Below, one piece after another: positions 1 to 64,000 of a stretch of 64,000 nt of DNA. The first letter of the stretch is position 1. Every line of letters starts with the position of its first letter. Both the position numbers and the translations under genes were made by a program. Source of the DNA: an uncultured Enterobacterales bacterium (lineage in GTDB: Bacteria; Myxococcota_A; UBA796; JAFGLY01); contig CAYZVO010000004.1 in assembly GCA_964481655.1 (NCBI GenBank), positions 1,702 through 65,701 of the forward strand, in the 5' to 3' direction. The notes under the pieces are model-generated. The model was given only the letters and a program-made list of their open reading frames with translations. It was not told where the DNA came from and did not search any database.

Positions 1-1355
1 ATCACCTCGATGTGCTGCTCGAGACCCGGCATCATGCGGCTGGCGATGGAGATGAGCCGCTGGGCGACCCGTTCTTTCTCAGCCTGGTATGCAGCCCGGT
101 CCTCGGGCCAGTTCTCGATGTCGGCGTAGCTGTGGATCACCACCACCGACTTGCCCGGGGGCGCGTAGAAGTCGTCGCCCAGGTTCGAGTAGAGGGTCAG
201 CGTGATGGCGGCTTCGTCGTAGGAGCCGTCCATCATCGACTCGTAGACCCGGTTGGTGTCCAGGCTGGTGTTGTAGAAGATCTCGTGGTCGGTGATGCCC
301 CAGTGGGAGCTGTCGACGTCCAGGCCCATGTAGACGCCCACCAGGCCGTTGGAGGGGGTCATGCGCTCGAGCTTGCGCAGCAGGCTGGAGGGCAGGTGCT
401 CGGCACCCACGAGCTTGTGGAAGGTCTGGTAGGGATCGGCGTTGCTCACCACGTAGCGGGACGCGATCCGCTGGCCCTGATCCGTGGTGACGCCGGTGAC
501 CCGGCCCGCGACGACGTCGATGGAGTCCACGCGGGTGCCCGTGCGCACCTCGCCGCCCAGCTCGACGATGCGCTCGGCGTAGGCGTCGGCCAGGGCCTGG
601 GACGAGCCCCGGATGTGGAAGGCGCCGTGGGTGAGGTAGTGGTGGTTGGCCGAGTAGAAGATGATGGGCCAGAGCTGATCGGGCGGCGGCCCGTAGTAGA
701 CCCACAGCTGGGCCACGACGGCCTTGAGGCGCTCGTCCAGGAAGTAGCGGTCCAGGATCTCGCCCATGTTGCCGGTCATGTTGCGGACCACAGCCGGGGC
801 CTGGAAGGGGATGGCGGCCTTGGCCACGGCGGGGCGGCGCTGCATGTCCGCCAGCTTGCTGGCCTGCTCGCCCACGGCCCGCATCTCCTCGTGGAAGGCG
901 ATGATGGCGGGGCACTCCTCGGGCCAGGCCTCGCACAGGGCCACCACCGCATCGTCCCGGTCGCCGGGCATGGTGAAGTCCAGGCCCGGGGCCACGGAGC
1001 GGTACAGCTCGTGGATGGGGATCAGCTCGATCTTTTCGTCCACGCCGGTCTCGTGGAGCAGCTCGCCCAGGCGGGTGTCGGGGGTGCCGCCCACCATCTC
1101 GTGCAGGGCCGCGTCGAAGCGGAAGTCGCCGCGCTCGAAGCTCGAGGTGCAGCCACCGACCTTGTGGTGCTGCTCCAGGAGCAGGACCTCGAAGCCGTAG
1201 CTGGACAGCAGGGCCCCTGCGGCCAGCCCGCCCATGCCGCCGCCGACGACCACGACGTCGTACTCGGGCTCGGGAGGGGCGTCTGCTTCGGCCAAGGCGG
1301 TCCCAGACCACAGGCAGGTGAGCAGGAACGACAGCGCGACAAGACGCAGGATCAT
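1..1355 (-). CDS. FAD/NAD(P)-binding oxidoreductase, phytoene-desaturase (CrtI)/amine-oxidase-like family; C-terminus lies beyond the left window edge
   Basis: This frame is absent from the supplied track because it has no stop inside the window. Hand translation from ATG 1355 gives MILRLVALSFLLTCLWSGTALAEADAPPEPEYDVVVVGGGMGGLAAGALLSSYGFEVLLLEQHHKVGGC... It has a signal-like N-terminus, a GxGxxG Rossmann motif and an EQ..VGG second motif. It stays open for 451 codons with G/C-rich third positions. Confidence 0.75.
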   Translation of the reverse strand, partial: MILRLVALSFLLTCLWSGTALAEADAPPEPEYDVVVVGGGMGGLAAGALLSSYGFEVLLLEQHHKVGGCTSSFERGDFRFDAALHEMVGGTPDTRLGELLHETGVDEKIELIPIHELYRSVAPGLDFTMPGDRDDAVVALCEAWPEECPAIIAFHEEMRAVGEQASKLADMQRRPAVAKAAIPFQAPAVVRNMTGNMGEILDRYFLDERLKAVVAQLWVYYGPPPDQLWPIIFYSANHHYLTHGAFHIRGSSQALADAYAERIVELGGEVRTGTRVDSIDVVAGRVTGVTTDQGQRIASRYVVSNADPYQTFHKLVGAEHLPSSLLRKLERMTPSNGLVGVYMGLDVDSSHWGITDHEIFYNTSLDTNRVYESMMDGSYDEAAITLTLYSNLGDDFYAPPGKSVVVIHSYADIENWPEDRAAYQAEKERVAQRLISIASRMMPGLEQHIEV

Positions 1356-1503
1356 CGTGACTCCGAGCGGCGGACCATCGCCGAGCCTGCGCCTATCACG
1401 GGGTGGGCGGGTGCGGTGCTGCGATGGGGCGCATGGGCGAACAGCAGCGACGCACCGACGCCACGCACCACTCCGAGCCCCTCCCGAAGGCTCGACCGCC
1501 ACG

Positions 1504-3303
1504 CTAGTCGATATACCCCAACGCACGGAGCGCATCCTCGTTGCTCCCCTGCTCCTGGGCCCCCACCAGCCGCCGCTCGCCGACCAGCTCATCGTAGCTG
1601 GCGGGCGCCTCGGGCAGCGCCGGAGGCCGCAGGAACATGGCGGCCGGGGCCTGCCCGACCATGTCCAGGGCGGGGGCCAGCCCCACCAGGGACAGCAGCA
1701 CGGGGGTGATGTCCAGGTGGGTCATGGGATCGAGCCCGACCCCCGACGCCAGCTCGGGACCTGCGGCCACGAAGATGCCGTCGCGGGCGTGCATCCCGGA
1801 GTAGGCCTCGGTGAGCCGCACGAAGTCGGCCAGGGGCTCGCCAGCGACGGTGTCGCTCTCGATCCGGGCACGGTCCACCCGCTCGTCGGCCAGGGTCAGC
1901 CCGATGGAGCGCGGGTCGTCGGCCACAGGCTCCCAGCGGTAGAACGGCTCGCCGGTGCTGGCCTGGGTGAGGCCGCCGAGCAGGCCGCGGATGCGCTCGA
2001 GCTCCATCTCCGGGTCGTCGCCGGTGACCGTGACCACCACCTTGTGGCCGAGCTTGACGGTCTCCACCCCCTCGACCCGCTCCCCCAGCAGCTCGCGCAG
2101 GCGCTCGGTGCGCGGCGCGAAGAACATGCCGGCGTCGTCGCCATCCAGGGCCTGGAAGCCGTGGTCGCTGACCAGCACCACGTGGCCGTCGTCGGGGAGC
2201 AGGGCGAGCAGCTCGGCGAGGACGGCGTCGGCCTGCTGGTAGGCCCGGGGGATGCTGTCGCCCCAGCGCTCGATGCCCCCGGGCTGCACCCCCGAGAACA
2301 GCTCGGGCTGGTGGTACTTCCAGAAGCGGTGGCCGATGGCGTCGGTGGCGTAGTCGGTGAAGCTGGCCACTTCGGGGCGCTGCTCGTGCATCAGGAAGAC
2401 GAACAGGTCGCGATCCATCATCACCCGGATGAGCTGGCCGTCGCGGTGGGCGCGCTCGGGGTCCGGGCCCAGGATCTTCTCGCTCAGGGAGAAGCGGGCG
2501 GCGGCCACGATGGTGCCGAAGCGGAACCCGCGGGCGAGCCCCTCGAGGGCCAGGGTGGCGTTGGAGCGGGTGGCCTGGACCTGCTTGCGCTTGAGCCGCC
2601 GGGACAGCTCGATCTCCTTGATGAAGGAGATGTCCGACGGCCAGGTGTCGGGGGCCGGCGCGAGCCAGGCGGGGACCTGGAAGGTGGAGATCTCCTGGGG
2701 CGGGTAGGTCACCAGCCACTTGTAGATCCCCGTGCGCAGCCCGGCGTCCTCCATGATCTCCCAGAACCGGGCGGCGCGGCAGGCCTCGGCGTTGACGTTG
2801 AAGCCGTGGACGCCGTGCTCCTCGGGGGTCTTGCCCGTGGACATGGTGGTCCACAGCAGGGGCGAGAACATGGGCTCGGCCGCCTGCAGATCCGCGTGGA
2901 CGCCGCGCTCGAGCAGCGCGTCGAGGGTGGGCAGCTGGGGGCGCATGGGCTCGATGAGCTCGAAGGTGGCGCCGTCGATGCCCACCACCAGCAGCTGCAG
3001 GCCGTCGACCCGATCCGGGCGCGGCCAGATCACACCCACCACGGGGCTGGACGCCCAGCCCGCCAGCCACAGCAGCGCCGCGATGATGGTCGGGATCCGC
3101 CCGAACCAGCGGCTCAGGATCAGGCCGAGCAGGGCCCCGCAGATCCCGGCAGGCAGCACGGCGAGCAGCAGCCACAGCCCGGGCTGGTCCAGGAACCAGG
3201 GGTTCTTCAGCTGGGCCCACAGCAAGGGCGCCAGGGCGAGCAGGCCCCCGAGGCCCGCGCCCGTCAGCAGGGCCGCCACGCGAGAGGGGGAGCGCTGGCT
3301 CAT
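1504..3303 (-). CDS. membrane-anchored alkaline-phosphatase-superfamily protein (type I phosphodiesterase/nucleotide pyrophosphatase-like)
   Basis: Start trimmed to MSQRSPS (ATG 3303), which overlaps the upstream stop as ATGA. Three N-terminal hydrophobic helices. Motifs VVGIDGATFELI, TMSTGKTPEEHGV and VVLVSDHGF are typical of AlkP-fold metal and nucleophile sites. Confidence 0.7.
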   Translation of the reverse strand: MSQRSPSRVAALLTGAGLGGLLALAPLLWAQLKNPWFLDQPGLWLLLAVLPAGICGALLGLILSRWFGRIPTIIAALLWLAGWASSPVVGVIWPRPDRVDGLQLLVVGIDGATFELIEPMRPQLPTLDALLERGVHADLQAAEPMFSPLLWTTMSTGKTPEEHGVHGFNVNAEACRAARFWEIMEDAGLRTGIYKWLVTYPPQEISTFQVPAWLAPAPDTWPSDISFIKEIELSRRLKRKQVQATRSNATLALEGLARGFRFGTIVAAARFSLSEKILGPDPERAHRDGQLIRVMMDRDLFVFLMHEQRPEVASFTDYATDAIGHRFWKYHQPELFSGVQPGGIERWGDSIPRAYQQADAVLAELLALLPDDGHVVLVSDHGFQALDGDDAGMFFAPRTERLRELLGERVEGVETVKLGHKVVVTVTGDDPEMELERIRGLLGGLTQASTGEPFYRWEPVADDPRSIGLTLADERVDRARIESDTVAGEPLADFVRLTEAYSGMHARDGIFVAAGPELASGVGLDPMTHLDITPVLLSLVGLAPALDMVGQAPAAMFLRPPALPEAPASYDELVGERRLVGAQEQGSNEDALRALGYID

Positions 3304-4250
3304 GCGGGCTCCTGTGGGTCGGGCTCGAGGAAGCGGCCCGGCTCGAAGTGGTCCCAGAAGTGCCAGTCTTCCGGATGCTGGGTGAGGCAGTCGCTGAGGA
3401 AGCTCGCCACCAGATCCGCCCCCGCCTCGAGCACCCGCTGCCTGGGGAGCTCCCGAGGGAGCTCGAGGGGAGCGCCGATCTCGGTGACCCAGCGGGGACG
3501 CGCGCCCGCGCGGCGGTGGGTGCGCAGGGGCAGCAGCGGCGCACCAGCCTGCCAGGCGAGCCAGACGGGGCTGACCGGGACGCCCATGGGCTGGCCGCAG
3601 ACCTGGCGCACCAGCCGGCGTCCCAGCTCCTGGCCGCCCCCGGTGCCGTCGCAGGTGGCCATCACCACGCCGCCGTCGCGCAGGGCCCGCAGCACCGGCC
3701 GCAGGAAGCCCTTGCCGTCGTGGACGGTCACGGGCATGGAGGCCTCGAGGGCCCGGCGGCTGCCCGCGGCCCACTCCCCCACCCGGCTAAGGCCGGTGAC
3801 CACACCACCGCCCACCTGGTGCACGGGGTAGCCGAGCACGCCCATGCCGTGCAGGGGCAGCTGCACCGGGCCCATGTGGGGGTGCATCAGCAGCACCCCG
3901 CGGCCGTCCTCGAGGGCGCGGTCCACGTGGTCCAGGCCCCGGATCTCCACGTAGCGATCCAGGGTCTGCCGGGTCATGCGGGGGAAGCTGACGGGCAGGT
4001 ACTGGTGCTGGAAGTGGGTGCCGAAGGTGCGGGCGGCCACCCGAGCCAGGTCCTGGCGGGCGGGGAAGGCGCGGGCCAGGTTGCGCTCGATGCGCTCGAG
4101 GCTGCCGCTGGAGGCCAGGGCCACGAGGCGACCCAGGCGGCGGTTGGCGGACAGCTCCCAGCCGTGGGGCAGGCGGGCGATGGCCTGGCGGTAGGGGCCC
4201 CAGATGGCGAGGCGGTAGGCGTCCCGCAGGGGCGACTCGGCGAAGATCAC
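3300..4250 (-). CDS. LpxL/HtrB-family (lipid A biosynthesis-type) acyltransferase
   Basis: ERIERNLARAFP..., RGLDHVDRALEDGRGVLLMHPHMG and VMATCDGTGG resemble the lauroyl/myristoyl acyltransferase family layout. Translationally coupled to the downstream gene. Confidence 0.6.
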   Translation of the reverse strand: MIFAESPLRDAYRLAIWGPYRQAIARLPHGWELSANRRLGRLVALASSGSLERIERNLARAFPARQDLARVAARTFGTHFQHQYLPVSFPRMTRQTLDRYVEIRGLDHVDRALEDGRGVLLMHPHMGPVQLPLHGMGVLGYPVHQVGGGVVTGLSRVGEWAAGSRRALEASMPVTVHDGKGFLRPVLRALRDGGVVMATCDGTGGGQELGRRLVRQVCGQPMGVPVSPVWLAWQAGAPLLPLRTHRRAGARPRWVTEIGAPLELPRELPRQRVLEAGADLVASFLSDCLTQHPEDWHFWDHFEPGRFLEPDPQEPA

Positions 4251-4264
4251 TGCGCGTCCCCCCG

Positions 4265-6241
4265 CTAGTCGATGTAGCCGAGGGCCCGCAGCGCGTCCTC
4301 GGCTTCGCTGGACAGCTCCTGGTTGGAGCGCTCGACCATCTCGGTGCTCATGCCCTGCAGCAGCCGGTCGGACTGCTCGGCGAGCATGCCCATCAGCTGG
4401 CCACCCGCCGGGTCCTGCAGCTGGGCCTCGAGGGCGCAGACCTCCTGGGTGGGGTCCGCCTCCATGTCGTAGTACTCATCGGGATGGTCCGGGGACTCCC
4501 GGCGCACGAAGAGGCTGGTGGGGGCCCGCAGGCTGGCGAGGCGCCAGGTCGGGTCCGTGATCAGGCCAGCCTGGCGCGCCGCCTGGTTGGCGGGCCGATC
4601 GAAGCACAGGCCGCGGGCCTGGATGCGGTGGCCGGTGCCCTGGATGGTGTCCCTCAGGGAGCGGCCCTCCATGCCCTCGGCGCTCGGAAGCCCGATGAGA
4701 TCGAGGATGGTGGGGGCCAGGTCCACCAGCTCCACCGGGTCGCCCACGGTGACGCCGGCGTGCTCGCCACCGGGGAGCTTCATGGCCAGGGGGACCCAGG
4801 TGGAGGCGTCGTACAGGTCGTCGCCGTGGTCGAACCAGACCCCGTGCTCGCCGATGGACTCGCCGTGGTCGCCGTTGACCACCACCAGGGTGTTCTCCAG
4901 CTGACCCCGCTGCTCGAGCAGGTCCAGCAGGCGCCCGAGCTGGGCATCGGCGTAGCTGATCTCGCCGTCGTACTGGGCCACGACCCAGGGCACCGAGGTG
5001 ACGCCCTTCAGGCTCTTACGCAGGTAGGTGGCGACATCGTGCTGCTCGGTGACGAGGGTCCCGCCAGCCACGGAGGGCTGCAGGCCCTGGGTGTACAGCT
5101 CGTCGTAGGGCGCCGGGGGCTCGTAGGGGCCGTGGGGATCGAAGAGGTGGACCCAGAGGAACCAGGGATCGTCCTTGGTCTGCAGCCAGATGATGGCCTT
5201 GTCGGTGGTCTCGTCGCCGCGCCGCTCGACCTCCATCTCGGGGTCGAAGTGCCGGCGGACCATGGCCACGGAGCGGAAGAAGACCAGATCACCGAGGCCG
5301 GGGAAGATGCCCAGCTCGTCGTCGTAGGTGTCGAAGCCCCTGGAGAAGCCGTAGGAGCCGTCGAGCACGTAGGCCGAGACGAAGGCCGCGGTCCGGTAGC
5401 CCCGCTCCCGCAGCAGCACGGGCAGGGTGGGGAGCTCCTGGCGGATGGGCACGCCGTTGAGCAGGGTGCCGTGGGTCCAGGGCCCGGTGCCGGTGAGCAT
5501 GGTGGTGTGGGACGGCCCGGTGACCGCGATCTGGGCGAAGGCCTGGTCGAAGAGCACGCCGCCGTCGGCCAGGCGCTGGAAGGCCGGGGTCTCGGCCCGG
5601 CCACCGTAGGTGGACATGCGGTCGGCGCGGACGGTGTCGATGGTCACCAGCAGCACGTTGGGGGCGTCGGGGGCGGGCTCGCCCGGGGGATCGCCCATGG
5701 GCACGGCGGTGACGGTCCAGACCCCGATGAGCAGGCTGACCACTGCGACGGCGACCGAGCTGGCCCGGACACCGTCCAGCTTCCAGACCGCCAGGCCCCA
5801 CAGCCCGGCCACCACCGCCAGGAAGACGCCGAAGACGGCGTGGTTGCCCTGCATCCAGACGCCGTCGGTGAAGGGAGGCGGATCGGTGTACCAGAACACC
5901 GCCAGGCCCCAGCAGACCACCGCGAGAACGCCGGCGAGGAAGCCCGCGAGCAGGCGGCGGCTGCGGGAGGCGCCCCCCAGGGGCAGCCCCACGAGCAGGC
6001 CGGCGAACAGGCCCGCGGGCACCACGGTCAGCAGGCCGCCCAGCAGGAGCACGCCGGTGACCGCGCCCTCGTCGAGGAAGGTGGCCCCGAGATCCACGCG
6101 CAGGGCCTCGGCCAAGCCGAACAGACCAGCACCCACGGCGGCCGCGGCTACGGTGAGGCGGGCGCTCGACAGGGAGCCGGACAGCTTGCTGCGGATGGAG
6201 TCGACGAAGGACACGGGGCCTCCCGGGGTGAACGCGGGCAC
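4265..6241 (-). CDS. sulfatase-like hydrolase/transferase with N-terminal multi-TM domain (LtaS/EptA-like architecture)
   Basis: About 190 aa of hydrophobic helices precede LLVTIDTVRADRMSTYG, AVTGPSHTTMLTG (Thr/Ser in place of the Cys/Ser-x-P-x-R formylglycine motif) and VVVNGDHGES. GTG start at 6241. Confidence 0.75.
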   Translation of the reverse strand: MPAFTPGGPVSFVDSIRSKLSGSLSSARLTVAAAAVGAGLFGLAEALRVDLGATFLDEGAVTGVLLLGGLLTVVPAGLFAGLLVGLPLGGASRSRRLLAGFLAGVLAVVCWGLAVFWYTDPPPFTDGVWMQGNHAVFGVFLAVVAGLWGLAVWKLDGVRASSVAVAVVSLLIGVWTVTAVPMGDPPGEPAPDAPNVLLVTIDTVRADRMSTYGGRAETPAFQRLADGGVLFDQAFAQIAVTGPSHTTMLTGTGPWTHGTLLNGVPIRQELPTLPVLLRERGYRTAAFVSAYVLDGSYGFSRGFDTYDDELGIFPGLGDLVFFRSVAMVRRHFDPEMEVERRGDETTDKAIIWLQTKDDPWFLWVHLFDPHGPYEPPAPYDELYTQGLQPSVAGGTLVTEQHDVATYLRKSLKGVTSVPWVVAQYDGEISYADAQLGRLLDLLEQRGQLENTLVVVNGDHGESIGEHGVWFDHGDDLYDASTWVPLAMKLPGGEHAGVTVGDPVELVDLAPTILDLIGLPSAEGMEGRSLRDTIQGTGHRIQARGLCFDRPANQAARQAGLITDPTWRLASLRAPTSLFVRRESPDHPDEYYDMEADPTQEVCALEAQLQDPAGGQLMGMLAEQSDRLLQGMSTEMVERSNQELSSEAEDALRALGYID

Positions 6242-6298
6242 TCTATCTTCCTACGCAGGAAGCTCCACTGTGTTGCGCCACGAGCGTCAGCGCGAACA

Positions 6299-7405
6299 CT
6301 ACGGGGCGTCGCCAGCTTCCCAGATCTCGTCGAACCAGGCACGGAATTGGTCGGCCACGGCCGGCCGGGAGACCGCCACCGAGCTGCCGTTGTACAGCTC
6401 CATCGAGCTGTAGGACCAGTTGGCGTCTCCGACGATCACGGTGTCGTCACAGCGCAGCATCTTGGCGTGGGTGGTGACGTCCCGGTCCGCGAGCCGCAGG
6501 GGCACGCCGCGGGACTCGAGCAGATCGATGGCCTCGTCGTTGATGTCGTTGCTGGCGATCCAGTCGCTCTGGTCCAGCACCACCTTGACGTCGATGCCTC
6601 GTTCGTGGGCCGAGACCACCCGGTTGATGAGGCTGGTGACGTCGCCGCCCTCGCCGGACCGGTAGGACAGGGCGTACATCACCAGGCGGACCTCGTCCTG
6701 GGCGTCGTCGAGGCAGGACATGAGCGCCCCGCCGATCTCCTGGTTCACGTAGGGGACGATGTCGTCCACCGCGGGCTTGCTCAAGCTGGGCGTGTCGCTC
6801 GAGTCGGCCCACATGGCCTGGAAGTAGTCCTCGAAGTAGGCCGTGACCTCGGGCTCCGCGATGTACATGGAGGCCTCGTGGTTGTTGCCCAGGGCGCTCG
6901 AGCTCATGTTGTGGGAGCCGACCAGGGTGAGGTCGTCGATCACCATCAGCTTGTTGTGGGAGGTGGTGCTGCTCGAGTCGAGTTTGGCCTGCACCCCGCC
7001 CCCCGATGAGCTGTTGAGCCACGAGATGATGGAGGCCGTGTCGTCGACCTCTTCGTCCGCCAGCACCTTGACCTCCACACCCCGCTCGGCGGCGTCCACC
7101 AGCTCGAGCAGCAGCTGCTCCGCCAGCCCGGAGTCGTACAGCAGGTACTCGATGACGTGGACCCGGGTCTGGGCGGCCTCGATGGATTCCCGCGCGAACC
7201 AGAAGTAGTCGCCGTCGTTGGCGGCCTGGGTGCAGCGCAGATCCGGCAGGCCGGTGGAGGGGTCCTCGAAGCCCGACTCGCCGACACAGGCTTCGCCGGG
7301 GGTGCCGCTGTCGTCGGTGACCGGCTTGCTCACGGGACAACCCAGGGTGAGAGAGGCGAACGCCAGGGTCAGCGGGAGGGTGACGGTGGTGGGTGTGCGC
7401 ATCAT
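6299..7405 (-). CDS. phospholipase D-family lipoprotein (two HKD motifs)
   Basis: Lipobox LAFASLTLGC. HKD motifs TSHNKLMVIDDLTLVGSHNMS and TTHAKMLRCDDTVIVGDANWS. Confidence 0.85.
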   Translation of the reverse strand: MMRTPTTVTLPLTLAFASLTLGCPVSKPVTDDSGTPGEACVGESGFEDPSTGLPDLRCTQAANDGDYFWFARESIEAAQTRVHVIEYLLYDSGLAEQLLLELVDAAERGVEVKVLADEEVDDTASIISWLNSSSGGGVQAKLDSSSTTSHNKLMVIDDLTLVGSHNMSSSALGNNHEASMYIAEPEVTAYFEDYFQAMWADSSDTPSLSKPAVDDIVPYVNQEIGGALMSCLDDAQDEVRLVMYALSYRSGEGGDVTSLINRVVSAHERGIDVKVVLDQSDWIASNDINDEAIDLLESRGVPLRLADRDVTTHAKMLRCDDTVIVGDANWSYSSMELYNGSSVAVSRPAVADQFRAWFDEIWEAGDAP

Positions 7406-7531
7406 GGGCGCACCTTAGCGCCGGCCCCGCCGCTGTGCTGGGAGGATCCCGCCTTAGATGATCGAGCGCGCCCGCGGGCGCGAAGCGAGGCGGCTCGAGC
7501 TATGCTGGTGGTCTGACAGGGAGACCTCTGC

Positions 7532-8554
7532 ATGCGCGTCCAACTCGCCATCCTTTGTTGCATCCTGCCCAGCACGCTGGCCGCCTCCTGCTACCCCAAC
7601 GGCGCGACGGTCAAGGACGACACATCCTGGACCCCGGTGGACACCGAAGGCGACACCGACACCGACGCCGACACGGACACCGACACGGACACCGACGTGG
7701 TCGACACCGGGACACCCTGGGACGAACGCAGCTGGCCCAGCTCCCAGGAGATGTTCATCGCCTTCGCCTACCCGGCGTCCCAGGAGCAACTGTCGGTCGA
7801 GATGGGCCTGCACATCATGGGGGCCGATCAGGTCGACAGCACCACCTGGACCCTCGACTACGAGGGCACGGACTGGACCATCCACATCGAGCGCAGCGCC
7901 GAGAACATGAACGAAGGCCTGCGCACGCCGGGCGCCGTCGTGATCTACGCCGGCCACTCGAACTACGGCCTGGGCGGTGTGTTCTCCGATCTGCCCGACT
8001 TGAGCCCCATCGAGGAGATCACCACCGTCGAGGACTTCTACAACTTCGGCGGCCCCCACGCGGCGATCAACTACGCCTACCTGGTCCAGGAGCAGGCCTA
8101 CCCCAACCTCGTCATCCGGCCGGACGACATCGCCGAGGACCCCGAAAACTACCTGGTCCCGATCCTAGAGGAAGAGCGCTTCCCCAACTCCGCGGGCGTG
8201 GGCGTCGGCGACACCTTCCCGCTGCAGGGCAGCGGCTCGAGCGCCTACCACTACAGCAGCGACGGCAACGCCTACCTGATCGTCAACGCGGGCGCGGACG
8301 ACATCCCTCCGCCCGAGGAACAGCAGTACGACGTGCTCTTCGTCAAGAGCTGCAACTCGGGCCGCTACTACATCGAGAGCTTCCAGCGCGGCGACTTCTT
8401 CTACACCATCGACAACGTCTACGCCGAAGAGATGGTGGTCACGGTCGACCTGTTCGTGAAGCACATCATCATGCGGACCCCCTACTGGGAGATCCCCGAC
8501 CTGCTGGACGAGCGCGAAGGCAACGACGTCTACGAGTGGGTCAAGATCGATTGA
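7532..8554 (+). CDS. hypothetical lipoprotein with (Asp-Thr)n linker
   Basis: Signal and lipobox ILPSTLAASC, then DTEGDTDTDADTDTDTDTDVVDTG. The globular part has AVVIYAGHSNYG ... VLFVKSCNSGRYY (a possible His/Cys pair, see findings). High GC3. Confidence 0.6.
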   Translation: MRVQLAILCCILPSTLAASCYPNGATVKDDTSWTPVDTEGDTDTDADTDTDTDTDVVDTGTPWDERSWPSSQEMFIAFAYPASQEQLSVEMGLHIMGADQVDSTTWTLDYEGTDWTIHIERSAENMNEGLRTPGAVVIYAGHSNYGLGGVFSDLPDLSPIEEITTVEDFYNFGGPHAAINYAYLVQEQAYPNLVIRPDDIAEDPENYLVPILEEERFPNSAGVGVGDTFPLQGSGSSAYHYSSDGNAYLIVNAGADDIPPPEEQQYDVLFVKSCNSGRYYIESFQRGDFFYTIDNVYAEEMVVTVDLFVKHIIMRTPYWEIPDLLDEREGNDVYEWVKID

Positions 8555-8567
8555 TCCCGTTCGCGTT

Positions 8568-9380
8568 CTAGCGCAGGTAGTCGAAGCCCTCGAAGTCCAT
8601 CTGGAAGCTGTAGCCGTCGACCTGGCCGCCGGACTCGCCGCTGACGCAGTCCAGCCCGCGGGCGTCCATGAGGTCGTTCAGGGTCTCGTAGCCCCACTTC
8701 TGCCAGCCCTCGAGCACGATGGAGAGGGCCTCGGCCTCGGAGATGCAGCCGGTGATGGAGGCGGAGACCTCGGCGTCGTCCTCGAGGAACACGCCAGACA
8801 TCTGGGCCTGGTGCACCGAGAAGCCGAAGCCGAAGCCGCCGACGTTGCCGAAGTTCATGGTGATGCCGGAATCGGTCGAGCTGAAGCGGCCGCCGTCCAT
8901 CACGTTGCTCAGGGTCATCGGGGAGCCCGACGCCGAGAAGTCGTACTCGCCCGAGTCGTCCGGGCCCACCGGCTCGCCCACGCCGAAGGATGAGTCGAAG
9001 GTGGCGCCGATCTCGCCATCGACGTCGAACAGGATGACGATGGTGTCCGAGTAGGGCGGCATCAGCCCCTCGAAGAGCCCGTCGACCACGTCGTTGAGGT
9101 AGTCGGCCTCGAGGAACTCGGTGAAGTACAGGGCCGAGACCACGAAGGTGGGGGACTCACGGGTGGTGTAGTCCGGCCCCGGATCCGTGTCGGTGTCGCT
9201 GTCGGCGTCGGTGTCCGCGTCGGTGTCGCCGTCGGCGTCGGTGTCGGTGTCCGTGTCGGTGTCGGTGTCCGCGTCGCCGTCGGGCACGTCCGTGTCGTCG
9301 CCGATCACGAGGCCCTTGTGGCAGGTGCCCGCCAGGGCGATGGGCAGGGCGGCGGCGAGGGCGAGGATCCGGAGCTTCAT
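8568..9380 (-). CDS. hypothetical lipoprotein with long (Asp-Thr/Ala)n linker
   Basis: Start trimmed to MKLRILALAAALPIALAGTC (lipobox), followed by DGDADTDTDTDTDTDADGDTDADTDADSDTDTD. The track ORF extends upstream without support. Confidence 0.6.
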   Translation of the reverse strand: MKLRILALAAALPIALAGTCHKGLVIGDDTDVPDGDADTDTDTDTDTDADGDTDADTDADSDTDTDPGPDYTTRESPTFVVSALYFTEFLEADYLNDVVDGLFEGLMPPYSDTIVILFDVDGEIGATFDSSFGVGEPVGPDDSGEYDFSASGSPMTLSNVMDGGRFSSTDSGITMNFGNVGGFGFGFSVHQAQMSGVFLEDDAEVSASITGCISEAEALSIVLEGWQKWGYETLNDLMDARGLDCVSGESGGQVDGYSFQMDFEGFDYLR

Positions 9381-9489
9381 GATGTCACCAGTGCAAGGGA
9401 TGGAGGGAGCAGGGGATGGTGCATCCGACCGTGACCGTGGCCACTCTACCACGCGCTCGTAGCGGTCGGCATCTCGAAAACCGCATGAC

Positions 9490-10899
9490 TCAGCCCCCCT
9501 CGGGGAGGGCGATGACACGGCGCACCTTGCCCGCCTGGGGGTCCGGCTCGATGCGCTCGAGCGTCCGGACCTCGAGGTCCACCGCGCCCGCGGGGAGCAG
9601 CCCGTCGAGCTGTCCACCCAGCGCGGCCGACGCGGCCTCAGGGCCCGCGCCATCGGCGAGCACCAGGTCGAGCCGCAGGCGCAGGGGTGCGAGCTGGGTC
9701 AGCTGCCAGTCCAGGACCTCGGGGAGCTCGAGCAGGGTCTCGAGCACCAGGGTCGGGTGCAGGGCCGTGCGCCCACCGTCGGGGCGAGGCAACCAGATCA
9801 GCGCGTCGGAGCGCCCCCGCACGGCCATGAGCCGCGGGAGGGTCGAGCCGCAGGGGCAGGGCGAGCGGTCGATGGCGGCGATGTCGCCGAGCTCGTAGCG
9901 GATCAGCGGCAGCAGCGGGTTGAAGAGGTTGGTGATGAGCACCTTGCTGCCGAACTGCCCGTCGGGCACCGGCCGGTGCTGGTCGTCCACGATCTCGAGG
10001 GCCACCATGTCGATGTTGATGTGCAGGCCGTGGCCGTGCTCGCAGCTGCGGGCGATGGGCAGGCACTCCCCTGCCCCGTACAGGTCGTAGACGGGCACCC
10101 CGAAGGTCTCGGAGGCCAGCTGGCGCACCCGGGGCGACAGGGGCTCGCTCAAGGAGACCACCTTGGCCCGGGGCCCACCGAGGATGTCCAGCCGGCCCGC
10201 GCGGGCCTCCTCGACGAGCAGCTCGAGCACCGAGGGATAGGCGAACAGGATCTGCGGCTGCCCCCGCTGCAGGCGGTCGACGATCCCCTCGATGGGCTCC
10301 CGCAGGGAGATGCGGTCCACCGCGATGAACCAGCGGGAGGCCGCGGGCTGATGCAGGAAGTTGGCGTGGGAGGGCGCGAAGCCGCCGTCCATCAGGACGC
10401 AGGCGATCTTCAGGGCCTCGGGATCGAAGGCCCGCTTCAAGATGCGGGACCCGGAGGCGTCCACCATGGAGCCCCGGGCCAGGTTCACGGCCCGCACCTC
10501 GTCGAAGGCCTCGGCGGCATAGGCCACGACCACCGGCCGGCCCGAGGTCCCCGAGGTGCGGATGATCACGCGGCCGCCGTAGCGCAGGCCCTGGTTCGCC
10601 GGCTCGGCCATGAAGGCCTCGAGCTCGGAGAGCTTCAAGGAGTGGTCGGTGCTGATGTCGTCGAAACGATCCATCAGCGTGGCCTTGTCCATGGTGGGCA
10701 GCGAGGCCAGCTCGACGTCGCGGGGATCGATCCCCGCCAGCCGCTCCCTGTGGAAGGGGGAGCGCTGCTGGGCGAGCGCCACCAGCTCCTCGAGCCGCTG
10801 GCGCTGGACCCGCTCGAGCTGTTCGACGGGCAGGGTGGACTGGCGCCGATAGCGGCGGATCAGGCGCAGCATCCTGACGAGCTCGATCATGGAGTCCAC
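9490..10899 (-). CDS. adenylate-forming enzyme, phenylacetate-CoA ligase (PaaK)/coenzyme F390 synthetase-like family
   Basis: IIRTSGTSGRPVVV (AMP-binding P-loop-like), YGAGE, and ITNLFNPLLPLIRYELGDIA typical of the PaaK/CapK family. Confidence 0.7.
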   Translation of the reverse strand: MDSMIELVRMLRLIRRYRRQSTLPVEQLERVQRQRLEELVALAQQRSPFHRERLAGIDPRDVELASLPTMDKATLMDRFDDISTDHSLKLSELEAFMAEPANQGLRYGGRVIIRTSGTSGRPVVVAYAAEAFDEVRAVNLARGSMVDASGSRILKRAFDPEALKIACVLMDGGFAPSHANFLHQPAASRWFIAVDRISLREPIEGIVDRLQRGQPQILFAYPSVLELLVEEARAGRLDILGGPRAKVVSLSEPLSPRVRQLASETFGVPVYDLYGAGECLPIARSCEHGHGLHINIDMVALEIVDDQHRPVPDGQFGSKVLITNLFNPLLPLIRYELGDIAAIDRSPCPCGSTLPRLMAVRGRSDALIWLPRPDGGRTALHPTLVLETLLELPEVLDWQLTQLAPLRLRLDLVLADGAGPEAASAALGGQLDGLLPAGAVDLEVRTLERIEPDPQAGKVRRVIALPEGG

Positions 10900-10993
10900 T
10901 GGCGGGTGTTCCCCCCCACGTTACCGCTCCAGGGCAGGGACCACGAGACGAGCTTGTGAGATCCGAGTCAGAACCCGCCGCGGAGAGCCCCCG

Positions 10994-11620
10994 ATGGACG
11001 CACGCCACGCCATGGTCGACCGCCAGCTGGTGCCGCGGGGCATCACCGACGAGCGCGTGCTCGACGCCATGCGCAGCGTGCCGCGGGAGCGCTTCATGCC
11101 CGCGAGCAGCCGGGGCCTGGCCTACCAGGACGGCCCCGTACCCATCGGCCACGGACAGACCATCAGCCAGCCCTACATCGTGGCGCTGATGGTGGAGCTG
11201 CTCGAGCTGGGCCCCGAGGATCGCGTGCTCGAGGTGGGCGCCGGCATGGGCTACCAGGCGGCGGTCCTGGGCTGCCTGGCCGGGACCGTGCACAGCCTGG
11301 AGCGCCAGCCCGCGCTGGCCGAGATCGCGGCACGGACCCTCGGGGAGCTGGGCTACGACCGGGTCCAGGTGCACCACCGGGACGGCTTCGAGGGGCTGCC
11401 GGAGCACGGGCCCTTCGACGCCATCGTCGCCGCCGCGGCGCCGGACTCGGTGCCCCAGGCCCTGGTGGACCAGCTGGCCCCCGGAGGGCGCCTGGTGCTC
11501 CCGGTGGGACCCCGCTGGGCGGTGCAGGAGCTGGTGCGCATCAGGCGGACCCCCGGGGGGGTGCAGCGAGAGCGGATCCTGGGGGTGCGCTTCGTGCCTA
11601 TGGTGCCCTCGCTCGCGTAA
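10994..11620 (+). CDS. pcm: protein-L-isoaspartate O-methyltransferase
   Basis: GQTISQPYIVALM, VLEVGAGMGYQAAVL, and a 208-aa length typical of Pcm. Start trimmed to MDARHAM (ATG 10994). Confidence 0.9.
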   Translation: MDARHAMVDRQLVPRGITDERVLDAMRSVPRERFMPASSRGLAYQDGPVPIGHGQTISQPYIVALMVELLELGPEDRVLEVGAGMGYQAAVLGCLAGTVHSLERQPALAEIAARTLGELGYDRVQVHHRDGFEGLPEHGPFDAIVAAAAPDSVPQALVDQLAPGGRLVLPVGPRWAVQELVRIRRTPGGVQRERILGVRFVPMVPSLA

Positions 11621-11694
11621 GGCTCCGGTTTTCCACGCGCGGCCACTCTTTTTGCTCAAGGGTGCCCCCCTTGCTCCGATGAAGACGGGGACCG

Positions 11695-14600
11695 ATGTCG
11701 TGCACCCCGGCACCGGTCCGACCCATGCACATCCTCGCGCTCCCCCTCATCGCCACCCTGCAGGCCGCCACGATCACCGTGGGCTCGGGCTCGAGCTACG
11801 ACCACGCCAGCATCCAGGACGCCATCGACGACGCCAGCGACGGGGACACCATCACGGTGGCCACGGGCACCTACGCCGAGTCCATCGACCTGGCGGGCAA
11901 GGAGCTCACCATCGAGTCCTCGGGCTCCACCTCCCGCACGGTCATCGCGCCGACGGGGAGCTCGCCCGCGATCACGGTGGACCAGGGCGAGAGCGCCGTG
12001 ACGGTCGAGGGCTTCACCATCCAGCCCAGCGGCGGCCGGGCCATCTGGGTCGAGGACTCCAGCCCCTCGTTCGTGGACCTCGCCATCGACAGCGCGGGCA
12101 CGCCGTCCAGCGGTCAAGGCGGCGCCATCTACATCTCCGGCGGCGCCCCCAGCTTCGACCAGCTCGAGGTCTCGGGCAGCCGCGCGGCCTACGGCGGGGA
12201 CCTCTACCTGACCGATCACGCCGACGTGCTGATCACCGACAGCAGCTTCGACAGCTCCCAGGCCACCTTCGGAGGCAGCGTCTGGGCCGAGAACTCCACC
12301 CTCACCCTCATCTCCGTCAGCGCGGTGGACGCGCGCTCCTCCAACTCGGGGGGCTGGGGCTACTTCGACAACGCCGAGCTGTACGCCACGGACCTCGAGC
12401 TCGAGGACCCCAGCGGCGACACCTGCTTCGGCGCCGGGCTGTTCGCCCTGGACCACAGCCACGTGGAGTGGGACGGCGGGGGCGTCAGCGGCGCCGTCGC
12501 GGACGAGTACCGCTCCGGCTACACCGGCGGCGCGGTCCACCTGCGCGGCTCGTCGACCTTCGACGGCACCGACCTGCTCTTCGAGGACAACCTGGCCTAC
12601 GCCGGCGGCGCCATGGACGTGCAGGACAGCGCCAGCGCGACCCTGACGGACTGCAACTTCGACGACAACGAGGCCTACACCAAGGGCGGCGGCCTGCGGG
12701 CCTACGACAGCGGCTCGGCGGCCTGCGACGGCTGCGCCTTCGAGGGCAACGTCGCCGCTGAAGGCGGCGCGGTCGATGTGAGCGTGGACGCCAGCTACAC
12801 GGATCAGGACGGCAGCTACGACGACAACGAGGCCAGCTCCGGCGACGGCGGCGCCGTCCGCGTGGCCGACGACGCCGAGGTCTACATCGAGGGCGCCAGC
12901 TTCGAGGGCAACGCCGCCAGCGAGTCCGGCGGCGCCCTGGCGGTGGAGGACCCGGGCGACGAGGACGTCTACCTGGTCAGCGCTACCTTCACCTCGAACA
13001 CCGCCCAGACCGGCGACGGCGGCGCGGTGGCCATCACCTCCGACGCCAACCTGTGGCTGGATCTGTGCAGCTTCGACCTCAACGAGGCCTCTCTGGGCTG
13101 GGGCGGCGCGGTGGCCTTCGATCCCGACAGCCCGGGCTACACCCTCGAGGCCAGCGACTGCACCTTCGAGGAGAACCAGGCCGACGACGGCGGCGGCGCG
13201 CTGTGGGCCAACGAAGCGGACGAGATCACAGTCCTGGACTCCGCCTTCCTCCGCAACGAGTCGGCCGCTGACGGCGGCGCACTGTACCTCGAGGGCAACG
13301 ACGAGGTGCTGGCCCGCCGCAACCTGTTCCACGAGAACACCGCCGTCTCGGTGGGCGGCGCCTACTACGAGACGGGCACCGCCATCAGCGCCGAGGTCAC
13401 CAACTGCATCTTCTCCGAGAACATGGCGACGCTGGGCGCCGCCGTGGCCCTCGAGGACCAGACCATCCAGATGGAGCTGGTCAACAACAACCTCACCGGC
13501 AACGACGCCACCAGCGACGGCGCCCACCTCTACCTGAGCTCCGCGACCATCAGCTTCGTCAACAACATCGCCACCAACGGCGTGGACGGCGGCGGGCTGT
13601 ACGCGGCGGACAGCGCCTCGGCCTCGGGATCCGACTTCTACTACGACGACGTGTGGTCCAACTCCGGCGGAGACTACACCGGCACCCTGACCGACCCGGT
13701 GGGGACCAGCGGCAACATCTCCGAGGATCCCCAGCTGCGCTCCTACACCCAGGACGGGGACGAGACCAACGACGACCACCACCTGGAGCTCGACAGCCCC
13801 TGCCTGGACCAGGGCGACCCCAGCATCGTCGATCTGGACGGCACCCAGTCGGACATCGGCGTGTACGGCGGCCCCTACGCGGACGGCTCCGACGCCGACG
13901 GCGACGGCTACTGGGACATCACCGACTGCGACGACACCGACCCCACCATCCACCCCGGCGCCGAGGAGACCCCCTACGACGGGATCGACCAGGACTGCGA
14001 CGGGCACGATCTGATCGACGTGGACGGCGACGGCTACGAGGCCCCGGACGTGGGGGGCACCGACTGCGACGACGATGATGCGACCATCTATCCGGGCGCG
14101 CCGGACACCTGGTACGACGGCGTGGACAGCGACTGCGCCGGGGACGACGACTACGATCAGGACGGCGACGGCTACCAGTCCTCCGCCTACGGCGGCCAGG
14201 ACTGCGACGACACCGATCCCAACATCAACCCCGGCGTGCCCGACACCTGGTACGACGGCGTGGACAGCGACTGCGACGGCCACAGCGACTACGACGCCGA
14301 CTACGACGGCCGGGACGACGTCGGCTACGGCGGCGACGACTGCGACGACACCGACGGCAGCATCTACCCCGGCGCCACCGAGATCCCCTACGACGGCCTC
14401 GACCAGGACTGCGACGGCGAAGACATCACCGACGTGGACCAGGACGGCTACGACGCCGAGGTGGTGGGCGGCACCGACTGCGACGACGAGAACGCCGAGG
14501 CCTACCCCGGCGCCCCCGATGACCCCTACGACGGCGTGGACACCGACTGCGACGGCTTCCACGACTACGATCTGGACCACGACGGCTACATCCCGGTCAC

Positions 14601-16857
14601 CTTCGGCGGCGAGGACTGCGACGACACCGACCCGATGATCAGCCCCGAGGCCGACGAGATCTGGTACGACGGCGTGGACCAGGACTGCGACGAGCACAGC
14701 GACTACGACCAGGACTTCGACGGCTGGGACAGCGACCAGTACGGCGGCGAGGACTGCGACGACACCCACGCCGACGCCCACCCCGGCGCCACCGAGATCT
14801 GGTACGACGGCATCGACCAGGCCTGCGACGGCGGCGACGACTACGACCAGGACGGCGACGGCTGGCAGTGGTCGGCCTTCTACGGCCCCGAGGACGACTG
14901 CAACGACGAGAACGCCCACATCCACCCCGGGGCGGTGGAGCAGTTCAACGGGCTGGACGACGACTGCGACGGCTGGACGGAGCTGGACGACCGGGACCAG
15001 GACGGCATGGCCGACTGGTTCGAGTGGATGCACGGCACCGACTACGAGAACCCGGACACCGACGGCGACACCCTGCTGGACGGCGAGGAGATCGACAGCA
15101 CCCTCGACCCCGCTGACACCGACGCGGACACCATCATCGATCCCCTGGACGAGGACGACGACGGAGACGGCATCCCCAGCCGCACCGAGCTGACCACCGA
15201 CGTGGACGACGACCAGATCTGGGACCAGGACGTGGACGGCGACGGCCTGCTCAACTCCGTGGACAAGGACGCCGACGGCGACAGCTACCCCGACCGCACC
15301 GAGGGCACCGAGGATCGGGACCGCGACGGCGTGCCCGACTACCTGGACTACACCGGGGACTACGCCGGAGGCGGCTGCGCGGCCCTCAGCGGCTGCGGCG
15401 GCGGCAACGGCGGCCTGGCCGGCCTGCTGCTGCTCGGCGGCCTGTTCGGCTCCCGGCGCCGGCGTCGGGCCACCATCTGGGCCCCCCTCGCGGGCCTGGG
15501 CCTGCTGCTGGCGCTCGCGCTCCAGCCCGGCGCCGCCACGGCGGCGGAGGACTACGACGCCGTGGACGTGCGCGGGTTCTGGATGGCCGACACCTCCGGC
15601 GATCCCCACCGCCCCGTGCGCCTGGCCTACCCCTCCTCGGGCACCGGCTGGGACGCCGGCCTGCTGGTGGACGCCGCCCGCAATCCCCTGGTCGAGGTCA
15701 TGCCCGACGGCCGCGAGGCCATCGTCGACCTGATGACCAGCGCCCACGCCTTCGGCGGCATCTCCTGGCGGGGAATGCGCTTCGACATGGCGGTGCCGGT
15801 CACCCTCTACGGGCACGATCTGGCGGGCGGCTTCGCCGCCATGGGCGACCTGCGGGCCGGGATGCACGGGCCCGCCGTGGCCCCCCGGGGCAGCGGCCCC
15901 GGGGGGGGTGTGGCCGCCTGGGGCTGGCTGCCCACCGGAGGCGAGGCCCGCTGGTCCGGCAGCCCCGGGGCCGCCGCGGGCGCCGTGGCGACGGTGGCCC
16001 AGGAGATCGGCCCCATCGGCTGGACCGTCAACGCCGGCGTGCGCGTGGCCCGCGCCGACGACGCCCGCAACATCCGCTCCGGGCCCGGCCCCCTGGGGGG
16101 CGCGGACCTGCACTACAGCGTCACCGACGCCCTCGCCGGGGGCGTCGGCGCCGTGGTCCAGGGCACCACCGGCTGGAGCTCCTGGCCCCTCGTGGCCGAC
16201 GCCCGGGTCCGCTACCGGGTCCGCGGTGGCGGCTTCGCCATCGCCGGCCTGGCCACCGGCATCACCGACGGCGTCGGCGCCGCGGGAGCGCGGGCCTACG
16301 CCGGCGTCGGCTACGGCCGGCGGCGCTCGGACTGGAGCCCCGCGATCATCGAGGCGCCCGTGCCCACCCTGATCCACGAGGTCACGGTCCAGCCCGGTGA
16401 GCTGCCGCTGGTGGAGCAGCCCCTGGCCTTCCTGGCCGAGGACCGCATCGTGGTCGGCGAGCAGATCTTCTTCCGCGAGGCCCGCACCGCGATCCTGCCG
16501 GAGAGCGAAGAGGTGCTCGAGGCCGTCCGCGACGTGCTGATGGAGCATCCCGAGGTCACCTGGCTGCTGGTGGAGGGACACACCAACTCCCGCGGCAGCG
16601 AGGGCTACAACCTCGAGCTGTCCGAGGGCCGCGCCCAGGCCGTGGTCGACTGGCTGGTGGCCCACGGCGTCCCCTCCGAGCGCCTGCTGGCCAAGGGCCA
16701 CGGCGAGAACCAGCCCCTGCTCGAGGACAACCACCCCGACGCCATGGTGGTCAACCGCCGGGTGGAGTTCCTGGTCCTGCGCTCGGACGAGACCCCGGAC
16801 GACGTGGTGCGCCCGGACCAGAACGCCGTCCCCGATGAGGCGTGGAAGGATCGATAG
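11695..16857 (+). CDS. giant secreted repeat protein: Pmp-type parallel beta-helix, 8 MopE-like Cys/Asp repeats, TSP3-like Ca-binding repeats, internal MYXO-CTERM-like segment, C-terminal OmpA domain
   Basis: Signal-like MHILALPLIATLQA (alternative ATG 11725). Repeated FxxN...GGA(L/V) units. Eight copies of DCDDxDxxIxPGAxExxYDGxDxDCDG. DxDxDG runs. GGGCAALSGCGGGNGGLAGLLLLGGLFGSRRRRR. The C-terminus LLVEGHTNSRGSEGYNLELSEGRAQAV...NRRVEFLV matches the OmpA_C signature. Confidence 0.8.
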   Translation: MSCTPAPVRPMHILALPLIATLQAATITVGSGSSYDHASIQDAIDDASDGDTITVATGTYAESIDLAGKELTIESSGSTSRTVIAPTGSSPAITVDQGESAVTVEGFTIQPSGGRAIWVEDSSPSFVDLAIDSAGTPSSGQGGAIYISGGAPSFDQLEVSGSRAAYGGDLYLTDHADVLITDSSFDSSQATFGGSVWAENSTLTLISVSAVDARSSNSGGWGYFDNAELYATDLELEDPSGDTCFGAGLFALDHSHVEWDGGGVSGAVADEYRSGYTGGAVHLRGSSTFDGTDLLFEDNLAYAGGAMDVQDSASATLTDCNFDDNEAYTKGGGLRAYDSGSAACDGCAFEGNVAAEGGAVDVSVDASYTDQDGSYDDNEASSGDGGAVRVADDAEVYIEGASFEGNAASESGGALAVEDPGDEDVYLVSATFTSNTAQTGDGGAVAITSDANLWLDLCSFDLNEASLGWGGAVAFDPDSPGYTLEASDCTFEENQADDGGGALWANEADEITVLDSAFLRNESAADGGALYLEGNDEVLARRNLFHENTAVSVGGAYYETGTAISAEVTNCIFSENMATLGAAVALEDQTIQMELVNNNLTGNDATSDGAHLYLSSATISFVNNIATNGVDGGGLYAADSASASGSDFYYDDVWSNSGGDYTGTLTDPVGTSGNISEDPQLRSYTQDGDETNDDHHLELDSPCLDQGDPSIVDLDGTQSDIGVYGGPYADGSDADGDGYWDITDCDDTDPTIHPGAEETPYDGIDQDCDGHDLIDVDGDGYEAPDVGGTDCDDDDATIYPGAPDTWYDGVDSDCAGDDDYDQDGDGYQSSAYGGQDCDDTDPNINPGVPDTWYDGVDSDCDGHSDYDADYDGRDDVGYGGDDCDDTDGSIYPGATEIPYDGLDQDCDGEDITDVDQDGYDAEVVGGTDCDDENAEAYPGAPDDPYDGVDTDCDGFHDYDLDHDGYIPVTFGGEDCDDTDPMISPEADEIWYDGVDQDCDEHSDYDQDFDGWDSDQYGGEDCDDTHADAHPGATEIWYDGIDQACDGGDDYDQDGDGWQWSAFYGPEDDCNDENAHIHPGAVEQFNGLDDDCDGWTELDDRDQDGMADWFEWMHGTDYENPDTDGDTLLDGEEIDSTLDPADTDADTIIDPLDEDDDGDGIPSRTELTTDVDDDQIWDQDVDGDGLLNSVDKDADGDSYPDRTEGTEDRDRDGVPDYLDYTGDYAGGGCAALSGCGGGNGGLAGLLLLGGLFGSRRRRRATIWAPLAGLGLLLALALQPGAATAAEDYDAVDVRGFWMADTSGDPHRPVRLAYPSSGTGWDAGLLVDAARNPLVEVMPDGREAIVDLMTSAHAFGGISWRGMRFDMAVPVTLYGHDLAGGFAAMGDLRAGMHGPAVAPRGSGPGGGVAAWGWLPTGGEARWSGSPGAAAGAVATVAQEIGPIGWTVNAGVRVARADDARNIRSGPGPLGGADLHYSVTDALAGGVGAVVQGTTGWSSWPLVADARVRYRVRGGGFAIAGLATGITDGVGAAGARAYAGVGYGRRRSDWSPAIIEAPVPTLIHEVTVQPGELPLVEQPLAFLAEDRIVVGEQIFFREARTAILPESEEVLEAVRDVLMEHPEVTWLLVEGHTNSRGSEGYNLELSEGRAQAVVDWLVAHGVPSERLLAKGHGENQPLLEDNHPDAMVVNRRVEFLVLRSDETPDDVVRPDQNAVPDEAWKDR
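13890..14975 (+). repeat. coding tandem array of 8 MopE-like putative metal-binding repeats (~38-40 aa each)
   Basis: ITDCDDTDPTIHPGA, GTDCDDDDATIYPGA, GQDCDDTDPNINPGV, GDDCDDTDGSIYPGA, GTDCDDENAEAYPGA, GEDCDDTDPMISPEA, GEDCDDTHADAHPGA, EDDCNDENAHIHPGA. Each is followed by YDGxDxDCDG. Confidence 0.8.
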
Positions 16858-16890
16858 GGACAGGGCGACGCCTGGGCCCGGCCCGAGGGA

Positions 16891-16928
16891 GCTGATAGGC
16901 GACAGCTGACAGCTGACAGCTGACAGCT
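16891..16928. repeat. family A heptamer array (GCTGACA)n, solo arm
   Basis: GCTGATA GGCGACA GCTGACA GCTGACA GCTGACA GCT, lying between stop 16857 and start 16938. Confidence 0.85.
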
Positions 16929-16937
16929 CGGAGCCCC

Positions 16938-17831
16938 ATGCTCTCCTGGACCAAAGCCGGGGCCGTCAAGCGGCCCCCCCCCCTGCAGATCCGCGTGCAG
17001 CGCCGCTACCCGGACCGGGTGCGCGCGGGGGCTCCCCTGCCCACCCGCAGCCTGTCCCGGGCCGAGCTGCTCGCCAACCTGCGGCACTTCACCGAGGGCA
17101 AGCGGGGCCCGCGCACCGCGCCCTGCACCACCCTGGTGCTCTCGGGGGTCGGGCTGCTGGCCTCGCCGGACACCGCGCCGGTGCTCGAGGCCGCTCGCGA
17201 GCTCGGCATCGAGCACGTGGTGCTGCACGCTGGCACCGAGGACCTGGCCGGCTTCGACGCCGCCCCCTGGAGCGCGCTGGTGGACGTCCTGGTGGTCCCC
17301 CTGCAGCCGGGCCGGGGCGACGCGCTGCTGGAGCATGGCGCGCGAGCGGTCGCCGCCTGTCGGGAGGCGGGCATCGAGGTGGCCGCCAACACCGTGCTCC
17401 GCGCCGAGGCGGTAGACGCCCTGACAGCCCTCGTCGGCCTGGTGCAGCGCCTCGCCCCCCACAGCCTGACCCTGTCCTACCCCTTCCCCAGCGGCGGTCC
17501 CCAGCCCGCCCCGCCTCACCCTCGGGCGCTGCTGCCTGCGCTGCAGCGGGCCGTGGAACAGCTCGAGGCGGCCGGAGCCGACCCACGGCTCAAGGGCCTG
17601 CCCGCCTGCTGGCTGGGTCCCCTCGCCCACCGCCTCCGCCCGTCGTCCAACCGCTGGTACGTCGACGCCGATCACCAACTGGACGGCGCGCTGCTGTTCT
17701 TCCCGGACGTGCTGGCCTTCCACAAGGGCGACGCCTGCCGCTTCTGCGTCAGCGACGGACGCTGCGACGGCTTCTTCGCCGCCTGGCTGCGCCAGCCGGG
17801 CTTCCCCGGGCTGGAGCCGATGGACGCCTGA
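16938..17831 (+). CDS. hypothetical protein, possibly a radical-SAM/SPASM-derived fold lacking the CxxxCxxC triad
   Basis: High GC3. LVLSGVGLLASPDTAPVLEAARELGIEHVVLHAG resembles the GGEP/TIM-barrel core. The C-terminal CRFCVSDGRCDG is Cys-rich. No N-terminal Cys triad. Confidence 0.45.
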   Translation: MLSWTKAGAVKRPPPLQIRVQRRYPDRVRAGAPLPTRSLSRAELLANLRHFTEGKRGPRTAPCTTLVLSGVGLLASPDTAPVLEAARELGIEHVVLHAGTEDLAGFDAAPWSALVDVLVVPLQPGRGDALLEHGARAVAACREAGIEVAANTVLRAEAVDALTALVGLVQRLAPHSLTLSYPFPSGGPQPAPPHPRALLPALQRAVEQLEAAGADPRLKGLPACWLGPLAHRLRPSSNRWYVDADHQLDGALLFFPDVLAFHKGDACRFCVSDGRCDGFFAAWLRQPGFPGLEPMDA

Positions 17832-17834
17832 CGG

Positions 17835-19061
17835 TCAGTCGGCGGGCTCTTCGATGCGGGCGAGCTGGGCGCAGGCCTGCTGCACCCGCGCGCTGGTGCC
17901 GCCACACACGGCGCGCAGGCGCCGCTCTGCCAGCTCGACCCGACCGGCGGTGAGCGCGGCCTGAGCCTGGTACCAGCCGAGATCCCGCAGCTCGGGCTCG
18001 AGCTCGGCGACGCGGTCGAAGGCCTCCACGGCTTGGTCTCCCCTGCCCGCGCAGAGGGCGGCCAGGGCCTCCCAGGTCCAGGCCTGGACCAGGGCGGGAT
18101 CCCGCATACGGGCCAGCCGGAAGCGGTTGGCACCCATCGCGCAGTCCCCCAGCGCGAGCTCCTCGAAGGCTGGCTCGAGGGCGGGGGCCACGTCCCGGGG
18201 TGCTGGGAACGGAGGCAGCTCGCCTTCGGCCAGCTCGGCGAGGGCGGGGTCGATTGTCGGCGCGGCGAGCTCCCCACCGCAGCCGTGGTCCATGCGCGAG
18301 ATGATGAGCACGAGGGCCACCGCCAGGACCGCCAGGGGCAACACCCGCATCGGCCGCTCGCCCCGCTTGCGACGGCGCAGCCGGCGGCGCTTGGCGGCCT
18401 TGTCACCGCCGTCACGGGCGGCCTCCACCGCGTCGGCGGTCTCGAGCAGGCGCTGCAGCATGGCCTCGGCCGCGCTGGAGCTGTCGCTCTTGTCCTCGGC
18501 GCCCCCGCTGTAGCGGCCCGGGTGTTCGGGGCCACCGAGGAAGGCCACCTGGCGGGTGCCATCCAGGGCGGCGTCGATGTGGTGCTGGGCGGTGATCTCT
18601 TCCGGATCGTCGTCCTCTTCCTCGTCGAAGGTGGCCGACGCGGCCGCGTCGCGCACGGAGCGGGCCTGCTCGGTGCACTCGGCGCAGGAGCTCAGGTGTT
18701 GCTCCGCGGCGTTCCGACTGGCGCTGGCCAGGATCTGGGGCACGAGGGCCACCGAGACGAGGATCCCGGGGGGCAGGTGTCCCGCTCCCCGCTCGGACCC
18801 CTGCAGGCGCCGCAGGTGCTCCACGCCCCGCCGCGCCGCCGCCATCACGGCCGCGGCCAGCAGGGTGTCCATGGCTCGCAGCTCACGCTCGAGGGCTTCC
18901 GCCACCGCCGCGTTGGCCAGCACCCGCTGGGTGACCGGGTCGTCCACTCGCAGCGACGGATGGGACAGCAGCTGGCGCGCAGCCGAGCGGAGCTGATCCT
19001 CGACGGCCCGTGCGGCCTCTTGGTCGCCCTGGAGCGCGCGCTGCACGGTGCGGTTGTCCAT
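17835..19061 (-). CDS. membrane-spanning anti-sigma-factor-like protein (HxxxCxxC zinc motif)
   Basis: Start trimmed to MDNRTVQRAL (ATG 19061). HLSSCAEC fits the ZAS H-x3-C-x2-C motif. Basic stretch KRRRLRRRKR, then TM helix VLPLAVLAVALVLIIS, then a helical C-terminal domain. The upstream 280 codons of the track ORF overlap the divergent regulator and are rejected. Confidence 0.55.
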   Translation of the reverse strand: MDNRTVQRALQGDQEAARAVEDQLRSAARQLLSHPSLRVDDPVTQRVLANAAVAEALERELRAMDTLLAAAVMAAARRGVEHLRRLQGSERGAGHLPPGILVSVALVPQILASASRNAAEQHLSSCAECTEQARSVRDAAASATFDEEEDDDPEEITAQHHIDAALDGTRQVAFLGGPEHPGRYSGGAEDKSDSSSAAEAMLQRLLETADAVEAARDGGDKAAKRRRLRRRKRGERPMRVLPLAVLAVALVLIISRMDHGCGGELAAPTIDPALAELAEGELPPFPAPRDVAPALEPAFEELALGDCAMGANRFRLARMRDPALVQAWTWEALAALCAGRGDQAVEAFDRVAELEPELRDLGWYQAQAALTAGRVELAERRLRAVCGGTSARVQQACAQLARIEEPAD

Positions 19062-19154
19062 AGTGATCGACCAGCTGGAGTTCGGACAGGCTCTCTCAGA
19101 GGATAACCGAGTTAAGGAGCAAACCCACGGAACGAGCGAAGACGACGCCCCCCG

Positions 19155-20612
<1,458 letters not shown>

Positions 20613-20618
20613 CCCGGG

Positions 20619-20787
20619 AGCTATCAGCCGTCAGCTGTCAGCTATCAGCTCCGTTTCGCCAGCCGCAGCGCCCCTGGTGAGCCAGCGGCGTTGCGCCCCG
20701 TGGGCGTCGATCGGCTCGCGACGTCACTGGCCCACCGCCGGCGCGTCCGCCCGGCGTGACGAGGCTGACGGCTGACAGCTGACAGCT
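20619..20787. repeat. family A element: heptamer inverted-repeat arms flanking a ~110-bp conserved core
   Basis: Left arm AGCTATC AGCCGTC AGCTGTC AGCTATC AGCT. Right arm GCTGACG GCTGACA GCTGACA GCT. The core is homologous to the reverse complement of 36371-36482. Confidence 0.85.
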
Positions 20788-20789
20788 CC

Positions 20790-21584
20790 TCACTCCATCG
20801 CCAGCTTGGCTTCGTCGCCCTCGAAGGTGGCGCCGACCCAGTCCATGGGGGAGCTGGGGAGCTTGCGCACGAGGCGGGGGATGGTGCGCATGACCAGGCG
20901 CCGGTTGGCCTGGCTGTCGGCCTGCAGCTCGGGCTGGTGGGCGATGAAGCGCTCGCAGGCCTCGAGCTGGGCGGCGGTGGTCAGCGCGGTGGCCGCGAAG
21001 GCGCGATCCGAGGCGTCCAGCTCGATGTCGTCGATGCTGTCACGGAGCGGCTGCTCGGGGACCTCCACCGGCCGGAACAGCCGCGCCTCGACCCGGCCGA
21101 CGACCCGCGCCGCCCGGGGCTCGGTGGCCTCGAGGGTCAGGCGGTGGACCACCACGGCATGCCGCTGCCGGAACAGCCCATCCACGAAGATGGGCAGGTC
21201 GTAGTAGGCCCCCTCGACCTCGAGCTCGAGGGCGACCACCTGCACGAAGCCCTCCCGCTCGAGCAGCTCGAAGCGCACGGTGCCCAGGGCCACGTCCGAG
21301 GCCTCCGCCTGCATGCGGAGCAGCTGGGCCAGGTTCTCTTCTTCCCCAGGGAGCAGGGCCGGGCCGAGCTGGCCGCGGGCGGCGTTCAGCTGATCCGACA
21401 GCACGTCCGCGGCCCGGACCACGTCGATGGACTCCACCCGCTCCCGCAGGCTGGGCGGGGCCTCGGTGGGCTCGGGTGCGGCGGGCGCCAGCCACAGCGC
21501 CACGCCGCCCAGCGCCACGCAGACCGCGATCCCGGTCCAGATGAGGGGGGCGATGCGCGCGCGGGCGCTGCGGGGCGGGGCCAT
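20790..21584 (-). CDS. hypothetical membrane-anchored protein (PilO/GspM-like topology, weak)
   Basis: Single N-terminal TM helix IAPLIWTGIAVCVALGGVALWLA. High GC3. Starts 4 nt after the upstream lipoprotein gene. Confidence 0.5.
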   Translation of the reverse strand: MAPPRSARARIAPLIWTGIAVCVALGGVALWLAPAAPEPTEAPPSLRERVESIDVVRAADVLSDQLNAARGQLGPALLPGEEENLAQLLRMQAEASDVALGTVRFELLEREGFVQVVALELEVEGAYYDLPIFVDGLFRQRHAVVVHRLTLEATEPRAARVVGRVEARLFRPVEVPEQPLRDSIDDIELDASDRAFAATALTTAAQLEACERFIAHQPELQADSQANRRLVMRTIPRLVRKLPSSPMDWVGATFEGDEAKLAME

Positions 21585-21588
21585 GGGG

Positions 21589-22122
21589 CTAGTCGAGGTA
21601 GTAGGACGGCCCCGTGCTCATGACCCGGCCCTCGAGGATGTCGAGCACGTCCTCGAGGATCTGCCGCTCCTTGCGGGTGGAGCTGGGCACGTCCAGCCAC
21701 TCGTAGATGGCCCCCGTGAACTCGAGGTTGGCGGAGATGATGTCCTTCTCCACCTGCTCGTGGATCACCAGGCGCACCTCGACCCGTCCGGAGCGGTTGC
21801 GGATCTCCATCAAGACGCGGAAGCGGATCTTCTCGGGGATCCGCGTCCCCGCGAAGGTGTTGTAGACGTAGTCCGAGGTGCCGTGGACCCACTCGGTGGA
21901 GATCACGCCGCGCTCACGGTCGACCCGCGACACGGGGTAGCGGTCGCTCATCACCTGGAGCGAGGCGTCCCAGACGGACTGGAAGTCGGCGTTGAAGTTG
22001 CCGTAGACCGGACGCTCTTCGTAGGCCGGCAGCTTGTCTTCGGGGAACGGAGGCGGCACGCAGGCGACCGCGAGGAGCGTCCCCAGCAGGATGAGCTTGG
22101 TGAAGAGGCGGGCAGGGCGCAT
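21589..22122 (-). CDS. hypothetical lipoprotein
   Basis: Start trimmed to MRPARLFTKLILLGTLLAVAC (lipobox). Only the last 178 codons of the 1097-aa track ORF look coding. Confidence 0.6.
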   Translation of the reverse strand: MRPARLFTKLILLGTLLAVACVPPPFPEDKLPAYEERPVYGNFNADFQSVWDASLQVMSDRYPVSRVDRERGVISTEWVHGTSDYVYNTFAGTRIPEKIRFRVLMEIRNRSGRVEVRLVIHEQVEKDIISANLEFTGAIYEWLDVPSSTRKERQILEDVLDILEGRVMSTGPSYYLD

Positions 22123-22257
22123 GGAGACCTCGGCCGAGGTGAGCGGGAGCGCGACCCGCGGTCCAGACCAGGACTTGCGAGCCGACTCGAGTAGGAGAGA
22201 GGATAATGGAGGGCCCCGGTCGCGAGCAAGCGCCGAGCGCCACCCAACGGAGCACAC

Positions 22258-23088
22258 ATGGACATCCTGGTCGCCCTGGATGGCTCCCCCTGGAGCGACG
22301 CCGCCACCCGCACGGCCATCGAGCTGTGCCGGAACGCCCCCAGTCCACCGCGGCTCACGGCCATCCACGTGGTCAGCGTGGTGAAGCTCTCCGGCAAGCG
22401 CCTGCGCGATCTCGCGGGTTTCCTGGGGTTCGAGCCGGTCATCGTCCCGGAGAAGGTCGAGGCGTTCTACCAGCAGCGCGGCCGCGACATCCTCGACGCC
22501 TTCGCGCGCGCCTGCGAAGAGGCCGGCGTCCGGCACCGCGAGGTGCTGGAGCAGGGCAACGTGGTGGAGCGCCTGGTGCATCACGGTGACCAGGCCGACC
22601 TGGTGGTCATCGGCGCGCGGGGCGATCGGGAGATCGCCTGGCCCGGCATGGGGGGCACCACAGCCGAGCGCGTGGTCAAGCACCTCGAGACCCGCGCGCT
22701 GGTCATCCCCAAAGATCAGGGACCGCTCACGGGCATCCTGCTGAGCTACGACGGCAGCGCGGGCTCCGCCAAGGCCCTGCGCGCCACCCGCCACCTGCTC
22801 GAGTTCATCTCGCTGCCGGTGCACGCGGTGCACGTGGCCCACGGCGCCCTCGACCGGGATCCCCTGGTCGAGGTCGCGGCCCACCTCGAGGGCCTGAACG
22901 TGGAGCTCCACCTCCACCACCTGCGCGGCGAACCCCACGAGGCCCTGGTGGCGGCCGCGAGCGACCACGGCTGCAACCTGATCGCCCTGGGGTACCGCAA
23001 GCGGAGCATCATCGGGGATGTGTTCCTGGGACGGGTCACAGAGTGGCTGCTGCGCTATGTCCCCGTGGCCTTGCTCGTCTCCCGCTAG
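22258..23088 (+). CDS. universal stress protein, tandem UspA domains
   Basis: MDILVALDGSPWS ... LVVIGARG and a second unit ILLSYDGSAGS ... LIALGYRKRS. Confidence 0.8.
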   Translation: MDILVALDGSPWSDAATRTAIELCRNAPSPPRLTAIHVVSVVKLSGKRLRDLAGFLGFEPVIVPEKVEAFYQQRGRDILDAFARACEEAGVRHREVLEQGNVVERLVHHGDQADLVVIGARGDREIAWPGMGGTTAERVVKHLETRALVIPKDQGPLTGILLSYDGSAGSAKALRATRHLLEFISLPVHAVHVAHGALDRDPLVEVAAHLEGLNVELHLHHLRGEPHEALVAAASDHGCNLIALGYRKRSIIGDVFLGRVTEWLLRYVPVALLVSR

Positions 23089-23094
23089 CGCACC

Positions 23095-23349
23095 ATGAAC
23101 GCCCCCCGCTTCACCCGCATCATCGACCGCATCGCCCTGGTGGGACACCCCGCCGGCGAGGCCCTCGGCGAGTGGCTGCTGCGCTCCGCGAGCCGGAGCA
23201 TGGGCCGTGTCGTGGGGCGCGCCTCGACCTTGATCGCCCCCTGCTTCCCCCTGCAACGGCTGGGAGAGGCCTTCGACGAGGGCCTGGACGAGTCCCGCTG
23301 TGCCCCGGCCCCACGGGGACGGGTGCTCCACTTCCCCGACCGCGACTGA
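23095..23349 (+). CDS. small hypothetical protein (84 aa)
   Basis: G/C-rich third positions. Tightly packed between usp (6 nt) and the helicase gene (12 nt). No recognisable motif. Confidence 0.4.
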   Translation: MNAPRFTRIIDRIALVGHPAGEALGEWLLRSASRSMGRVVGRASTLIAPCFPLQRLGEAFDEGLDESRCAPAPRGRVLHFPDRD

Positions 23350-23361
23350 GCCGGAGCGTCG

Positions 23362-25890
23362 GTGCCCCCCACGCCCCCGGCACGCTTCCTCCCGCGGCCC
23401 GCGGAGGTGATGCGCGACGCCATCGCCGAAGCCGGCGGGATCGAGGTGTTCGCCATCGGCAACACCGACGGCTCGGGGCGGGTGAAGGACCTCGAGATCC
23501 ACGCCCGGGGCAACCAGCACGCCGTGACCGCGCTGTTCGAGCGCGTGCGGCCGGGCCAGGTGGTCATCCACAACCACCCCTCGGGCGTCCTGCAGGCCTC
23601 CGACGCCGACCTCAACCTCGCCGGGCACTACGGCGAGCAGGGCGTGGGCCTGGTGATCGTGGACAACGATGTGAGCCGAGAGCTGTGGGTGGTCGAGCCC
23701 CACCACCGCGAGGCCACCCCGGTGGACCAGGGCGCCGTGGAGGCCTTCTTCGAGCACGGCATGCACCAGGCCATCGCCGACTGCGAGATCCGCCCGGGCC
23801 AGCTCGAGATGGCGCGGGAGGTCGCGACGCGCCTGAACGAGGGTGGCATCCTGGCGGCCGAGGCGGGCACGGGCACCGGCAAGTCCCTGGCCTACCTGGT
23901 GCCCGCGGTGCTGTGGGCCACCGCCAACGACGAGCGGGTGGTGGTCTCCACCTACACCAAGGCCCTGCAGGACCAGCTGGCCAGCAGCGACATCCCTCTG
24001 GCTCAGGCCGGTGGGCTGCAGTTCGAGTGGGCCATGGTCAAGGGACGGGGCAACTACCTGTGCCGCCGCAAGCTCCAGGACGCCGTGCAAGAGGCCGCCA
24101 GCGGCGGCGACGACGACCCCGAGACCGCCCAGCTGAAGCGCGTCGCGGCCTGGGCCGAGGTCAGCCCCGAGGGTGACCGCGCCGACCTGACCTTCCCCAT
24201 CCCCGGGGAGCTGTGGGAGGCGGTGGCCTCGGATCGCAACCAATGCCTCGCGGCGCGCTGCCCCCACTTCGAGCGCTGCTTCTACTTCGAGGCCCGCCGA
24301 CGGGCCGCCGGAGCCCACCTGGTGATCGTCAACCACAGCCTGCTGCTGGCCGACCTGGCCATCAAGCGCGACGCGGGCGGCCGAGGCGTGCTGCCCTCCT
24401 ACGGGCGGGTGATCATGGACGAGGCCCACCACGCCGAGCAGGCGGCGACCTCGGCGGGCACCACCCGGGTCACGGCCCTCGCCATCCAGCGCGCCGTGGC
24501 GCCGCTGCTGGGCAGCAAGCGCAAACGACGCGGGGCCCTCGCCCGGCTCGCGGCCCGCTGGGGTGGTGTGGCCAACGAGGACGCCGGCCTGCGCGACGCC
24601 ATCGCCGCGGACTGCGAGGCCGTGGAGCACCTGGCCCGGGAGCTGCGCACCGCGGCCCCCTCCTGGCTGGAGGAGCTCGCCTTCGCCACCGAGCTGGACG
24701 GCCAGCCCATCGCGCTGGACATCCCCGCCGAGCGGCCCCCGCCCGCCGAGCACATCGACTGGGACGAGCCCCCGCCCCAGCCCGTCCCACAGGAGCTCCC
24801 GGGCCCATGGAAGGAGTCCCTGGGCCTGCTGGTGGAGCGCACCGCCGAGACCGCGCGCACCATCGGCAAGCTCGAGAAGCACTTCCTGGACCTCGAGGTC
24901 GCCTCAGACGAGCAGCAGCCCCTGTTGGACCTGCGCCAGGCCCGGCTGCGGCTGGCCTCCCAGGCCGCGGGAGCGCGTGCAGCCCTCGAGCACAGCCCGG
25001 ACTTCTGCCGCTGGGTGGAGCCCGACGGCCGGCGCATGCGCGCGGTGGTGTGCCGGGCCCCCATCGACGTAGGCCCCTTCCTCGCCTCCGCGCTCTACCC
25101 CTCGGCCCGCACCCTGGTGCTCACCTCGGCCACCCTGGCGGTGCGCAACTCCTTCGTGTTCACGCTCTCCAGGCTGGGCCTCGACCCGCCAGGCCCCGAC
25201 GTGCCCCCGGTGGAGCAGCGGCGCTGGACCTCGCCCTTCGACTTCGCCTCCCAGGTGCTGCTCGGCCTGCCCCGGGACCTGCCCCCGCCGGGCCACCCGC
25301 AGCACGACGACGCGGCGGCGCGGGTGATCGTCCAGTCCCTCGAGCACGCCGGCGGCGGTGCCTTCGTGCTGTGCACCAGCTTCGCCCAGATCCGCAGCCT
25401 CGGCGATCGGGTCGAGGCCGCGCTGGGCCAGCGCTTCACCATCCTGCGCCAGGGCGAAGGCGGCCGCTCCCAGCTGCTCGCCCGCTTCCGCCAGGACCCC
25501 GACAGCGTGCTGTTCGGCACCGACTCGTTCTGGGAGGGTGTGAGCGTCAAGGGCGACGCCCTGCGCCTGGTGATCATCCCCAAGCTGCCCTTCGGCGTCC
25601 CCACCGAGCCCATCACCGTGGCCCGCCACGCCCGCATGCGCGGCGTGGGGGTGGACCCCTTCAAGGCCGACACGCTGCCCCGGGCCGTGCTGCGGCTGCG
25701 CCAGGGCTTCGGCCGGCTGATCCGGGGCCACACCGACCGGGGCGTCGTGCTGATCCTGGACCGGCGGCTGCACGATCGCTGGTATGGCCGCCAGTTCCTG
25801 GCCAGCCTGCCCGCGGCCGCCCGGGCCACCGGCCCAGCCCAGCACGTGCTGCAGCGAGTCCAGCGCTTCTACCAGGCCCAGGACGCGTGA
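23362..25890 (+). CDS. dinG: JAMM/JAB-domain fused to DinG/XPD-family Fe-S ATP-dependent DNA helicase
   Basis: N-terminal VVIHNHPSGVLQASDAD matches the JAMM H-x-H-x7-S-x2-D motif. AEAGTGTGKSLAYLVPA (Walker A), four Cys (YLCRRK, QCLAARCPHFERCFY) for a 4Fe-4S cluster, VIMDEAHH (DEAH box). C-terminal helicase_C2-like VLCTSF...GTDSFWEGVS. GTG start at 23362 (alternative ATG 23410). Confidence 0.8.
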   Translation: MPPTPPARFLPRPAEVMRDAIAEAGGIEVFAIGNTDGSGRVKDLEIHARGNQHAVTALFERVRPGQVVIHNHPSGVLQASDADLNLAGHYGEQGVGLVIVDNDVSRELWVVEPHHREATPVDQGAVEAFFEHGMHQAIADCEIRPGQLEMAREVATRLNEGGILAAEAGTGTGKSLAYLVPAVLWATANDERVVVSTYTKALQDQLASSDIPLAQAGGLQFEWAMVKGRGNYLCRRKLQDAVQEAASGGDDDPETAQLKRVAAWAEVSPEGDRADLTFPIPGELWEAVASDRNQCLAARCPHFERCFYFEARRRAAGAHLVIVNHSLLLADLAIKRDAGGRGVLPSYGRVIMDEAHHAEQAATSAGTTRVTALAIQRAVAPLLGSKRKRRGALARLAARWGGVANEDAGLRDAIAADCEAVEHLARELRTAAPSWLEELAFATELDGQPIALDIPAERPPPAEHIDWDEPPPQPVPQELPGPWKESLGLLVERTAETARTIGKLEKHFLDLEVASDEQQPLLDLRQARLRLASQAAGARAALEHSPDFCRWVEPDGRRMRAVVCRAPIDVGPFLASALYPSARTLVLTSATLAVRNSFVFTLSRLGLDPPGPDVPPVEQRRWTSPFDFASQVLLGLPRDLPPPGHPQHDDAAARVIVQSLEHAGGGAFVLCTSFAQIRSLGDRVEAALGQRFTILRQGEGGRSQLLARFRQDPDSVLFGTDSFWEGVSVKGDALRLVIIPKLPFGVPTEPITVARHARMRGVGVDPFKADTLPRAVLRLRQGFGRLIRGHTDRGVVLILDRRLHDRWYGRQFLASLPAAARATGPAQHVLQRVQRFYQAQDA

Positions 25891-25925
25891 TAGAACGGGC
25901 TGTCCCCCCATCGAGCGAGGTTCCC

Positions 25926-26411
25926 ATGGCCAGCCACAAGCGCGACGACGAGACCACCGAGCGCGGCGAGGGTGACGGTCGGCGTGAGCGCCACGAGGGT
26001 CGCCTGAGGGACTTCGCCCGGCGCATCCTGGCCGAGCGCCCGCCCCGGGAGCGCGACCCCGACGACGACGTCGAGCGCGAGGGCTACGTGCCCCTCGAGG
26101 TCGCCAAGGACGCCATGGCCTCCATCCTCGAGACCGGCGATCGCGCCAAGACCGAGATGGTCCGCATGGTGGCCCGCGAGGTGCGCCACTACCTGGACGA
26201 GCTGCAGCTGGTCGAAGGCCTGGAGCACATGCTCCGCAACTACACCCTCGAGGTCCACGCGAGCCTGAGCCTCGAGCCCAAGGACGAGCGAGACCCGGAC
26301 GATCCGCCGGTCACCGTCGAGGCCAAGCCCAAGCGCAAGGCGAAGAAGGACGAGGACGAGGGGGAGGACGAGGTGGTCGACGCAGAGGTCGAGGAGCCCC
26401 AGGAGGACTGA
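25926..26411 (+). CDS. hypothetical highly charged protein (161 aa)
   Basis: Start at ATG 25926 (MASHKRDDETTERGE...). Central helical segment, acidic/Lys-rich tail. High GC3. Confidence 0.5.
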   Translation: MASHKRDDETTERGEGDGRRERHEGRLRDFARRILAERPPRERDPDDDVEREGYVPLEVAKDAMASILETGDRAKTEMVRMVAREVRHYLDELQLVEGLEHMLRNYTLEVHASLSLEPKDERDPDDPPVTVEAKPKRKAKKDEDEGEDEVVDAEVEEPQED

Positions 26412-26492
26412 GGAAGGTCGGGGGAGGCGAGAGGCGAGAGGCGAGTCGCGACCTACGACCGACGACACACGACTCGCGACCCACCTACGACC
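26412..26492. repeat. family B heptad-periodic palindromic element (short copy)
   Basis: GGCGAGA GGCGAGA GGCGAGT CGCGACC TACGACC GACGACA CACGACT CGCGACC. GCGAGTCG pairs with CGACTCGC. It fills the gap between stops 26411 and 26493. Confidence 0.8.
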
Positions 26493-27413
26493 TCACTCAT
26501 CCACCTTCGCAGGCTTGAGCCGCACCAGCACGCCATCCTCCCGCGCCAGCTTGCGCAGGGCGAGCATGTCGATCTCCGAGAGGTTGTTCAGGATCCCCTC
26601 GACCTGGCCGGTGCTGCCGTCGAGCTTGGCCACCAGCTCCCGGGCCTCGCCCATGGCGAGGGAGGCCTCGTCCACCAGACCCGGGGCCTGCTCGGCGGCG
26701 TCGGCCAGGGAGCCCGCGGCGCGCTCGAGCTCGCCCAGCAGGGTGTCGCCCCGCGCCAGCATGGGCTCGAGCTCGGCTGAGACCCGGCGCAGATCGGCGA
26801 CAGCCTGGCGGCCCTCGGTGACCAGGGCCGGGGCCTGCTCGCTGGCGACGCGCAGGTTGTGGAGCATGGCCTCGGTGTCGGCCAGCATACGCTCCACGCG
26901 CTCTGGGTCCTCGGCCAGGGCGTCGGACAGCACGCCCATCAGCTCAGCCATCTGCTCGGCGTCCATGGCGGCCACCAGGGGCCCCATGCCGTTGACCATC
27001 TCGTCGATCTCCATCTGGCCTTCGGTGACGACGATCCGGTCGCCTTCCGCCAGCAGAGTGCCCTTCGAGGGACCCGGCAGCAGCTGCACGTACTTCTCAC
27101 CCAGCACCGAGCGGGCGCGGATGGCGGCCCGGGTGTCCCGGGGGACCTGCAGCTCCTCGTCGATCAGCAGCTCCATCCAGGCCTGGTTGTCCTGGACCCA
27201 GATGCGCTCGACGGAGCCCACGTCCACGCCGGCCACCGAGACCACGGCGCCCTCGACCACGCCGCCGGCGTTGTCGAACACGGCCTGGACCCGGTAGGTG
27301 CCCGCCTGCATCCGGAAGGCCCCGACCTGGACCGCCAGGTAGGCCAGGATGAGCAAGGCCACCAACAGCAGCACGCCCACGGCGAGCTCGTGCTTGCGGT
27401 TGCGGGCGCTCAC
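26493..27413 (-). CDS. mlaD: MlaD/MCE-domain substrate-binding protein with long helical C-terminal extension
   Basis: GTG start at 27413 overlapping the mlaF stop (GTGA). N-terminal TM helix ELAVGVLLLVALLILAYLAV. MCE core YRVQAVFDNAGGVVEGAVVSVAGVDVGSV. Confidence 0.8.
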   Translation of the reverse strand: MSARNRKHELAVGVLLLVALLILAYLAVQVGAFRMQAGTYRVQAVFDNAGGVVEGAVVSVAGVDVGSVERIWVQDNQAWMELLIDEELQVPRDTRAAIRARSVLGEKYVQLLPGPSKGTLLAEGDRIVVTEGQMEIDEMVNGMGPLVAAMDAEQMAELMGVLSDALAEDPERVERMLADTEAMLHNLRVASEQAPALVTEGRQAVADLRRVSAELEPMLARGDTLLGELERAAGSLADAAEQAPGLVDEASLAMGEARELVAKLDGSTGQVEGILNNLSEIDMLALRKLAREDGVLVRLKPAKVDE

Positions 27414-28216
27414 GAGCCGGCCCTCGCGCCCGGGGCCGTGAGGCCCGCGAGCCAGGCGGTGTCGAGGTTGCGGCGCAGGAAGTTCTTCACGATCGGGTCG
27501 GTGGAGGCGAGCACCTGGCGGGTGGGCCCGAACTCCACGAGGCGGCCCTCGTATAGCATCCCGATGTGGTCCGCGACCTTGACCGTCCCGACGATGTCGT
27601 GGCTGATGACCACGAAGGTGATGCCCAGGCGGCGCTTCATGTCGATGATCAGCTGGTCGATGGCCTCGGAGGTCAGCGGATCGAGCCCGGAGTTGGGCTC
27701 GTCGAAGAGGATGATCTCGGGCTCCATGACGATGGCCCGCGCCAGCCCCACCCGCTTGCGCTGCCCCCCAGACAGCGAGGCGATGCCGCGACCGGAGAAG
27801 CCCGGCAGCCCCACCCACTCCAGCTTCTCGTCCACCAGGCGCTGGCGCTCGGTGGGGCCCAGAGCCTTGCGGTGGTGCTCGAGGGGGAAGCCGACGTTCT
27901 GCCCGACGGTCAACGAGTCGAACAGGGCGCCGTCCTGGAAGAGCATCCCCATGCGCCGCCGCAGGGCGTAGAGCTGGCGCTCCGAGGCGGCGGCCACGTC
28001 CTGGCCGAAGACCCGCACGGCGCCGCGGTCCGGCCGCAGCAGGCCGATGATGTGCTTGAGCAGCACCGACTTGCCCGTGCCGGACGCCCCGATGATGGCG
28101 GTGGTCTCGCCCGCGGGGATGCCGAGGCTGATGTCGTGGAGCACCTGGGTCTCGCCGAAGGACTTGTAGACGCCCTCCAGCTCGATCACGGGCGCAGGCG
28201 CGCTGGCCCTATCCAT
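27410..28216 (-). CDS. mlaF: ABC transporter ATP-binding protein, MlaF type
   Basis: GASGTGKSVLLKHI (Walker A), LSGGQRKRVGLARAI (signature), ILFDEPNSGLD (Walker B). Confidence 0.9.
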   Translation of the reverse strand: MDRASAPAPVIELEGVYKSFGETQVLHDISLGIPAGETTAIIGASGTGKSVLLKHIIGLLRPDRGAVRVFGQDVAAASERQLYALRRRMGMLFQDGALFDSLTVGQNVGFPLEHHRKALGPTERQRLVDEKLEWVGLPGFSGRGIASLSGGQRKRVGLARAIVMEPEIILFDEPNSGLDPLTSEAIDQLIIDMKRRLGITFVVISHDIVGTVKVADHIGMLYEGRLVEFGPTRQVLASTDPIVKNFLRRNLDTAWLAGLTAPGARAGS

Positions 28217-28949
28217 AGAACAGCTCCGACATGAAGTAGTTGAGGAAGACCACCACCACGCTCACGGTGACCACGGCGCCGTTGGTGGCCTTGCCCACAC
28301 CCTCGGGGCCGCGGCCGGCCTCGAAGCCGAAGAAGCAGGCCACCAGCGCGATGATGATCCCGAACACCAGGCCCTTGGTCATGCAGTACAGGAAGTCCAC
28401 GCCCTGGATGCCCTCGCGGGCGAACTCGAGGAAGACCGCGCCGTTGAGGCCCAGCTGCCAGATGGTGACCAGGTAGGCGCTGCACAGCGTGGCGAAGATC
28501 GCGACGATGGTCAGGGCCGGCAGCACGAGCACGATGCCCGCCAGCCGCGGCAGGATCAGGTACCACATGGGGTTGACCGCCATGGCCTCGAGGGCGTCGA
28601 TCTGCTCGCGGATGCGCATGACCGCGATGTGGGAGGCCATCTCGGTGCCGGCCTTGGCGGCGATCATGGCCGCGGCGATGACCGGCGCCATCTCGCGGAT
28701 CCCGGCGGTGGAGACGAACATGCCCACCAGCCGCGAGCCGCCGAGGGGCGCGAAGGCGTTGTAGCCCTGCAGGGCCAGGTTGGTGCCCACGAAGGCCGAG
28801 ATGATCAGCAGCACCGGCAGGCTCTTGACCCCGATCCGGTAGGCCTCGGCCATCACCATGCCGGGGGGAGGCGGACGCCGCCACGACGCCCGCGCGAAGG
28901 CTCCCAGGAAGAGCCCGAAGCGGCCGATGCCGGTGATGAAGGCGATCAT
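28209..28949 (-). CDS. mlaE: MlaE/YrbE-family ABC permease (copy 2)
   Basis: Start trimmed to MIAFITGIG (ATG 28949, ATGA overlap with the upstream gene). MRIREQIDALEAMAVNP and C-terminal GPEGVGKATNGAVV are typical of MlaE. Confidence 0.8.
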   Translation of the reverse strand: MIAFITGIGRFGLFLGAFARASWRRPPPPGMVMAEAYRIGVKSLPVLLIISAFVGTNLALQGYNAFAPLGGSRLVGMFVSTAGIREMAPVIAAAMIAAKAGTEMASHIAVMRIREQIDALEAMAVNPMWYLILPRLAGIVLVLPALTIVAIFATLCSAYLVTIWQLGLNGAVFLEFAREGIQGVDFLYCMTKGLVFGIIIALVACFFGFEAGRGPEGVGKATNGAVVTVSVVVVFLNYFMSELFYG

Positions 28950-29695
28950 CCGACGCTCCCGAAGAACGCCGAGGTGAGCAGGTAGTTCGCCGCGATGAAG
29001 ATCAGGATGGTGTAGACGACGGTGTCGTTGACAGCCCGGCCCACACCCGCCGCGCCGCCCCGGGTGTGGTAGCCCAGGTAGCAGCCGACCACGCCGATGA
29101 GGGCGCCGAAGACCGTGGTCTTGATGACCGTGCCCCACACGTCCGCGGGGCCGGTGAGGTTCCACAGCTCGGCCATGAAGATGCCGTGGGCCTCACCCTT
29201 CATGAGCACCGCCGTGATCCAGCCGCCGACGATACCCGAGACGCAGCCCATCAGGTTGAGCACCGGGCAGGCGATGGTCAGGGCCAGCACCCGCGGCGCC
29301 GCGTGGAAGGCCAGGCTGTCCACGCCCATGACGTCGGTGGCGTCCAGCTCTTCCTTGATGCGCATGGCGCCCAGCTCCGCGGCGAAGGAGGCGCCGCCCT
29401 GGGCCGCGACCAGGGTGCTGGCCATCACCGGGGACAGCTCGCGGATGATGGCGGCGGCCACGAAGGGTGAGAGCAGGCGCTGGCTGCCGTACATGGCGAA
29501 GATCTCGAGGCCCTGCAGCGACATGACCATGCCGAAGGGGAAGACCACCGCGATGACCGGCAGCATGCAGCGCATGATGACCGTGTCGAGCTGCGCCAGG
29601 AAGCTGCGCAGGGGGACGCGCAGGGTCACCGTGGCCCACGCCACCCGGGCTGCGAAGATGCCGATGCGGCCCATCAGCTCGAGCGTAGCGACCAT
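28946..29695 (-). CDS. MlaE/YrbE-family ABC permease (copy 1, paralogue)
   Basis: Start trimmed to MVATLELMGRIG (ATG 29695). MRIKEELDATDVMGVD and GAAGVGRAVNDTVV. Confidence 0.8.
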   Translation of the reverse strand: MVATLELMGRIGIFAARVAWATVTLRVPLRSFLAQLDTVIMRCMLPVIAVVFPFGMVMSLQGLEIFAMYGSQRLLSPFVAAAIIRELSPVMASTLVAAQGGASFAAELGAMRIKEELDATDVMGVDSLAFHAAPRVLALTIACPVLNLMGCVSGIVGGWITAVLMKGEAHGIFMAELWNLTGPADVWGTVIKTTVFGALIGVVGCYLGYHTRGGAAGVGRAVNDTVVYTILIFIAANYLLTSAFFGSVG

Positions 29696-29792
29696 CCTTC
29701 CTCGCGGCGGACGCGACCATGGGCGGTCACGCAGGCCCGCTCCGGTTAATCCCCCGGCTCGACCCGGGCGAGCCAGCCCGACCGGAGCTCCC

Positions 29793-30170
29793 ATGTCCCG
29801 TCACGCCATCATCACCCTCCTCTTCTCCGCGCTGCTGATCCCCTCCGTCGCCCAGGCCGAGGACGCCTGGATCCTCGAGGACATCGAGGCCCTGCGCTGG
29901 CCCGACGCCGAGCAGGTCTCCGTGGTGCTCGAGCCCGGTGACAAGGTCACCGTGGTCTACAAGGCCGACGGCATGGTGCGCGTGCGCAAGGGCGCCGAGT
30001 TCGGCTGGGTGCCCGAGGCCAAGCTGGGCGACAGCGATCCCAGCCCCGCGGCCGCCGAGGACGATCCCTGGGCCATCCCGGACATGCCCACCCTGGACAT
30101 CCCGGGCCTGGACGCCGAGCCCGCCGCCGAGCCCGCCCCGGAAGCCGCGCCCGAAGCGCCGGCGGAGTAG
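29793..30170 (+). CDS. small secreted protein, SH3-like core plus Pro/Ala/Glu-rich tail
   Basis: ATG 29793. Signal MSRHAIITLLFSALLIPSVAQA. GDKVTVVYKADGMVRVRKGAEFGWVPEAKL resembles bacterial SH3. Confidence 0.55.
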   Translation: MSRHAIITLLFSALLIPSVAQAEDAWILEDIEALRWPDAEQVSVVLEPGDKVTVVYKADGMVRVRKGAEFGWVPEAKLGDSDPSPAAAEDDPWAIPDMPTLDIPGLDAEPAAEPAPEAAPEAPAE

Positions 30171-30369
30171 GGCGGGAGGTCGAACGCGGGTCGCAGGAGG
30201 CGAGTCGTCGGAGGCGAGTCGCGAGTCGCGAGTCGATGAAGGTCAGAGGTGGGTCGACCTACGACCTACGACCATCCTCCATCGCCCCACCTTGCTCGAC
30301 TCGCGACTGGCGACTGGCGACTGGCGACCCACGACTCGCGTCCTCCCTCCCACCACGCTCCCGTCTGCG
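30171..30369. repeat. family B heptad-periodic palindromic element (full copy)
   Basis: Left half has AGTCGNN heptads, centre is CGAGTCGATGAAGGTCAGAGGTGGGTCGA, right half has NNNCGAC heptads (CTACGAC x2, TGGCGAC x3). It fills the gap between stops 30170 and 30370. Confidence 0.85.
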
Positions 30370-31017
30370 TCAGTACGCGACCGGCAGCGCCTCATCCAGC
30401 TCGAAGACCGTCACACCCACGGTGATGCTGCTGGCGCCGCGGCTGGTCCACACCACCATCAGCACCGGCACGCCGTCGGGCTCGGCCTCGGCCACCAGGC
30501 CGCGGCAGGGGACCGCGGGGACGGGCAGCACGCCGTGCCCGACCTCGTCGCCGTCGCGGGTGACGATGACGTCGGGGGCGGCCATCGGGGCCTTGCGCTC
30601 GACCCGGACCTGCTCGAGGCGGCCGTCGCCGCCCAGGTCGCCCCGGGCCAGGACCTCGCGGCTGATGACCGCGGGCTGGTGGGGTTGGCCCTGCTCGTCG
30701 AGGCAGCCGTCGCTCAAGACCTCGTAGTCGTCCAGCTGCTCCGGCACGGTCGCGAGGGAGTCACCCTCGAGGGGCCGCACGGCCGGCCGGCCCTGCAGCG
30801 AGGGGTGTCCCACCAGCAGCTGGCCCGGCTTGTACAACACCACACCGTCCACCGCGGTGACCGAGGCCCGCTGTCGCAGCTCGGGGGTGGCGGGCCCGGA
30901 CTCCTGGGCCCACACCGGCGCGCTGGCCAGGGAGAGCAGGATGGTGAGGACGGCGGCGGCCAGGGTCTGCAAGAGCGCTCCGTGTTCAGCGGGATCAACC
31001 CGCGAGCACGGCTGCAT
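30370..31017 (-). CDS. hypothetical secreted protein
   Basis: Signal-like LLQTLAAAVLTILLSLASAPVWAQE. High GC3. No recognisable family. Confidence 0.5.
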   Translation of the reverse strand: MQPCSRVDPAEHGALLQTLAAAVLTILLSLASAPVWAQESGPATPELRQRASVTAVDGVVLYKPGQLLVGHPSLQGRPAVRPLEGDSLATVPEQLDDYEVLSDGCLDEQGQPHQPAVISREVLARGDLGGDGRLEQVRVERKAPMAAPDVIVTRDGDEVGHGVLPVPAVPCRGLVAEAEPDGVPVLMVVWTSRGASSITVGVTVFELDEALPVAY

Positions 31018-31325
31018 ATCCCACGAAACTCGACCGGGCCTGCGAGGCCCAGCGGCGGCGGGAATCAGGCCGCAGAGCGGAACAGGGTCAAGGCGATCGC
31101 GAGCGCCACGACGGCGCCCACCGCCAGCTCGGTCATGCCGGGCATGGACTCTCCGGGGAAGGCTGGCTCACCTTGACATGGACCTGACAGAACCGCCACA
31201 GCTTTGTCACGGATTTTTTGTGCGTGGTCCTACACACCACAAGCCCGGAGGGTGAGCCCCCTCGCTTCCACGAAGGTCGAGCGCGGGATAGGGGGCCCGC
31301 CCCCCACGCAACGCCCGGAGAATCC

Positions 31326-32150
31326 GTGCCCGACGCCGCCCCCCAACAGCTGCGCTTCTGCGTGCTCGCGTCGGGCTCGAGCGGCAACTGCACCTACGTC
31401 GGAGATGGTGAGACCGGGCTGTTGATCGACGCCGGCATCAGCGCCAAGCAGGTGCTGGACCGCCTCGTGGCGGTCGGGCTCGGGGAGGCCCCCATCGACG
31501 CCGTCCTGCTGACCCACGAGCACCGGGACCACGTCCAGGGCGCGCGGGTGCTGTCCAACAAGCTCGAGCGGCGCCTGGGCCGGCGGATCCCCTTCCTGTC
31601 CACCTCGGGCACGGCGGGCCAGATCCCCAGCAAGCACCGCCCGGCGGGCATGACCTACCTGCAGCCCGAGCTCGCCCACAGCGTCGGCGCGTTCGAGATC
31701 CAGGCCTTCTCGATCCTCCACGACACCGCGCAGCCCGTGGGCTACCGGGTCGAGGCCAACGGCTGGTCCCTGGGGCTCGCCACCGACCTCGGCCGGCCCA
31801 CCACCACCGTCGAGCACCACCTGAGCGACGTGGACATCGCCATCGTGGAGTTCAACCACGAGCTCGAGATGCTCCTGCGAGGCCGCTACCCCTGGTGGCT
31901 CAAGCAGCGGGTCCAGTCGAGCCACGGCCACCTCTCCAACGAGCAGGCCGCCGATCTCGTCGAGCGGATCGCCTCCCCTCGGCTCAAGCACCTCGTCCTC
32001 GCTCACCTCTCCCACGAGAACAACCGCCCTGCCAGGGCGCGGGCAGCCGCCCACGCCGCCCTGGCGCGCAGCCGTGCACCGGACGACGTCCAGGTCACGG
32101 TGGGCAGCCAGACCCACCCCACCCAGGTGGTCACCTTGGAGTCAACATGA
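31326..32150 (+). CDS. metallo-beta-lactamase-fold hydrolase (YycJ/PhnP-like)
   Basis: Start trimmed to GTG 31326. FCVLASGSSGNC, LLTHEHRDHV (HxHxDH), SHGHLSN. The stop overlaps the next start (ATGA). Confidence 0.75.
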   Translation: MPDAAPQQLRFCVLASGSSGNCTYVGDGETGLLIDAGISAKQVLDRLVAVGLGEAPIDAVLLTHEHRDHVQGARVLSNKLERRLGRRIPFLSTSGTAGQIPSKHRPAGMTYLQPELAHSVGAFEIQAFSILHDTAQPVGYRVEANGWSLGLATDLGRPTTTVEHHLSDVDIAIVEFNHELEMLLRGRYPWWLKQRVQSSHGHLSNEQAADLVERIASPRLKHLVLAHLSHENNRPARARAAAHAALARSRAPDDVQVTVGSQTHPTQVVTLEST

Positions 32151-32635
32151 AGATCGTCGCCATCGTAGGCTCGCTGCGCGAGAACTCCACCTCGCGCAAC
32201 GCCCTCCGCCTCGCCGCGTCAGGAGCCGAGAAGGCCGGCGCCACCGTCGAGTGGCTCGAGCTCAACGAGCTCGACCTGCCCTTCTGCGACGGCCGCAAGG
32301 ACCGCGCCAGCTACGGCGCGGACGCCCGGCGCATGGTCACCATGGTCCAGCAGGCCGACGCGCTGCTGGTGGGCTCCCCCGAGTACTACGGCTCCATGAC
32401 CGGGGCGCTCAAGAACGCCCTGGACCTGCTCGGCGAAGAGTCCGTCCGCGGCAAACTGGTGGGCCTCATCGCGGTGGCTCGCGGCGACGCGGGCGCGATG
32501 AACACCCTCAACCACCTCCGCCACGTCTTCCGCTGGATGGGCGCCTGGGTGCTGCCCACCCAGGTCTCCCTCCCGCGGGCCAAGGAGGCCTTCGGCGCCG
32601 ATGGTCAACCCCTCCGCGAGGGGGGGGCCGACTAA
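32147..32635 (+). CDS. NAD(P)H-dependent FMN reductase
   Basis: MKIVAIVGSLRENSTSR and LVGSPEYYGSMTGALKNALD are typical of the flavodoxin-like FMN reductase family. Confidence 0.8.
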   Translation: MKIVAIVGSLRENSTSRNALRLAASGAEKAGATVEWLELNELDLPFCDGRKDRASYGADARRMVTMVQQADALLVGSPEYYGSMTGALKNALDLLGEESVRGKLVGLIAVARGDAGAMNTLNHLRHVFRWMGAWVLPTQVSLPRAKEAFGADGQPLREGGAD

Positions 32636-32731
32636 CTGCCCGCCCGGGGAACCGACACGTGGGGCTCCCCCGGCCGGCTGCCCGGGGGCGCCCTCTGATC
32701 CCACCCACCCGGCGTCTCCACGGAGTCCGAC

Positions 32732-34546
32732 ATGGACGAAACCCAGCGCGACAAGCAGAACACCATCGCCCAGTGGGCCTTCGACACCCGCCCCATCCTC
32801 GGGCGCTTCCACCTCTGGCTCGAGGACGTCGAGGTCCAGTGGGTCCGCGGCGAGCCCGTGGCGGAGTTCACCCGTGAGATCTCGTTCCTGAACGGACAGA
32901 TCGAGCGCCTGATGGTCATGATGGGGGCGGTCACCGCCCTGGGCACCAAGCTCTTCGGCCGCCACGGCGAGGGCGCCGACCAGCCCAAGGCCTTCCTCAA
33001 CCAGGTCAAGAAGGACGCCGACGCCATCTCGGCCTACGCCATGTCCGAGTGCCTGTGGTACCTCACCCGCCACCTGCCCGAGAACCACGCCATCATGGTC
33101 AGCCTCGGCGAGGGCCTGATGCCCAAGGCCGGTGAGACCCCCGAGATGGGCTCCAACCCGCAGCTGGGCTTCGGCCGCGTCTACGCCCGGCCGGAAGTGG
33201 CCCGCAAGCTCGACCGCTGGGTGGTCCGCCTGCTCAACGACGACAGCTACGGCTGGGACGAGTTCTACGGGCAGCTCAAGCGCTCCGGCATCACCGTCTG
33301 GGGCGCCGCCATCGACACCCTGGAGAACACCTCGCGCTTCGCCAAGGGCCGCGACACCGGCCCGATGACCGTGATCCACCTGTTCGATCAGCCGCTGCAG
33401 GTCTCCCGCCCCTACGAGGGCTACATGGGCAACCTGCTGCTGCCCAACGAGGTCGTCGCCCGCGCGGCCGAGCGCTCGGTGCTCATCAACTTCCGCACCC
33501 CGCGCGCCAAGGTCATGGAGTCCATCCAGGACACCTACCCGGGCGTGAAGCCCGAGAACGTGCACGTCTGGTGCCTGCGGGGCAAGAGCCGCGTCGCGCG
33601 CGTGGGCGGCCTGTGGAAGGAGTGGACCGACGCCGGCGCCCACGTCATCGACCCCGGCTGGACCCTGCCCACCGGCGAGGCCGCCTTCACCGAGTCCGGC
33701 ACCTACGCCCCCACCTTCCTGATCGGAGAGTGGCAGGACGACGACGGCGACACCCACCTGTTCCTCTGCGACGGCTACGCGGCCTCTGCCGAGGCCATGC
33801 AGGCCGCCAGCCTGGCCCCCATGCTCGGCCTGGACGCCTCCATCGGCGTCTTCACCTCGAAGTTCAGCCTGCCCTACGACAAGGAGAGCCAGGTCATGGG
33901 CCTCGATCCCGAGGATCCGGACCTGGGCGAGCGCCTCGCCGCGCTCATGGACCACACCCCGGACGAGGACGAGGTCGCCCGCTACCGCGCGATGATCCTC
34001 GAGGGTGCCGAGGCCGGGCTGGTGCTGGACAAGACCACCATCAACGCCGACGACTTCTTCCCCGAGAAGCGCTGGGATGTGCTGGCCATCAACGGCTACA
34101 TGAGCCCCGACCCCTACTCGGGCGCCCCCGGTGTGGAGCAGATCTCCGACGACACCTGGAAGGTCACCGTGCGCATGGCCACCCCCCGTGGCGACAAGCG
34201 CATCACCTTCAGCCTGCGCATGATGGAGTCCTTCGAGCAGAGCCGCCTGGTCTTCAACCCGCTGCTCATCCGCTTCTTCTCCGGCGAAGACCACACCACC
34301 CGCGCCGTCAAGATCTCGGACTCCGGCCGCATCCGCAACGAGCTGCAGACCCTCTGCCTCGAGGCCATCGAGTTCATCGGATCGGACAAGATGCGGGTCC
34401 ACTTCGACCGCATCCTCCCGGAAGTCATCAGCAGCGGCAACCAGCGCACCCTCCTCGAGGTGCTCACCTGGTACAAGGCCCACCACCCGCGCTGGTTCGC
34501 GTGGCTGGAGATCGAGCCTCCCGCCGGGGGAACCGGCTCCGCGTGA
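32732..34546 (+). CDS. 604-aa protein with distant resemblance to class II fructose-1,6-bisphosphatase (GlpX)/sugar-phosphatase fold, with N- and C-terminal extensions
   Basis: Segments alignable by eye to E. coli GlpX: SLGEGLM (GEGE), AAIDTLENTSRF (VDPIEGT), YMGNLLL (YMEKLIV), CDGYAASAEAMQAASL (GIGGAPEGVVSAAV). GGAG RBS. The family call is unverified. Confidence 0.4.
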   Translation: MDETQRDKQNTIAQWAFDTRPILGRFHLWLEDVEVQWVRGEPVAEFTREISFLNGQIERLMVMMGAVTALGTKLFGRHGEGADQPKAFLNQVKKDADAISAYAMSECLWYLTRHLPENHAIMVSLGEGLMPKAGETPEMGSNPQLGFGRVYARPEVARKLDRWVVRLLNDDSYGWDEFYGQLKRSGITVWGAAIDTLENTSRFAKGRDTGPMTVIHLFDQPLQVSRPYEGYMGNLLLPNEVVARAAERSVLINFRTPRAKVMESIQDTYPGVKPENVHVWCLRGKSRVARVGGLWKEWTDAGAHVIDPGWTLPTGEAAFTESGTYAPTFLIGEWQDDDGDTHLFLCDGYAASAEAMQAASLAPMLGLDASIGVFTSKFSLPYDKESQVMGLDPEDPDLGERLAALMDHTPDEDEVARYRAMILEGAEAGLVLDKTTINADDFFPEKRWDVLAINGYMSPDPYSGAPGVEQISDDTWKVTVRMATPRGDKRITFSLRMMESFEQSRLVFNPLLIRFFSGEDHTTRAVKISDSGRIRNELQTLCLEAIEFIGSDKMRVHFDRILPEVISSGNQRTLLEVLTWYKAHHPRWFAWLEIEPPAGGTGSA

Positions 34547-34661
34547 GTCCGCCTGGCAGGGTAGCTTCCCGCGCCTGACGCGATAGAAGGCCGTTGTCCG
34601 GTGGCTGTCCGGTCGTTCTGAGGATCGGCCCGGCGGCGACCCGAGCACCAGGAGGCTGCTG

Positions 34662-36344
<1,683 letters not shown>

Positions 36345-36345
36345 A

Positions 36346-36506
36346 AGCTGTCAGCCGTCAGCTGTCAGCCTCGTCCCGCTGGTCCGCGGCGCCGGCGGTG
36401 GGCCGGTGATGCAGTGGCGGTGCGAGCGTCCGCGGGGCGCAGCGCTGCTGGCTCACCGCGACGTTGAACCCGGCACAACGGAGCTGACAGCTGAGAGCTG
36501 AGAGCT
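36346..36506. repeat. family A element, second full copy in inverted orientation
   Basis: Left arm AGCTGTC AGCCGTC AGCTGTC AGCC. Right arm GCTGACA GCTGAGA GCTGAGA GCT. The reverse complement of the core shares GGTGAGCCAGCRGCGYTGCGCCCCG and GGCCCACCGCCGGCGC with 20651-20763. Confidence 0.85.
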
Positions 36507-36508
36507 CG

Positions 36509-39500
36509 CTAGTGGAAGTCCCGGCTCCGGGGTGAGACGTCCGGGGCCTGCTCGAGCTCGGCGACGTGGTAGGCGACGAGGCTCAGGGCCTCGTTCTCGC
36601 GCTGCAGCTTGCCGCGGATGACCACCAGGGTCGCGGTGCGCACGATGCGGCGCTGCCGCTGGTAGAGCTTGGGCCAGATGACCACGTTGAGCTGACCGGT
36701 CTCGTCCTCGAGGGTCAGGAACACCACCCCCGAGGCGGTGCCGGGCCGCTGCCGGCACGAGATGAGCCCCGCGACCCGCACGACCCGCCCGGCCTTGACC
36801 TCGGACAGCGCGGCCACCGGGTGCACGCCCTCGCGCTCGAGGCGGGCACGCTCGAGGCCGATGGGGTGCTGGTGCACGCTCAGGCCCACCGCCGCATAGT
36901 CCGACTCCAGGCGCTCGCGAGCGGTGGCCTCGGGCAGCTGGGGTGGTGGAGACCGGCGGGAGATGCCCGCGAACAGCGGGTTGTCCCACAGCCCCGCCAC
37001 GGCCCACAGGGCATGGCGCCGGGACAGGCCCAGGGCCTGGAAGGCGTCGGCCCGGGCCAGCAGCTCGAGGGCGGCCCGGGGGAGCTGGCTGCGGGCGGCC
37101 AGATCGTTCAGGTCGCGGAAGCGGTCTTCGGCCCGGGCCCGTTCGAGCTGCTCGGCCCACTGCTGGCCGAAGCCCCGGATCAGCCGCAGCCCCAGCCGGA
37201 CCGCGGGCTGGTCCGGGTCGTCGCTGGAAGGCTCCAGGCTGCAGTCCCAGCTGGACCGGGTGGCGTCGATGGGGCGCACCTCGACGTCGTGGCGCTGCAC
37301 ATCGGCCACCAGAGCCCTCGGGGTGTAGAAGCCCATGGGCTGGCTGTTGATCAGCGCCGCGCAGAAGGCCGCCGGGTAGTGGTGCTTGAGCCAACAGGAG
37401 ACGTAGACCAGCAGGGCGAAGGAGGCGGCGTGGGACTCGGGGAAGCCGTACTCGCCGAAGCCCTTGATCTGTTCCACCATGCGATCGGCGTAGGTTCCGG
37501 TGATGCCGTTGGCCTCGAGGCCCTTGCGGAACTCCTCGGCGATGGGCCCCAGGGCGCCCTTGCGGCGCCAGGCGGCCATGGAGCGCCGCAGGCGGTCGGC
37601 CTGGCCCGCCGAGAAGCCCGCCACCGCCATGGCCGCCGCCATGACCTGCTCCTGGAAGATGGGCACCCCCAGGGTGCGCTCGAGGATGGGCTCGAGGGCC
37701 GGGTGGGGGTAGCGCACGGGCTCGAGCCCCTGGCGGCGCTTCAGGTAGGGGTGCACCATGCCCCCCTGGATGGGGCCGGGGCGCACGATGGCCACCTCGA
37801 TGACCAGATCGTAGAAACAGCGGGGGCGCAGCCGGGGCAGCATGGACATCTGGGCCCGGCTCTCGATCTGGAACACGCCGACCGTGTCGGCACGACAGAT
37901 CATGTCGTAGACAGCGGGATCCTCGGCGGGGACCGAGGCCAGGGTCCAGCGCCGCCCCCAGGGGGGCGTGGGGTGGGGTGGTGACTCATCACCCGGGCCG
38001 GCGGGGGTGGTGAACTGGCGGGCGTCGGCGGGATCGTCGGGGATGGCGCCGTGGGGGGCGAAACCGGAGACCAGGTCGAAGGCCTTGCGGATGGCGGTGA
38101 GCATCCCCAGCGACAGCAGATCGACCTTGACGAAGCCCACGTCGTCGATGTCGTCCTTGTCCCACTGGATGACCGTGCGACCCTGCATGGTGGCGGGCTC
38201 GATGGGCACCCGGCCGCTCAGGTCGTCGTCGGTGAGCACGAAGCCCCCGACGTGGATGCCCACATGGCGCGGGAAGCCCCTCAGCTCGCCGGACAGCTCG
38301 ACCGTGAGCTTCACCCGGTCCTCGGCGGGATCGAGGCCGGCGGCCTGGAGCTGATCGTCGGTGATGGGCTCCCGGCCCCAGTAGTCGGCCTGGCGGGCCA
38401 TGGCGTCGATCTGGTCGAGGCCCAGGCCCAGGGCCTTGCCCACGTCGCGCACGGCGGAGCGGCGCCGGTAGGCGATGACCTCGTTGACCATGGCGGCCCG
38501 GTGGCGGCCGTATTTTTCATAGAGGTATTGGATGAGCTCCTCGCGCCGCTCGTGCTCGAAGTCCACGTCGATGTCGGGGGGCTCGCCCCGCTCGGCGCTG
38601 ATGAAGCGCTCGAAGAGCAGGGTGGAGCGCGAGGGGTCCACCGCCGTGATCCCCAGAGCGAAGCAGACCGCGCTGTTGGCCGCCGAGCCCCGGCCCTGGC
38701 AGAGGATGCCCCGGGAGCGGGCGAACTGCACGGCGTCGTGGACGGTGAGGAAGTAGGCGGCGAAGCCCAGCTGCTCGATGATGCCCAGCTCGTGGTCGAC
38801 CTGGGCCTGGACCGTCGCGGGGACCCCCGCGGGGTAGCGCTCCGCCAGGCCCTGGCGCACCAGCTGCACGAGCCAGGACATGGGGCTGTGGCCGTCGGGC
38901 ACCACCTCGCGGGGGTAGCGGTAGTCCAGCTGGGCCAGGGAGAAGCTGTGCTCGGCGGCGATGGCGGCGCTGGTGCGCACCGCGTCGGCGAGGCGCCCCG
39001 GCGCGTCACCCCCGATGGCGCGCCCCACAGCCTGGAAGAGGGCGTGGGCCTGGGCTGGGGAGCGCAGCACCCGGGCGGCGTTGGGGGCCAGGGCGCGCCC
39101 GGCCGCGTCGATGGTTGTGCGGCGGCGGATGCAGGTGATCACGTCCAACAGGCGCTTGCGATCCGGGTGGTGCTGCTGCACGTCGCCCACCGCGACCAGA
39201 GGCAAGCCGGCCCAGCGGGCCAGGCGCAGGCTGGCGCCGATGTGCGCGGCATCGCCCGGCTGGAGGGCGCAGCTGACCGCCAGGGCGATGCGATCGCCGA
39301 AGGCCTCTCGCAGGGGCGAGAGCTGGGCCACGGACCAGGGCCCGTGCAGCAAGGCGGTGAGGCCGGTGGCGTGCTCGAGCAGATCGGGCAGCTGGTGCAG
39401 GGCCTGACCCTTGGGCTGATCCCGACGGCCGATGGTGAGCAGTCGGCAGAGGCTGGCCCAGCCGGCGCGATCCCGCACCAGCACCACGACGCTGGGGAGG

Positions 39501-39724
39501 TCCTGCAGGGTGAGCAGCGCGCCGACCACCAGCTTCACCCCGTGCTCACGGGCCGCCCGGTGGGCCCGAACCATGCCGTAGACACCGTCGCGATCGGTGA
39601 TGGCGACGGACGACAGGCCCAGCTCGGCGGCCTGGGCGACCAGCTCTTCGGGCGACGAGGCCCCCTCGAGGAACGAGAAGTAGGAGCGGCAGAACAGCTC
39701 GGCGTAGGGGGGCGGCGCGCTCAC
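36509..39724 (-). CDS. dnaE2: error-prone DNA polymerase III alpha-like subunit DnaE2 (ImuC)
   Basis: GTG start at 39724 overlapping the imuB stop (GTGA). N-terminus YAELFCRSYFSFLEGASSPEELV (PHP domain). 1071 aa. Co-located with imuB. Confidence 0.9.
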   Translation of the reverse strand: MSAPPPYAELFCRSYFSFLEGASSPEELVAQAAELGLSSVAITDRDGVYGMVRAHRAAREHGVKLVVGALLTLQDLPSVVVLVRDRAGWASLCRLLTIGRRDQPKGQALHQLPDLLEHATGLTALLHGPWSVAQLSPLREAFGDRIALAVSCALQPGDAAHIGASLRLARWAGLPLVAVGDVQQHHPDRKRLLDVITCIRRRTTIDAAGRALAPNAARVLRSPAQAHALFQAVGRAIGGDAPGRLADAVRTSAAIAAEHSFSLAQLDYRYPREVVPDGHSPMSWLVQLVRQGLAERYPAGVPATVQAQVDHELGIIEQLGFAAYFLTVHDAVQFARSRGILCQGRGSAANSAVCFALGITAVDPSRSTLLFERFISAERGEPPDIDVDFEHERREELIQYLYEKYGRHRAAMVNEVIAYRRRSAVRDVGKALGLGLDQIDAMARQADYWGREPITDDQLQAAGLDPAEDRVKLTVELSGELRGFPRHVGIHVGGFVLTDDDLSGRVPIEPATMQGRTVIQWDKDDIDDVGFVKVDLLSLGMLTAIRKAFDLVSGFAPHGAIPDDPADARQFTTPAGPGDESPPHPTPPWGRRWTLASVPAEDPAVYDMICRADTVGVFQIESRAQMSMLPRLRPRCFYDLVIEVAIVRPGPIQGGMVHPYLKRRQGLEPVRYPHPALEPILERTLGVPIFQEQVMAAAMAVAGFSAGQADRLRRSMAAWRRKGALGPIAEEFRKGLEANGITGTYADRMVEQIKGFGEYGFPESHAASFALLVYVSCWLKHHYPAAFCAALINSQPMGFYTPRALVADVQRHDVEVRPIDATRSSWDCSLEPSSDDPDQPAVRLGLRLIRGFGQQWAEQLERARAEDRFRDLNDLAARSQLPRAALELLARADAFQALGLSRRHALWAVAGLWDNPLFAGISRRSPPPQLPEATARERLESDYAAVGLSVHQHPIGLERARLEREGVHPVAALSEVKAGRVVRVAGLISCRQRPGTASGVVFLTLEDETGQLNVVIWPKLYQRQRRIVRTATLVVIRGKLQRENEALSLVAYHVAELEQAPDVSPRSRDFH

Positions 39725-41337
39725 GCGGACACCGCGGGGGTGGGGGAGCCCTGGTCGAAGAGGCCGTGCAGGAAGGCGTGCCCGAGCTCGCGGAAGACCC
39801 ACAGCCCGCGGCCGTCCTGCAGCTCGAGGGACCAGTAGCGGCGGTCGAGCCCGGCGGCCCACCACTCGACGTTGAGCAGCTCGGGCCCCCAGCAGCGCCG
39901 CACCGGCAGCCAGCGACCCTCGAGCTGGACCCGCCGCGGTGGGCCGAGGCGTGGCTCGAGCTGCACGGGCTTGGGCTCGGACAGCATCAAGGCCGGGCGC
40001 GGCAGGGGCAGGGAGAAGCGCCAGGCTTCGTGGGGCCAGGCCGGGTCCAGGTCCTTGGCGCCCTGCTTGGTGGAGGCGGGGGGCGCAGCCTGGGCGGCCT
40101 GCTGGAGGCCGGGCTCCACGAAGCGGCCCTGCGCGTCGAAGCTGGAGCCAGGGGCCCAGGCGGCCTCGGGTCGCCAGCGATCCCGGGGCTGGGGGGTGAA
40201 CATGGCCGCCGGCCCGAGGCTGTCGGCCAGCCGCGCGGCGACACCGGCCAGGGACTCGAGGGGCTCGCCCCCGGCGAGCAGGGGGGCCTGCGCCCCCGCG
40301 AAGGGGACCGGGCTGAGCTCCAGGGTCAGGCCGAGCACCGGGGCCGCCAGCTGCAGGCCCTCGAGGCGGCGGCGCAGCAGGCGGACGAGGCGCTCGGGAT
40401 CGCGCACGGGGCGGCCTGTGCGCAGGGAGAGGCGCAAGCTGCCGGCGTCCTCGAGGGTCAGGATCAGCACCAGGCCCACCAGGCCCTGGGCCCCCGCCTC
40501 GAGCTGCGCGCAGAGATCCCCGCAGAGCCGCTTGAGCACGAACAGCAGCGGCTCGACGGCGCTGACGGGGGCCGGGAGCTCCCAGCCGACGCGCATGCGC
40601 TCACCCTCGACCCGCGCGGCCATGGGCAGGCTGCCCAGCCCCCCGCGGGCCAGGCGCTGCAGGCGCACGGCTTCGGCCCCGAAGCGACCCGCCACATCGG
40701 CCGGCGCGAGGACGGCCAGCTCCCCCACCCGACGCAGGCCGAGATCATGCAGCAGCCGGGCGAGACGCGGGCTGGGCTCGAGGGCGCGCAGGGGCAGCGG
40801 AGCCAGGGCCTGGGCAAGACCGGCGGGGGGGACCACCACATCGCGGGGGGCCCAAGCCGCCAGCACCCGCGCGGCGAAGAGATCATCGGCGATCACGACC
40901 CGCGCGTCGTGCCCCAGCAGCTGCAGGCGGTCGGCCGCCCCGGCCAGCAGCGCGGGCTCGGGCGTGGGTGGGCGCGCGCCACCGCCGGGGGGGACCAGCT
41001 CGGCCGCCAGGCCGTCGGGGGGCAGCGGCGCCACGGCGGGGGCGAAGCGCGACAGCTGCCAGGCGAGCTCGGCGAGATCCAGGGACTCGTCATCGGGCTC
41101 GAGCAGCTCGATGGCCAGATCCGGCAGCAGGGCGCGGGCCGCCGCCAGGGTCATGCCGTGCTCGATGCCGGCCCGTGCAGCGCGCGAGGTGCAGGCCTGC
41201 ACCCGCAGGGCGCTCTTCTGTTCGGCCACCAGCACCACGGCCTGGCGCGGATCCCAGCCGCAACGGTCCAGCCGGAAGCCCGGCAGGTGGCAGACCAGGT
41301 AGCGGGGCCCTGTGGCCGCGGGTGGTGAGGGACTCAT
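39721..41337 (-). CDS. imuB: ImuB, Y-family-polymerase-like mutasome protein
   Basis: N-terminus RYLVCHLPGFRLDRCGW...EHGMTLAAARALLPDL is typical of ImuB. Translationally coupled to dnaE2. Confidence 0.8.
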   Translation of the reverse strand: MSPSPPAATGPRYLVCHLPGFRLDRCGWDPRQAVVLVAEQKSALRVQACTSRAARAGIEHGMTLAAARALLPDLAIELLEPDDESLDLAELAWQLSRFAPAVAPLPPDGLAAELVPPGGGARPPTPEPALLAGAADRLQLLGHDARVVIADDLFAARVLAAWAPRDVVVPPAGLAQALAPLPLRALEPSPRLARLLHDLGLRRVGELAVLAPADVAGRFGAEAVRLQRLARGGLGSLPMAARVEGERMRVGWELPAPVSAVEPLLFVLKRLCGDLCAQLEAGAQGLVGLVLILTLEDAGSLRLSLRTGRPVRDPERLVRLLRRRLEGLQLAAPVLGLTLELSPVPFAGAQAPLLAGGEPLESLAGVAARLADSLGPAAMFTPQPRDRWRPEAAWAPGSSFDAQGRFVEPGLQQAAQAAPPASTKQGAKDLDPAWPHEAWRFSLPLPRPALMLSEPKPVQLEPRLGPPRRVQLEGRWLPVRRCWGPELLNVEWWAAGLDRRYWSLELQDGRGLWVFRELGHAFLHGLFDQGSPTPAVSA

Positions 41338-41340
41338 TCA

Positions 41341-41356
41341 TTGAACATATGTTCAA
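41341..41356. promoter_or_regulatory. candidate LexA (SOS) operator, perfect palindrome TTGAACATATGTTCAA
   Basis: 16-bp perfect dyad with a GAAC-N4-GTTC core, 3 nt upstream of the imuB ATG (41337). Confidence 0.6.
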
Positions 41357-41426
41357 TCCGCCCGGGGCTCAAGTCATACTATCGCCAATTGCGGTCATGT
41401 TCTGTCCGCAACACCCCATCCCCTGG

Positions 41427-41461
41427 ACACAAAACGACCCGAGCGGCGAACCGCCCGGGTC
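41427..41461 (-). terminator. Rho-independent terminator of cysC
   Basis: On the minus strand GACCCGGGCGG-TTCG-CCGCTCGGGTC is followed by GTTTTGTGT, about 20 nt after the cysC stop. Confidence 0.7.
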
Positions 41462-41482
41462 GTCGTGCTGGAAGAACCGCTG

Positions 41483-42091
41483 CTAGGCGGAGATCAGACC
41501 GCGCTCGATGAGCTGGTCGATGACCTGCTGGGCGGACTCCTCGACGGTGCAGTCGGTGGTGACCTTCAGCTCGGGGTTCTCGGGGTACTCGTAAGGAGCG
41601 CTCACGCCGGTGAACTGGGGGATGATGCCCGCGCGGGCCTTCTTGTACAGACCCTTGGGATCACGGCCCTCGCAGACCTCGAGGGAGCTGTCGACCAGGC
41701 ACTCGAGGAAGCGGCCCTCGGCCACGCGGCCGCGCGCGATGTCGCGGTCGGCGATGTAGGGGCTGATGAAGGCGGTCAGGGTGACGACGCCGGCGTTGGA
41801 GAACAGGGCCGCGACCTCGCCGATGCGGCGGATGTTCTCGGCGCGGTCCTCGGGGGAGAAGCCGAGGTCCTTGTTGAGACCGAAGCGGATGTTGTCGCCA
41901 TCGAGCACGAAGGCGTGGACGCCGCGCTGGATGAGCATCTGCTCGACCTTCACCGCCACGGTGCTCTTGCCCGAGCCGGACAGGCCGGTGAGCCAGATGA
42001 CGCAGCCCTTCTGGTTGAAGGTGCTCTCGCGCTCCTCGGGGCTGACGAGACCGATGTGCTTGGTGATGTTGGTGGCCTTCTGCTCGACCAT
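41483..42091 (-). CDS. cysC: adenylyl-sulfate (APS) kinase
   Basis: Start trimmed to MVEQKAT (ATG 42091, GAGGAG RBS). GCVIWLTGLSGSGKSTVA P-loop, LDGDNIRFGLNKDLGFS, FISPY. Confidence 0.9.
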   Translation of the reverse strand: MVEQKATNITKHIGLVSPEERESTFNQKGCVIWLTGLSGSGKSTVAVKVEQMLIQRGVHAFVLDGDNIRFGLNKDLGFSPEDRAENIRRIGEVAALFSNAGVVTLTAFISPYIADRDIARGRVAEGRFLECLVDSSLEVCEGRDPKGLYKKARAGIIPQFTGVSAPYEYPENPELKVTTDCTVEESAQQVIDQLIERGLISA

Positions 42092-42249
42092 GATTCGCTC
42101 CTCGATGGGGGGGAAAGGTTGGAAAGGGGCCGCCCCTATCGCAGCCCCCCCGCCCGGGCAACCGAGGCATCTCCGGAACAGGACACAGGCCACACAGGGA
42201 CCGCACTGCACTGCTGCGCGGGGGCGGGGCCACGCGATAGCAGGGGGCG

Positions 42250-43272
42250 ATGCACGCCTCCCCTCCACCACCCGACGCCCTCGCCCGCCGCTTCCCGGAG
42301 CTGGGCATCCCCCGCCTCGCGCTGGGCTGCTTCCCCACCCCGGTGGAGCGTCTGCCCATCGCCCCCGGCGGCGTGGAGCTGTGGGTGAAGCGCGACGACC
42401 TCGCCGGCGAGCACTACGGCGGCAACAAGGTCCGCAAGCTCGAGTACCTCCTGGCGGCCCACCAGGGGCAGCCCCTGCTGACCATCGGGGCCGACGGCTC
42501 CCACCACATCCTCGCCACCGCTCTGTACGGCCGCATGGTGGGCTGTGAGACCTACGGGGTCATGGCCCCCCAGCCCTCCAACCCCCATGTCCGCGAGAAC
42601 CGGGCGCTCATCGAGGGCCTGCTCGCCGACTGGGTGGACGTGCCCACCCGCCTGCTGATCCCCGCCGGGATGCTGCGCCTGCGCCTGCGCCTGGCCAAGG
42701 CGGGCCTCCCCTCCCCCGTGGACATCCCCGCCGGCGGCTCCAACCCCACCGGCTCCCTGGGCTGGGTCGCCGGGGGTCTCGAGCTCGCCGAGCAGGTCCG
42801 CGACGGCCTGCTCCCCGAGCCCGATCAGGTCTGGCTGCCCCTGGGCAGCGGCGGCAACGCCGCGGGCCTGCTGGTGGGGCTGCGCCTGGGCGGCCTGCGC
42901 ACCCGGGTCATGGCGGTGCGGGTGGTGGAGCGTCCCCTCACCAGCGGCACCGCCACCCGCCTGCTGGCCCACCGCACCCTTCGCCTGCTGCGCGCCCACG
43001 GCCTGAGCGAGCCCGTGAGCCTGGGGGGCTTCGAGGTGATCGAGGGCTACCTCGGCGGTGGCTACGGCCACGACACCCCCGACGCAGCCCGGGCGGCCCA
43101 CATCGCCCGCACCGAGCTGGGCCTGGCCCTCGAAGGAACCTACACCGCCAAGGCCATGGCGGGCTGCCTGGACCACCTGCGCACCGCGCGGGGTGTGCGC
43201 ACCGCCCTGTTCCTCGACACCGTCTCCTCCCGGCCCCTGCCGGACCCCGCCAGCGTCCCGGAGCCGGCGTGA
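42250..43272 (+). CDS. PLP-dependent ACC deaminase/D-cysteine desulfhydrase family protein
   Basis: LWVKRDDLAGEHYGGNKVRKLEYLL (PLP-lysine signature) and GGSNPTGSLG. Confidence 0.8.
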   Translation: MHASPPPPDALARRFPELGIPRLALGCFPTPVERLPIAPGGVELWVKRDDLAGEHYGGNKVRKLEYLLAAHQGQPLLTIGADGSHHILATALYGRMVGCETYGVMAPQPSNPHVRENRALIEGLLADWVDVPTRLLIPAGMLRLRLRLAKAGLPSPVDIPAGGSNPTGSLGWVAGGLELAEQVRDGLLPEPDQVWLPLGSGGNAAGLLVGLRLGGLRTRVMAVRVVERPLTSGTATRLLAHRTLRLLRAHGLSEPVSLGGFEVIEGYLGGGYGHDTPDAARAAHIARTELGLALEGTYTAKAMAGCLDHLRTARGVRTALFLDTVSSRPLPDPASVPEPA

Positions 43273-44150
43273 GCCTCCACACCCTCACCCTGCTGCGGCT
43301 GCTGCTCGCCAGAGATCCGGCGGCGCTGATGGCGGCCTTCTACCGCTTCGCCGATCCGATCTTCGAGGCGGTCACCCGTGACAGCGGGCTGATCAACGTG
43401 GGCATGGCCGCCGACCCCGCCACCGCCGACCTGGCGGAGGCCCAGCGGGACCTGGTGCGCCACACCGTCCGAGCGCTGCCGCGGACGAGCCGGGACGGTG
43501 GCCCGGCGCGCTGGCTCGAGACGGGCTGCGGCTGGGGCGGACCCGCCGCGCTGCTGGCCGCGGAGCACCCCGACCTGCGCATCCACGCCCTCGACATCAG
43601 CCCCGAGCACGCCGCCGCGACCCGCGCGCGGGTCGCGCCCTTCGGCTCGCGGGTGCGGGTGCACCTGGCGGACGCCCAGCACGTCCCCTTCCACGCCGCC
43701 AGCTTCGACGGCGTCTACGCCATCGAGTCCGCCTTCCACTACCCCCGCAAGGAAGAATGGGTGCACGAGGTCCACCGCCTGCTGCGCCCCGGTGGCCGGG
43801 TCGCCATCGCCGACTTCGTCCTCCATCCCCAGCACACCCGCCCCCTCGAGCGCGCCGCCATGGCCCCGAACATGCGCATCGGCGCCATGCCCGGCCTCTT
43901 CACACCCGAGCGCTGGGTGGACGCCTTCGAGGCCGGGGGGCTGGTGGATGTGGAGCTCGAGGACGTCACCCCCGCCGTGATCGGGTTGCTGGGCCGCTGG
44001 GCCGACCGCATGCGGCAGGAGCACGCCCAGCTGCGGCGCCGCTACCCGCGGGCGCTGCTGGCCTACTACGCCCTGGGCCTGGAACGACTCGCCGCCCGCG
44101 GGGCCGAGGCGCCCGTGGGCTACGTGATTGTGCGGGGGCAGCGTCCCTGA
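43269..44150 (+). CDS. class I SAM-dependent methyltransferase
   Basis: LETGCGWGGPA (motif I), LLRPGGRVAIADF. GTGA overlap with the upstream gene. Confidence 0.75.
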   Translation: MSLHTLTLLRLLLARDPAALMAAFYRFADPIFEAVTRDSGLINVGMAADPATADLAEAQRDLVRHTVRALPRTSRDGGPARWLETGCGWGGPAALLAAEHPDLRIHALDISPEHAAATRARVAPFGSRVRVHLADAQHVPFHAASFDGVYAIESAFHYPRKEEWVHEVHRLLRPGGRVAIADFVLHPQHTRPLERAAMAPNMRIGAMPGLFTPERWVDAFEAGGLVDVELEDVTPAVIGLLGRWADRMRQEHAQLRRRYPRALLAYYALGLERLAARGAEAPVGYVIVRGQRP

Positions 44151-44233
44151 CAGCGAAGGGCGGCGTTGTGCTGCGGCGACACGCCGACAGCAGGAACGTC
44201 GTCGCTCGAGGACGCCGTAGGTCGGCCTCGAGC

Positions 44234-44575
44234 CTACTTGCGGCGGGCTTCCCGCACGCGCAGGGCGAGGACGCCGCGCTCCTGCTCGAGCTCCGGGTCC
44301 CATTCATCCAGGCCGCGGATGCTGGCCACAGCTTCGTCGCCGGTCTCGGCGGTGGGGACCAGGTTGCGGTGACCTTCGGTCTCGATCAGGGCTTCGAGGC
44401 TGGGGTAGCGCCGGACCATGCCGACCATGATGCTGCCGAAGCTGCCGAACTCGAGCCGGTCGCCGGAGGAGATGAACATGTAGTCGTCGCTGGACAGCAA
44501 GACGTAGACCGTCTTGAGGCCCTGTTCCATCTCGAGAAATGCCTCCTCGTACAGCGGGGCGTCGTAGGTGGCCAT
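44234..44575 (-). CDS. ASCH-domain (PUA-like) protein
   Basis: GLKTVYVLL...GDRLEF...VGMVRRYPSLEALIETEG...ERGVLALRV matches the ASCH family pattern. 113 aa. Confidence 0.55.
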   Translation of the reverse strand: MATYDAPLYEEAFLEMEQGLKTVYVLLSSDDYMFISSGDRLEFGSFGSIMVGMVRRYPSLEALIETEGHRNLVPTAETGDEAVASIRGLDEWDPELEQERGVLALRVREARRK

Positions 44576-44670
44576 GGCTCATTCCCTGTCGGCTGGGGGG
44601 TTCAACGCTGAGCAAACGACATGAGTCAGCGGCGTCTCTAGCACGATCGTGGACAGTTCGCCCACCTTGG

Positions 44671-45012
44671 CTAGCCGGGTGGCCAGCCCAGCCGGCGCCC
44701 CGACAGCAGGTGGACATGGAGGTGTTCGACCTCCTGCCCGGCGTCTCGCCCGTTGTTCAGCACGAGGCGGTAGCCGCTGTCCGTCAGGCCCAGGGCCGCC
44801 GCGGCCTGCCGCGCGCCCCAGAACAGGCGGCCCAGCAGCTCGACCTGCTCAGGCTCCGCGTCCTCGAGGCGCGGGATGGGCTCCCGCGGCACGATCAGCA
44901 GGTGCGTGGGCGCCTGGGGTGAGATGTCGCGGAACGCGACGACGTGCTCGTCCTGATAGACGATGTCGGCGGGGATCTCCCCCGCCATGATCCGCTCGAA
45001 GATGGTGGGCAT
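44671..45012 (-). CDS. HIT-family (histidine triad) nucleotide hydrolase
   Basis: MPTIFERIMAGEIPADIVYQDE and the histidine triad HLHVHLL. Confidence 0.9.
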   Translation of the reverse strand: MPTIFERIMAGEIPADIVYQDEHVVAFRDISPQAPTHLLIVPREPIPRLEDAEPEQVELLGRLFWGARQAAAALGLTDSGYRLVLNNGRDAGQEVEHLHVHLLSGRRLGWPPG

Positions 45013-45028
45013 GGCGCCTCTGGATGGG

Positions 45029-45523
45029 TCAGTAGCGCGCCTGCAGCGGCAGGATCAGGATGCCGTCTTCGTGCTTGGGGCCAGCGACGATCACGGTGCC
45101 GTTGCGGTTCACGCTGAGGGTCGTGTCCAGCAGCTTGTTGTCCTGGCGTCCGAAGAACTGGATCCGGAACTGGGCCCGCTGGGCGTCCCGGGACTTGAGG
45201 GTCACGGTGACCTTGCGGTTGCCCACCAGCTGGAAGGTGCTGGTGCCGCCGGGGGACAGCTCTGCCTGGTAGGTGTCCAGCAGGCTGTAGCCGCTGTAGC
45301 GGAGGAAGCTGAGGTGGCGCTGCAGGTGCTGCAGCTGGGGGTCGATGCCGCTGTGGCTGTCGGAGGCGGCCACCACCAGCATCTGCAGGTTCACCTTGCC
45401 GGGGGCGGCGGCCCGCGCCGGCTGCCGGCCCTGGGCCCAGGCGTCGCCCGCGGGCAGACCCATGACGAGCACGAGCAGCGCGGCGAGCAGCCAGATGGGA
45501 AGGCGAAGGCGGGCGCAGGTCAC
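45029..45523 (-). CDS. hypothetical secreted protein
   Basis: Signal LRLPIWLLAALLVLVMGLPAGDAWA. High GC3. Last structural gene of the ECF sigma operon. Confidence 0.5.
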   Translation of the reverse strand: MTCARLRLPIWLLAALLVLVMGLPAGDAWAQGRQPARAAAPGKVNLQMLVVAASDSHSGIDPQLQHLQRHLSFLRYSGYSLLDTYQAELSPGGTSTFQLVGNRKVTVTLKSRDAQRAQFRIQFFGRQDNKLLDTTLSVNRNGTVIVAGPKHEDGILILPLQARY

Positions 45524-45527
45524 GGCA

Positions 45528-46829
45528 TCACCCCTCGACCGAGTCGGACTCGAGGCCTTCGTCGATGAAGATCACCATGGGGGCACCATCCTCGAGCTGG
45601 AAGACCTGAACCATAGCGTCTTCGGCCACCTCGAGCTGTTCGATCTCGATGGTGTTGACGTCGGCGATCTCGAAGATGGCCTCGGCCAGCTGGGGGCCGG
45701 GCTCGGTCGGCAGCTCGGGATCGGGGGTCTCGGGGCCGATGGCGTTGAGCACGAAGAGCAGGGCCGCGGCCGACGCGGCGAAGCTGAACAGGGGCAGCCG
45801 GCGCAGCCAGCGGGGGGTCGGGCGGGGCGCGGGCTCGACGCTGGGCTCCGGCGCGAGCGCGGGCTCGACGGCGTCCTGGGCCTGCTCGCTGGCGGCCACG
45901 GGCACCGCCGCGGGCAGGATGCTGTCCATGACCATGTCGGCGATGTCGATCTCGCCGGCCTCGGCCTGGATGCCCTGGGCCACCGCCGCCCAGGCGGCCT
46001 GCTCGCCGATGCCCAGCTCGTCGCGGACGGCGGGCCAGATGGCGGAGAGATCGTGGCCGGCGGTCTCGTGGGCGACGGCGTGGCGCAGCTGACGGCCGAG
46101 CTCGGCCATGGCGGTGATGGCGCGCCGGCCGGCGGGGTCGTCGGCCAGACGGGCCGCGACGGCGCGGCGGGCGTCGGGGCCCAGCTCGCCGTCGGCCATC
46201 GCGCAGAGCTCGAGCTGCTGGGCGTGGACGGTCTGGACGGCGTCCATGACCGGCTCGGTGAGCGCGACGCTGCGGGCCTCGACCGCCAGCTCGTGGGCCA
46301 TGGCCTGCAGGGCCTGCTCGAGGCTTCGGTCCCGCGCGGGCTCGACCCGATCGAGCACCGCGCCCGCCAGGTCGGCGGGGAGGTGCAGCCGGGCCTCGCG
46401 CCGCAGGCCGTCGGCCAGGGCGGAGAGGTGTCGCTCGAGCCGAGGCTGGGGGCTGGGCTCCACGAAGTGCATCACGGCGTCCGCGAGATCGGCCTGGGCC
46501 GCCTCGCGCTCCAGCCCACCCCGCAGGGCCTCGAAGGCCTGGGCGGTGGGCTCGGGCTCCACCGGGACCTGCGCCAGCACGTCGGGTGCGAGATCGACGA
46601 GATCGCTCTCGCGCTGCAGGCCGCGCTGCAGGCCGCCGCGGATGCTGCACCAGGCCTCGCTGGTCTCCTGCTCGGACAGCAGCGCCTCGAGGGCCTGGAG
46701 GTCGGCCGGGGCTGCGGCGGCGCGGGCACCGCGCTGGAGCAGCTCCACCAGCGCGCGGGGCGCGTGGGTGGGGGGCACGGCGGCTGTACGCACGGGGCGG
46801 GGGGAATCGACCGCGGGCTCTGACGGCAC
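45528..46829 (-). CDS. anti-sigma factor-like membrane protein
   Basis: Immediately downstream of the ECF sigma gene. Internal LCAMADGELGPDARRAVAARL (anti-sigma N-domain-like). TM helix RRLPLFSFAASAAALLFVLNAIG. GTG start. Confidence 0.55.
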   Translation of the reverse strand: MPSEPAVDSPRPVRTAAVPPTHAPRALVELLQRGARAAAAPADLQALEALLSEQETSEAWCSIRGGLQRGLQRESDLVDLAPDVLAQVPVEPEPTAQAFEALRGGLEREAAQADLADAVMHFVEPSPQPRLERHLSALADGLRREARLHLPADLAGAVLDRVEPARDRSLEQALQAMAHELAVEARSVALTEPVMDAVQTVHAQQLELCAMADGELGPDARRAVAARLADDPAGRRAITAMAELGRQLRHAVAHETAGHDLSAIWPAVRDELGIGEQAAWAAVAQGIQAEAGEIDIADMVMDSILPAAVPVAASEQAQDAVEPALAPEPSVEPAPRPTPRWLRRLPLFSFAASAAALLFVLNAIGPETPDPELPTEPGPQLAEAIFEIADVNTIEIEQLEVAEDAMVQVFQLEDGAPMVIFIDEGLESDSVEG

Positions 46830-46856
46830 CCGGAGCCGAACATTCGAGGAAAGGGG

Positions 46857-47573
46857 CTATTTTTTTCGAGGATCGTCGGTTTCTTCGAGGAGGGCCTGCA
46901 GCTTCTTGCGCGCGTAGAACAACCGCGACATGACCGTTCCCTCGGGAATGCCCATGGTCTCTGCGATCTCGCGGTAGGAGAAGCCCTCGATCTCCCGCAG
47001 CAGGACCACCTGCCGCTGGTCGTCGGACAGCTTCTGCATGGCGTCCATGATGCGCCCGTACAGCTGCGCGCGCTCGAGGTCCTTGGCGGGGCTGCGGCGC
47101 AGGTGATCCGGATCCCAGACCTCGTCGCCCTGATCCTGGTGCCCGATGCGCTCGTCGAACTCCGACATGCGCACCCGCCGGTGCTTGCGGATGTGGTCGA
47201 TCGTGACGTTCGAGGCGATGCGGTACAGCCAGGTGGTGAAGCTGGCCTCGCGGCGGAAGCCGGCCATGTTGCGGTAGGCCTTGACGAAGGCCTCCTGGGT
47301 GAGGTCGCGGGCTTCTTCGCGGTTGCGGATCATGCCGTAGATGTGGGCGTAGATGCGGCCCTGGAAGCGCTCGACCAGCCCGCGGAAGGCGGTGGCGTCT
47401 CCGCCCTGGACCAGATCGACGAGATCGGTGTCGGAGAGCTCCCGCTCGGCCTCGCGGGTGCGGGCGGGTGCCCCGCCTCCGCCGCCCGACGGGCCGGCCA
47501 TGGCGGACAGGCCCCAGGCGAGGGTGCCCGCCCAGGCGGACCCGCCTCCGAAGCCGTTGCTTGCCATCGACAT
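46857..47573 (-). CDS. ECF (sigma-70 family) RNA polymerase sigma factor with Gly-rich N-terminal extension
   Basis: Start at ATG 47573 with a GGGAGG RBS. Region 2 DLTQEAFVKAYRNMAGFRREASFTTWLYRIA. Region 4 GFSYREIAETMGIPEGTVMSRLFYARKKL. Confidence 0.85.
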   Translation of the reverse strand: MSMASNGFGGGSAWAGTLAWGLSAMAGPSGGGGGAPARTREAERELSDTDLVDLVQGGDATAFRGLVERFQGRIYAHIYGMIRNREEARDLTQEAFVKAYRNMAGFRREASFTTWLYRIASNVTIDHIRKHRRVRMSEFDERIGHQDQGDEVWDPDHLRRSPAKDLERAQLYGRIMDAMQKLSDDQRQVVLLREIEGFSYREIAETMGIPEGTVMSRLFYARKKLQALLEETDDPRKK

Positions 47574-47658
47574 GTGGAGACCTCCCTGGGGGTGCTCGTG
47601 GGCGAGTGCTCCGTGTGTGGAACCCTCGGCGAGCACCATCATATCCCGTGGGGGCCGA

Positions 47659-50340
47659 TCAGTGGGCCTCGTCCCAGCTCCGGCCGGTCCCCGTCTCCAC
47701 CACCAGCGGCACCGCGAGCTCGGCGGCGCCCGCCATCTCCTGGACCACCGCGTCGCGCACCGCGTCGAGCTGATCCTCGGGCAGCTCGATGAGCAGCTCA
47801 TCGTGCACCTGCAGCAGCAGCCGCGCGTCGGGATGCTCGGCGAGCAGCCGGGCCTGGACTCGCACCATGGCGATCTTCATGATGTCGGCAGCCGTCCCCT
47901 GGATGGGTGTGTTCACCGCGATGCGCTCAGCGGCCTCGCGCACGTGACGGATCCGGGCGCCGAGGTCGGGCACCATGCGGCGCCGTCCGAAGCGGGTGGT
48001 GGCCACCCCGTGCTCCTTGGCGTCGGCGATGGCCTGCTCCACGTAGGCCTTCACCTGCGGATAGTGCACGAAGTAGTCGTCGATGATGCGCTGGGCGCGG
48101 CGGCGGTTGATCCCCAGCTCGTTGGACAGGCGGAACGCCGACATGCCGTAGATGATACCGAAGTTCACGGCCTTGGCCGCGCGGCGCTGGTCCGGGGTGA
48201 CGAACAGCGGGGCGACCCCGAAGACCTCGGCGGCGGTGCGCTTGTGGATGTCCTCGCCCGTGCGGAAGGCCTCCACCAGGGGGCCCGACCCACAGTAGTC
48301 GGCCAGCACCCGCAGCTCGATCTGGCTGTAGTCGGCGGAGAGGAAGACCTGGCCGGGCCTGGCCACGAAGCAGTGCCGGATGCGGCGCCCCTCTTCCGTG
48401 CGGATGGGGATGTTCTGCAGGTTGGGGTCCATGGAGGACAGGCGCCCGGTGGCCGCCACCGCCTGGTGGAACGAGGTGTGGATGCGCCCGTCGCGGGGGC
48501 TCACGGCGGTGGGCAGCGCCTCCACGTAGGTGCCCAGCAGCTTGGTGACAGCCCGGAACTCCAGCAGGGCCGAGGGCAGGCGCCGTTCGGGGTGCCGGGA
48601 CGCGAGGGCCTCGAGGGTCGCCGCGTTGGTGGAGCGCCCCGTCTTGGTCTTCTTGATGGGCTCGAAGCCCTGCTCGTCGAAGAGCACCGCGGCCAGCTGC
48701 TTGGGGGAGGCTACGTTGAACTCCCGGCCCGCGAGCTCGTGGATCTCCGCCACCAGCTCCTCGATCCGGGCGGACAGCTCCACCGCCATGCCCTCGAGGG
48801 CCGGCACGTCGACGCCGATGCCCTCGAGCTCCATCTGTGCCAGCACCGGGATGACGGGCAGCTCGATGTCGCGGTACAGCGCGCCGAGGTCCTCCTCGCC
48901 GATGCGCTCCTCGAAGCGCTGGTCGAGCAGCCAGGCCACGTGGGCGTCCTCGGCGGCGTAGGCGGTGGCGTCCTCGATGGCCACGTCGGCGAAGCCTTGC
49001 TCGTCGGACAGACCGTCGGTGACTTCCTTGTAGGAGATCATGCGGTGTCCCAGGACCCGCATGGCGATGTCGTCGAGCTTGCGGCTCGTCCGCCCTGTCT
49101 CGAGCAGGTAGTCGGCGAGCATGGTGTCGCCGGCGATGCCCTCGAGGCGGTGACCGAGGGCCAGCAGGACCTGCAGGTCGTACTTGAGGTTCTGGCCCGT
49201 CTTGCCCACGGAGGGGTCCTCGAGCAGGGGGCCGAGGATGGCCAGGGCTCGATCCACCGGGAGCTGCTCACCGGCGCTGTGGCCGACGGGCACGTAGACC
49301 GCGTCGTCGGCGGACCAGCACAGGGCGAAGCCCACCAGCGCCGCCTCGAGGGGATCGAGGGAGGTGGTCTCGAGGTCGAAGGCGAAGCGACCCGCCGCCC
49401 GGCAGCCGGCCACCACCGCCTCGAGCTCGCCCTCGCTGCGGACCGTGCGGTAGCGGCCGCGATCGATGCCCGACGCGGCCTCGGCGCCGCCCTCGGACTG
49501 CAGCTCCTTCATGTGGTTGCGCATCTGGTAGCGGAGGAAGAGCTCGTGGAGGGCCTCCACATCCCGCTCGCGGCGGGCGAGGTCCTCGAGGGTGACCCCC
49601 GTGTCCATGTCGCGGACGATGGTGACCAGGGTCTTGGAGAGCCGCGCCTGATCGGCGAACTCCCGCAGGTTCTGGCCCATCTTGCCCTTGATGCCCGGCG
49701 CCGCGGCCAGCACGGCCTCGAGATCGCCGTGGGCTTTGACCAGCTTGGTGGCGGTCTTCTCCCCGATGCGGGGCACGCCCGGCACGTTGTCGGAGCTGTC
49801 ACCCCACAGGGCCAGGATGTCGATGATGCGGTCCGGGGGGACGCCGAAGCGCTCCAGCACCGCGTCGGCGTCCATCACCGTGGGCTTGCCGCCCTTGAGG
49901 TTCAGGATGCGCACGTGATCGCCCACCATCTGGGCGAAGTCCTTGTCGCCGGAGACGATCCAGACCTCGAGCTCCTCGCCGGCGTGCTGGGCGGCCAGGG
50001 TGCCGATGACGTCGTCGGCTTCGTAGCCGACAGGCGTGATGGTGGTGTAGCCCCAGGCCTCGATGAGCTCCGGCAGCTTGCCCCACTGCTCGCGGAGCTC
50101 TTCGGGCATCGACGGACGGTGGCCCTTGTAGTCGGGGAACAGGTCCACGCGGAAGCTCGGGCCCTTGTCGAAGACCACCGCGCAGTAGTCGGGCTTCGCC
50201 TCCCGATCGAGCCAGCGCAGCAGGTTGGCGAAGCCCATCAGGGCGCCGGTGTGCTGGCCCCCCGCGGTGAGCCGGGGCATCGCGTGAAAGACCCGGAAGG
50301 CATGGTTGGATCCGTCGATCAGGTAGAGCGTGCGTGACAT
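47659..50340 (-). CDS. polA: DNA polymerase I
   Basis: Start trimmed to MSRTLYLIDGSNHAFRVFHA (5'-nuclease). RRAAKAVNFGIIYGMS (motif B), LLLQVHDELLIE (motif C). 893 aa. Confidence 0.95.
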   Translation of the reverse strand: MSRTLYLIDGSNHAFRVFHAMPRLTAGGQHTGALMGFANLLRWLDREAKPDYCAVVFDKGPSFRVDLFPDYKGHRPSMPEELREQWGKLPELIEAWGYTTITPVGYEADDVIGTLAAQHAGEELEVWIVSGDKDFAQMVGDHVRILNLKGGKPTVMDADAVLERFGVPPDRIIDILALWGDSSDNVPGVPRIGEKTATKLVKAHGDLEAVLAAAPGIKGKMGQNLREFADQARLSKTLVTIVRDMDTGVTLEDLARRERDVEALHELFLRYQMRNHMKELQSEGGAEAASGIDRGRYRTVRSEGELEAVVAGCRAAGRFAFDLETTSLDPLEAALVGFALCWSADDAVYVPVGHSAGEQLPVDRALAILGPLLEDPSVGKTGQNLKYDLQVLLALGHRLEGIAGDTMLADYLLETGRTSRKLDDIAMRVLGHRMISYKEVTDGLSDEQGFADVAIEDATAYAAEDAHVAWLLDQRFEERIGEEDLGALYRDIELPVIPVLAQMELEGIGVDVPALEGMAVELSARIEELVAEIHELAGREFNVASPKQLAAVLFDEQGFEPIKKTKTGRSTNAATLEALASRHPERRLPSALLEFRAVTKLLGTYVEALPTAVSPRDGRIHTSFHQAVAATGRLSSMDPNLQNIPIRTEEGRRIRHCFVARPGQVFLSADYSQIELRVLADYCGSGPLVEAFRTGEDIHKRTAAEVFGVAPLFVTPDQRRAAKAVNFGIIYGMSAFRLSNELGINRRRAQRIIDDYFVHYPQVKAYVEQAIADAKEHGVATTRFGRRRMVPDLGARIRHVREAAERIAVNTPIQGTAADIMKIAMVRVQARLLAEHPDARLLLQVHDELLIELPEDQLDAVRDAVVQEMAGAAELAVPLVVETGTGRSWDEAH

Positions 50341-50407
50341 GGGCCTCTCGATGCGGGGAGTGCTATCTTCCACCCCTTCGTAACCCCCCTCCCCCCTGGA
50401 GAGCGCC

Positions 50408-51562
<1,155 letters not shown>

Positions 51563-51605
51563 CATCCGCACGACAGCGCCCCGGCGAGGGCGTCGAGACA
51601 CCGTG

Positions 51606-51627
51606 GGTCACGCCGTCCGGCGTGGCC
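51606..51627. promoter_or_regulatory. imperfect palindrome GGTCACGCC-GTCC-GGCGTGGCC; candidate enhancer (UAS) or ivd 3' hairpin
   Basis: About 95 bp upstream of the sigma-54-type -24 element and about 45 nt after the ivd stop. No U-tract. Confidence 0.25.
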
Positions 51628-51709
51628 CGCGCGCGCTCAGGAACGAGCGCCTGGCGGGCCGCGCTGTGTAGACAGCGTTCGAAGTGGGATTTCGCGACCC
51701 CGAAACCCT

Positions 51710-51725
51710 TGGCACGTCAAGTGCA
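51710..51725 (+). promoter_or_regulatory. candidate sigma-54 (-24/-12) promoter TGGCACG-TCAA-GTGCA
   Basis: Matches TGGCACG-N4-TTGC with correct GG/GC spacing and one mismatch (GTGC). 155 nt upstream of the 51880 lipoprotein gene, in a 317-bp lower-GC intergenic region. Confidence 0.5.
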
Positions 51726-51879
51726 TGACCTGAAATCGAACCTAGCAAACGTCGCTTTTCTGCCTTCATCCCTTGACGCGGCGGTCCTACCATGCGAGAT
51801 CGCCATCACCGGCTCGGATCCCAATACAGGTGGGGAACCACCGGTTTCTACACAACCCCCCCCTTTTCGGGAGAAAACG

Positions 51880-52197
51880 ATGAAGCGCCTTCCGGCCCTG
51901 CTCGCCCTCGCCACCCTCGTCGGCTGTGGCTACGACTACGACACCTTCGGCGATGACACGCTCCAGACCTCCTGCGACAAGATGCAGGAGTGCGAGTTCT
52001 TCACCGACTACTTCACCTACGATGACTGCCTGGCCCTCGGCGATGTCGAGGACACCGGCGGTGAGGAGTGGGTCTGTGAGGACTACGACTCTGGCGCCGC
52101 CAAGGAGTGCGTGGACGCTTGGGCCGCCGTCTCCTGCGACGACTTCCTGACCGGCACCGGTCTCGAGATCTGCGACGACGTCTGCAGCAACGACTAG
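51880..52197 (+). CDS. small Cys-rich lipoprotein (105 aa)
   Basis: MKRLPALLALATLVGC lipobox. Eight further Cys. Acidic. Confidence 0.65.
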   Translation: MKRLPALLALATLVGCGYDYDTFGDDTLQTSCDKMQECEFFTDYFTYDDCLALGDVEDTGGEEWVCEDYDSGAAKECVDAWAAVSCDDFLTGTGLEICDDVCSND

Positions 52198-52239
52198 TTC
52201 CGCTTCGGTGTGGTGCCTCTGGCACCACGCTGGACCAAC

Positions 52240-52299
52240 GGAGGTCGATGGCCCGCACACCAGTGGGTCTTGACCTCCGTTCTTCGTTGTGGAGGTCGA
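52240..52299 (+). promoter_or_regulatory. SD / anti-SD / SD-mimic triplet upstream of the second lipoprotein gene
   Basis: GGAGGTCGA (52240-52248), TTGACCTCC (52270-52278), GGAGGTCGA (52291-52299, the RBS), then ATG at 52302. Confidence 0.3.
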
Positions 52300-52301
52300 C
52301 G

Positions 52302-52613
52302 ATGAACCATCGCACCTGGGCCGTCCTGCTCCTGGCCGCGACGGGGTGCTACCCCGCCGAAGACTTCCAGGAGGACTCCGCCCTCGCCCGCTGCGCCCTG
52401 TACGAGGAGTGCGGCTACCTCAGCTTCATCGGAGTCGAGGACTACGACGGATGCCTGGAGCTGCTTCGCTCCGAGGCCTACGCCTGCGTCGAGTACGACG
52501 CCACGGCCGCCGAGGCCTGCGTCACCGCACTCGAAGAGCTGAGCTGTGATGAGTACAGCTCCGGCTCCTTCCCGATGGAGTGTGTCGACGCCTGCACCAT
52601 CGCCGACGACTAG
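52302..52613 (+). CDS. small Cys-rich lipoprotein (103 aa), paralogue of 51880-52197
   Basis: MNHRTWAVLLLAATGC lipobox. The Cys pattern is alignable with the upstream gene (C..ECxY...DYDxCL...C.EYDxxAAxxCV....LSCDEY....C.DAC). Confidence 0.65.
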   Translation: MNHRTWAVLLLAATGCYPAEDFQEDSALARCALYEECGYLSFIGVEDYDGCLELLRSEAYACVEYDATAAEACVTALEELSCDEYSSGSFPMECVDACTIADD

Positions 52614-52681
52614 CGGTCCAGCGACCGTCGTCGGCGTGGAGTGCCCGGCCCGCCTAGGTGGGCCGCGCCGTCATGCGCCCC

Positions 52682-53005
52682 TTAGAGGGCCTCTTCGACG
52701 AAGGCCTGCAGCTTGTCGCGGGACAGCGCGCCCACGCGCTGGCCGACCACCTGACCGCCCTTGAAGAGCAGCAGGGTGGGGATGGAGCGCACGCCGTAGG
52801 TCATGGCGACCTGGGGGGCGTTGTCGACGTCGACCTTGCAGACCGCGAGGCGGCCTTCGTACTCACCGGCCATGTCGTCGACGAGGGGGGCGATGGCCTT
52901 GCAGGGCCCGCACCAGACGGCCCAGAAGTCCACGAGCACGGGGACTTCGGACTTCAGCACGACGGCGTCGAAGTCGGCCTGGGAGACGTGGTTGGCTTTG
53001 GACAT
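52682..53005 (-). CDS. trxA: thioredoxin
   Basis: Start trimmed to MSKANHV (GAGGAG RBS). VLVDFWAVWCGPCK active site. 107 aa. Confidence 0.95.
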   Translation of the reverse strand: MSKANHVSQADFDAVVLKSEVPVLVDFWAVWCGPCKAIAPLVDDMAGEYEGRLAVCKVDVDNAPQVAMTYGVRSIPTLLLFKGGQVVGQRVGALSRDKLQAFVEEAL

Positions 53006-53196
53006 GGGGATCTCCTCGGGGTGCACGCGCGGGGGTGAAGGCGTCCGGCGCGCCGCGTTGAACAGGGCTGGAATATGCCACCCAGGAGGGCAGGGGCAAG
53101 CCCTGTGCGAAACCTCTCACAATGAGCGCACCGAGCCACGATTCCCGTCTTGTCGATGCCTGAGGGGTGATTCTCTTTTGAAATTGTAATAAAAAC

Positions 53197-54867
53197 GTGG
53201 TTCGGCATCTGCAGCGAGACATCACCCTGTTCACCTCCACCCTCCCCTCCGGCATCGACTGGCACGACGCGCGTACGCTCGAGCCCCTCGACGGTCCCCT
53301 CGCGCGCTACCCGCTCGCCAGGGTGGTCCTGCTCGCGCACCGCACCAAGGCCAGCGGGCTGCTGCGCGTCTTCGATGGCGAGACCAGCCACGGCTTCGGC
53401 CTGCGGGACGGCAAGGTGGTCAGCGTCACGGGTGTCGAGGCCCTGCTGCGGGACCTGCTGCCCGACGACCAGGGCGAGCTCGAGCTCGAGGCCGCCGTGG
53501 GCAAGGCCATGGCCGGCGGTCACGCCCTCGAGGCCGTCCTCGACGAGGCCGGCAAGAGCGTGGGCCGGGCCCTGGCGGGCTGGTGCCTGACCGACATCGG
53601 CATCCTCTCGTTCAAGCCGGACCCCTCCCCCTCGAACAAGGGCTTCCCTCTCCCCAAGAGCCTCATCGCCCTGCTCTCCCACGGCCTGTACTCCCTGGGC
53701 TCCCCCGCCCAGGGTCAGAAGCTGCTGCAGGCTCAGCCCGGGGACCCCATCGCGGTGCTCCTGCCGTCGGGTACCGGTGAGGATCGGCCGGGCCTCGACG
53801 CGCTGTCGCTGCGGGTGCTCAACCTGGCCCGCGCCCGCCCCCCGTCCCCGCAGCGGGGCGCGCCCCCCCCCCGCGCAACCCGCGCGCGCCGCCGCGAGGT
53901 ACTTCATCGCGTCTATCTGCTGCACCGCATGGGGCTGCTGCATCTGCCCGAACCGGCCCTGCAGACCGACGAGGAGACCCAGCGGGTTCCCCGCCGGCGA
54001 CAGCGGAAGCGCCGCACCCCGTCGCGCTCACCCGAGCTGTCCCGCACCCCCGAGCGCAGGCCCGGCGGCGAACGGCGCAGCTCCAAGCCCGAAGGCCCCA
54101 CCCCCGAACAGCAGGTGGCCAAGCTGCGCAAGCGGACCGAGATGCTCCGCGCGCAGAACTTCTACCAGCGCCTGGGCCTGGGTGAGGCCGAGTCCAAGCC
54201 CACCCCCAAGGACTGCGACGAGGCCTTCCACAAGCTCTCCCGGCGCTACCACCCCGACGCCCAGGGCGACAGCACCACCGAGGTCCGCGACGCCGCCGAG
54301 GACGTCTTCGCGCTGCTGAGCGAGGCCATCGAGGGCCTGCGCAAGAAGCGGGTGGCCGAAGAGCAGTGGGAGCGCACCCGCTGCGCGCAGCAGGGCAGGC
54401 CGTACGTCACCGACCGCGATCGCACCAAGGCCAAGATGTCCTTCAAGAAGGGCGAGCGGCTCTTCAGGAACCGGGACTACGCCATCGCGGAGGCCTGCTT
54501 CCACGAGGCCAAGACCAAGGATCCGGAGACGCCCACCTACGCCTTCTGGCACGCCTACTCGGCCTACCTGGCCAAGCAGATGCCCGCGGACGAGGCCCTG
54601 AAGATCCTCACCGCGCTCAAGCCCGAGACCCAGCAGCAGTCCTCCGAGTTCCACTTCACCATCGGCCGCATCCTGCGTCTGTCCGGTGGCGACGAGACCA
54701 AGGCCATCGAACACTTCGAGAAGGCCGTCGCGGCCAACCCCGACAACCGCGACGCTCAGCGGGAGCTGCGCCTGGTGGCCATGCGCACCGACACCAAGGC
54801 CAAGGCGAGCGGCACCACCTTCGGCTCCTTCCTGGACCGCTTCCGCCGCAAGTCCAAGGACGACTAG
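53197..54867 (+). CDS. J-domain protein with N-terminal DUF4388-like region and C-terminal TPR-like repeats
   Basis: NFYQRLGLGEAESKPTPKDCDEAFHKLSRRYHPDAQ (HPD motif). C-terminal helical repeats FKKGERLFRNRDYAIAEACFHEA... GTG start, uncertain. Confidence 0.7.
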   Translation: MVRHLQRDITLFTSTLPSGIDWHDARTLEPLDGPLARYPLARVVLLAHRTKASGLLRVFDGETSHGFGLRDGKVVSVTGVEALLRDLLPDDQGELELEAAVGKAMAGGHALEAVLDEAGKSVGRALAGWCLTDIGILSFKPDPSPSNKGFPLPKSLIALLSHGLYSLGSPAQGQKLLQAQPGDPIAVLLPSGTGEDRPGLDALSLRVLNLARARPPSPQRGAPPPRATRARRREVLHRVYLLHRMGLLHLPEPALQTDEETQRVPRRRQRKRRTPSRSPELSRTPERRPGGERRSSKPEGPTPEQQVAKLRKRTEMLRAQNFYQRLGLGEAESKPTPKDCDEAFHKLSRRYHPDAQGDSTTEVRDAAEDVFALLSEAIEGLRKKRVAEEQWERTRCAQQGRPYVTDRDRTKAKMSFKKGERLFRNRDYAIAEACFHEAKTKDPETPTYAFWHAYSAYLAKQMPADEALKILTALKPETQQQSSEFHFTIGRILRLSGGDETKAIEHFEKAVAANPDNRDAQRELRLVAMRTDTKAKASGTTFGSFLDRFRRKSKDD

Positions 54868-54883
54868 CCCGCCAGCGGCCCAG

Positions 54884-55915
54884 CTAGCTCAGGAACAACC
54901 CGCCCAGCTCGTCCACGCGCTCGAGGGCTGTGGCGGCGCCCTGGACGGTGGTGGAGAACGGATCCTCGGCCAGGACCACGGGCAGCTGGGTGCGGCGGCC
55001 GATGGCCTCGTCCATGCCGGCCAGCAGCGCGCCGCCGCCGGTGAGCAGGATGCCGGTGTCCACGATGTCGCTGGCCAGCTCCGGCGGGGTGCGCTCGAGG
55101 GTCGCCACGATGGCGGAGACGATGTCGTCCACGCCGGGTGCCAGGGCCTCGACCACCTGCTCGGAGCGCAGGTCCACCCGCCGGGGGAAGCCGCGGGCCT
55201 TGTCGCGCCCAGCCACGGCCATGGAGGCCTGGCGGGCGCCGGCGATGGCGCCGCCGATGCGCTGCTTGATCTCTTCCGCGGTGCACGGGCCGATGAGCAG
55301 GCCGTGCTCGGCTTCGACCATGCGGGTGATGGCGGCGTCCATGCGGTCGCCGCCGGCGGCGATGGTCTTGGCGTGCACGATGCCGCCCAGGGAGATCACG
55401 GCGATCTCAGTGGTGCCACCGCCCACATCGACCACCATGTTGCCCTCGGGGGCGGCCAGGGGGAGGCCGGCGCCCAGGGCGGCCGCCAGGGGCTGCTCCA
55501 TGAGCTGGACCTGGCGCACCCCCGCGGACTCGGCGCACTCGCGCACGGCGCGCTTCTCGACCTCGGTGGTCCCGAACGGGATGCAGATGACGGCCTGGGG
55601 TCCCACCAGCGGCTTGCGGCCCAGGGCGCGCAGGAGCAGGTAGCGCAGGAGCTCTTCGGTGGCCTGGAAGTCGGAGATCACGCCGTCGCGCAGAGGGCGG
55701 ACGACGGAGACCGCGCCGGGGGCGCGCCCCAGCATGGCCCGGGCCTCGGTGCCGATGGCCAGGGGCACCCGCGCCCCCGTGTCGTCCTCGCGGAACGCCA
55801 CCACCGTCGGCTCCCGGCAGACGTCGCCTCGGCCAGCGAGGCAGAACAGCGTGTTCGAGGTGCCGAGATCGATGGCCAGGTCCTGGGACAGGAGGCCTGA
55901 GACGGAGTCGAGCAT
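54884..55915 (-). CDS. mreB: MreB-family actin-like protein
   Basis: Start trimmed to MLDSVSGLLSQDLAIDLGTSNT. RPLRDGVISDF, VVDVGGGTTEIAVISLGG, ILLTGGGALL. Confidence 0.85.
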   Translation of the reverse strand: MLDSVSGLLSQDLAIDLGTSNTLFCLAGRGDVCREPTVVAFREDDTGARVPLAIGTEARAMLGRAPGAVSVVRPLRDGVISDFQATEELLRYLLLRALGRKPLVGPQAVICIPFGTTEVEKRAVRECAESAGVRQVQLMEQPLAAALGAGLPLAAPEGNMVVDVGGGTTEIAVISLGGIVHAKTIAAGGDRMDAAITRMVEAEHGLLIGPCTAEEIKQRIGGAIAGARQASMAVAGRDKARGFPRRVDLRSEQVVEALAPGVDDIVSAIVATLERTPPELASDIVDTGILLTGGGALLAGMDEAIGRRTQLPVVLAEDPFSTTVQGAATALERVDELGGLFLS

Positions 55916-56004
55916 GGCGGGGCTTCCGTGGTATAGAGCCGGGGTCCTCGCAACATAGCACCCCCGGCTCCCCGCGGGAGGCGCCACAGCAACCTGGAGT
56001 GCCC

Positions 56005-56829
56005 ATGCGTCGCTCGTTGATCTGGTCCCTCGCCATCGTCCTCTGCGGCTACGTGGTGCTGGCCTGTTCCAAGGTGCCGATCCTGGGTCGCCGCCAGCTC
56101 AACCTCATCCCCGACGCCATCATGCTGCCCATCGGCTCGAGCGCCTACAGCAGCACCCTGGCCACGCTCAAGGTGGCCCACCGGGGTGAGAAACACGAGA
56201 CCGTCCAGCAGGTGGGCGAGCGCATCGCCAAGATCGCGGGCGCCAACAAGTACGAGTGGGAGTTCGCGCTGGTCCGCGACGACGAGACCGTGAACGCCTG
56301 GGCCCTGCCCGGCGGCAAGATCGCCATCTACACGGGGGTCCTGCCCGTCTGCAAGCACGAGGCGGGGCTGGCCTTCATCATGGGCCACGAGGCCGGCCAC
56401 GTGGTCGCCCGCCACGGCTCCGAGCGCCTCTCCCAGCAGCTGACCGTCCTCGGCGGCCTGGCGGGGCTCTACCTGTACATGGACAACAAGACCGAGCTGT
56501 CCCAGGAGCAGCAGGCCATCATCCTGGCCGCCGCGGGTGTGGGCAGCGAGGTGGGGCTGGTGCTGCCCTTCTCCCGCAAGCACGAGCGCGAGGCCGACGT
56601 CATCGGCATGATGTACATGGCCGGAGCTGGCTACCCACCGGAAGAGGCCATCGACATCTGGGGTCGCATGGAGTCCGCCGGCTCCGGCGCGGCCCTGCCG
56701 GCCTTCCTCTCGACCCACCCCTCCTACGACGATCGCGAAGAGAACCTGCGGGAGTGGCTGTCCAAGGCCGAGCGCCGCTACGAGCGCAACAAGCGCGCCG
56801 GGGACAGCACCGAGACCCTCTGGCGCTGA
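56005..56829 (+). CDS. M48-family zinc metallopeptidase lipoprotein
   Basis: GGAG RBS before ATG 56005. Lipobox VVLAC. VNAWALPGGKIAIYTG and HEAGHVVARH (HExxH). Confidence 0.85.
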   Translation: MRRSLIWSLAIVLCGYVVLACSKVPILGRRQLNLIPDAIMLPIGSSAYSSTLATLKVAHRGEKHETVQQVGERIAKIAGANKYEWEFALVRDDETVNAWALPGGKIAIYTGVLPVCKHEAGLAFIMGHEAGHVVARHGSERLSQQLTVLGGLAGLYLYMDNKTELSQEQQAIILAAAGVGSEVGLVLPFSRKHEREADVIGMMYMAGAGYPPEEAIDIWGRMESAGSGAALPAFLSTHPSYDDREENLREWLSKAERRYERNKRAGDSTETLWR

Positions 56830-56883
56830 GCGGCCCTCCGGAGCGTCGACCATCAGCGCTGAACGCGCTATGAGGCGCCACCT

Positions 56884-56917
56884 CCGGATCCGCGCGCGCG
56901 GATCCGGCTCACTTTTG
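56884..56917 (+). terminator. Rho-independent terminator
   Basis: 24-bp perfect palindrome CCGGATCCGCGCGCGCGGATCCGG followed by CTCACTTTTG, 55 nt after the M48 stop. Confidence 0.75.
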
Positions 56918-56934
56918 ATCGATCAGGAGCTCCC

Positions 56935-58425
56935 ATGTCCCTCATGGAGAAGATCCGAGGCGGAACCGAAAGCGGGGCCATGCGGCTGGTGCTGGGCATC
57001 ATCGTGGTGGTCTTCGTGTTCTGGGGCATCGGTACCGGCGGCATGAACACCTCGCAGGTGGTGGCCACCGTCGATGGCAAGCGCATCACGGACACCAAGT
57101 ACCACCAGGCCATGAAGCGCAACCCGCGGGCCCACGACAACTCCCTCACCGAAGAGCAGAATCGGCAGCTGGCGCGGGACGTGGTCCGGCAGCTGATCAC
57201 CCAGGAGGTCCTCCTCCAGGAAGCAGACCGGCTGGGCATCGAGATCTCGGGCGAGGAAGTCGCGCGCACCATCCTGGGCATCGACGCCTTCTCCGACGAA
57301 GACGGCGAGTACTCCCAGGAGCTCTACACCCGGCACCTCAAGCGCTACGGCACCACCCAGGCCCAGTTCGAGGTGGACATCCGCAACGAGCTGATCCTCT
57401 CCCGCCTGCGCGACGTCGCCATGCAGGCGACCACCGTGGACGAAGACGAGATCCGCGAGAGCTGGTTCGCCGAGATGACCTCCTTCGAGCTCGATCTGGT
57501 CGCGGTCCGCGCCCTGTCGTTCTACGACGACGTGGAGCCGGGCGAGGCCGAGATCGAGACCTTCATCGCCGAGAACCGCCCCGAGATCCGCTCCTGGTAC
57601 GACGAGCACTTCGAGTCGCGCTTCCACAAGCCCACCCGGGCCAAGGTCCGCATGATCCTGCTGCAGGCGGGCGAGGGCGAGGACGACGATACCCTGCTCA
57701 GCGAGCGCATGACCGCCATCCGCGCCGAGCTCGACGCTGGCGGCGACTTCGCCATGCTGGCCAAGAAGTACAGCGAGGACCTCAGCGCCGAGAACGGCGG
57801 CCTGCTGGGCGAGGTCCGCTACGACCAGCTGGACTCCAGCCTCGGCAACGCCATCTTCGGCGGCCCCGACACCCCCAACACCGACATCGGCCTGCGCCTC
57901 CCCGCCCGCACCTCCCGCGGCCTGCACCTGCTGAACGTGGAAGAGATCCTCCCCGAGGAGACCACCGAAGAGCAGGACGCCCGCGCCGAGATCGCCGTGG
58001 TGCTCATGAAGGAGCGCCAGGCCCCGACCCTGGCCGAGGCCTACGCCGCCAAGCTGCACGCCGCCTGGAACGAGGCCGGCGTGGCTCCGATGGAGCTGCT
58101 GGCCGAGCAGGGCATGCGGGTCGAGCCTGCTGGGCCCATCACCCTGGCCAACCCCAGCCTGTCCCAGTTCGGCACCATCGACGAGCTGCGCGAAGCCCTC
58201 GAGACGGCCCAGGCCGGCGAGCTGCTGCCCGCCGTCATCGACGTGCCCGGCGCCTGGCTGGTGGCCGAAGTCGCCACCCGCAACGAGCCGGACGCCGCGC
58301 GCCTCGAGACCGAGCTCCCCAGCCTCGCCCCCCAGATCGAGGCCATGCGCCGCATGGAGTTCCTCAACAGCTGGGTCGAGGACCTGGTCGCCCAGGCCAA
58401 GGTCAAGGAGTACCACAGCTTCTAG
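56935..58425 (+). CDS. ppiD: PpiD-like periplasmic chaperone/peptidyl-prolyl isomerase (SurA_N + parvulin-like)
   Basis: AGGAG RBS. N-terminal TM helix LVLGIIVVVFVFWGI. VATVDGKRITDTKY. Parvulin-like FAMLAKKYSEDLSAENGGLLGEV. Confidence 0.7.
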   Translation: MSLMEKIRGGTESGAMRLVLGIIVVVFVFWGIGTGGMNTSQVVATVDGKRITDTKYHQAMKRNPRAHDNSLTEEQNRQLARDVVRQLITQEVLLQEADRLGIEISGEEVARTILGIDAFSDEDGEYSQELYTRHLKRYGTTQAQFEVDIRNELILSRLRDVAMQATTVDEDEIRESWFAEMTSFELDLVAVRALSFYDDVEPGEAEIETFIAENRPEIRSWYDEHFESRFHKPTRAKVRMILLQAGEGEDDDTLLSERMTAIRAELDAGGDFAMLAKKYSEDLSAENGGLLGEVRYDQLDSSLGNAIFGGPDTPNTDIGLRLPARTSRGLHLLNVEEILPEETTEEQDARAEIAVVLMKERQAPTLAEAYAAKLHAAWNEAGVAPMELLAEQGMRVEPAGPITLANPSLSQFGTIDELREALETAQAGELLPAVIDVPGAWLVAEVATRNEPDAARLETELPSLAPQIEAMRRMEFLNSWVEDLVAQAKVKEYHSF

Positions 58426-58872
58426 CGCGGACGTCGCCTGGAACGAGGGGCCCTGCGGGGCCCCTTCGTCGCTTCAGGTGCCCCCGAAGCACCCGCCGCG
58501 CCGCGGTACGACCGACGCCCGAGAGCCCGTCTCCCGGGGGAAAAAAAATGTGTCGGAAAAAACGTTGACAAGTCAAGGCTTTACCGTGAATCCACCTTTA
58601 TAGTTGCTTCCAAGACCTTGAAATTGTCCGCGTATTTGGTGAGACTCCTACCCGAATGGTGCTGCGGACCCGCGCCGTGGCCCGACCCTCTCCACCCGGA
58701 GGTTGGACAGACTGGACTGGCTGCCGTTCCTGAGCCGCCGTTCCCGCCCCTTTGCTGGCGTTCTCGCTCGTTCCTCGCCTGGCTTGGGTGAAGCCATCCC
58801 GAGGATTGCCGCCGCTGTCACCCCCAGTCCTTCTGTCCTTCCTCCGGCCCCTTCCCCCGCCCTCAGCGCTTC

Positions 58873-59988
58873 ATGGGTTCACCCGCCCTTCAGCTCCCGG
58901 ATCTGCGCCGTGGCCACCTGCCGGCCCGCCCCTCGGCCCCCGTGGGCGCGCGAACGCTGAAGCTGGCCCTGACGGTCGCCCACAAGTGCCTCGAGCCCCG
59001 CAGCCGGGAGCGCTTCGTCGAAGAGCCCGCGCCGCGGGCGGTGGAGCGCATCCCGTACCGCACCGAAGACGGCTGGCAGTGCTTCCTGTTCCGCTGCCCG
59101 CCCCCCCCGGGCGCCCCCGGTGAGCCGGTCATCCTGGCCCACGGGCTGGGGCTGAACCGGCTGAGCATGGACTACGCGCAGGAGGGCCTCATCGCCCTGC
59201 TGCACGCCTGGGGCTTCGACGTCTACCTGCTGGAGCACCGGGCCGACGCCTCGGCCTTCCCGCCCCGTCACCCCCGCAGCTTCGACGCCGACACCATCGC
59301 CGCCCAGGACGTGCCCGCCGCCATCCAGGCGGTGCTGGACCGCACCGGGCACCGCCAGGTGGGCTGGATCGGCCACGGCTTCGGCGGCCAGCTGCTCTAC
59401 ATCCACCTGGCCCAGGATCCCTACGCGCCGGTCTACGCCGCGGCCTGCCTGGGCTCGGCCGTGCGCTTCGCCCCCCCCGGCAGCACCGCCCGGGCCGCCG
59501 CACTGGTGGCCCGCCTGCTGCCCTCCCGCATCGGCCTGCCCGCGCGCCAGGTCATGCGCCTGCTGTCACCGAGCGCCAGTGTGAGCCGCTCCCTCGGCCA
59601 CCATGCGAGCCACGGCGCCATCGACGGCCCCGTGCTGCGGGGCGTGCTCAACCACGGCGTCGAGGACCTGCGGGGCGGGCTGGTGCGCCAGGTCTCCCGC
59701 TGGGTCTCCAGCGGCGTGCTCTGCGATCGCGACGACCGCATCGACTACCTCGAGGCCATCCGCGACCACGCCCTGCCCCTGCTGGTGGTCGCCTCCCCCG
59801 GCGACCGCGTCTGCGAGCCCGAGGCCGCCCTGAGGGTCCTGGACTACATGGGCGAGGGCAACAAGCGTTCCCTGGTCCTGGCGGAGCCCTGCGGCCACCT
59901 GGATCTGGTGCAGGGCAGGCTGGCAGAGACGGCGACAGGGCCCGCGGTGGCGTCGTGGCTGGATGCGCACCGCCGGAGGGCCTGGTAG
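58873..59988 (+). CDS. alpha/beta-hydrolase-fold protein with Gly in the nucleophile position
   Basis: VILAHGLGLNR. Nucleophile elbow reads WIGHGFGGQ (G-H-G-F-G instead of G-x-S-x-G). Start uncertain. Confidence 0.6.
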   Translation: MGSPALQLPDLRRGHLPARPSAPVGARTLKLALTVAHKCLEPRSRERFVEEPAPRAVERIPYRTEDGWQCFLFRCPPPPGAPGEPVILAHGLGLNRLSMDYAQEGLIALLHAWGFDVYLLEHRADASAFPPRHPRSFDADTIAAQDVPAAIQAVLDRTGHRQVGWIGHGFGGQLLYIHLAQDPYAPVYAAACLGSAVRFAPPGSTARAAALVARLLPSRIGLPARQVMRLLSPSASVSRSLGHHASHGAIDGPVLRGVLNHGVEDLRGGLVRQVSRWVSSGVLCDRDDRIDYLEAIRDHALPLLVVASPGDRVCEPEAALRVLDYMGEGNKRSLVLAEPCGHLDLVQGRLAETATGPAVASWLDAHRRRAW

Positions 59989-60211
59989 CGGGCTGAGGGG
60001 TCGTGGGTCGCAGGTCGTAGGTCGTAGGTCGTAGGTCGCCAGCCGTGGGAGGCGAGTCGCCAGTCGCGAGTCGATGAAGGTCCGAGGATGGTCGAAGGAC
60101 GATCTACGACCCACCTCCTACGAGTTCCTCCATCCTCCCACCTACATCCTCTGGCGATTCACCTCTCGCCTCCCACGACTCGCCTCCCACCTCCAACGTC
60201 CAACCTCCTAC
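59989..60211. repeat. family B heptad-periodic palindromic element (second full copy)
   Basis: CGTAGGT x3. GTGGGAGGCGAGTCG (60045-60059) pairs with CGACTCGCCTCCCAC (60176-60190). The centre CGAGTCGATGAAGGTCCGAGGATGGTCGA is shared with 30171-30369. It fills the gap between stops 59988 and 60212. Confidence 0.85.
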
Positions 60212-61462
60212 CTAGTACGGCAACCAGTCCTCGGGCATCCACGCCCGCCCCACGAACAGATAGCCGGGATCGATGGATGAGCTGCCCGACCCGAAGTACT
60301 CGCTGACATAGCCGAGGCCATCGGTGCTGCCCTGGCAGGACCAGTAGTAGATGCCGTCGATGTCGCCGTCGCCGTTGCGCTCCCAGTCGATGAAGACCAC
60401 CGAGTGGCCGCTGCCTGAGTTGCGCCAGAACTGCACGAAGTCGCCGGGCTGCACGTCCTCGAGGTCGGTGACCTCTTCGCCCAGGCCCCTCAGCTCCATG
60501 GCCTCCGACGCGCCCGCGCCCCACAAGTCGCGCACGTACCAGTCCGTGCGGAACTCGTAGAGCTCGTCCACGTCCATGTCGTTCAGGTACGCGTCCGATC
60601 CACCCAGGATGCGCTGGTAGGCGCGCATGTACAGCTCCCAGGTGATGCCGACGCAGTAGCAGGAGCGGGCGGCGTTGGCCTCGGCCACCAGGGTGTCCAG
60701 GTACCAGATGTCCTGGGTGGTGCCCGCGTAGCTGCCGTCCCAGGCGTAGTCGTGGGTGCCGTCGGTGGGGTAGGCCTCGAGCAGGTTCATGGTGGTGGTG
60801 TTGAAGTCCGAGTCCACCGGGTCGGTGCCCTCGAGGACCGTGATGGTCACATCGTCGGTGGCCACCAATTCGCCGCCGTCGTAGGCCCGGGCCTGGATGT
60901 CCCGCTCGTAGCCAGTGCCCTCGAACTCGTAGCGCAGCATCCCGCCGGGCTCGGTGGTGCCCAGCTCCCAGTCGTCGGCGTACAGGGCGATCTCGTCGAC
61001 GTCGCTCGAGCCGTCCACGACGAAGCGCACCGGGTTGTCCACCTCGGCGCCGTCGGCTGGGCTGACGATGGTGACCCAGGACGCATCCTCGCCCGCCACC
61101 CGCACCGTGAGCTCGTGCCGGGACAGCTCGCTGCTGTCGCTGTCGGCGCCCACCAGGGCCAGGCGATGCCGGCCCTCGTCCAGGGTGACCCGCATGCTGC
61201 CGTCCAGGCGACCCACCGGCTGGTCCTCGACCACGACGTCGCCGTTGGACTCGAGCCAGACCCGAGCCACATCGTCGCCAGCGGTGAAGGCCAGGTCGAA
61301 GGGGGAGCCGGTGGTCTCGCCGTTGCTGGGTGAGGTGACCCGCACGTCGGTGTCCCGCTGGAAGTCCTCTCCCGGAAGCTCCGTGCGAGCATCGCTGTCG
61401 TCACCACAGGCGGACGCCCCGAAGAGCAACGCGACGAGGATGAATGGGGAGCTGGCTCGCAT
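60212..61462 (-). CDS. lipoprotein with two Ig-like modules and a C-terminal papain-like (NlpC/P60- or CHAP-like) domain
   Basis: Start trimmed to MRASSPFILVALLFGASAC (lipobox). Repeated V(T/R)(I)VSPxxGxxxxxP modules. C-terminal SCYCVGITWELY and PGDFVQFWRNSGSGHSVVFI suggest a Cys/His pair. Confidence 0.6.
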   Translation of the reverse strand: MRASSPFILVALLFGASACGDDSDARTELPGEDFQRDTDVRVTSPSNGETTGSPFDLAFTAGDDVARVWLESNGDVVVEDQPVGRLDGSMRVTLDEGRHRLALVGADSDSSELSRHELTVRVAGEDASWVTIVSPADGAEVDNPVRFVVDGSSDVDEIALYADDWELGTTEPGGMLRYEFEGTGYERDIQARAYDGGELVATDDVTITVLEGTDPVDSDFNTTTMNLLEAYPTDGTHDYAWDGSYAGTTQDIWYLDTLVAEANAARSCYCVGITWELYMRAYQRILGGSDAYLNDMDVDELYEFRTDWYVRDLWGAGASEAMELRGLGEEVTDLEDVQPGDFVQFWRNSGSGHSVVFIDWERNGDGDIDGIYYWSCQGSTDGLGYVSEYFGSGSSSIDPGYLFVGRAWMPEDWLPY

Positions 61463-61590
61463 GGGGACCCTCCTGTCGAGCGGTCGGCGACGGACAGGGC
61501 AGGCTGACACGAACTGGACCCGGCGGCAAGCGGTGAATAGTTCCATGGGCACGACAAGTACGCGGCCCCCGGTGGTCGCCGGGAGCCTCC

Positions 61591-63324
61591 ATGGCCATGA
61601 AGAAGAGTACCCGCCTGCTGCTCTGGACCTCCATCCTGGGCTTCCTGCTGGCCATCGCCATGGCCATCGCCGTGCTCCTGATCGTCTCCTTCGAGGGCGG
61701 CCTGCCCACCTCCGGGCCGGCGACCCTGGTGCTCGAGCTCGAGGGCTCGCTGCCGGATGGCCCCGTCCAAGGAGCCTTCATCCTCGACGAGGCCGACTTC
61801 CCTCCCCTGCTCACCGAGCTCACCCAGGTCATCCGCACCGCGGCGGACGACGAAGACATCGACGGCCTCTACATCGAGCTGGCCCCCATCGGGCTGGGCC
61901 TGGCCGGGGTCCAGGAGCTGGCCGACGCCTTGCACGTCTTCCGGGAGTCCGGCAAGCCCTGCACGGTCCAGGCCGATCAGCTGGGCAACAAGGAGTTCCT
62001 GCTCGCGGCCGCCTGCGGCGAGATCCACATGGCCCCCGCCGGCCTGGTGCTGGTGAACGGCCTGGCCGTGGAGCACACCTACTACGCCGAGACCCTCGAG
62101 AAGATCGGGGTCAGCCCCAACTTCGAGCACGTGGGCGACTTCAAGACCGCGGTGGAGCCCTTCGAGCGCACCGGGCCGTCCGAGGCGGCCATGGAAGCCA
62201 CCGACGCCATGCTCGACAGCCTCTACGGGCAGTTCGTCACCCTGGCCGCCCGCGGCCGTGGGCTCGACGAGGACGCCATGCGCGCCATCGTGGACCAGCT
62301 CCCCATCACCCCCGAGGCCGCCCAGGAGGCGGGCCTGGTGGACGGCCTGGCCTACGCCGGTGAGCTGCGCCCGGACGACGACGCCAGCATCGACCTGGAT
62401 CGCTACCTCTCCCGGGTGCGCCGGGACAACCGCGCCGATCCCAAGGTCGCGGTGGTCCACGCCGAGGGCTCCATCGTCTCTGGCGACAGCGGCGCGGGCA
62501 TGTTCGGCGGCAGCTACGTCGGCGACGTGGACCTCATCGCCGATCTCGAGCAAGCCCGGGACGACGACGACGTGGTGGCCGTGGTGCTGCGCGTCAACTC
62601 CCCGGGCGGATCGGGCCTGGCCTCGGACAACATCTGGCACGCCATCCAGGCCGTCCGCGAGGTCAAGCCGGTGGTGGTCTCCATGGGCGACTACGCCGCC
62701 AGCGGCGGGTACTACATCGCCATGGGGAGCGACCGCATCGTGGCCCAGCCCGGCACCCTGACCGGCTCCATCGGTGTGTTCGGCGGCAAGATGAACGTGC
62801 GCGGCGTCTACGAGAAGCTCGGCTTCCACCTGCACGGCTACAAGCGCGGCGAGCTGGCCGACATCTTCTCCTCCACCTCGGACTTCTCCGAGGCGGGCCG
62901 GGCCCGCTTCTCGGACTACCTCGAGACCTTCTACCAGCTGTTCATCGGCCGGGCGGCCGAGGGCCGCAGCATGACCGTGGACCAGATGCACGCCGTGGCC
63001 CAGGGCCGGGTCTGGACCGGCGCCCAGGCCCTCGAGCGCGGCCTGGTGGACGACCTTGGCGGCATCGACGTGGCCATCTCCCACGCCCGCGACCTGGCCG
63101 GCGTCACCGAAGAGACCGGCATCCTGCGCCTGCCCGCCCAGCGCACCTTCGTGGACGAGCTGCTCGCCGACCTCGAGTCCGCCAGCATCCACCAGCCCGA
63201 GCGCGAGCTGCTGAGCCTGCTGGGCGCCGAGCGCCCGCTGCAGGTCCTCGAGACCACGGCCCGCGTGCTGGGTCCCCAGGGTGGCGTGGCGGCGATGCCG
63301 CCCTACCTGATCGAGGTGCGCTAG
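61591..63324 (+). CDS. sppA: signal peptide peptidase SppA (S49, two-domain 67K type)
   Basis: N-terminal TM helix. VLRVNSPGGSGLASD, MGDYAASGGYYIAMG (Ser nucleophile), GRVWTGAQALERGLVDDLG. Confidence 0.9.
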   Translation: MAMKKSTRLLLWTSILGFLLAIAMAIAVLLIVSFEGGLPTSGPATLVLELEGSLPDGPVQGAFILDEADFPPLLTELTQVIRTAADDEDIDGLYIELAPIGLGLAGVQELADALHVFRESGKPCTVQADQLGNKEFLLAAACGEIHMAPAGLVLVNGLAVEHTYYAETLEKIGVSPNFEHVGDFKTAVEPFERTGPSEAAMEATDAMLDSLYGQFVTLAARGRGLDEDAMRAIVDQLPITPEAAQEAGLVDGLAYAGELRPDDDASIDLDRYLSRVRRDNRADPKVAVVHAEGSIVSGDSGAGMFGGSYVGDVDLIADLEQARDDDDVVAVVLRVNSPGGSGLASDNIWHAIQAVREVKPVVVSMGDYAASGGYYIAMGSDRIVAQPGTLTGSIGVFGGKMNVRGVYEKLGFHLHGYKRGELADIFSSTSDFSEAGRARFSDYLETFYQLFIGRAAEGRSMTVDQMHAVAQGRVWTGAQALERGLVDDLGGIDVAISHARDLAGVTEETGILRLPAQRTFVDELLADLESASIHQPERELLSLLGAERPLQVLETTARVLGPQGGVAAMPPYLIEVR

Positions 63325-64000
63325 CTACATCGCCTGGACCGCGTAGAAGCGCATCTGGCCGACCATGTACGACGACAGGCCGGTGTTCAGATCGGTGTAG
63401 TCATCCACCGTGGCGTTGCGCATGCCGGCCACACCCACCGCGTAGACCGACTGGCTGGCGAAGGCCGAGCCGGGGATCTCGTGGCGCTTCACCTCGGCGC
63501 CGGTGTGGGTGAACTCGTACATCTCCTGGATGCCTTCCGGCTCGTTGGAGTAGGTGATCTCGCCCGACATCACGTCGAGCACCGCCACCAGCACGGCGTC
63601 GTAGTCGTACTCGGTCAGGTCGATGAGCAGCTTGTCGCCCGCGGCGTGCTGCTGGGGCACCTCGATGTCCACCGGCTGGGGCGCGACGACGCCCACCTTG
63701 TGCTCGCTGTCCACGTTGGTGACGTCGATGACGTACTCCTCGCCCGCCACGTACTCGAGGCCGTCGTCGCCGTTGGCCGTGTACAGGCCGCCGCCCTCGT
63801 CGACCAGCTCGAGGTTGCCCAGGGTCGGCGACTTCAGCTCCACGAACATGCCGTCCAGCGCGCCGGCCTCGAGGTCGTCGATGCTGGTCGCGTCGGCCAC
63901 GAACACCTTGATGGCGGTGCCGTCGGCGAAGTCGGTCTCCGACAGGTCGATCAGATCCGACTCCGGCTCCACGGCGCCGATGAGCACGGCCTCCACCACC
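63325..64000 (-). CDS. hypothetical protein, N-terminus probably beyond the right window edge
   Basis: High-GC3 open frame running to the window end. The stop codon directly abuts the sppA stop. No recognisable motif. Confidence 0.5.
   Translation of the reverse strand, partial: VVEAVLIGAVEPESDLIDLSETDFADGTAIKVFVADATSIDDLEAGALDGMFVELKSPTLGNLELVDEGGGLYTANGDDGLEYVAGEEYVIDVTNVDSEHKVGVVAPQPVDIEVPQQHAAGDKLLIDLTEYDYDAVLVAVLDVMSGEITYSNEPEGIQEMYEFTHTGAEVKRHEIPGSAFASQSVYAVGVAGMRNATVDDYTDLNTGLSSYMVGQMRFYAVQAM

Follow-up and report, generated by a model that had tools for sequence, protein, structure and literature searches.

We found that the whole 223-nt gap between two convergent stop codons (positions 59989–60211 of the window, i.e. 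of the complete 64 000-nt stretch of DNA analysed here) is taken up, except for its first few bases, by a palindromic element of 213 nt built of degenerate heptads. Comparison with relatives indicates that this element is a recent, derived insertion of ∼213 nt into a spacer that measured some ten bases at most, which left both flanking proteins unaltered. The reading we favour, with a probability of roughly 0.55, is that it is a lineage-specific, non-coding dispersed repeat (hereafter family B), REP/BIME- or MITE-like and non-autonomous, that would act as a two-way 3'-end hairpin. It is an unusual variant within a phenomenon that has been described but is not understood, and not a new type of system.

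The preliminary description of this DNA had placed the gap between convergent stops at 59988 and 60212; both flanking genes and both stops were confirmed. The features of the locus are listed here in order of position (strand in brackets where one applies).

58873/58942–59988 (+): alpha/beta-hydrolase gene (Pfam Abhydrolase_1), whose TAG stop ends at 59988
59986–59988 (+): native TAG stop of the hydrolase gene, preceded by the C-terminus ...HRRRAW; four relatives have exactly the same C-terminus and stop position
59989–59998: probable residual spacer CGGGCTGAGG, from comparison with the spacers of relatives at the same junction
59999–60211: inserted element, 213 nt, ∼30 degenerate heptads forming an imperfect palindrome (BLAST break against the relative L124, lag-7 periodicity, inverted arms)
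59999–60038 (+): outer left array, (GGTCGTR)x5.7 (TRF score 66, 90% matches)
60012–60209: predicted long hairpin in either transcript (RNA and ssDNA folding)
60027–60118 (+): core in common with the copy at 30171, aligning to 30189–30280 (BLAST; 92 nt, 82.6% identity, E 7e-18)
60045–60059 (+): left copy of the inverted 15-mer, GTGGGAGGCGAGTCG, exact reverse complement of 60176–60190
60100–60115: apical loop of the predicted hairpin (innermost predicted pair 60099/60116)
60106–60211 (+): C-rich, G-poor right arm with heptads of the CCTCCNA / CTCCCAC type (base composition; TRF arrays)
60176–60190 (+): right copy of the inverted 15-mer, CGACTCGCCTCCCAC, exact reverse complement of 60045–60059
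60212–60214 (−): native TAG stop (CTA on the + strand) of the Big_7-domain gene, C-terminus ...WLPY before the stop, conserved in four relatives
60212–61429 (−): gene encoding a protein with a Big_7 domain

Three ORFs that overlap the gap (60074–60280, 60088–60306 and 59566–60114) were set aside, as they extend into the antisense of the real genes.

The element repeats a 7-nt unit head to tail, as heptameric long simple sequence repeats (SSRs) do, and the 7-nt register that had been proposed for the gap is borne out by both tandem-repeat search and periodicity analysis. The identity at lag 7 over the 223 nt is 58.8%, as compared to 26.9% in dinucleotide shuffles (z 11.1), and the lags 14, 21 and 28 give z-scores of 10.2, 8.4 and 7.2; because the periodicity persists to lag 28, the register spans the whole element, including the centre that it shares with another copy. 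That this 'conserved core' is itself heptad-periodic goes beyond the preliminary description. TRF names the outer left array (GGTCGTA)x5.7; each of its three frames contains TAG, and GT[AG]G comes at 7-nt spacing. Weaker 7-nt TRF arrays are found at 60055–60073, 60126–60151, 60155–60213 and 60183–60213.

The two arms are inverted with respect to each other over 85 nt, with 71% complementarity. The exact inverted 15-mer claimed for 60045–60059 and 60176–60190 can be read directly from the sequence, it begins with GTGG on either strand, and the motif GAGGCGAGTCG is present on both strands of the element (motif search). Heptads of the 5' arm are G-rich (e.g. GGTCGTA, GAGTCGC and GGAGGCG) and those of the 3' arm are their C-rich near-complements. 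At 7-nt intervals the outer left arm repeats GTAG or GTGG, and the outer right arm CTAC or CCAC. The left half has 46 G and 23 C (skew +0.33; 60% purines), and the right half (106 nt) has 10 G and 55 C (skew −0.69; 27% purines), i.e. 52% C and 9% G; the 3' part of the − transcript, which is the complement of the left arm, has 43% C and 21% G. The strand skew pointed out earlier is thus real, but it is chiefly one of G versus C (+0.33 / −0.69) and not of purines versus pyrimidines.

An imperfect hairpin of 65–72 bp is predicted for either transcript running into the element:

+ RNA: 65 pairs (60012–60209), −99.7 kcal/mol, z −3.8 versus shuffles
− RNA: 72 pairs, −113.4 kcal/mol, z −4.4 versus shuffles
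+ ssDNA: −48.3 kcal/mol, z −3.25 versus shuffles

The RNA z-scores (−3.8 and −4.4) are only moderate, and the outer arms are poorly paired. The predicted stem consists of short helices broken every 7 nt, tracking the heptads, with a longest helix of 13 bp built on the GTGGGAGGCGAG motif. In the minimum free energy fold, the 15-mer at 60045–60059 pairs with a neighbouring repeat at 60165–60177; as the right arm contains two tandem copies of the complement of GTGGGAGGCGAG, alternative pairing registers are possible. The promoter scan found no sigma-70-like promoter on either strand of the element, no U-tract or T-run was found on either strand, and the terminator scan returned zero sites, so of the two parts of an intrinsic terminator (a GC-rich hairpin and a U-tract) only the hairpin is present. 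No Rfam family matched the element at its gathering score. Matches to plant miRNA-precursor models (E up to 1; 21–32 bits against thresholds of 90–168) are generic long-hairpin matches, and a match to an lncRNA model (15 bits against a threshold of 50) is a chance match.

Evidence for insertion comes from the same junction in other genomes. Two further metagenome assemblies from this population (L121 and L122) have the locus at 99.9% identity, with the 223-nt gap; the element itself is identical in the three assemblies, which differ by ∼0.1% elsewhere, and so gives no direct sign of ongoing slippage. Four more distant lineages keep the convergent gene pair (hydrolase 80–85% identical; C-termini ...HRRRAW and ...WLP[YW] before the stops), with the following stop-to-stop gaps:

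Window, L121 and L122: 223 nt
L124: 9 nt
L246/L247: 11 nt
L248/L249: 1 nt
L250: 2 nt

The junctions of these relatives read TAG-CGCCCTTGG-CTA, TAG-TCGGGCCCCGC-TCA, TAG-A-TCA and TAG-CG-CTA, and the BLAST alignment between the window and L124 ends at 59990 and restarts at 60219. The short gaps in relatives, the conserved C-termini and the break in the alignment together show that the element is a derived insertion and not an ancestral feature. The ten bases 59989–59998 (CGGGCTGAGG) are probably the remnant of the ancestral gap of 1–11 nt, judging from their presumed homology to the spacers of the relatives. That the insertion is recent, and that it went into a spacer of 1–11 nt, goes beyond the preliminary description.

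The other four convergent elements of the window (named here A or B by family, with the approximate position in kb) were compared with two further relatives, L251 (MlaE 90% identical) and L252, in which the orthologous gaps are as follows:

A36k site: 10 nt in L251, no element
B30k site: 13 nt in L251, no element; 5 nt in L252
B26k site: 5 nt in L251 (TAG-GTCGC-TCA), no element; 126 nt in L252, with an unrelated AT-rich perfect palindrome
A20k site: 65 nt in L251, with an unrelated small hairpin; genes overlapping in L252

These comparisons indicate that the four elements are likewise recent insertions, at junctions that are nearly empty in relatives. Neither the A or B cores nor comparable heptad arrays were found in ∼150 kb of related sequence, with the exception of a GCTGGGC unit in L123. 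At the five sites no target-site duplication was discerned between filled and empty junctions, the flanks being the two stop codons, and no discrete or sharp terminal inverted repeats were discerned, the arms being imperfect. The locus offers a natural experiment, in which one gene pair is found with the element here and without it in four lineages, and four neighbouring junctions repeat the contrast.

The window holds three copies of family B (two full and one short) and three A-type copies. Those that fill convergent gaps, in addition to the element at 59999–60211, are listed here.

20613–20789: family A copy, AGCTGTC / GCTGACA heptads around a centre of ∼100 nt, convergent gap
26412–26492: short family B relative, 81 nt, arms without the shared centre (BLAST)
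30171–30369: the other full copy of family B, occupying a convergent gap from stop to stop (BLAST; absent in L251 and L252)
36345–36508: family A copy, AGCTGTC / GCTGACA heptads around a centre of ∼100 nt, convergent gap

The claim of a second full family B copy, whose centre is in common with the 30171 copy, is upheld by the 92-nt alignment at 82.6% identity and by the 16-mer CGAGTCGATGAAGGTC, whose only exact occurrences in the window are at 60067 and 30229. With up to three mismatches, CGAGTCGATGAAGGTC has eight matches in the window (0.68 expected), of which the other six are weak. The inverted pair had also been said to be common to both copies; the motif is there, but the 30171 copy has two direct copies of GAGGCGAGTCG, and the inverted partner there (30332–30342) carries one mismatch. 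The + strand gene upstream of the 30171–30369 copy was confirmed by an orthologue (73.6% identity). The family A pair shares 78.5% identity over 158 nt in opposite orientation (BLAST); family A has no G/C skew, no GT[AG]G, and TGA in its 3' arm. Matches of 92 nt (family B) and 158 nt (family A) at ∼80% identity between loci 16–30 kb apart point to copying, and not to growth by slippage. On these alignments the elements derive from one another by copying, with later divergence that mainly affected the arrays, and the element at 59999–60211 has a common ancestry with the 30171–30369 copy. Heptad hairpins can accordingly arrive as copies and not solely by growth in place, and in this lineage nearly all of them sit between converging genes.

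The gene map used for the census of gaps is composition-based, with one gene added after confirmation by an orthologue, and has ∼10 convergent gaps and 43 other gaps. Heptad elements are found in five out of 10 convergent gaps and one out of 43 others (Fisher p 4.8e-4). Five convergent gaps are occupied stop to stop by large heptad-armed hairpins of two families, and the remaining convergent gaps are tiny (0–16 nt) or contain ordinary short hairpins. That all heptad hairpins of the window lie in convergent stop-to-stop gaps also goes beyond the preliminary description; the sole non-convergent gap with heptads (16858–16937) lies between co-directional genes. No further copies were found in the ∼9 kb beyond the window that are available in L121, and scans of viral contigs with the B and A cores gave no match. 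A scan of a genome collection with CGAGTCGATGAAGGTC was uninformative because the pattern is too short: the matches listed, at least 120 in number, are all isolated and due to chance, come from unrelated taxa and lack the 21-mer core.

Arrays of the same heptad are found in other metagenomes. A scan for (GGTCGTA)2GGTCG (one search pattern, redundant loci kept) gave at least 120 loci. Among the matches listed, contigs with (GGTCGTA)n range from 33 to 74% GC and come from many different samples, and most arrays start where a gene ends or shortly past it, or else shortly ahead of a divergent start codon. For 35 of the matches listed, a complementary array lies no more than 250 nt away, in every case downstream, so that the G-rich arm comes first in 35 out of 35 pairs, on both strands; three pairs of other units and the three B copies of the window are also G-first (41 out of 41 scored cases overall). 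Among the matches listed, 23 (GGTCGTA)n pairs have flanks long enough to judge, and 12 of these 23 are bracketed by long convergent ORFs, a count that is inflated by spurious ORFs in GC-rich DNA. The ORF context of single metagenome arrays (26 versus 10) is biased, because the array itself stops all + frames, and was not counted as evidence on orientation. We also rejected, as a general explanation of the G-first order, stops in all frames meeting the incoming genes, since family A has TGA in its 3' arm and the GGGAATC repeat of Xanthomonas is free of stops. The G-first rule is a concrete regularity, as yet unexplained, of the window and of unrelated metagenome contigs alike.

The closest described relatives are G-rich heptameric intergenic repeats, i.e. 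GGGAATC in Xanthomonas and GGGGA[C/T]T in Nostoc (Rehm et al. 2015, PMC4692102); according to the same paper, no detailed literature on heptanucleotide repeats existed in 2015. In Xanthomonas these G-rich heptamers lie within 50 bp past stop codons on the sense strand, 70–75 inverted pairs are 'in convergent orientation', 83% of the repeats keep their locus from one species to another, and putative G-quadruplex (G4)-forming repeats coincide with transcript starts or stops more often than control repeats do (PMC4692102). The window element is similar in its tandem 7-nt units, its intergenic position, the G-rich sense strand past stops, the G-first inverted pairs forming stem-loops, and the variation in length and presence among related genomes: its array begins 11 nt past the TAG stop, its right arm adjoins the opposing stop, and it is G-first on both strands. 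It differs in that its arrays are degenerate, with mixed units and GG with only an occasional GGG (poor G4 potential), and in that it is a long composite of 213 nt whose core is common to distant copies. The window elements are also absent from relatives with flanking proteins 80–92% identical, in contrast to the 83% retention in Xanthomonas. Its broader kin include the cyanobacterial STRR repeats and the heptanucleotide long SSRs described by Mrazek et al. (2007); in many bacterial genomes, heptanucleotides are more frequent than any other long simple repeat (Mrazek 2007, as relayed in PMC4679880).

Three other classes of palindromes share features with the element. Roles in termination and mRNA stabilization are attributed to REP elements in the literature (PMC8266576; a REP 3'UTR preprint). 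Like REP/BIME/REPIN sequences, the element is an extragenic palindrome of high GC content at gene 3' ends, with outward GT[AG]G heads and inverse pairing into long hairpins; unlike them, it is much longer, it has a heptad-periodic body and no discrete unit of 20–50 nt, and no RAYT gene was seen among the ORFs scanned. REPs number in the hundreds per genome, and RAYT genes typically have the same REPs on their flanks; the 64 kb of the window contain three B and three A-type copies. Among MITEs, the Correia/NEMIS elements of Neisseria and SMAG of Stenotrophomonas are known as transcript-end elements. The window element resembles these in being non-coding, within 100–250 nt, dispersed, palindromic, polymorphic for presence and absence, and close to stop codons (inverted though imperfect arms, 213 nt, copies at ∼26.4, 30.2 and 60.0 kb, absence in relatives), and differs in having an interior that is a tandem heptad array and no discernible target-site duplication, sharp terminal inverted repeats or known cognate IS. 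In GC-rich bacteria such as Streptomyces and Mycobacterium, hairpin terminators without a U-tract are found between convergent genes. These are also long, GC-rich stem-loops that fill the convergent gap and are symmetric for both transcripts, but they are usually specific to one locus, and are neither copies of a dispersed family nor heptad-periodic. The ingredients of the element therefore have precedents (heptameric SSRs, inverted G-rich pairs past stops, REP/BIME/MITE palindromes and convergent-gene hairpins); new are their combination in one copied element, the comparison of filled and empty states at five junctions, and the near-exclusive stop-to-stop targeting.

In the favoured reading, copies of family B would spread by a trans-acting mechanism, such as a transposase acting on hairpin DNA, or alternatively by ectopic recombination or template switching, with heptad microhomology as the seed. 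After spreading, the arrays would lengthen, shorten and drift through replication slippage; such slippage could account both for copies with a common core but differing arrays and for a complementarity of the arms of no more than 71%. Lying in the 3' UTR of each gene, the hairpin would make convergent RNA polymerases pause or terminate and would stand in the way of 3' exonucleases, and may keep two nearly abutting genes from mutual read-through. This two-way transcript-end role is suggested by analogy with REP/BIME elements and with the U-tract-less hairpin terminators of GC-rich bacteria. Against it, relatives live with 1–11 nt between these two genes, so a terminator is not required at this junction. 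The lack of a U-tract and of a promoter, the moderate z-scores of the folds and the poor pairing of the outer arms also count against the favoured reading, as do the missing target-site duplication and discrete terminal inverted repeats and the lack of a transposase among the window ORFs scanned and in the related loci. Should the hairpins indeed terminate transcription from both sides, they would exemplify gene-boundary signals that spread through the proliferation of a repeat.

The strongest competitor, possible but clearly less likely than the favoured reading, is that the same inserted repeat has no function and is a selfish or neutral palindrome that persists only where it is harmless. 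Convergent gaps would be tolerant in this case because they have no promoter or ribosome-binding site to disrupt. The absence of the element from every relative examined, all of which thrive with gaps of 1–11 nt, agrees with neutrality, as do the drift of the arms to 71% complementarity and the lack of a conserved signal (U-tract or promoter) in the element. So does the different, AT-rich perfect palindrome that occupies one of the same junctions in L252, which makes these junctions look like general dumping grounds for hairpin DNA. What speaks against it is the very high occupancy (one in two convergent gaps over the 64 kb), the exact filling of each gap from stop to stop, and the strictly G-first order of every heptad hairpin scored, which argues for a directional constraint beyond tolerance. 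Hairpins that do nothing would still mark the most permissive sites of a compact genome.

A more specific alternative, which we consider unlikely, is a REP/BIME (REPIN-like) element moved by a RAYT (TnpA-REP, a Y1 HUH transposase), with the heptads as reiterated GT[AG]G heads. REPs are GTAG-headed palindromes of 20–50 nt, often found as inverse pairs in intergenic regions (PMC8266576), and the GTAG/GTGG and CTAC/CCAC series of the outer arms and the GTGG start of the 15-mer on both strands would fit such heads; the model also predicts the head-out, G-first order seen in the 35 out of 35 metagenome pairs among the matches listed. On the other hand, no discrete unit of 20–50 nt can be delimited, the palindrome being the whole 198-nt hairpin, and family A behaves identically yet lacks GT[AG]G. 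Pfam scans of 26 window ORFs (a subset of the window ORFs) revealed no transposase, Y1_Tnp included, and neither did the Pfam annotation of the related 20-kb syntenic loci. One Y1_Tnp gene was found near a (GGTCGTA)n array, at L134, in a six-frame regex screen (confirmed with Pfam) of the window and of the metagenome and encoding-contig loci from L121 on. This gene is flanked by a different palindrome, GGGTGGGGCACCC, and a link to RAYTs by way of L134 is unsupported.

It is also conceivable, though we are equally doubtful about it, that the heptad palindromes are self-propagating and home to the few bases between convergent stops, where they would install two-way transcript ends as a mobile terminator or insulator cassette. 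Propagation would then follow a 'G-rich arm first' rule, and the copying might need no transposase (template switching or gene conversion through heptad microhomology); the G-first order in 41 out of 41 cases and the stop-to-stop fit would be marks of the copying mechanism and not of selection after insertion.

A two-way Rho-dependent terminator, in which the distal C-rich arm of each transcript would serve as a rut region just past the stop codon, seems improbable. Rut sites are C-rich, G-poor and unstructured stretches of untranslated RNA of at least ∼70–80 nt. The last 106 nt of the + transcript, with 52% C and 9% G, have such a composition, although the region is predicted to be paired; the end of the − transcript is less extreme (C 43%, G 21%), and the region is untranslated and directly past the stop codons. 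But the C-rich arm is predicted to pair with the G-rich arm that emerges earlier, a C-first order would expose a rut site better yet is never seen among the scored pairs, and family A lacks the G/C skew.

Still less probable is a gene for a small or antisense RNA, or a site acting at the DNA level (G-quadruplex, cruciform or protein-binding array). The long hairpin, the strand asymmetry and the GGAGG/CCTCC motifs could suit either, and the G-rich heptamers of Xanthomonas form G4 in vitro (PMC4692102). The suggestion of strand-specific small RNAs in the preliminary description finds no support: the element has neither a promoter-like site nor a terminator of its own, Rfam gives only the plant miRNA hairpins far below threshold, and the element is not conserved, being absent from all relatives examined. 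The four or more tracts of at least three Gs that characterize the G-quadruplex subclass of Rehm et al. are missing, as the dominant units GGTCGTA and GAGTCGC carry GG or a single G and GGG is sporadic; with G runs that are mostly GG, a stable G4 is unlikely. For a protein-binding array, the 7-bp spacing would set successive sites on different faces of the helix. The least credible alternative is an SSR grown in place by slippage from a short seed near the stops, without copying between loci: the entire element is heptad-periodic, long heptamer SSRs are ascribed to slippage (Mrazek 2007, as relayed in PMC4679880), and the empty B26k site of L251 (TAG-GTCGC-TCA) resembles a heptad seed, but such growth cannot yield 92 nt at 82.6% identity with the non-periodic detail GATGAAGGTCNGAGG at loci 30 kb apart, nor the 158-nt family A match, and it is largely refuted by BLAST.

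The genomic surroundings of these elements are ordinary. The window is housekeeping chromosome, with genes for PolA, DnaE, MreB, SurA, MlaE, an ECF sigma factor and similar proteins, and the closest named homologues come from Myxococcota MAGs.

Besides the heptad-built palindromes of family B, the window holds a second family of heptad-armed hairpins (family A), of which there are two copies:

Window 20613-20789: family A hairpin in a convergent stop-to-stop gap, with AGCTGTC / GCTGACA heptad arms.
Window 36345-36508: family A hairpin in a convergent stop-to-stop gap, with AGCTGTC / GCTGACA heptad arms.

The copies are 164-177 nt in size, their heptad arms enclosing a centre of ~100 nt; they lie in opposite orientation and share 158 nt at 78.5% identity. 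At both sites one copy wholly occupies the gap, from stop to stop, and the elements are missing from the orthologous sites of the related locus L251, where the gaps measure 10 nt (36345 site) and 65 nt (20613 site). Family A differs from family B in two respects: it has no G/C skew, and its stop-codon-containing heptads (TGA) sit in the 3' arm.

The L252 locus (GCA_964512185.1, a relative) has its junction orthologous to the family B element at window 26412-26492 at positions 10341-10466. A perfect 26-bp AT-rich palindrome (GGTACCTGGATGTTATGATTACATTT / AAATGTAATCATAACATCCAGGTACC), unrelated to the window element, is found there, followed by TAGTCC-type short repeats; the rest of this genome is GC-rich. 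The palindrome appears to be a distinct hairpin insertion that occupies a site of this type.

One heptad array in the window, the sole one not in a convergent gap, lies between co-directional genes:

Window 16858-16937: (AGCTGAC)x5.6 array in an 80-nt gap, its end 17 nt upstream of the ATG at 16938.

Among the listed matches of a (GGTCGTA)n pattern scan of metagenomes (L126-L245, e.g. L126 1954-1998, L141, L224 and L237), host contigs span 33-74% GC, and at least 35 arrays have an inverted partner. The G-rich array is 5' on both strands in 35 of these listed inverted pairs versus 0 with the reverse order, and the G-rich-first order is also kept in pairs built of other units (n = 3). In L123, another relative, (GCTGGGC)n heptad arrays lie on either side of four to five tandem units of ~60 nt (GATGACGCTCTCAGCGCGTCATTCTCGGGGATGTGGACCCAGA...) at 2160-2900, a region annotated in part as a 372-aa ORF, and a 70-nt segment is duplicated on either side (2150-2220 and 2735-2805).

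One of the metagenome loci, L134, carries a transposase gene:

L134 8207-8809: Y1_Tnp gene, IS200-like or RAYT-like (Pfam E-value 8e-15).

Palindrome copies containing GGGTGGGGCACCC surround this gene (7800-9100), heptads not being among its flanking repeats; a truncated second Y1-like reading frame follows, and the locus, which looks like a REPtron, adjoins a tRNA gene as well as a (TACGACC)n array.

Between a SurA-like gene and a hydrolase gene lies an unusually long non-coding stretch of ~450-516 nt (window 58426-58941). It is C-rich (G 141, C 200) and has no Rfam match; the gap measures ~440-550 nt in every relative with both genes. A long 5' UTR is one possible reading of the stretch, an undescribed RNA another.

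Three further repeats in the window are coding and in frame:

Window 9187-9283: GTGTCG hexamer/18-mer run, within gene 8568-9380.
Window 13923-14863: 138/414-nt repeat rich in Asp/Cys/Gly codons, within a 1711-aa protein.
Window 35934-36045: (CCCGAG)x18.7, towards the 3' end of the gene whose end adjoins the family A element at 36345.
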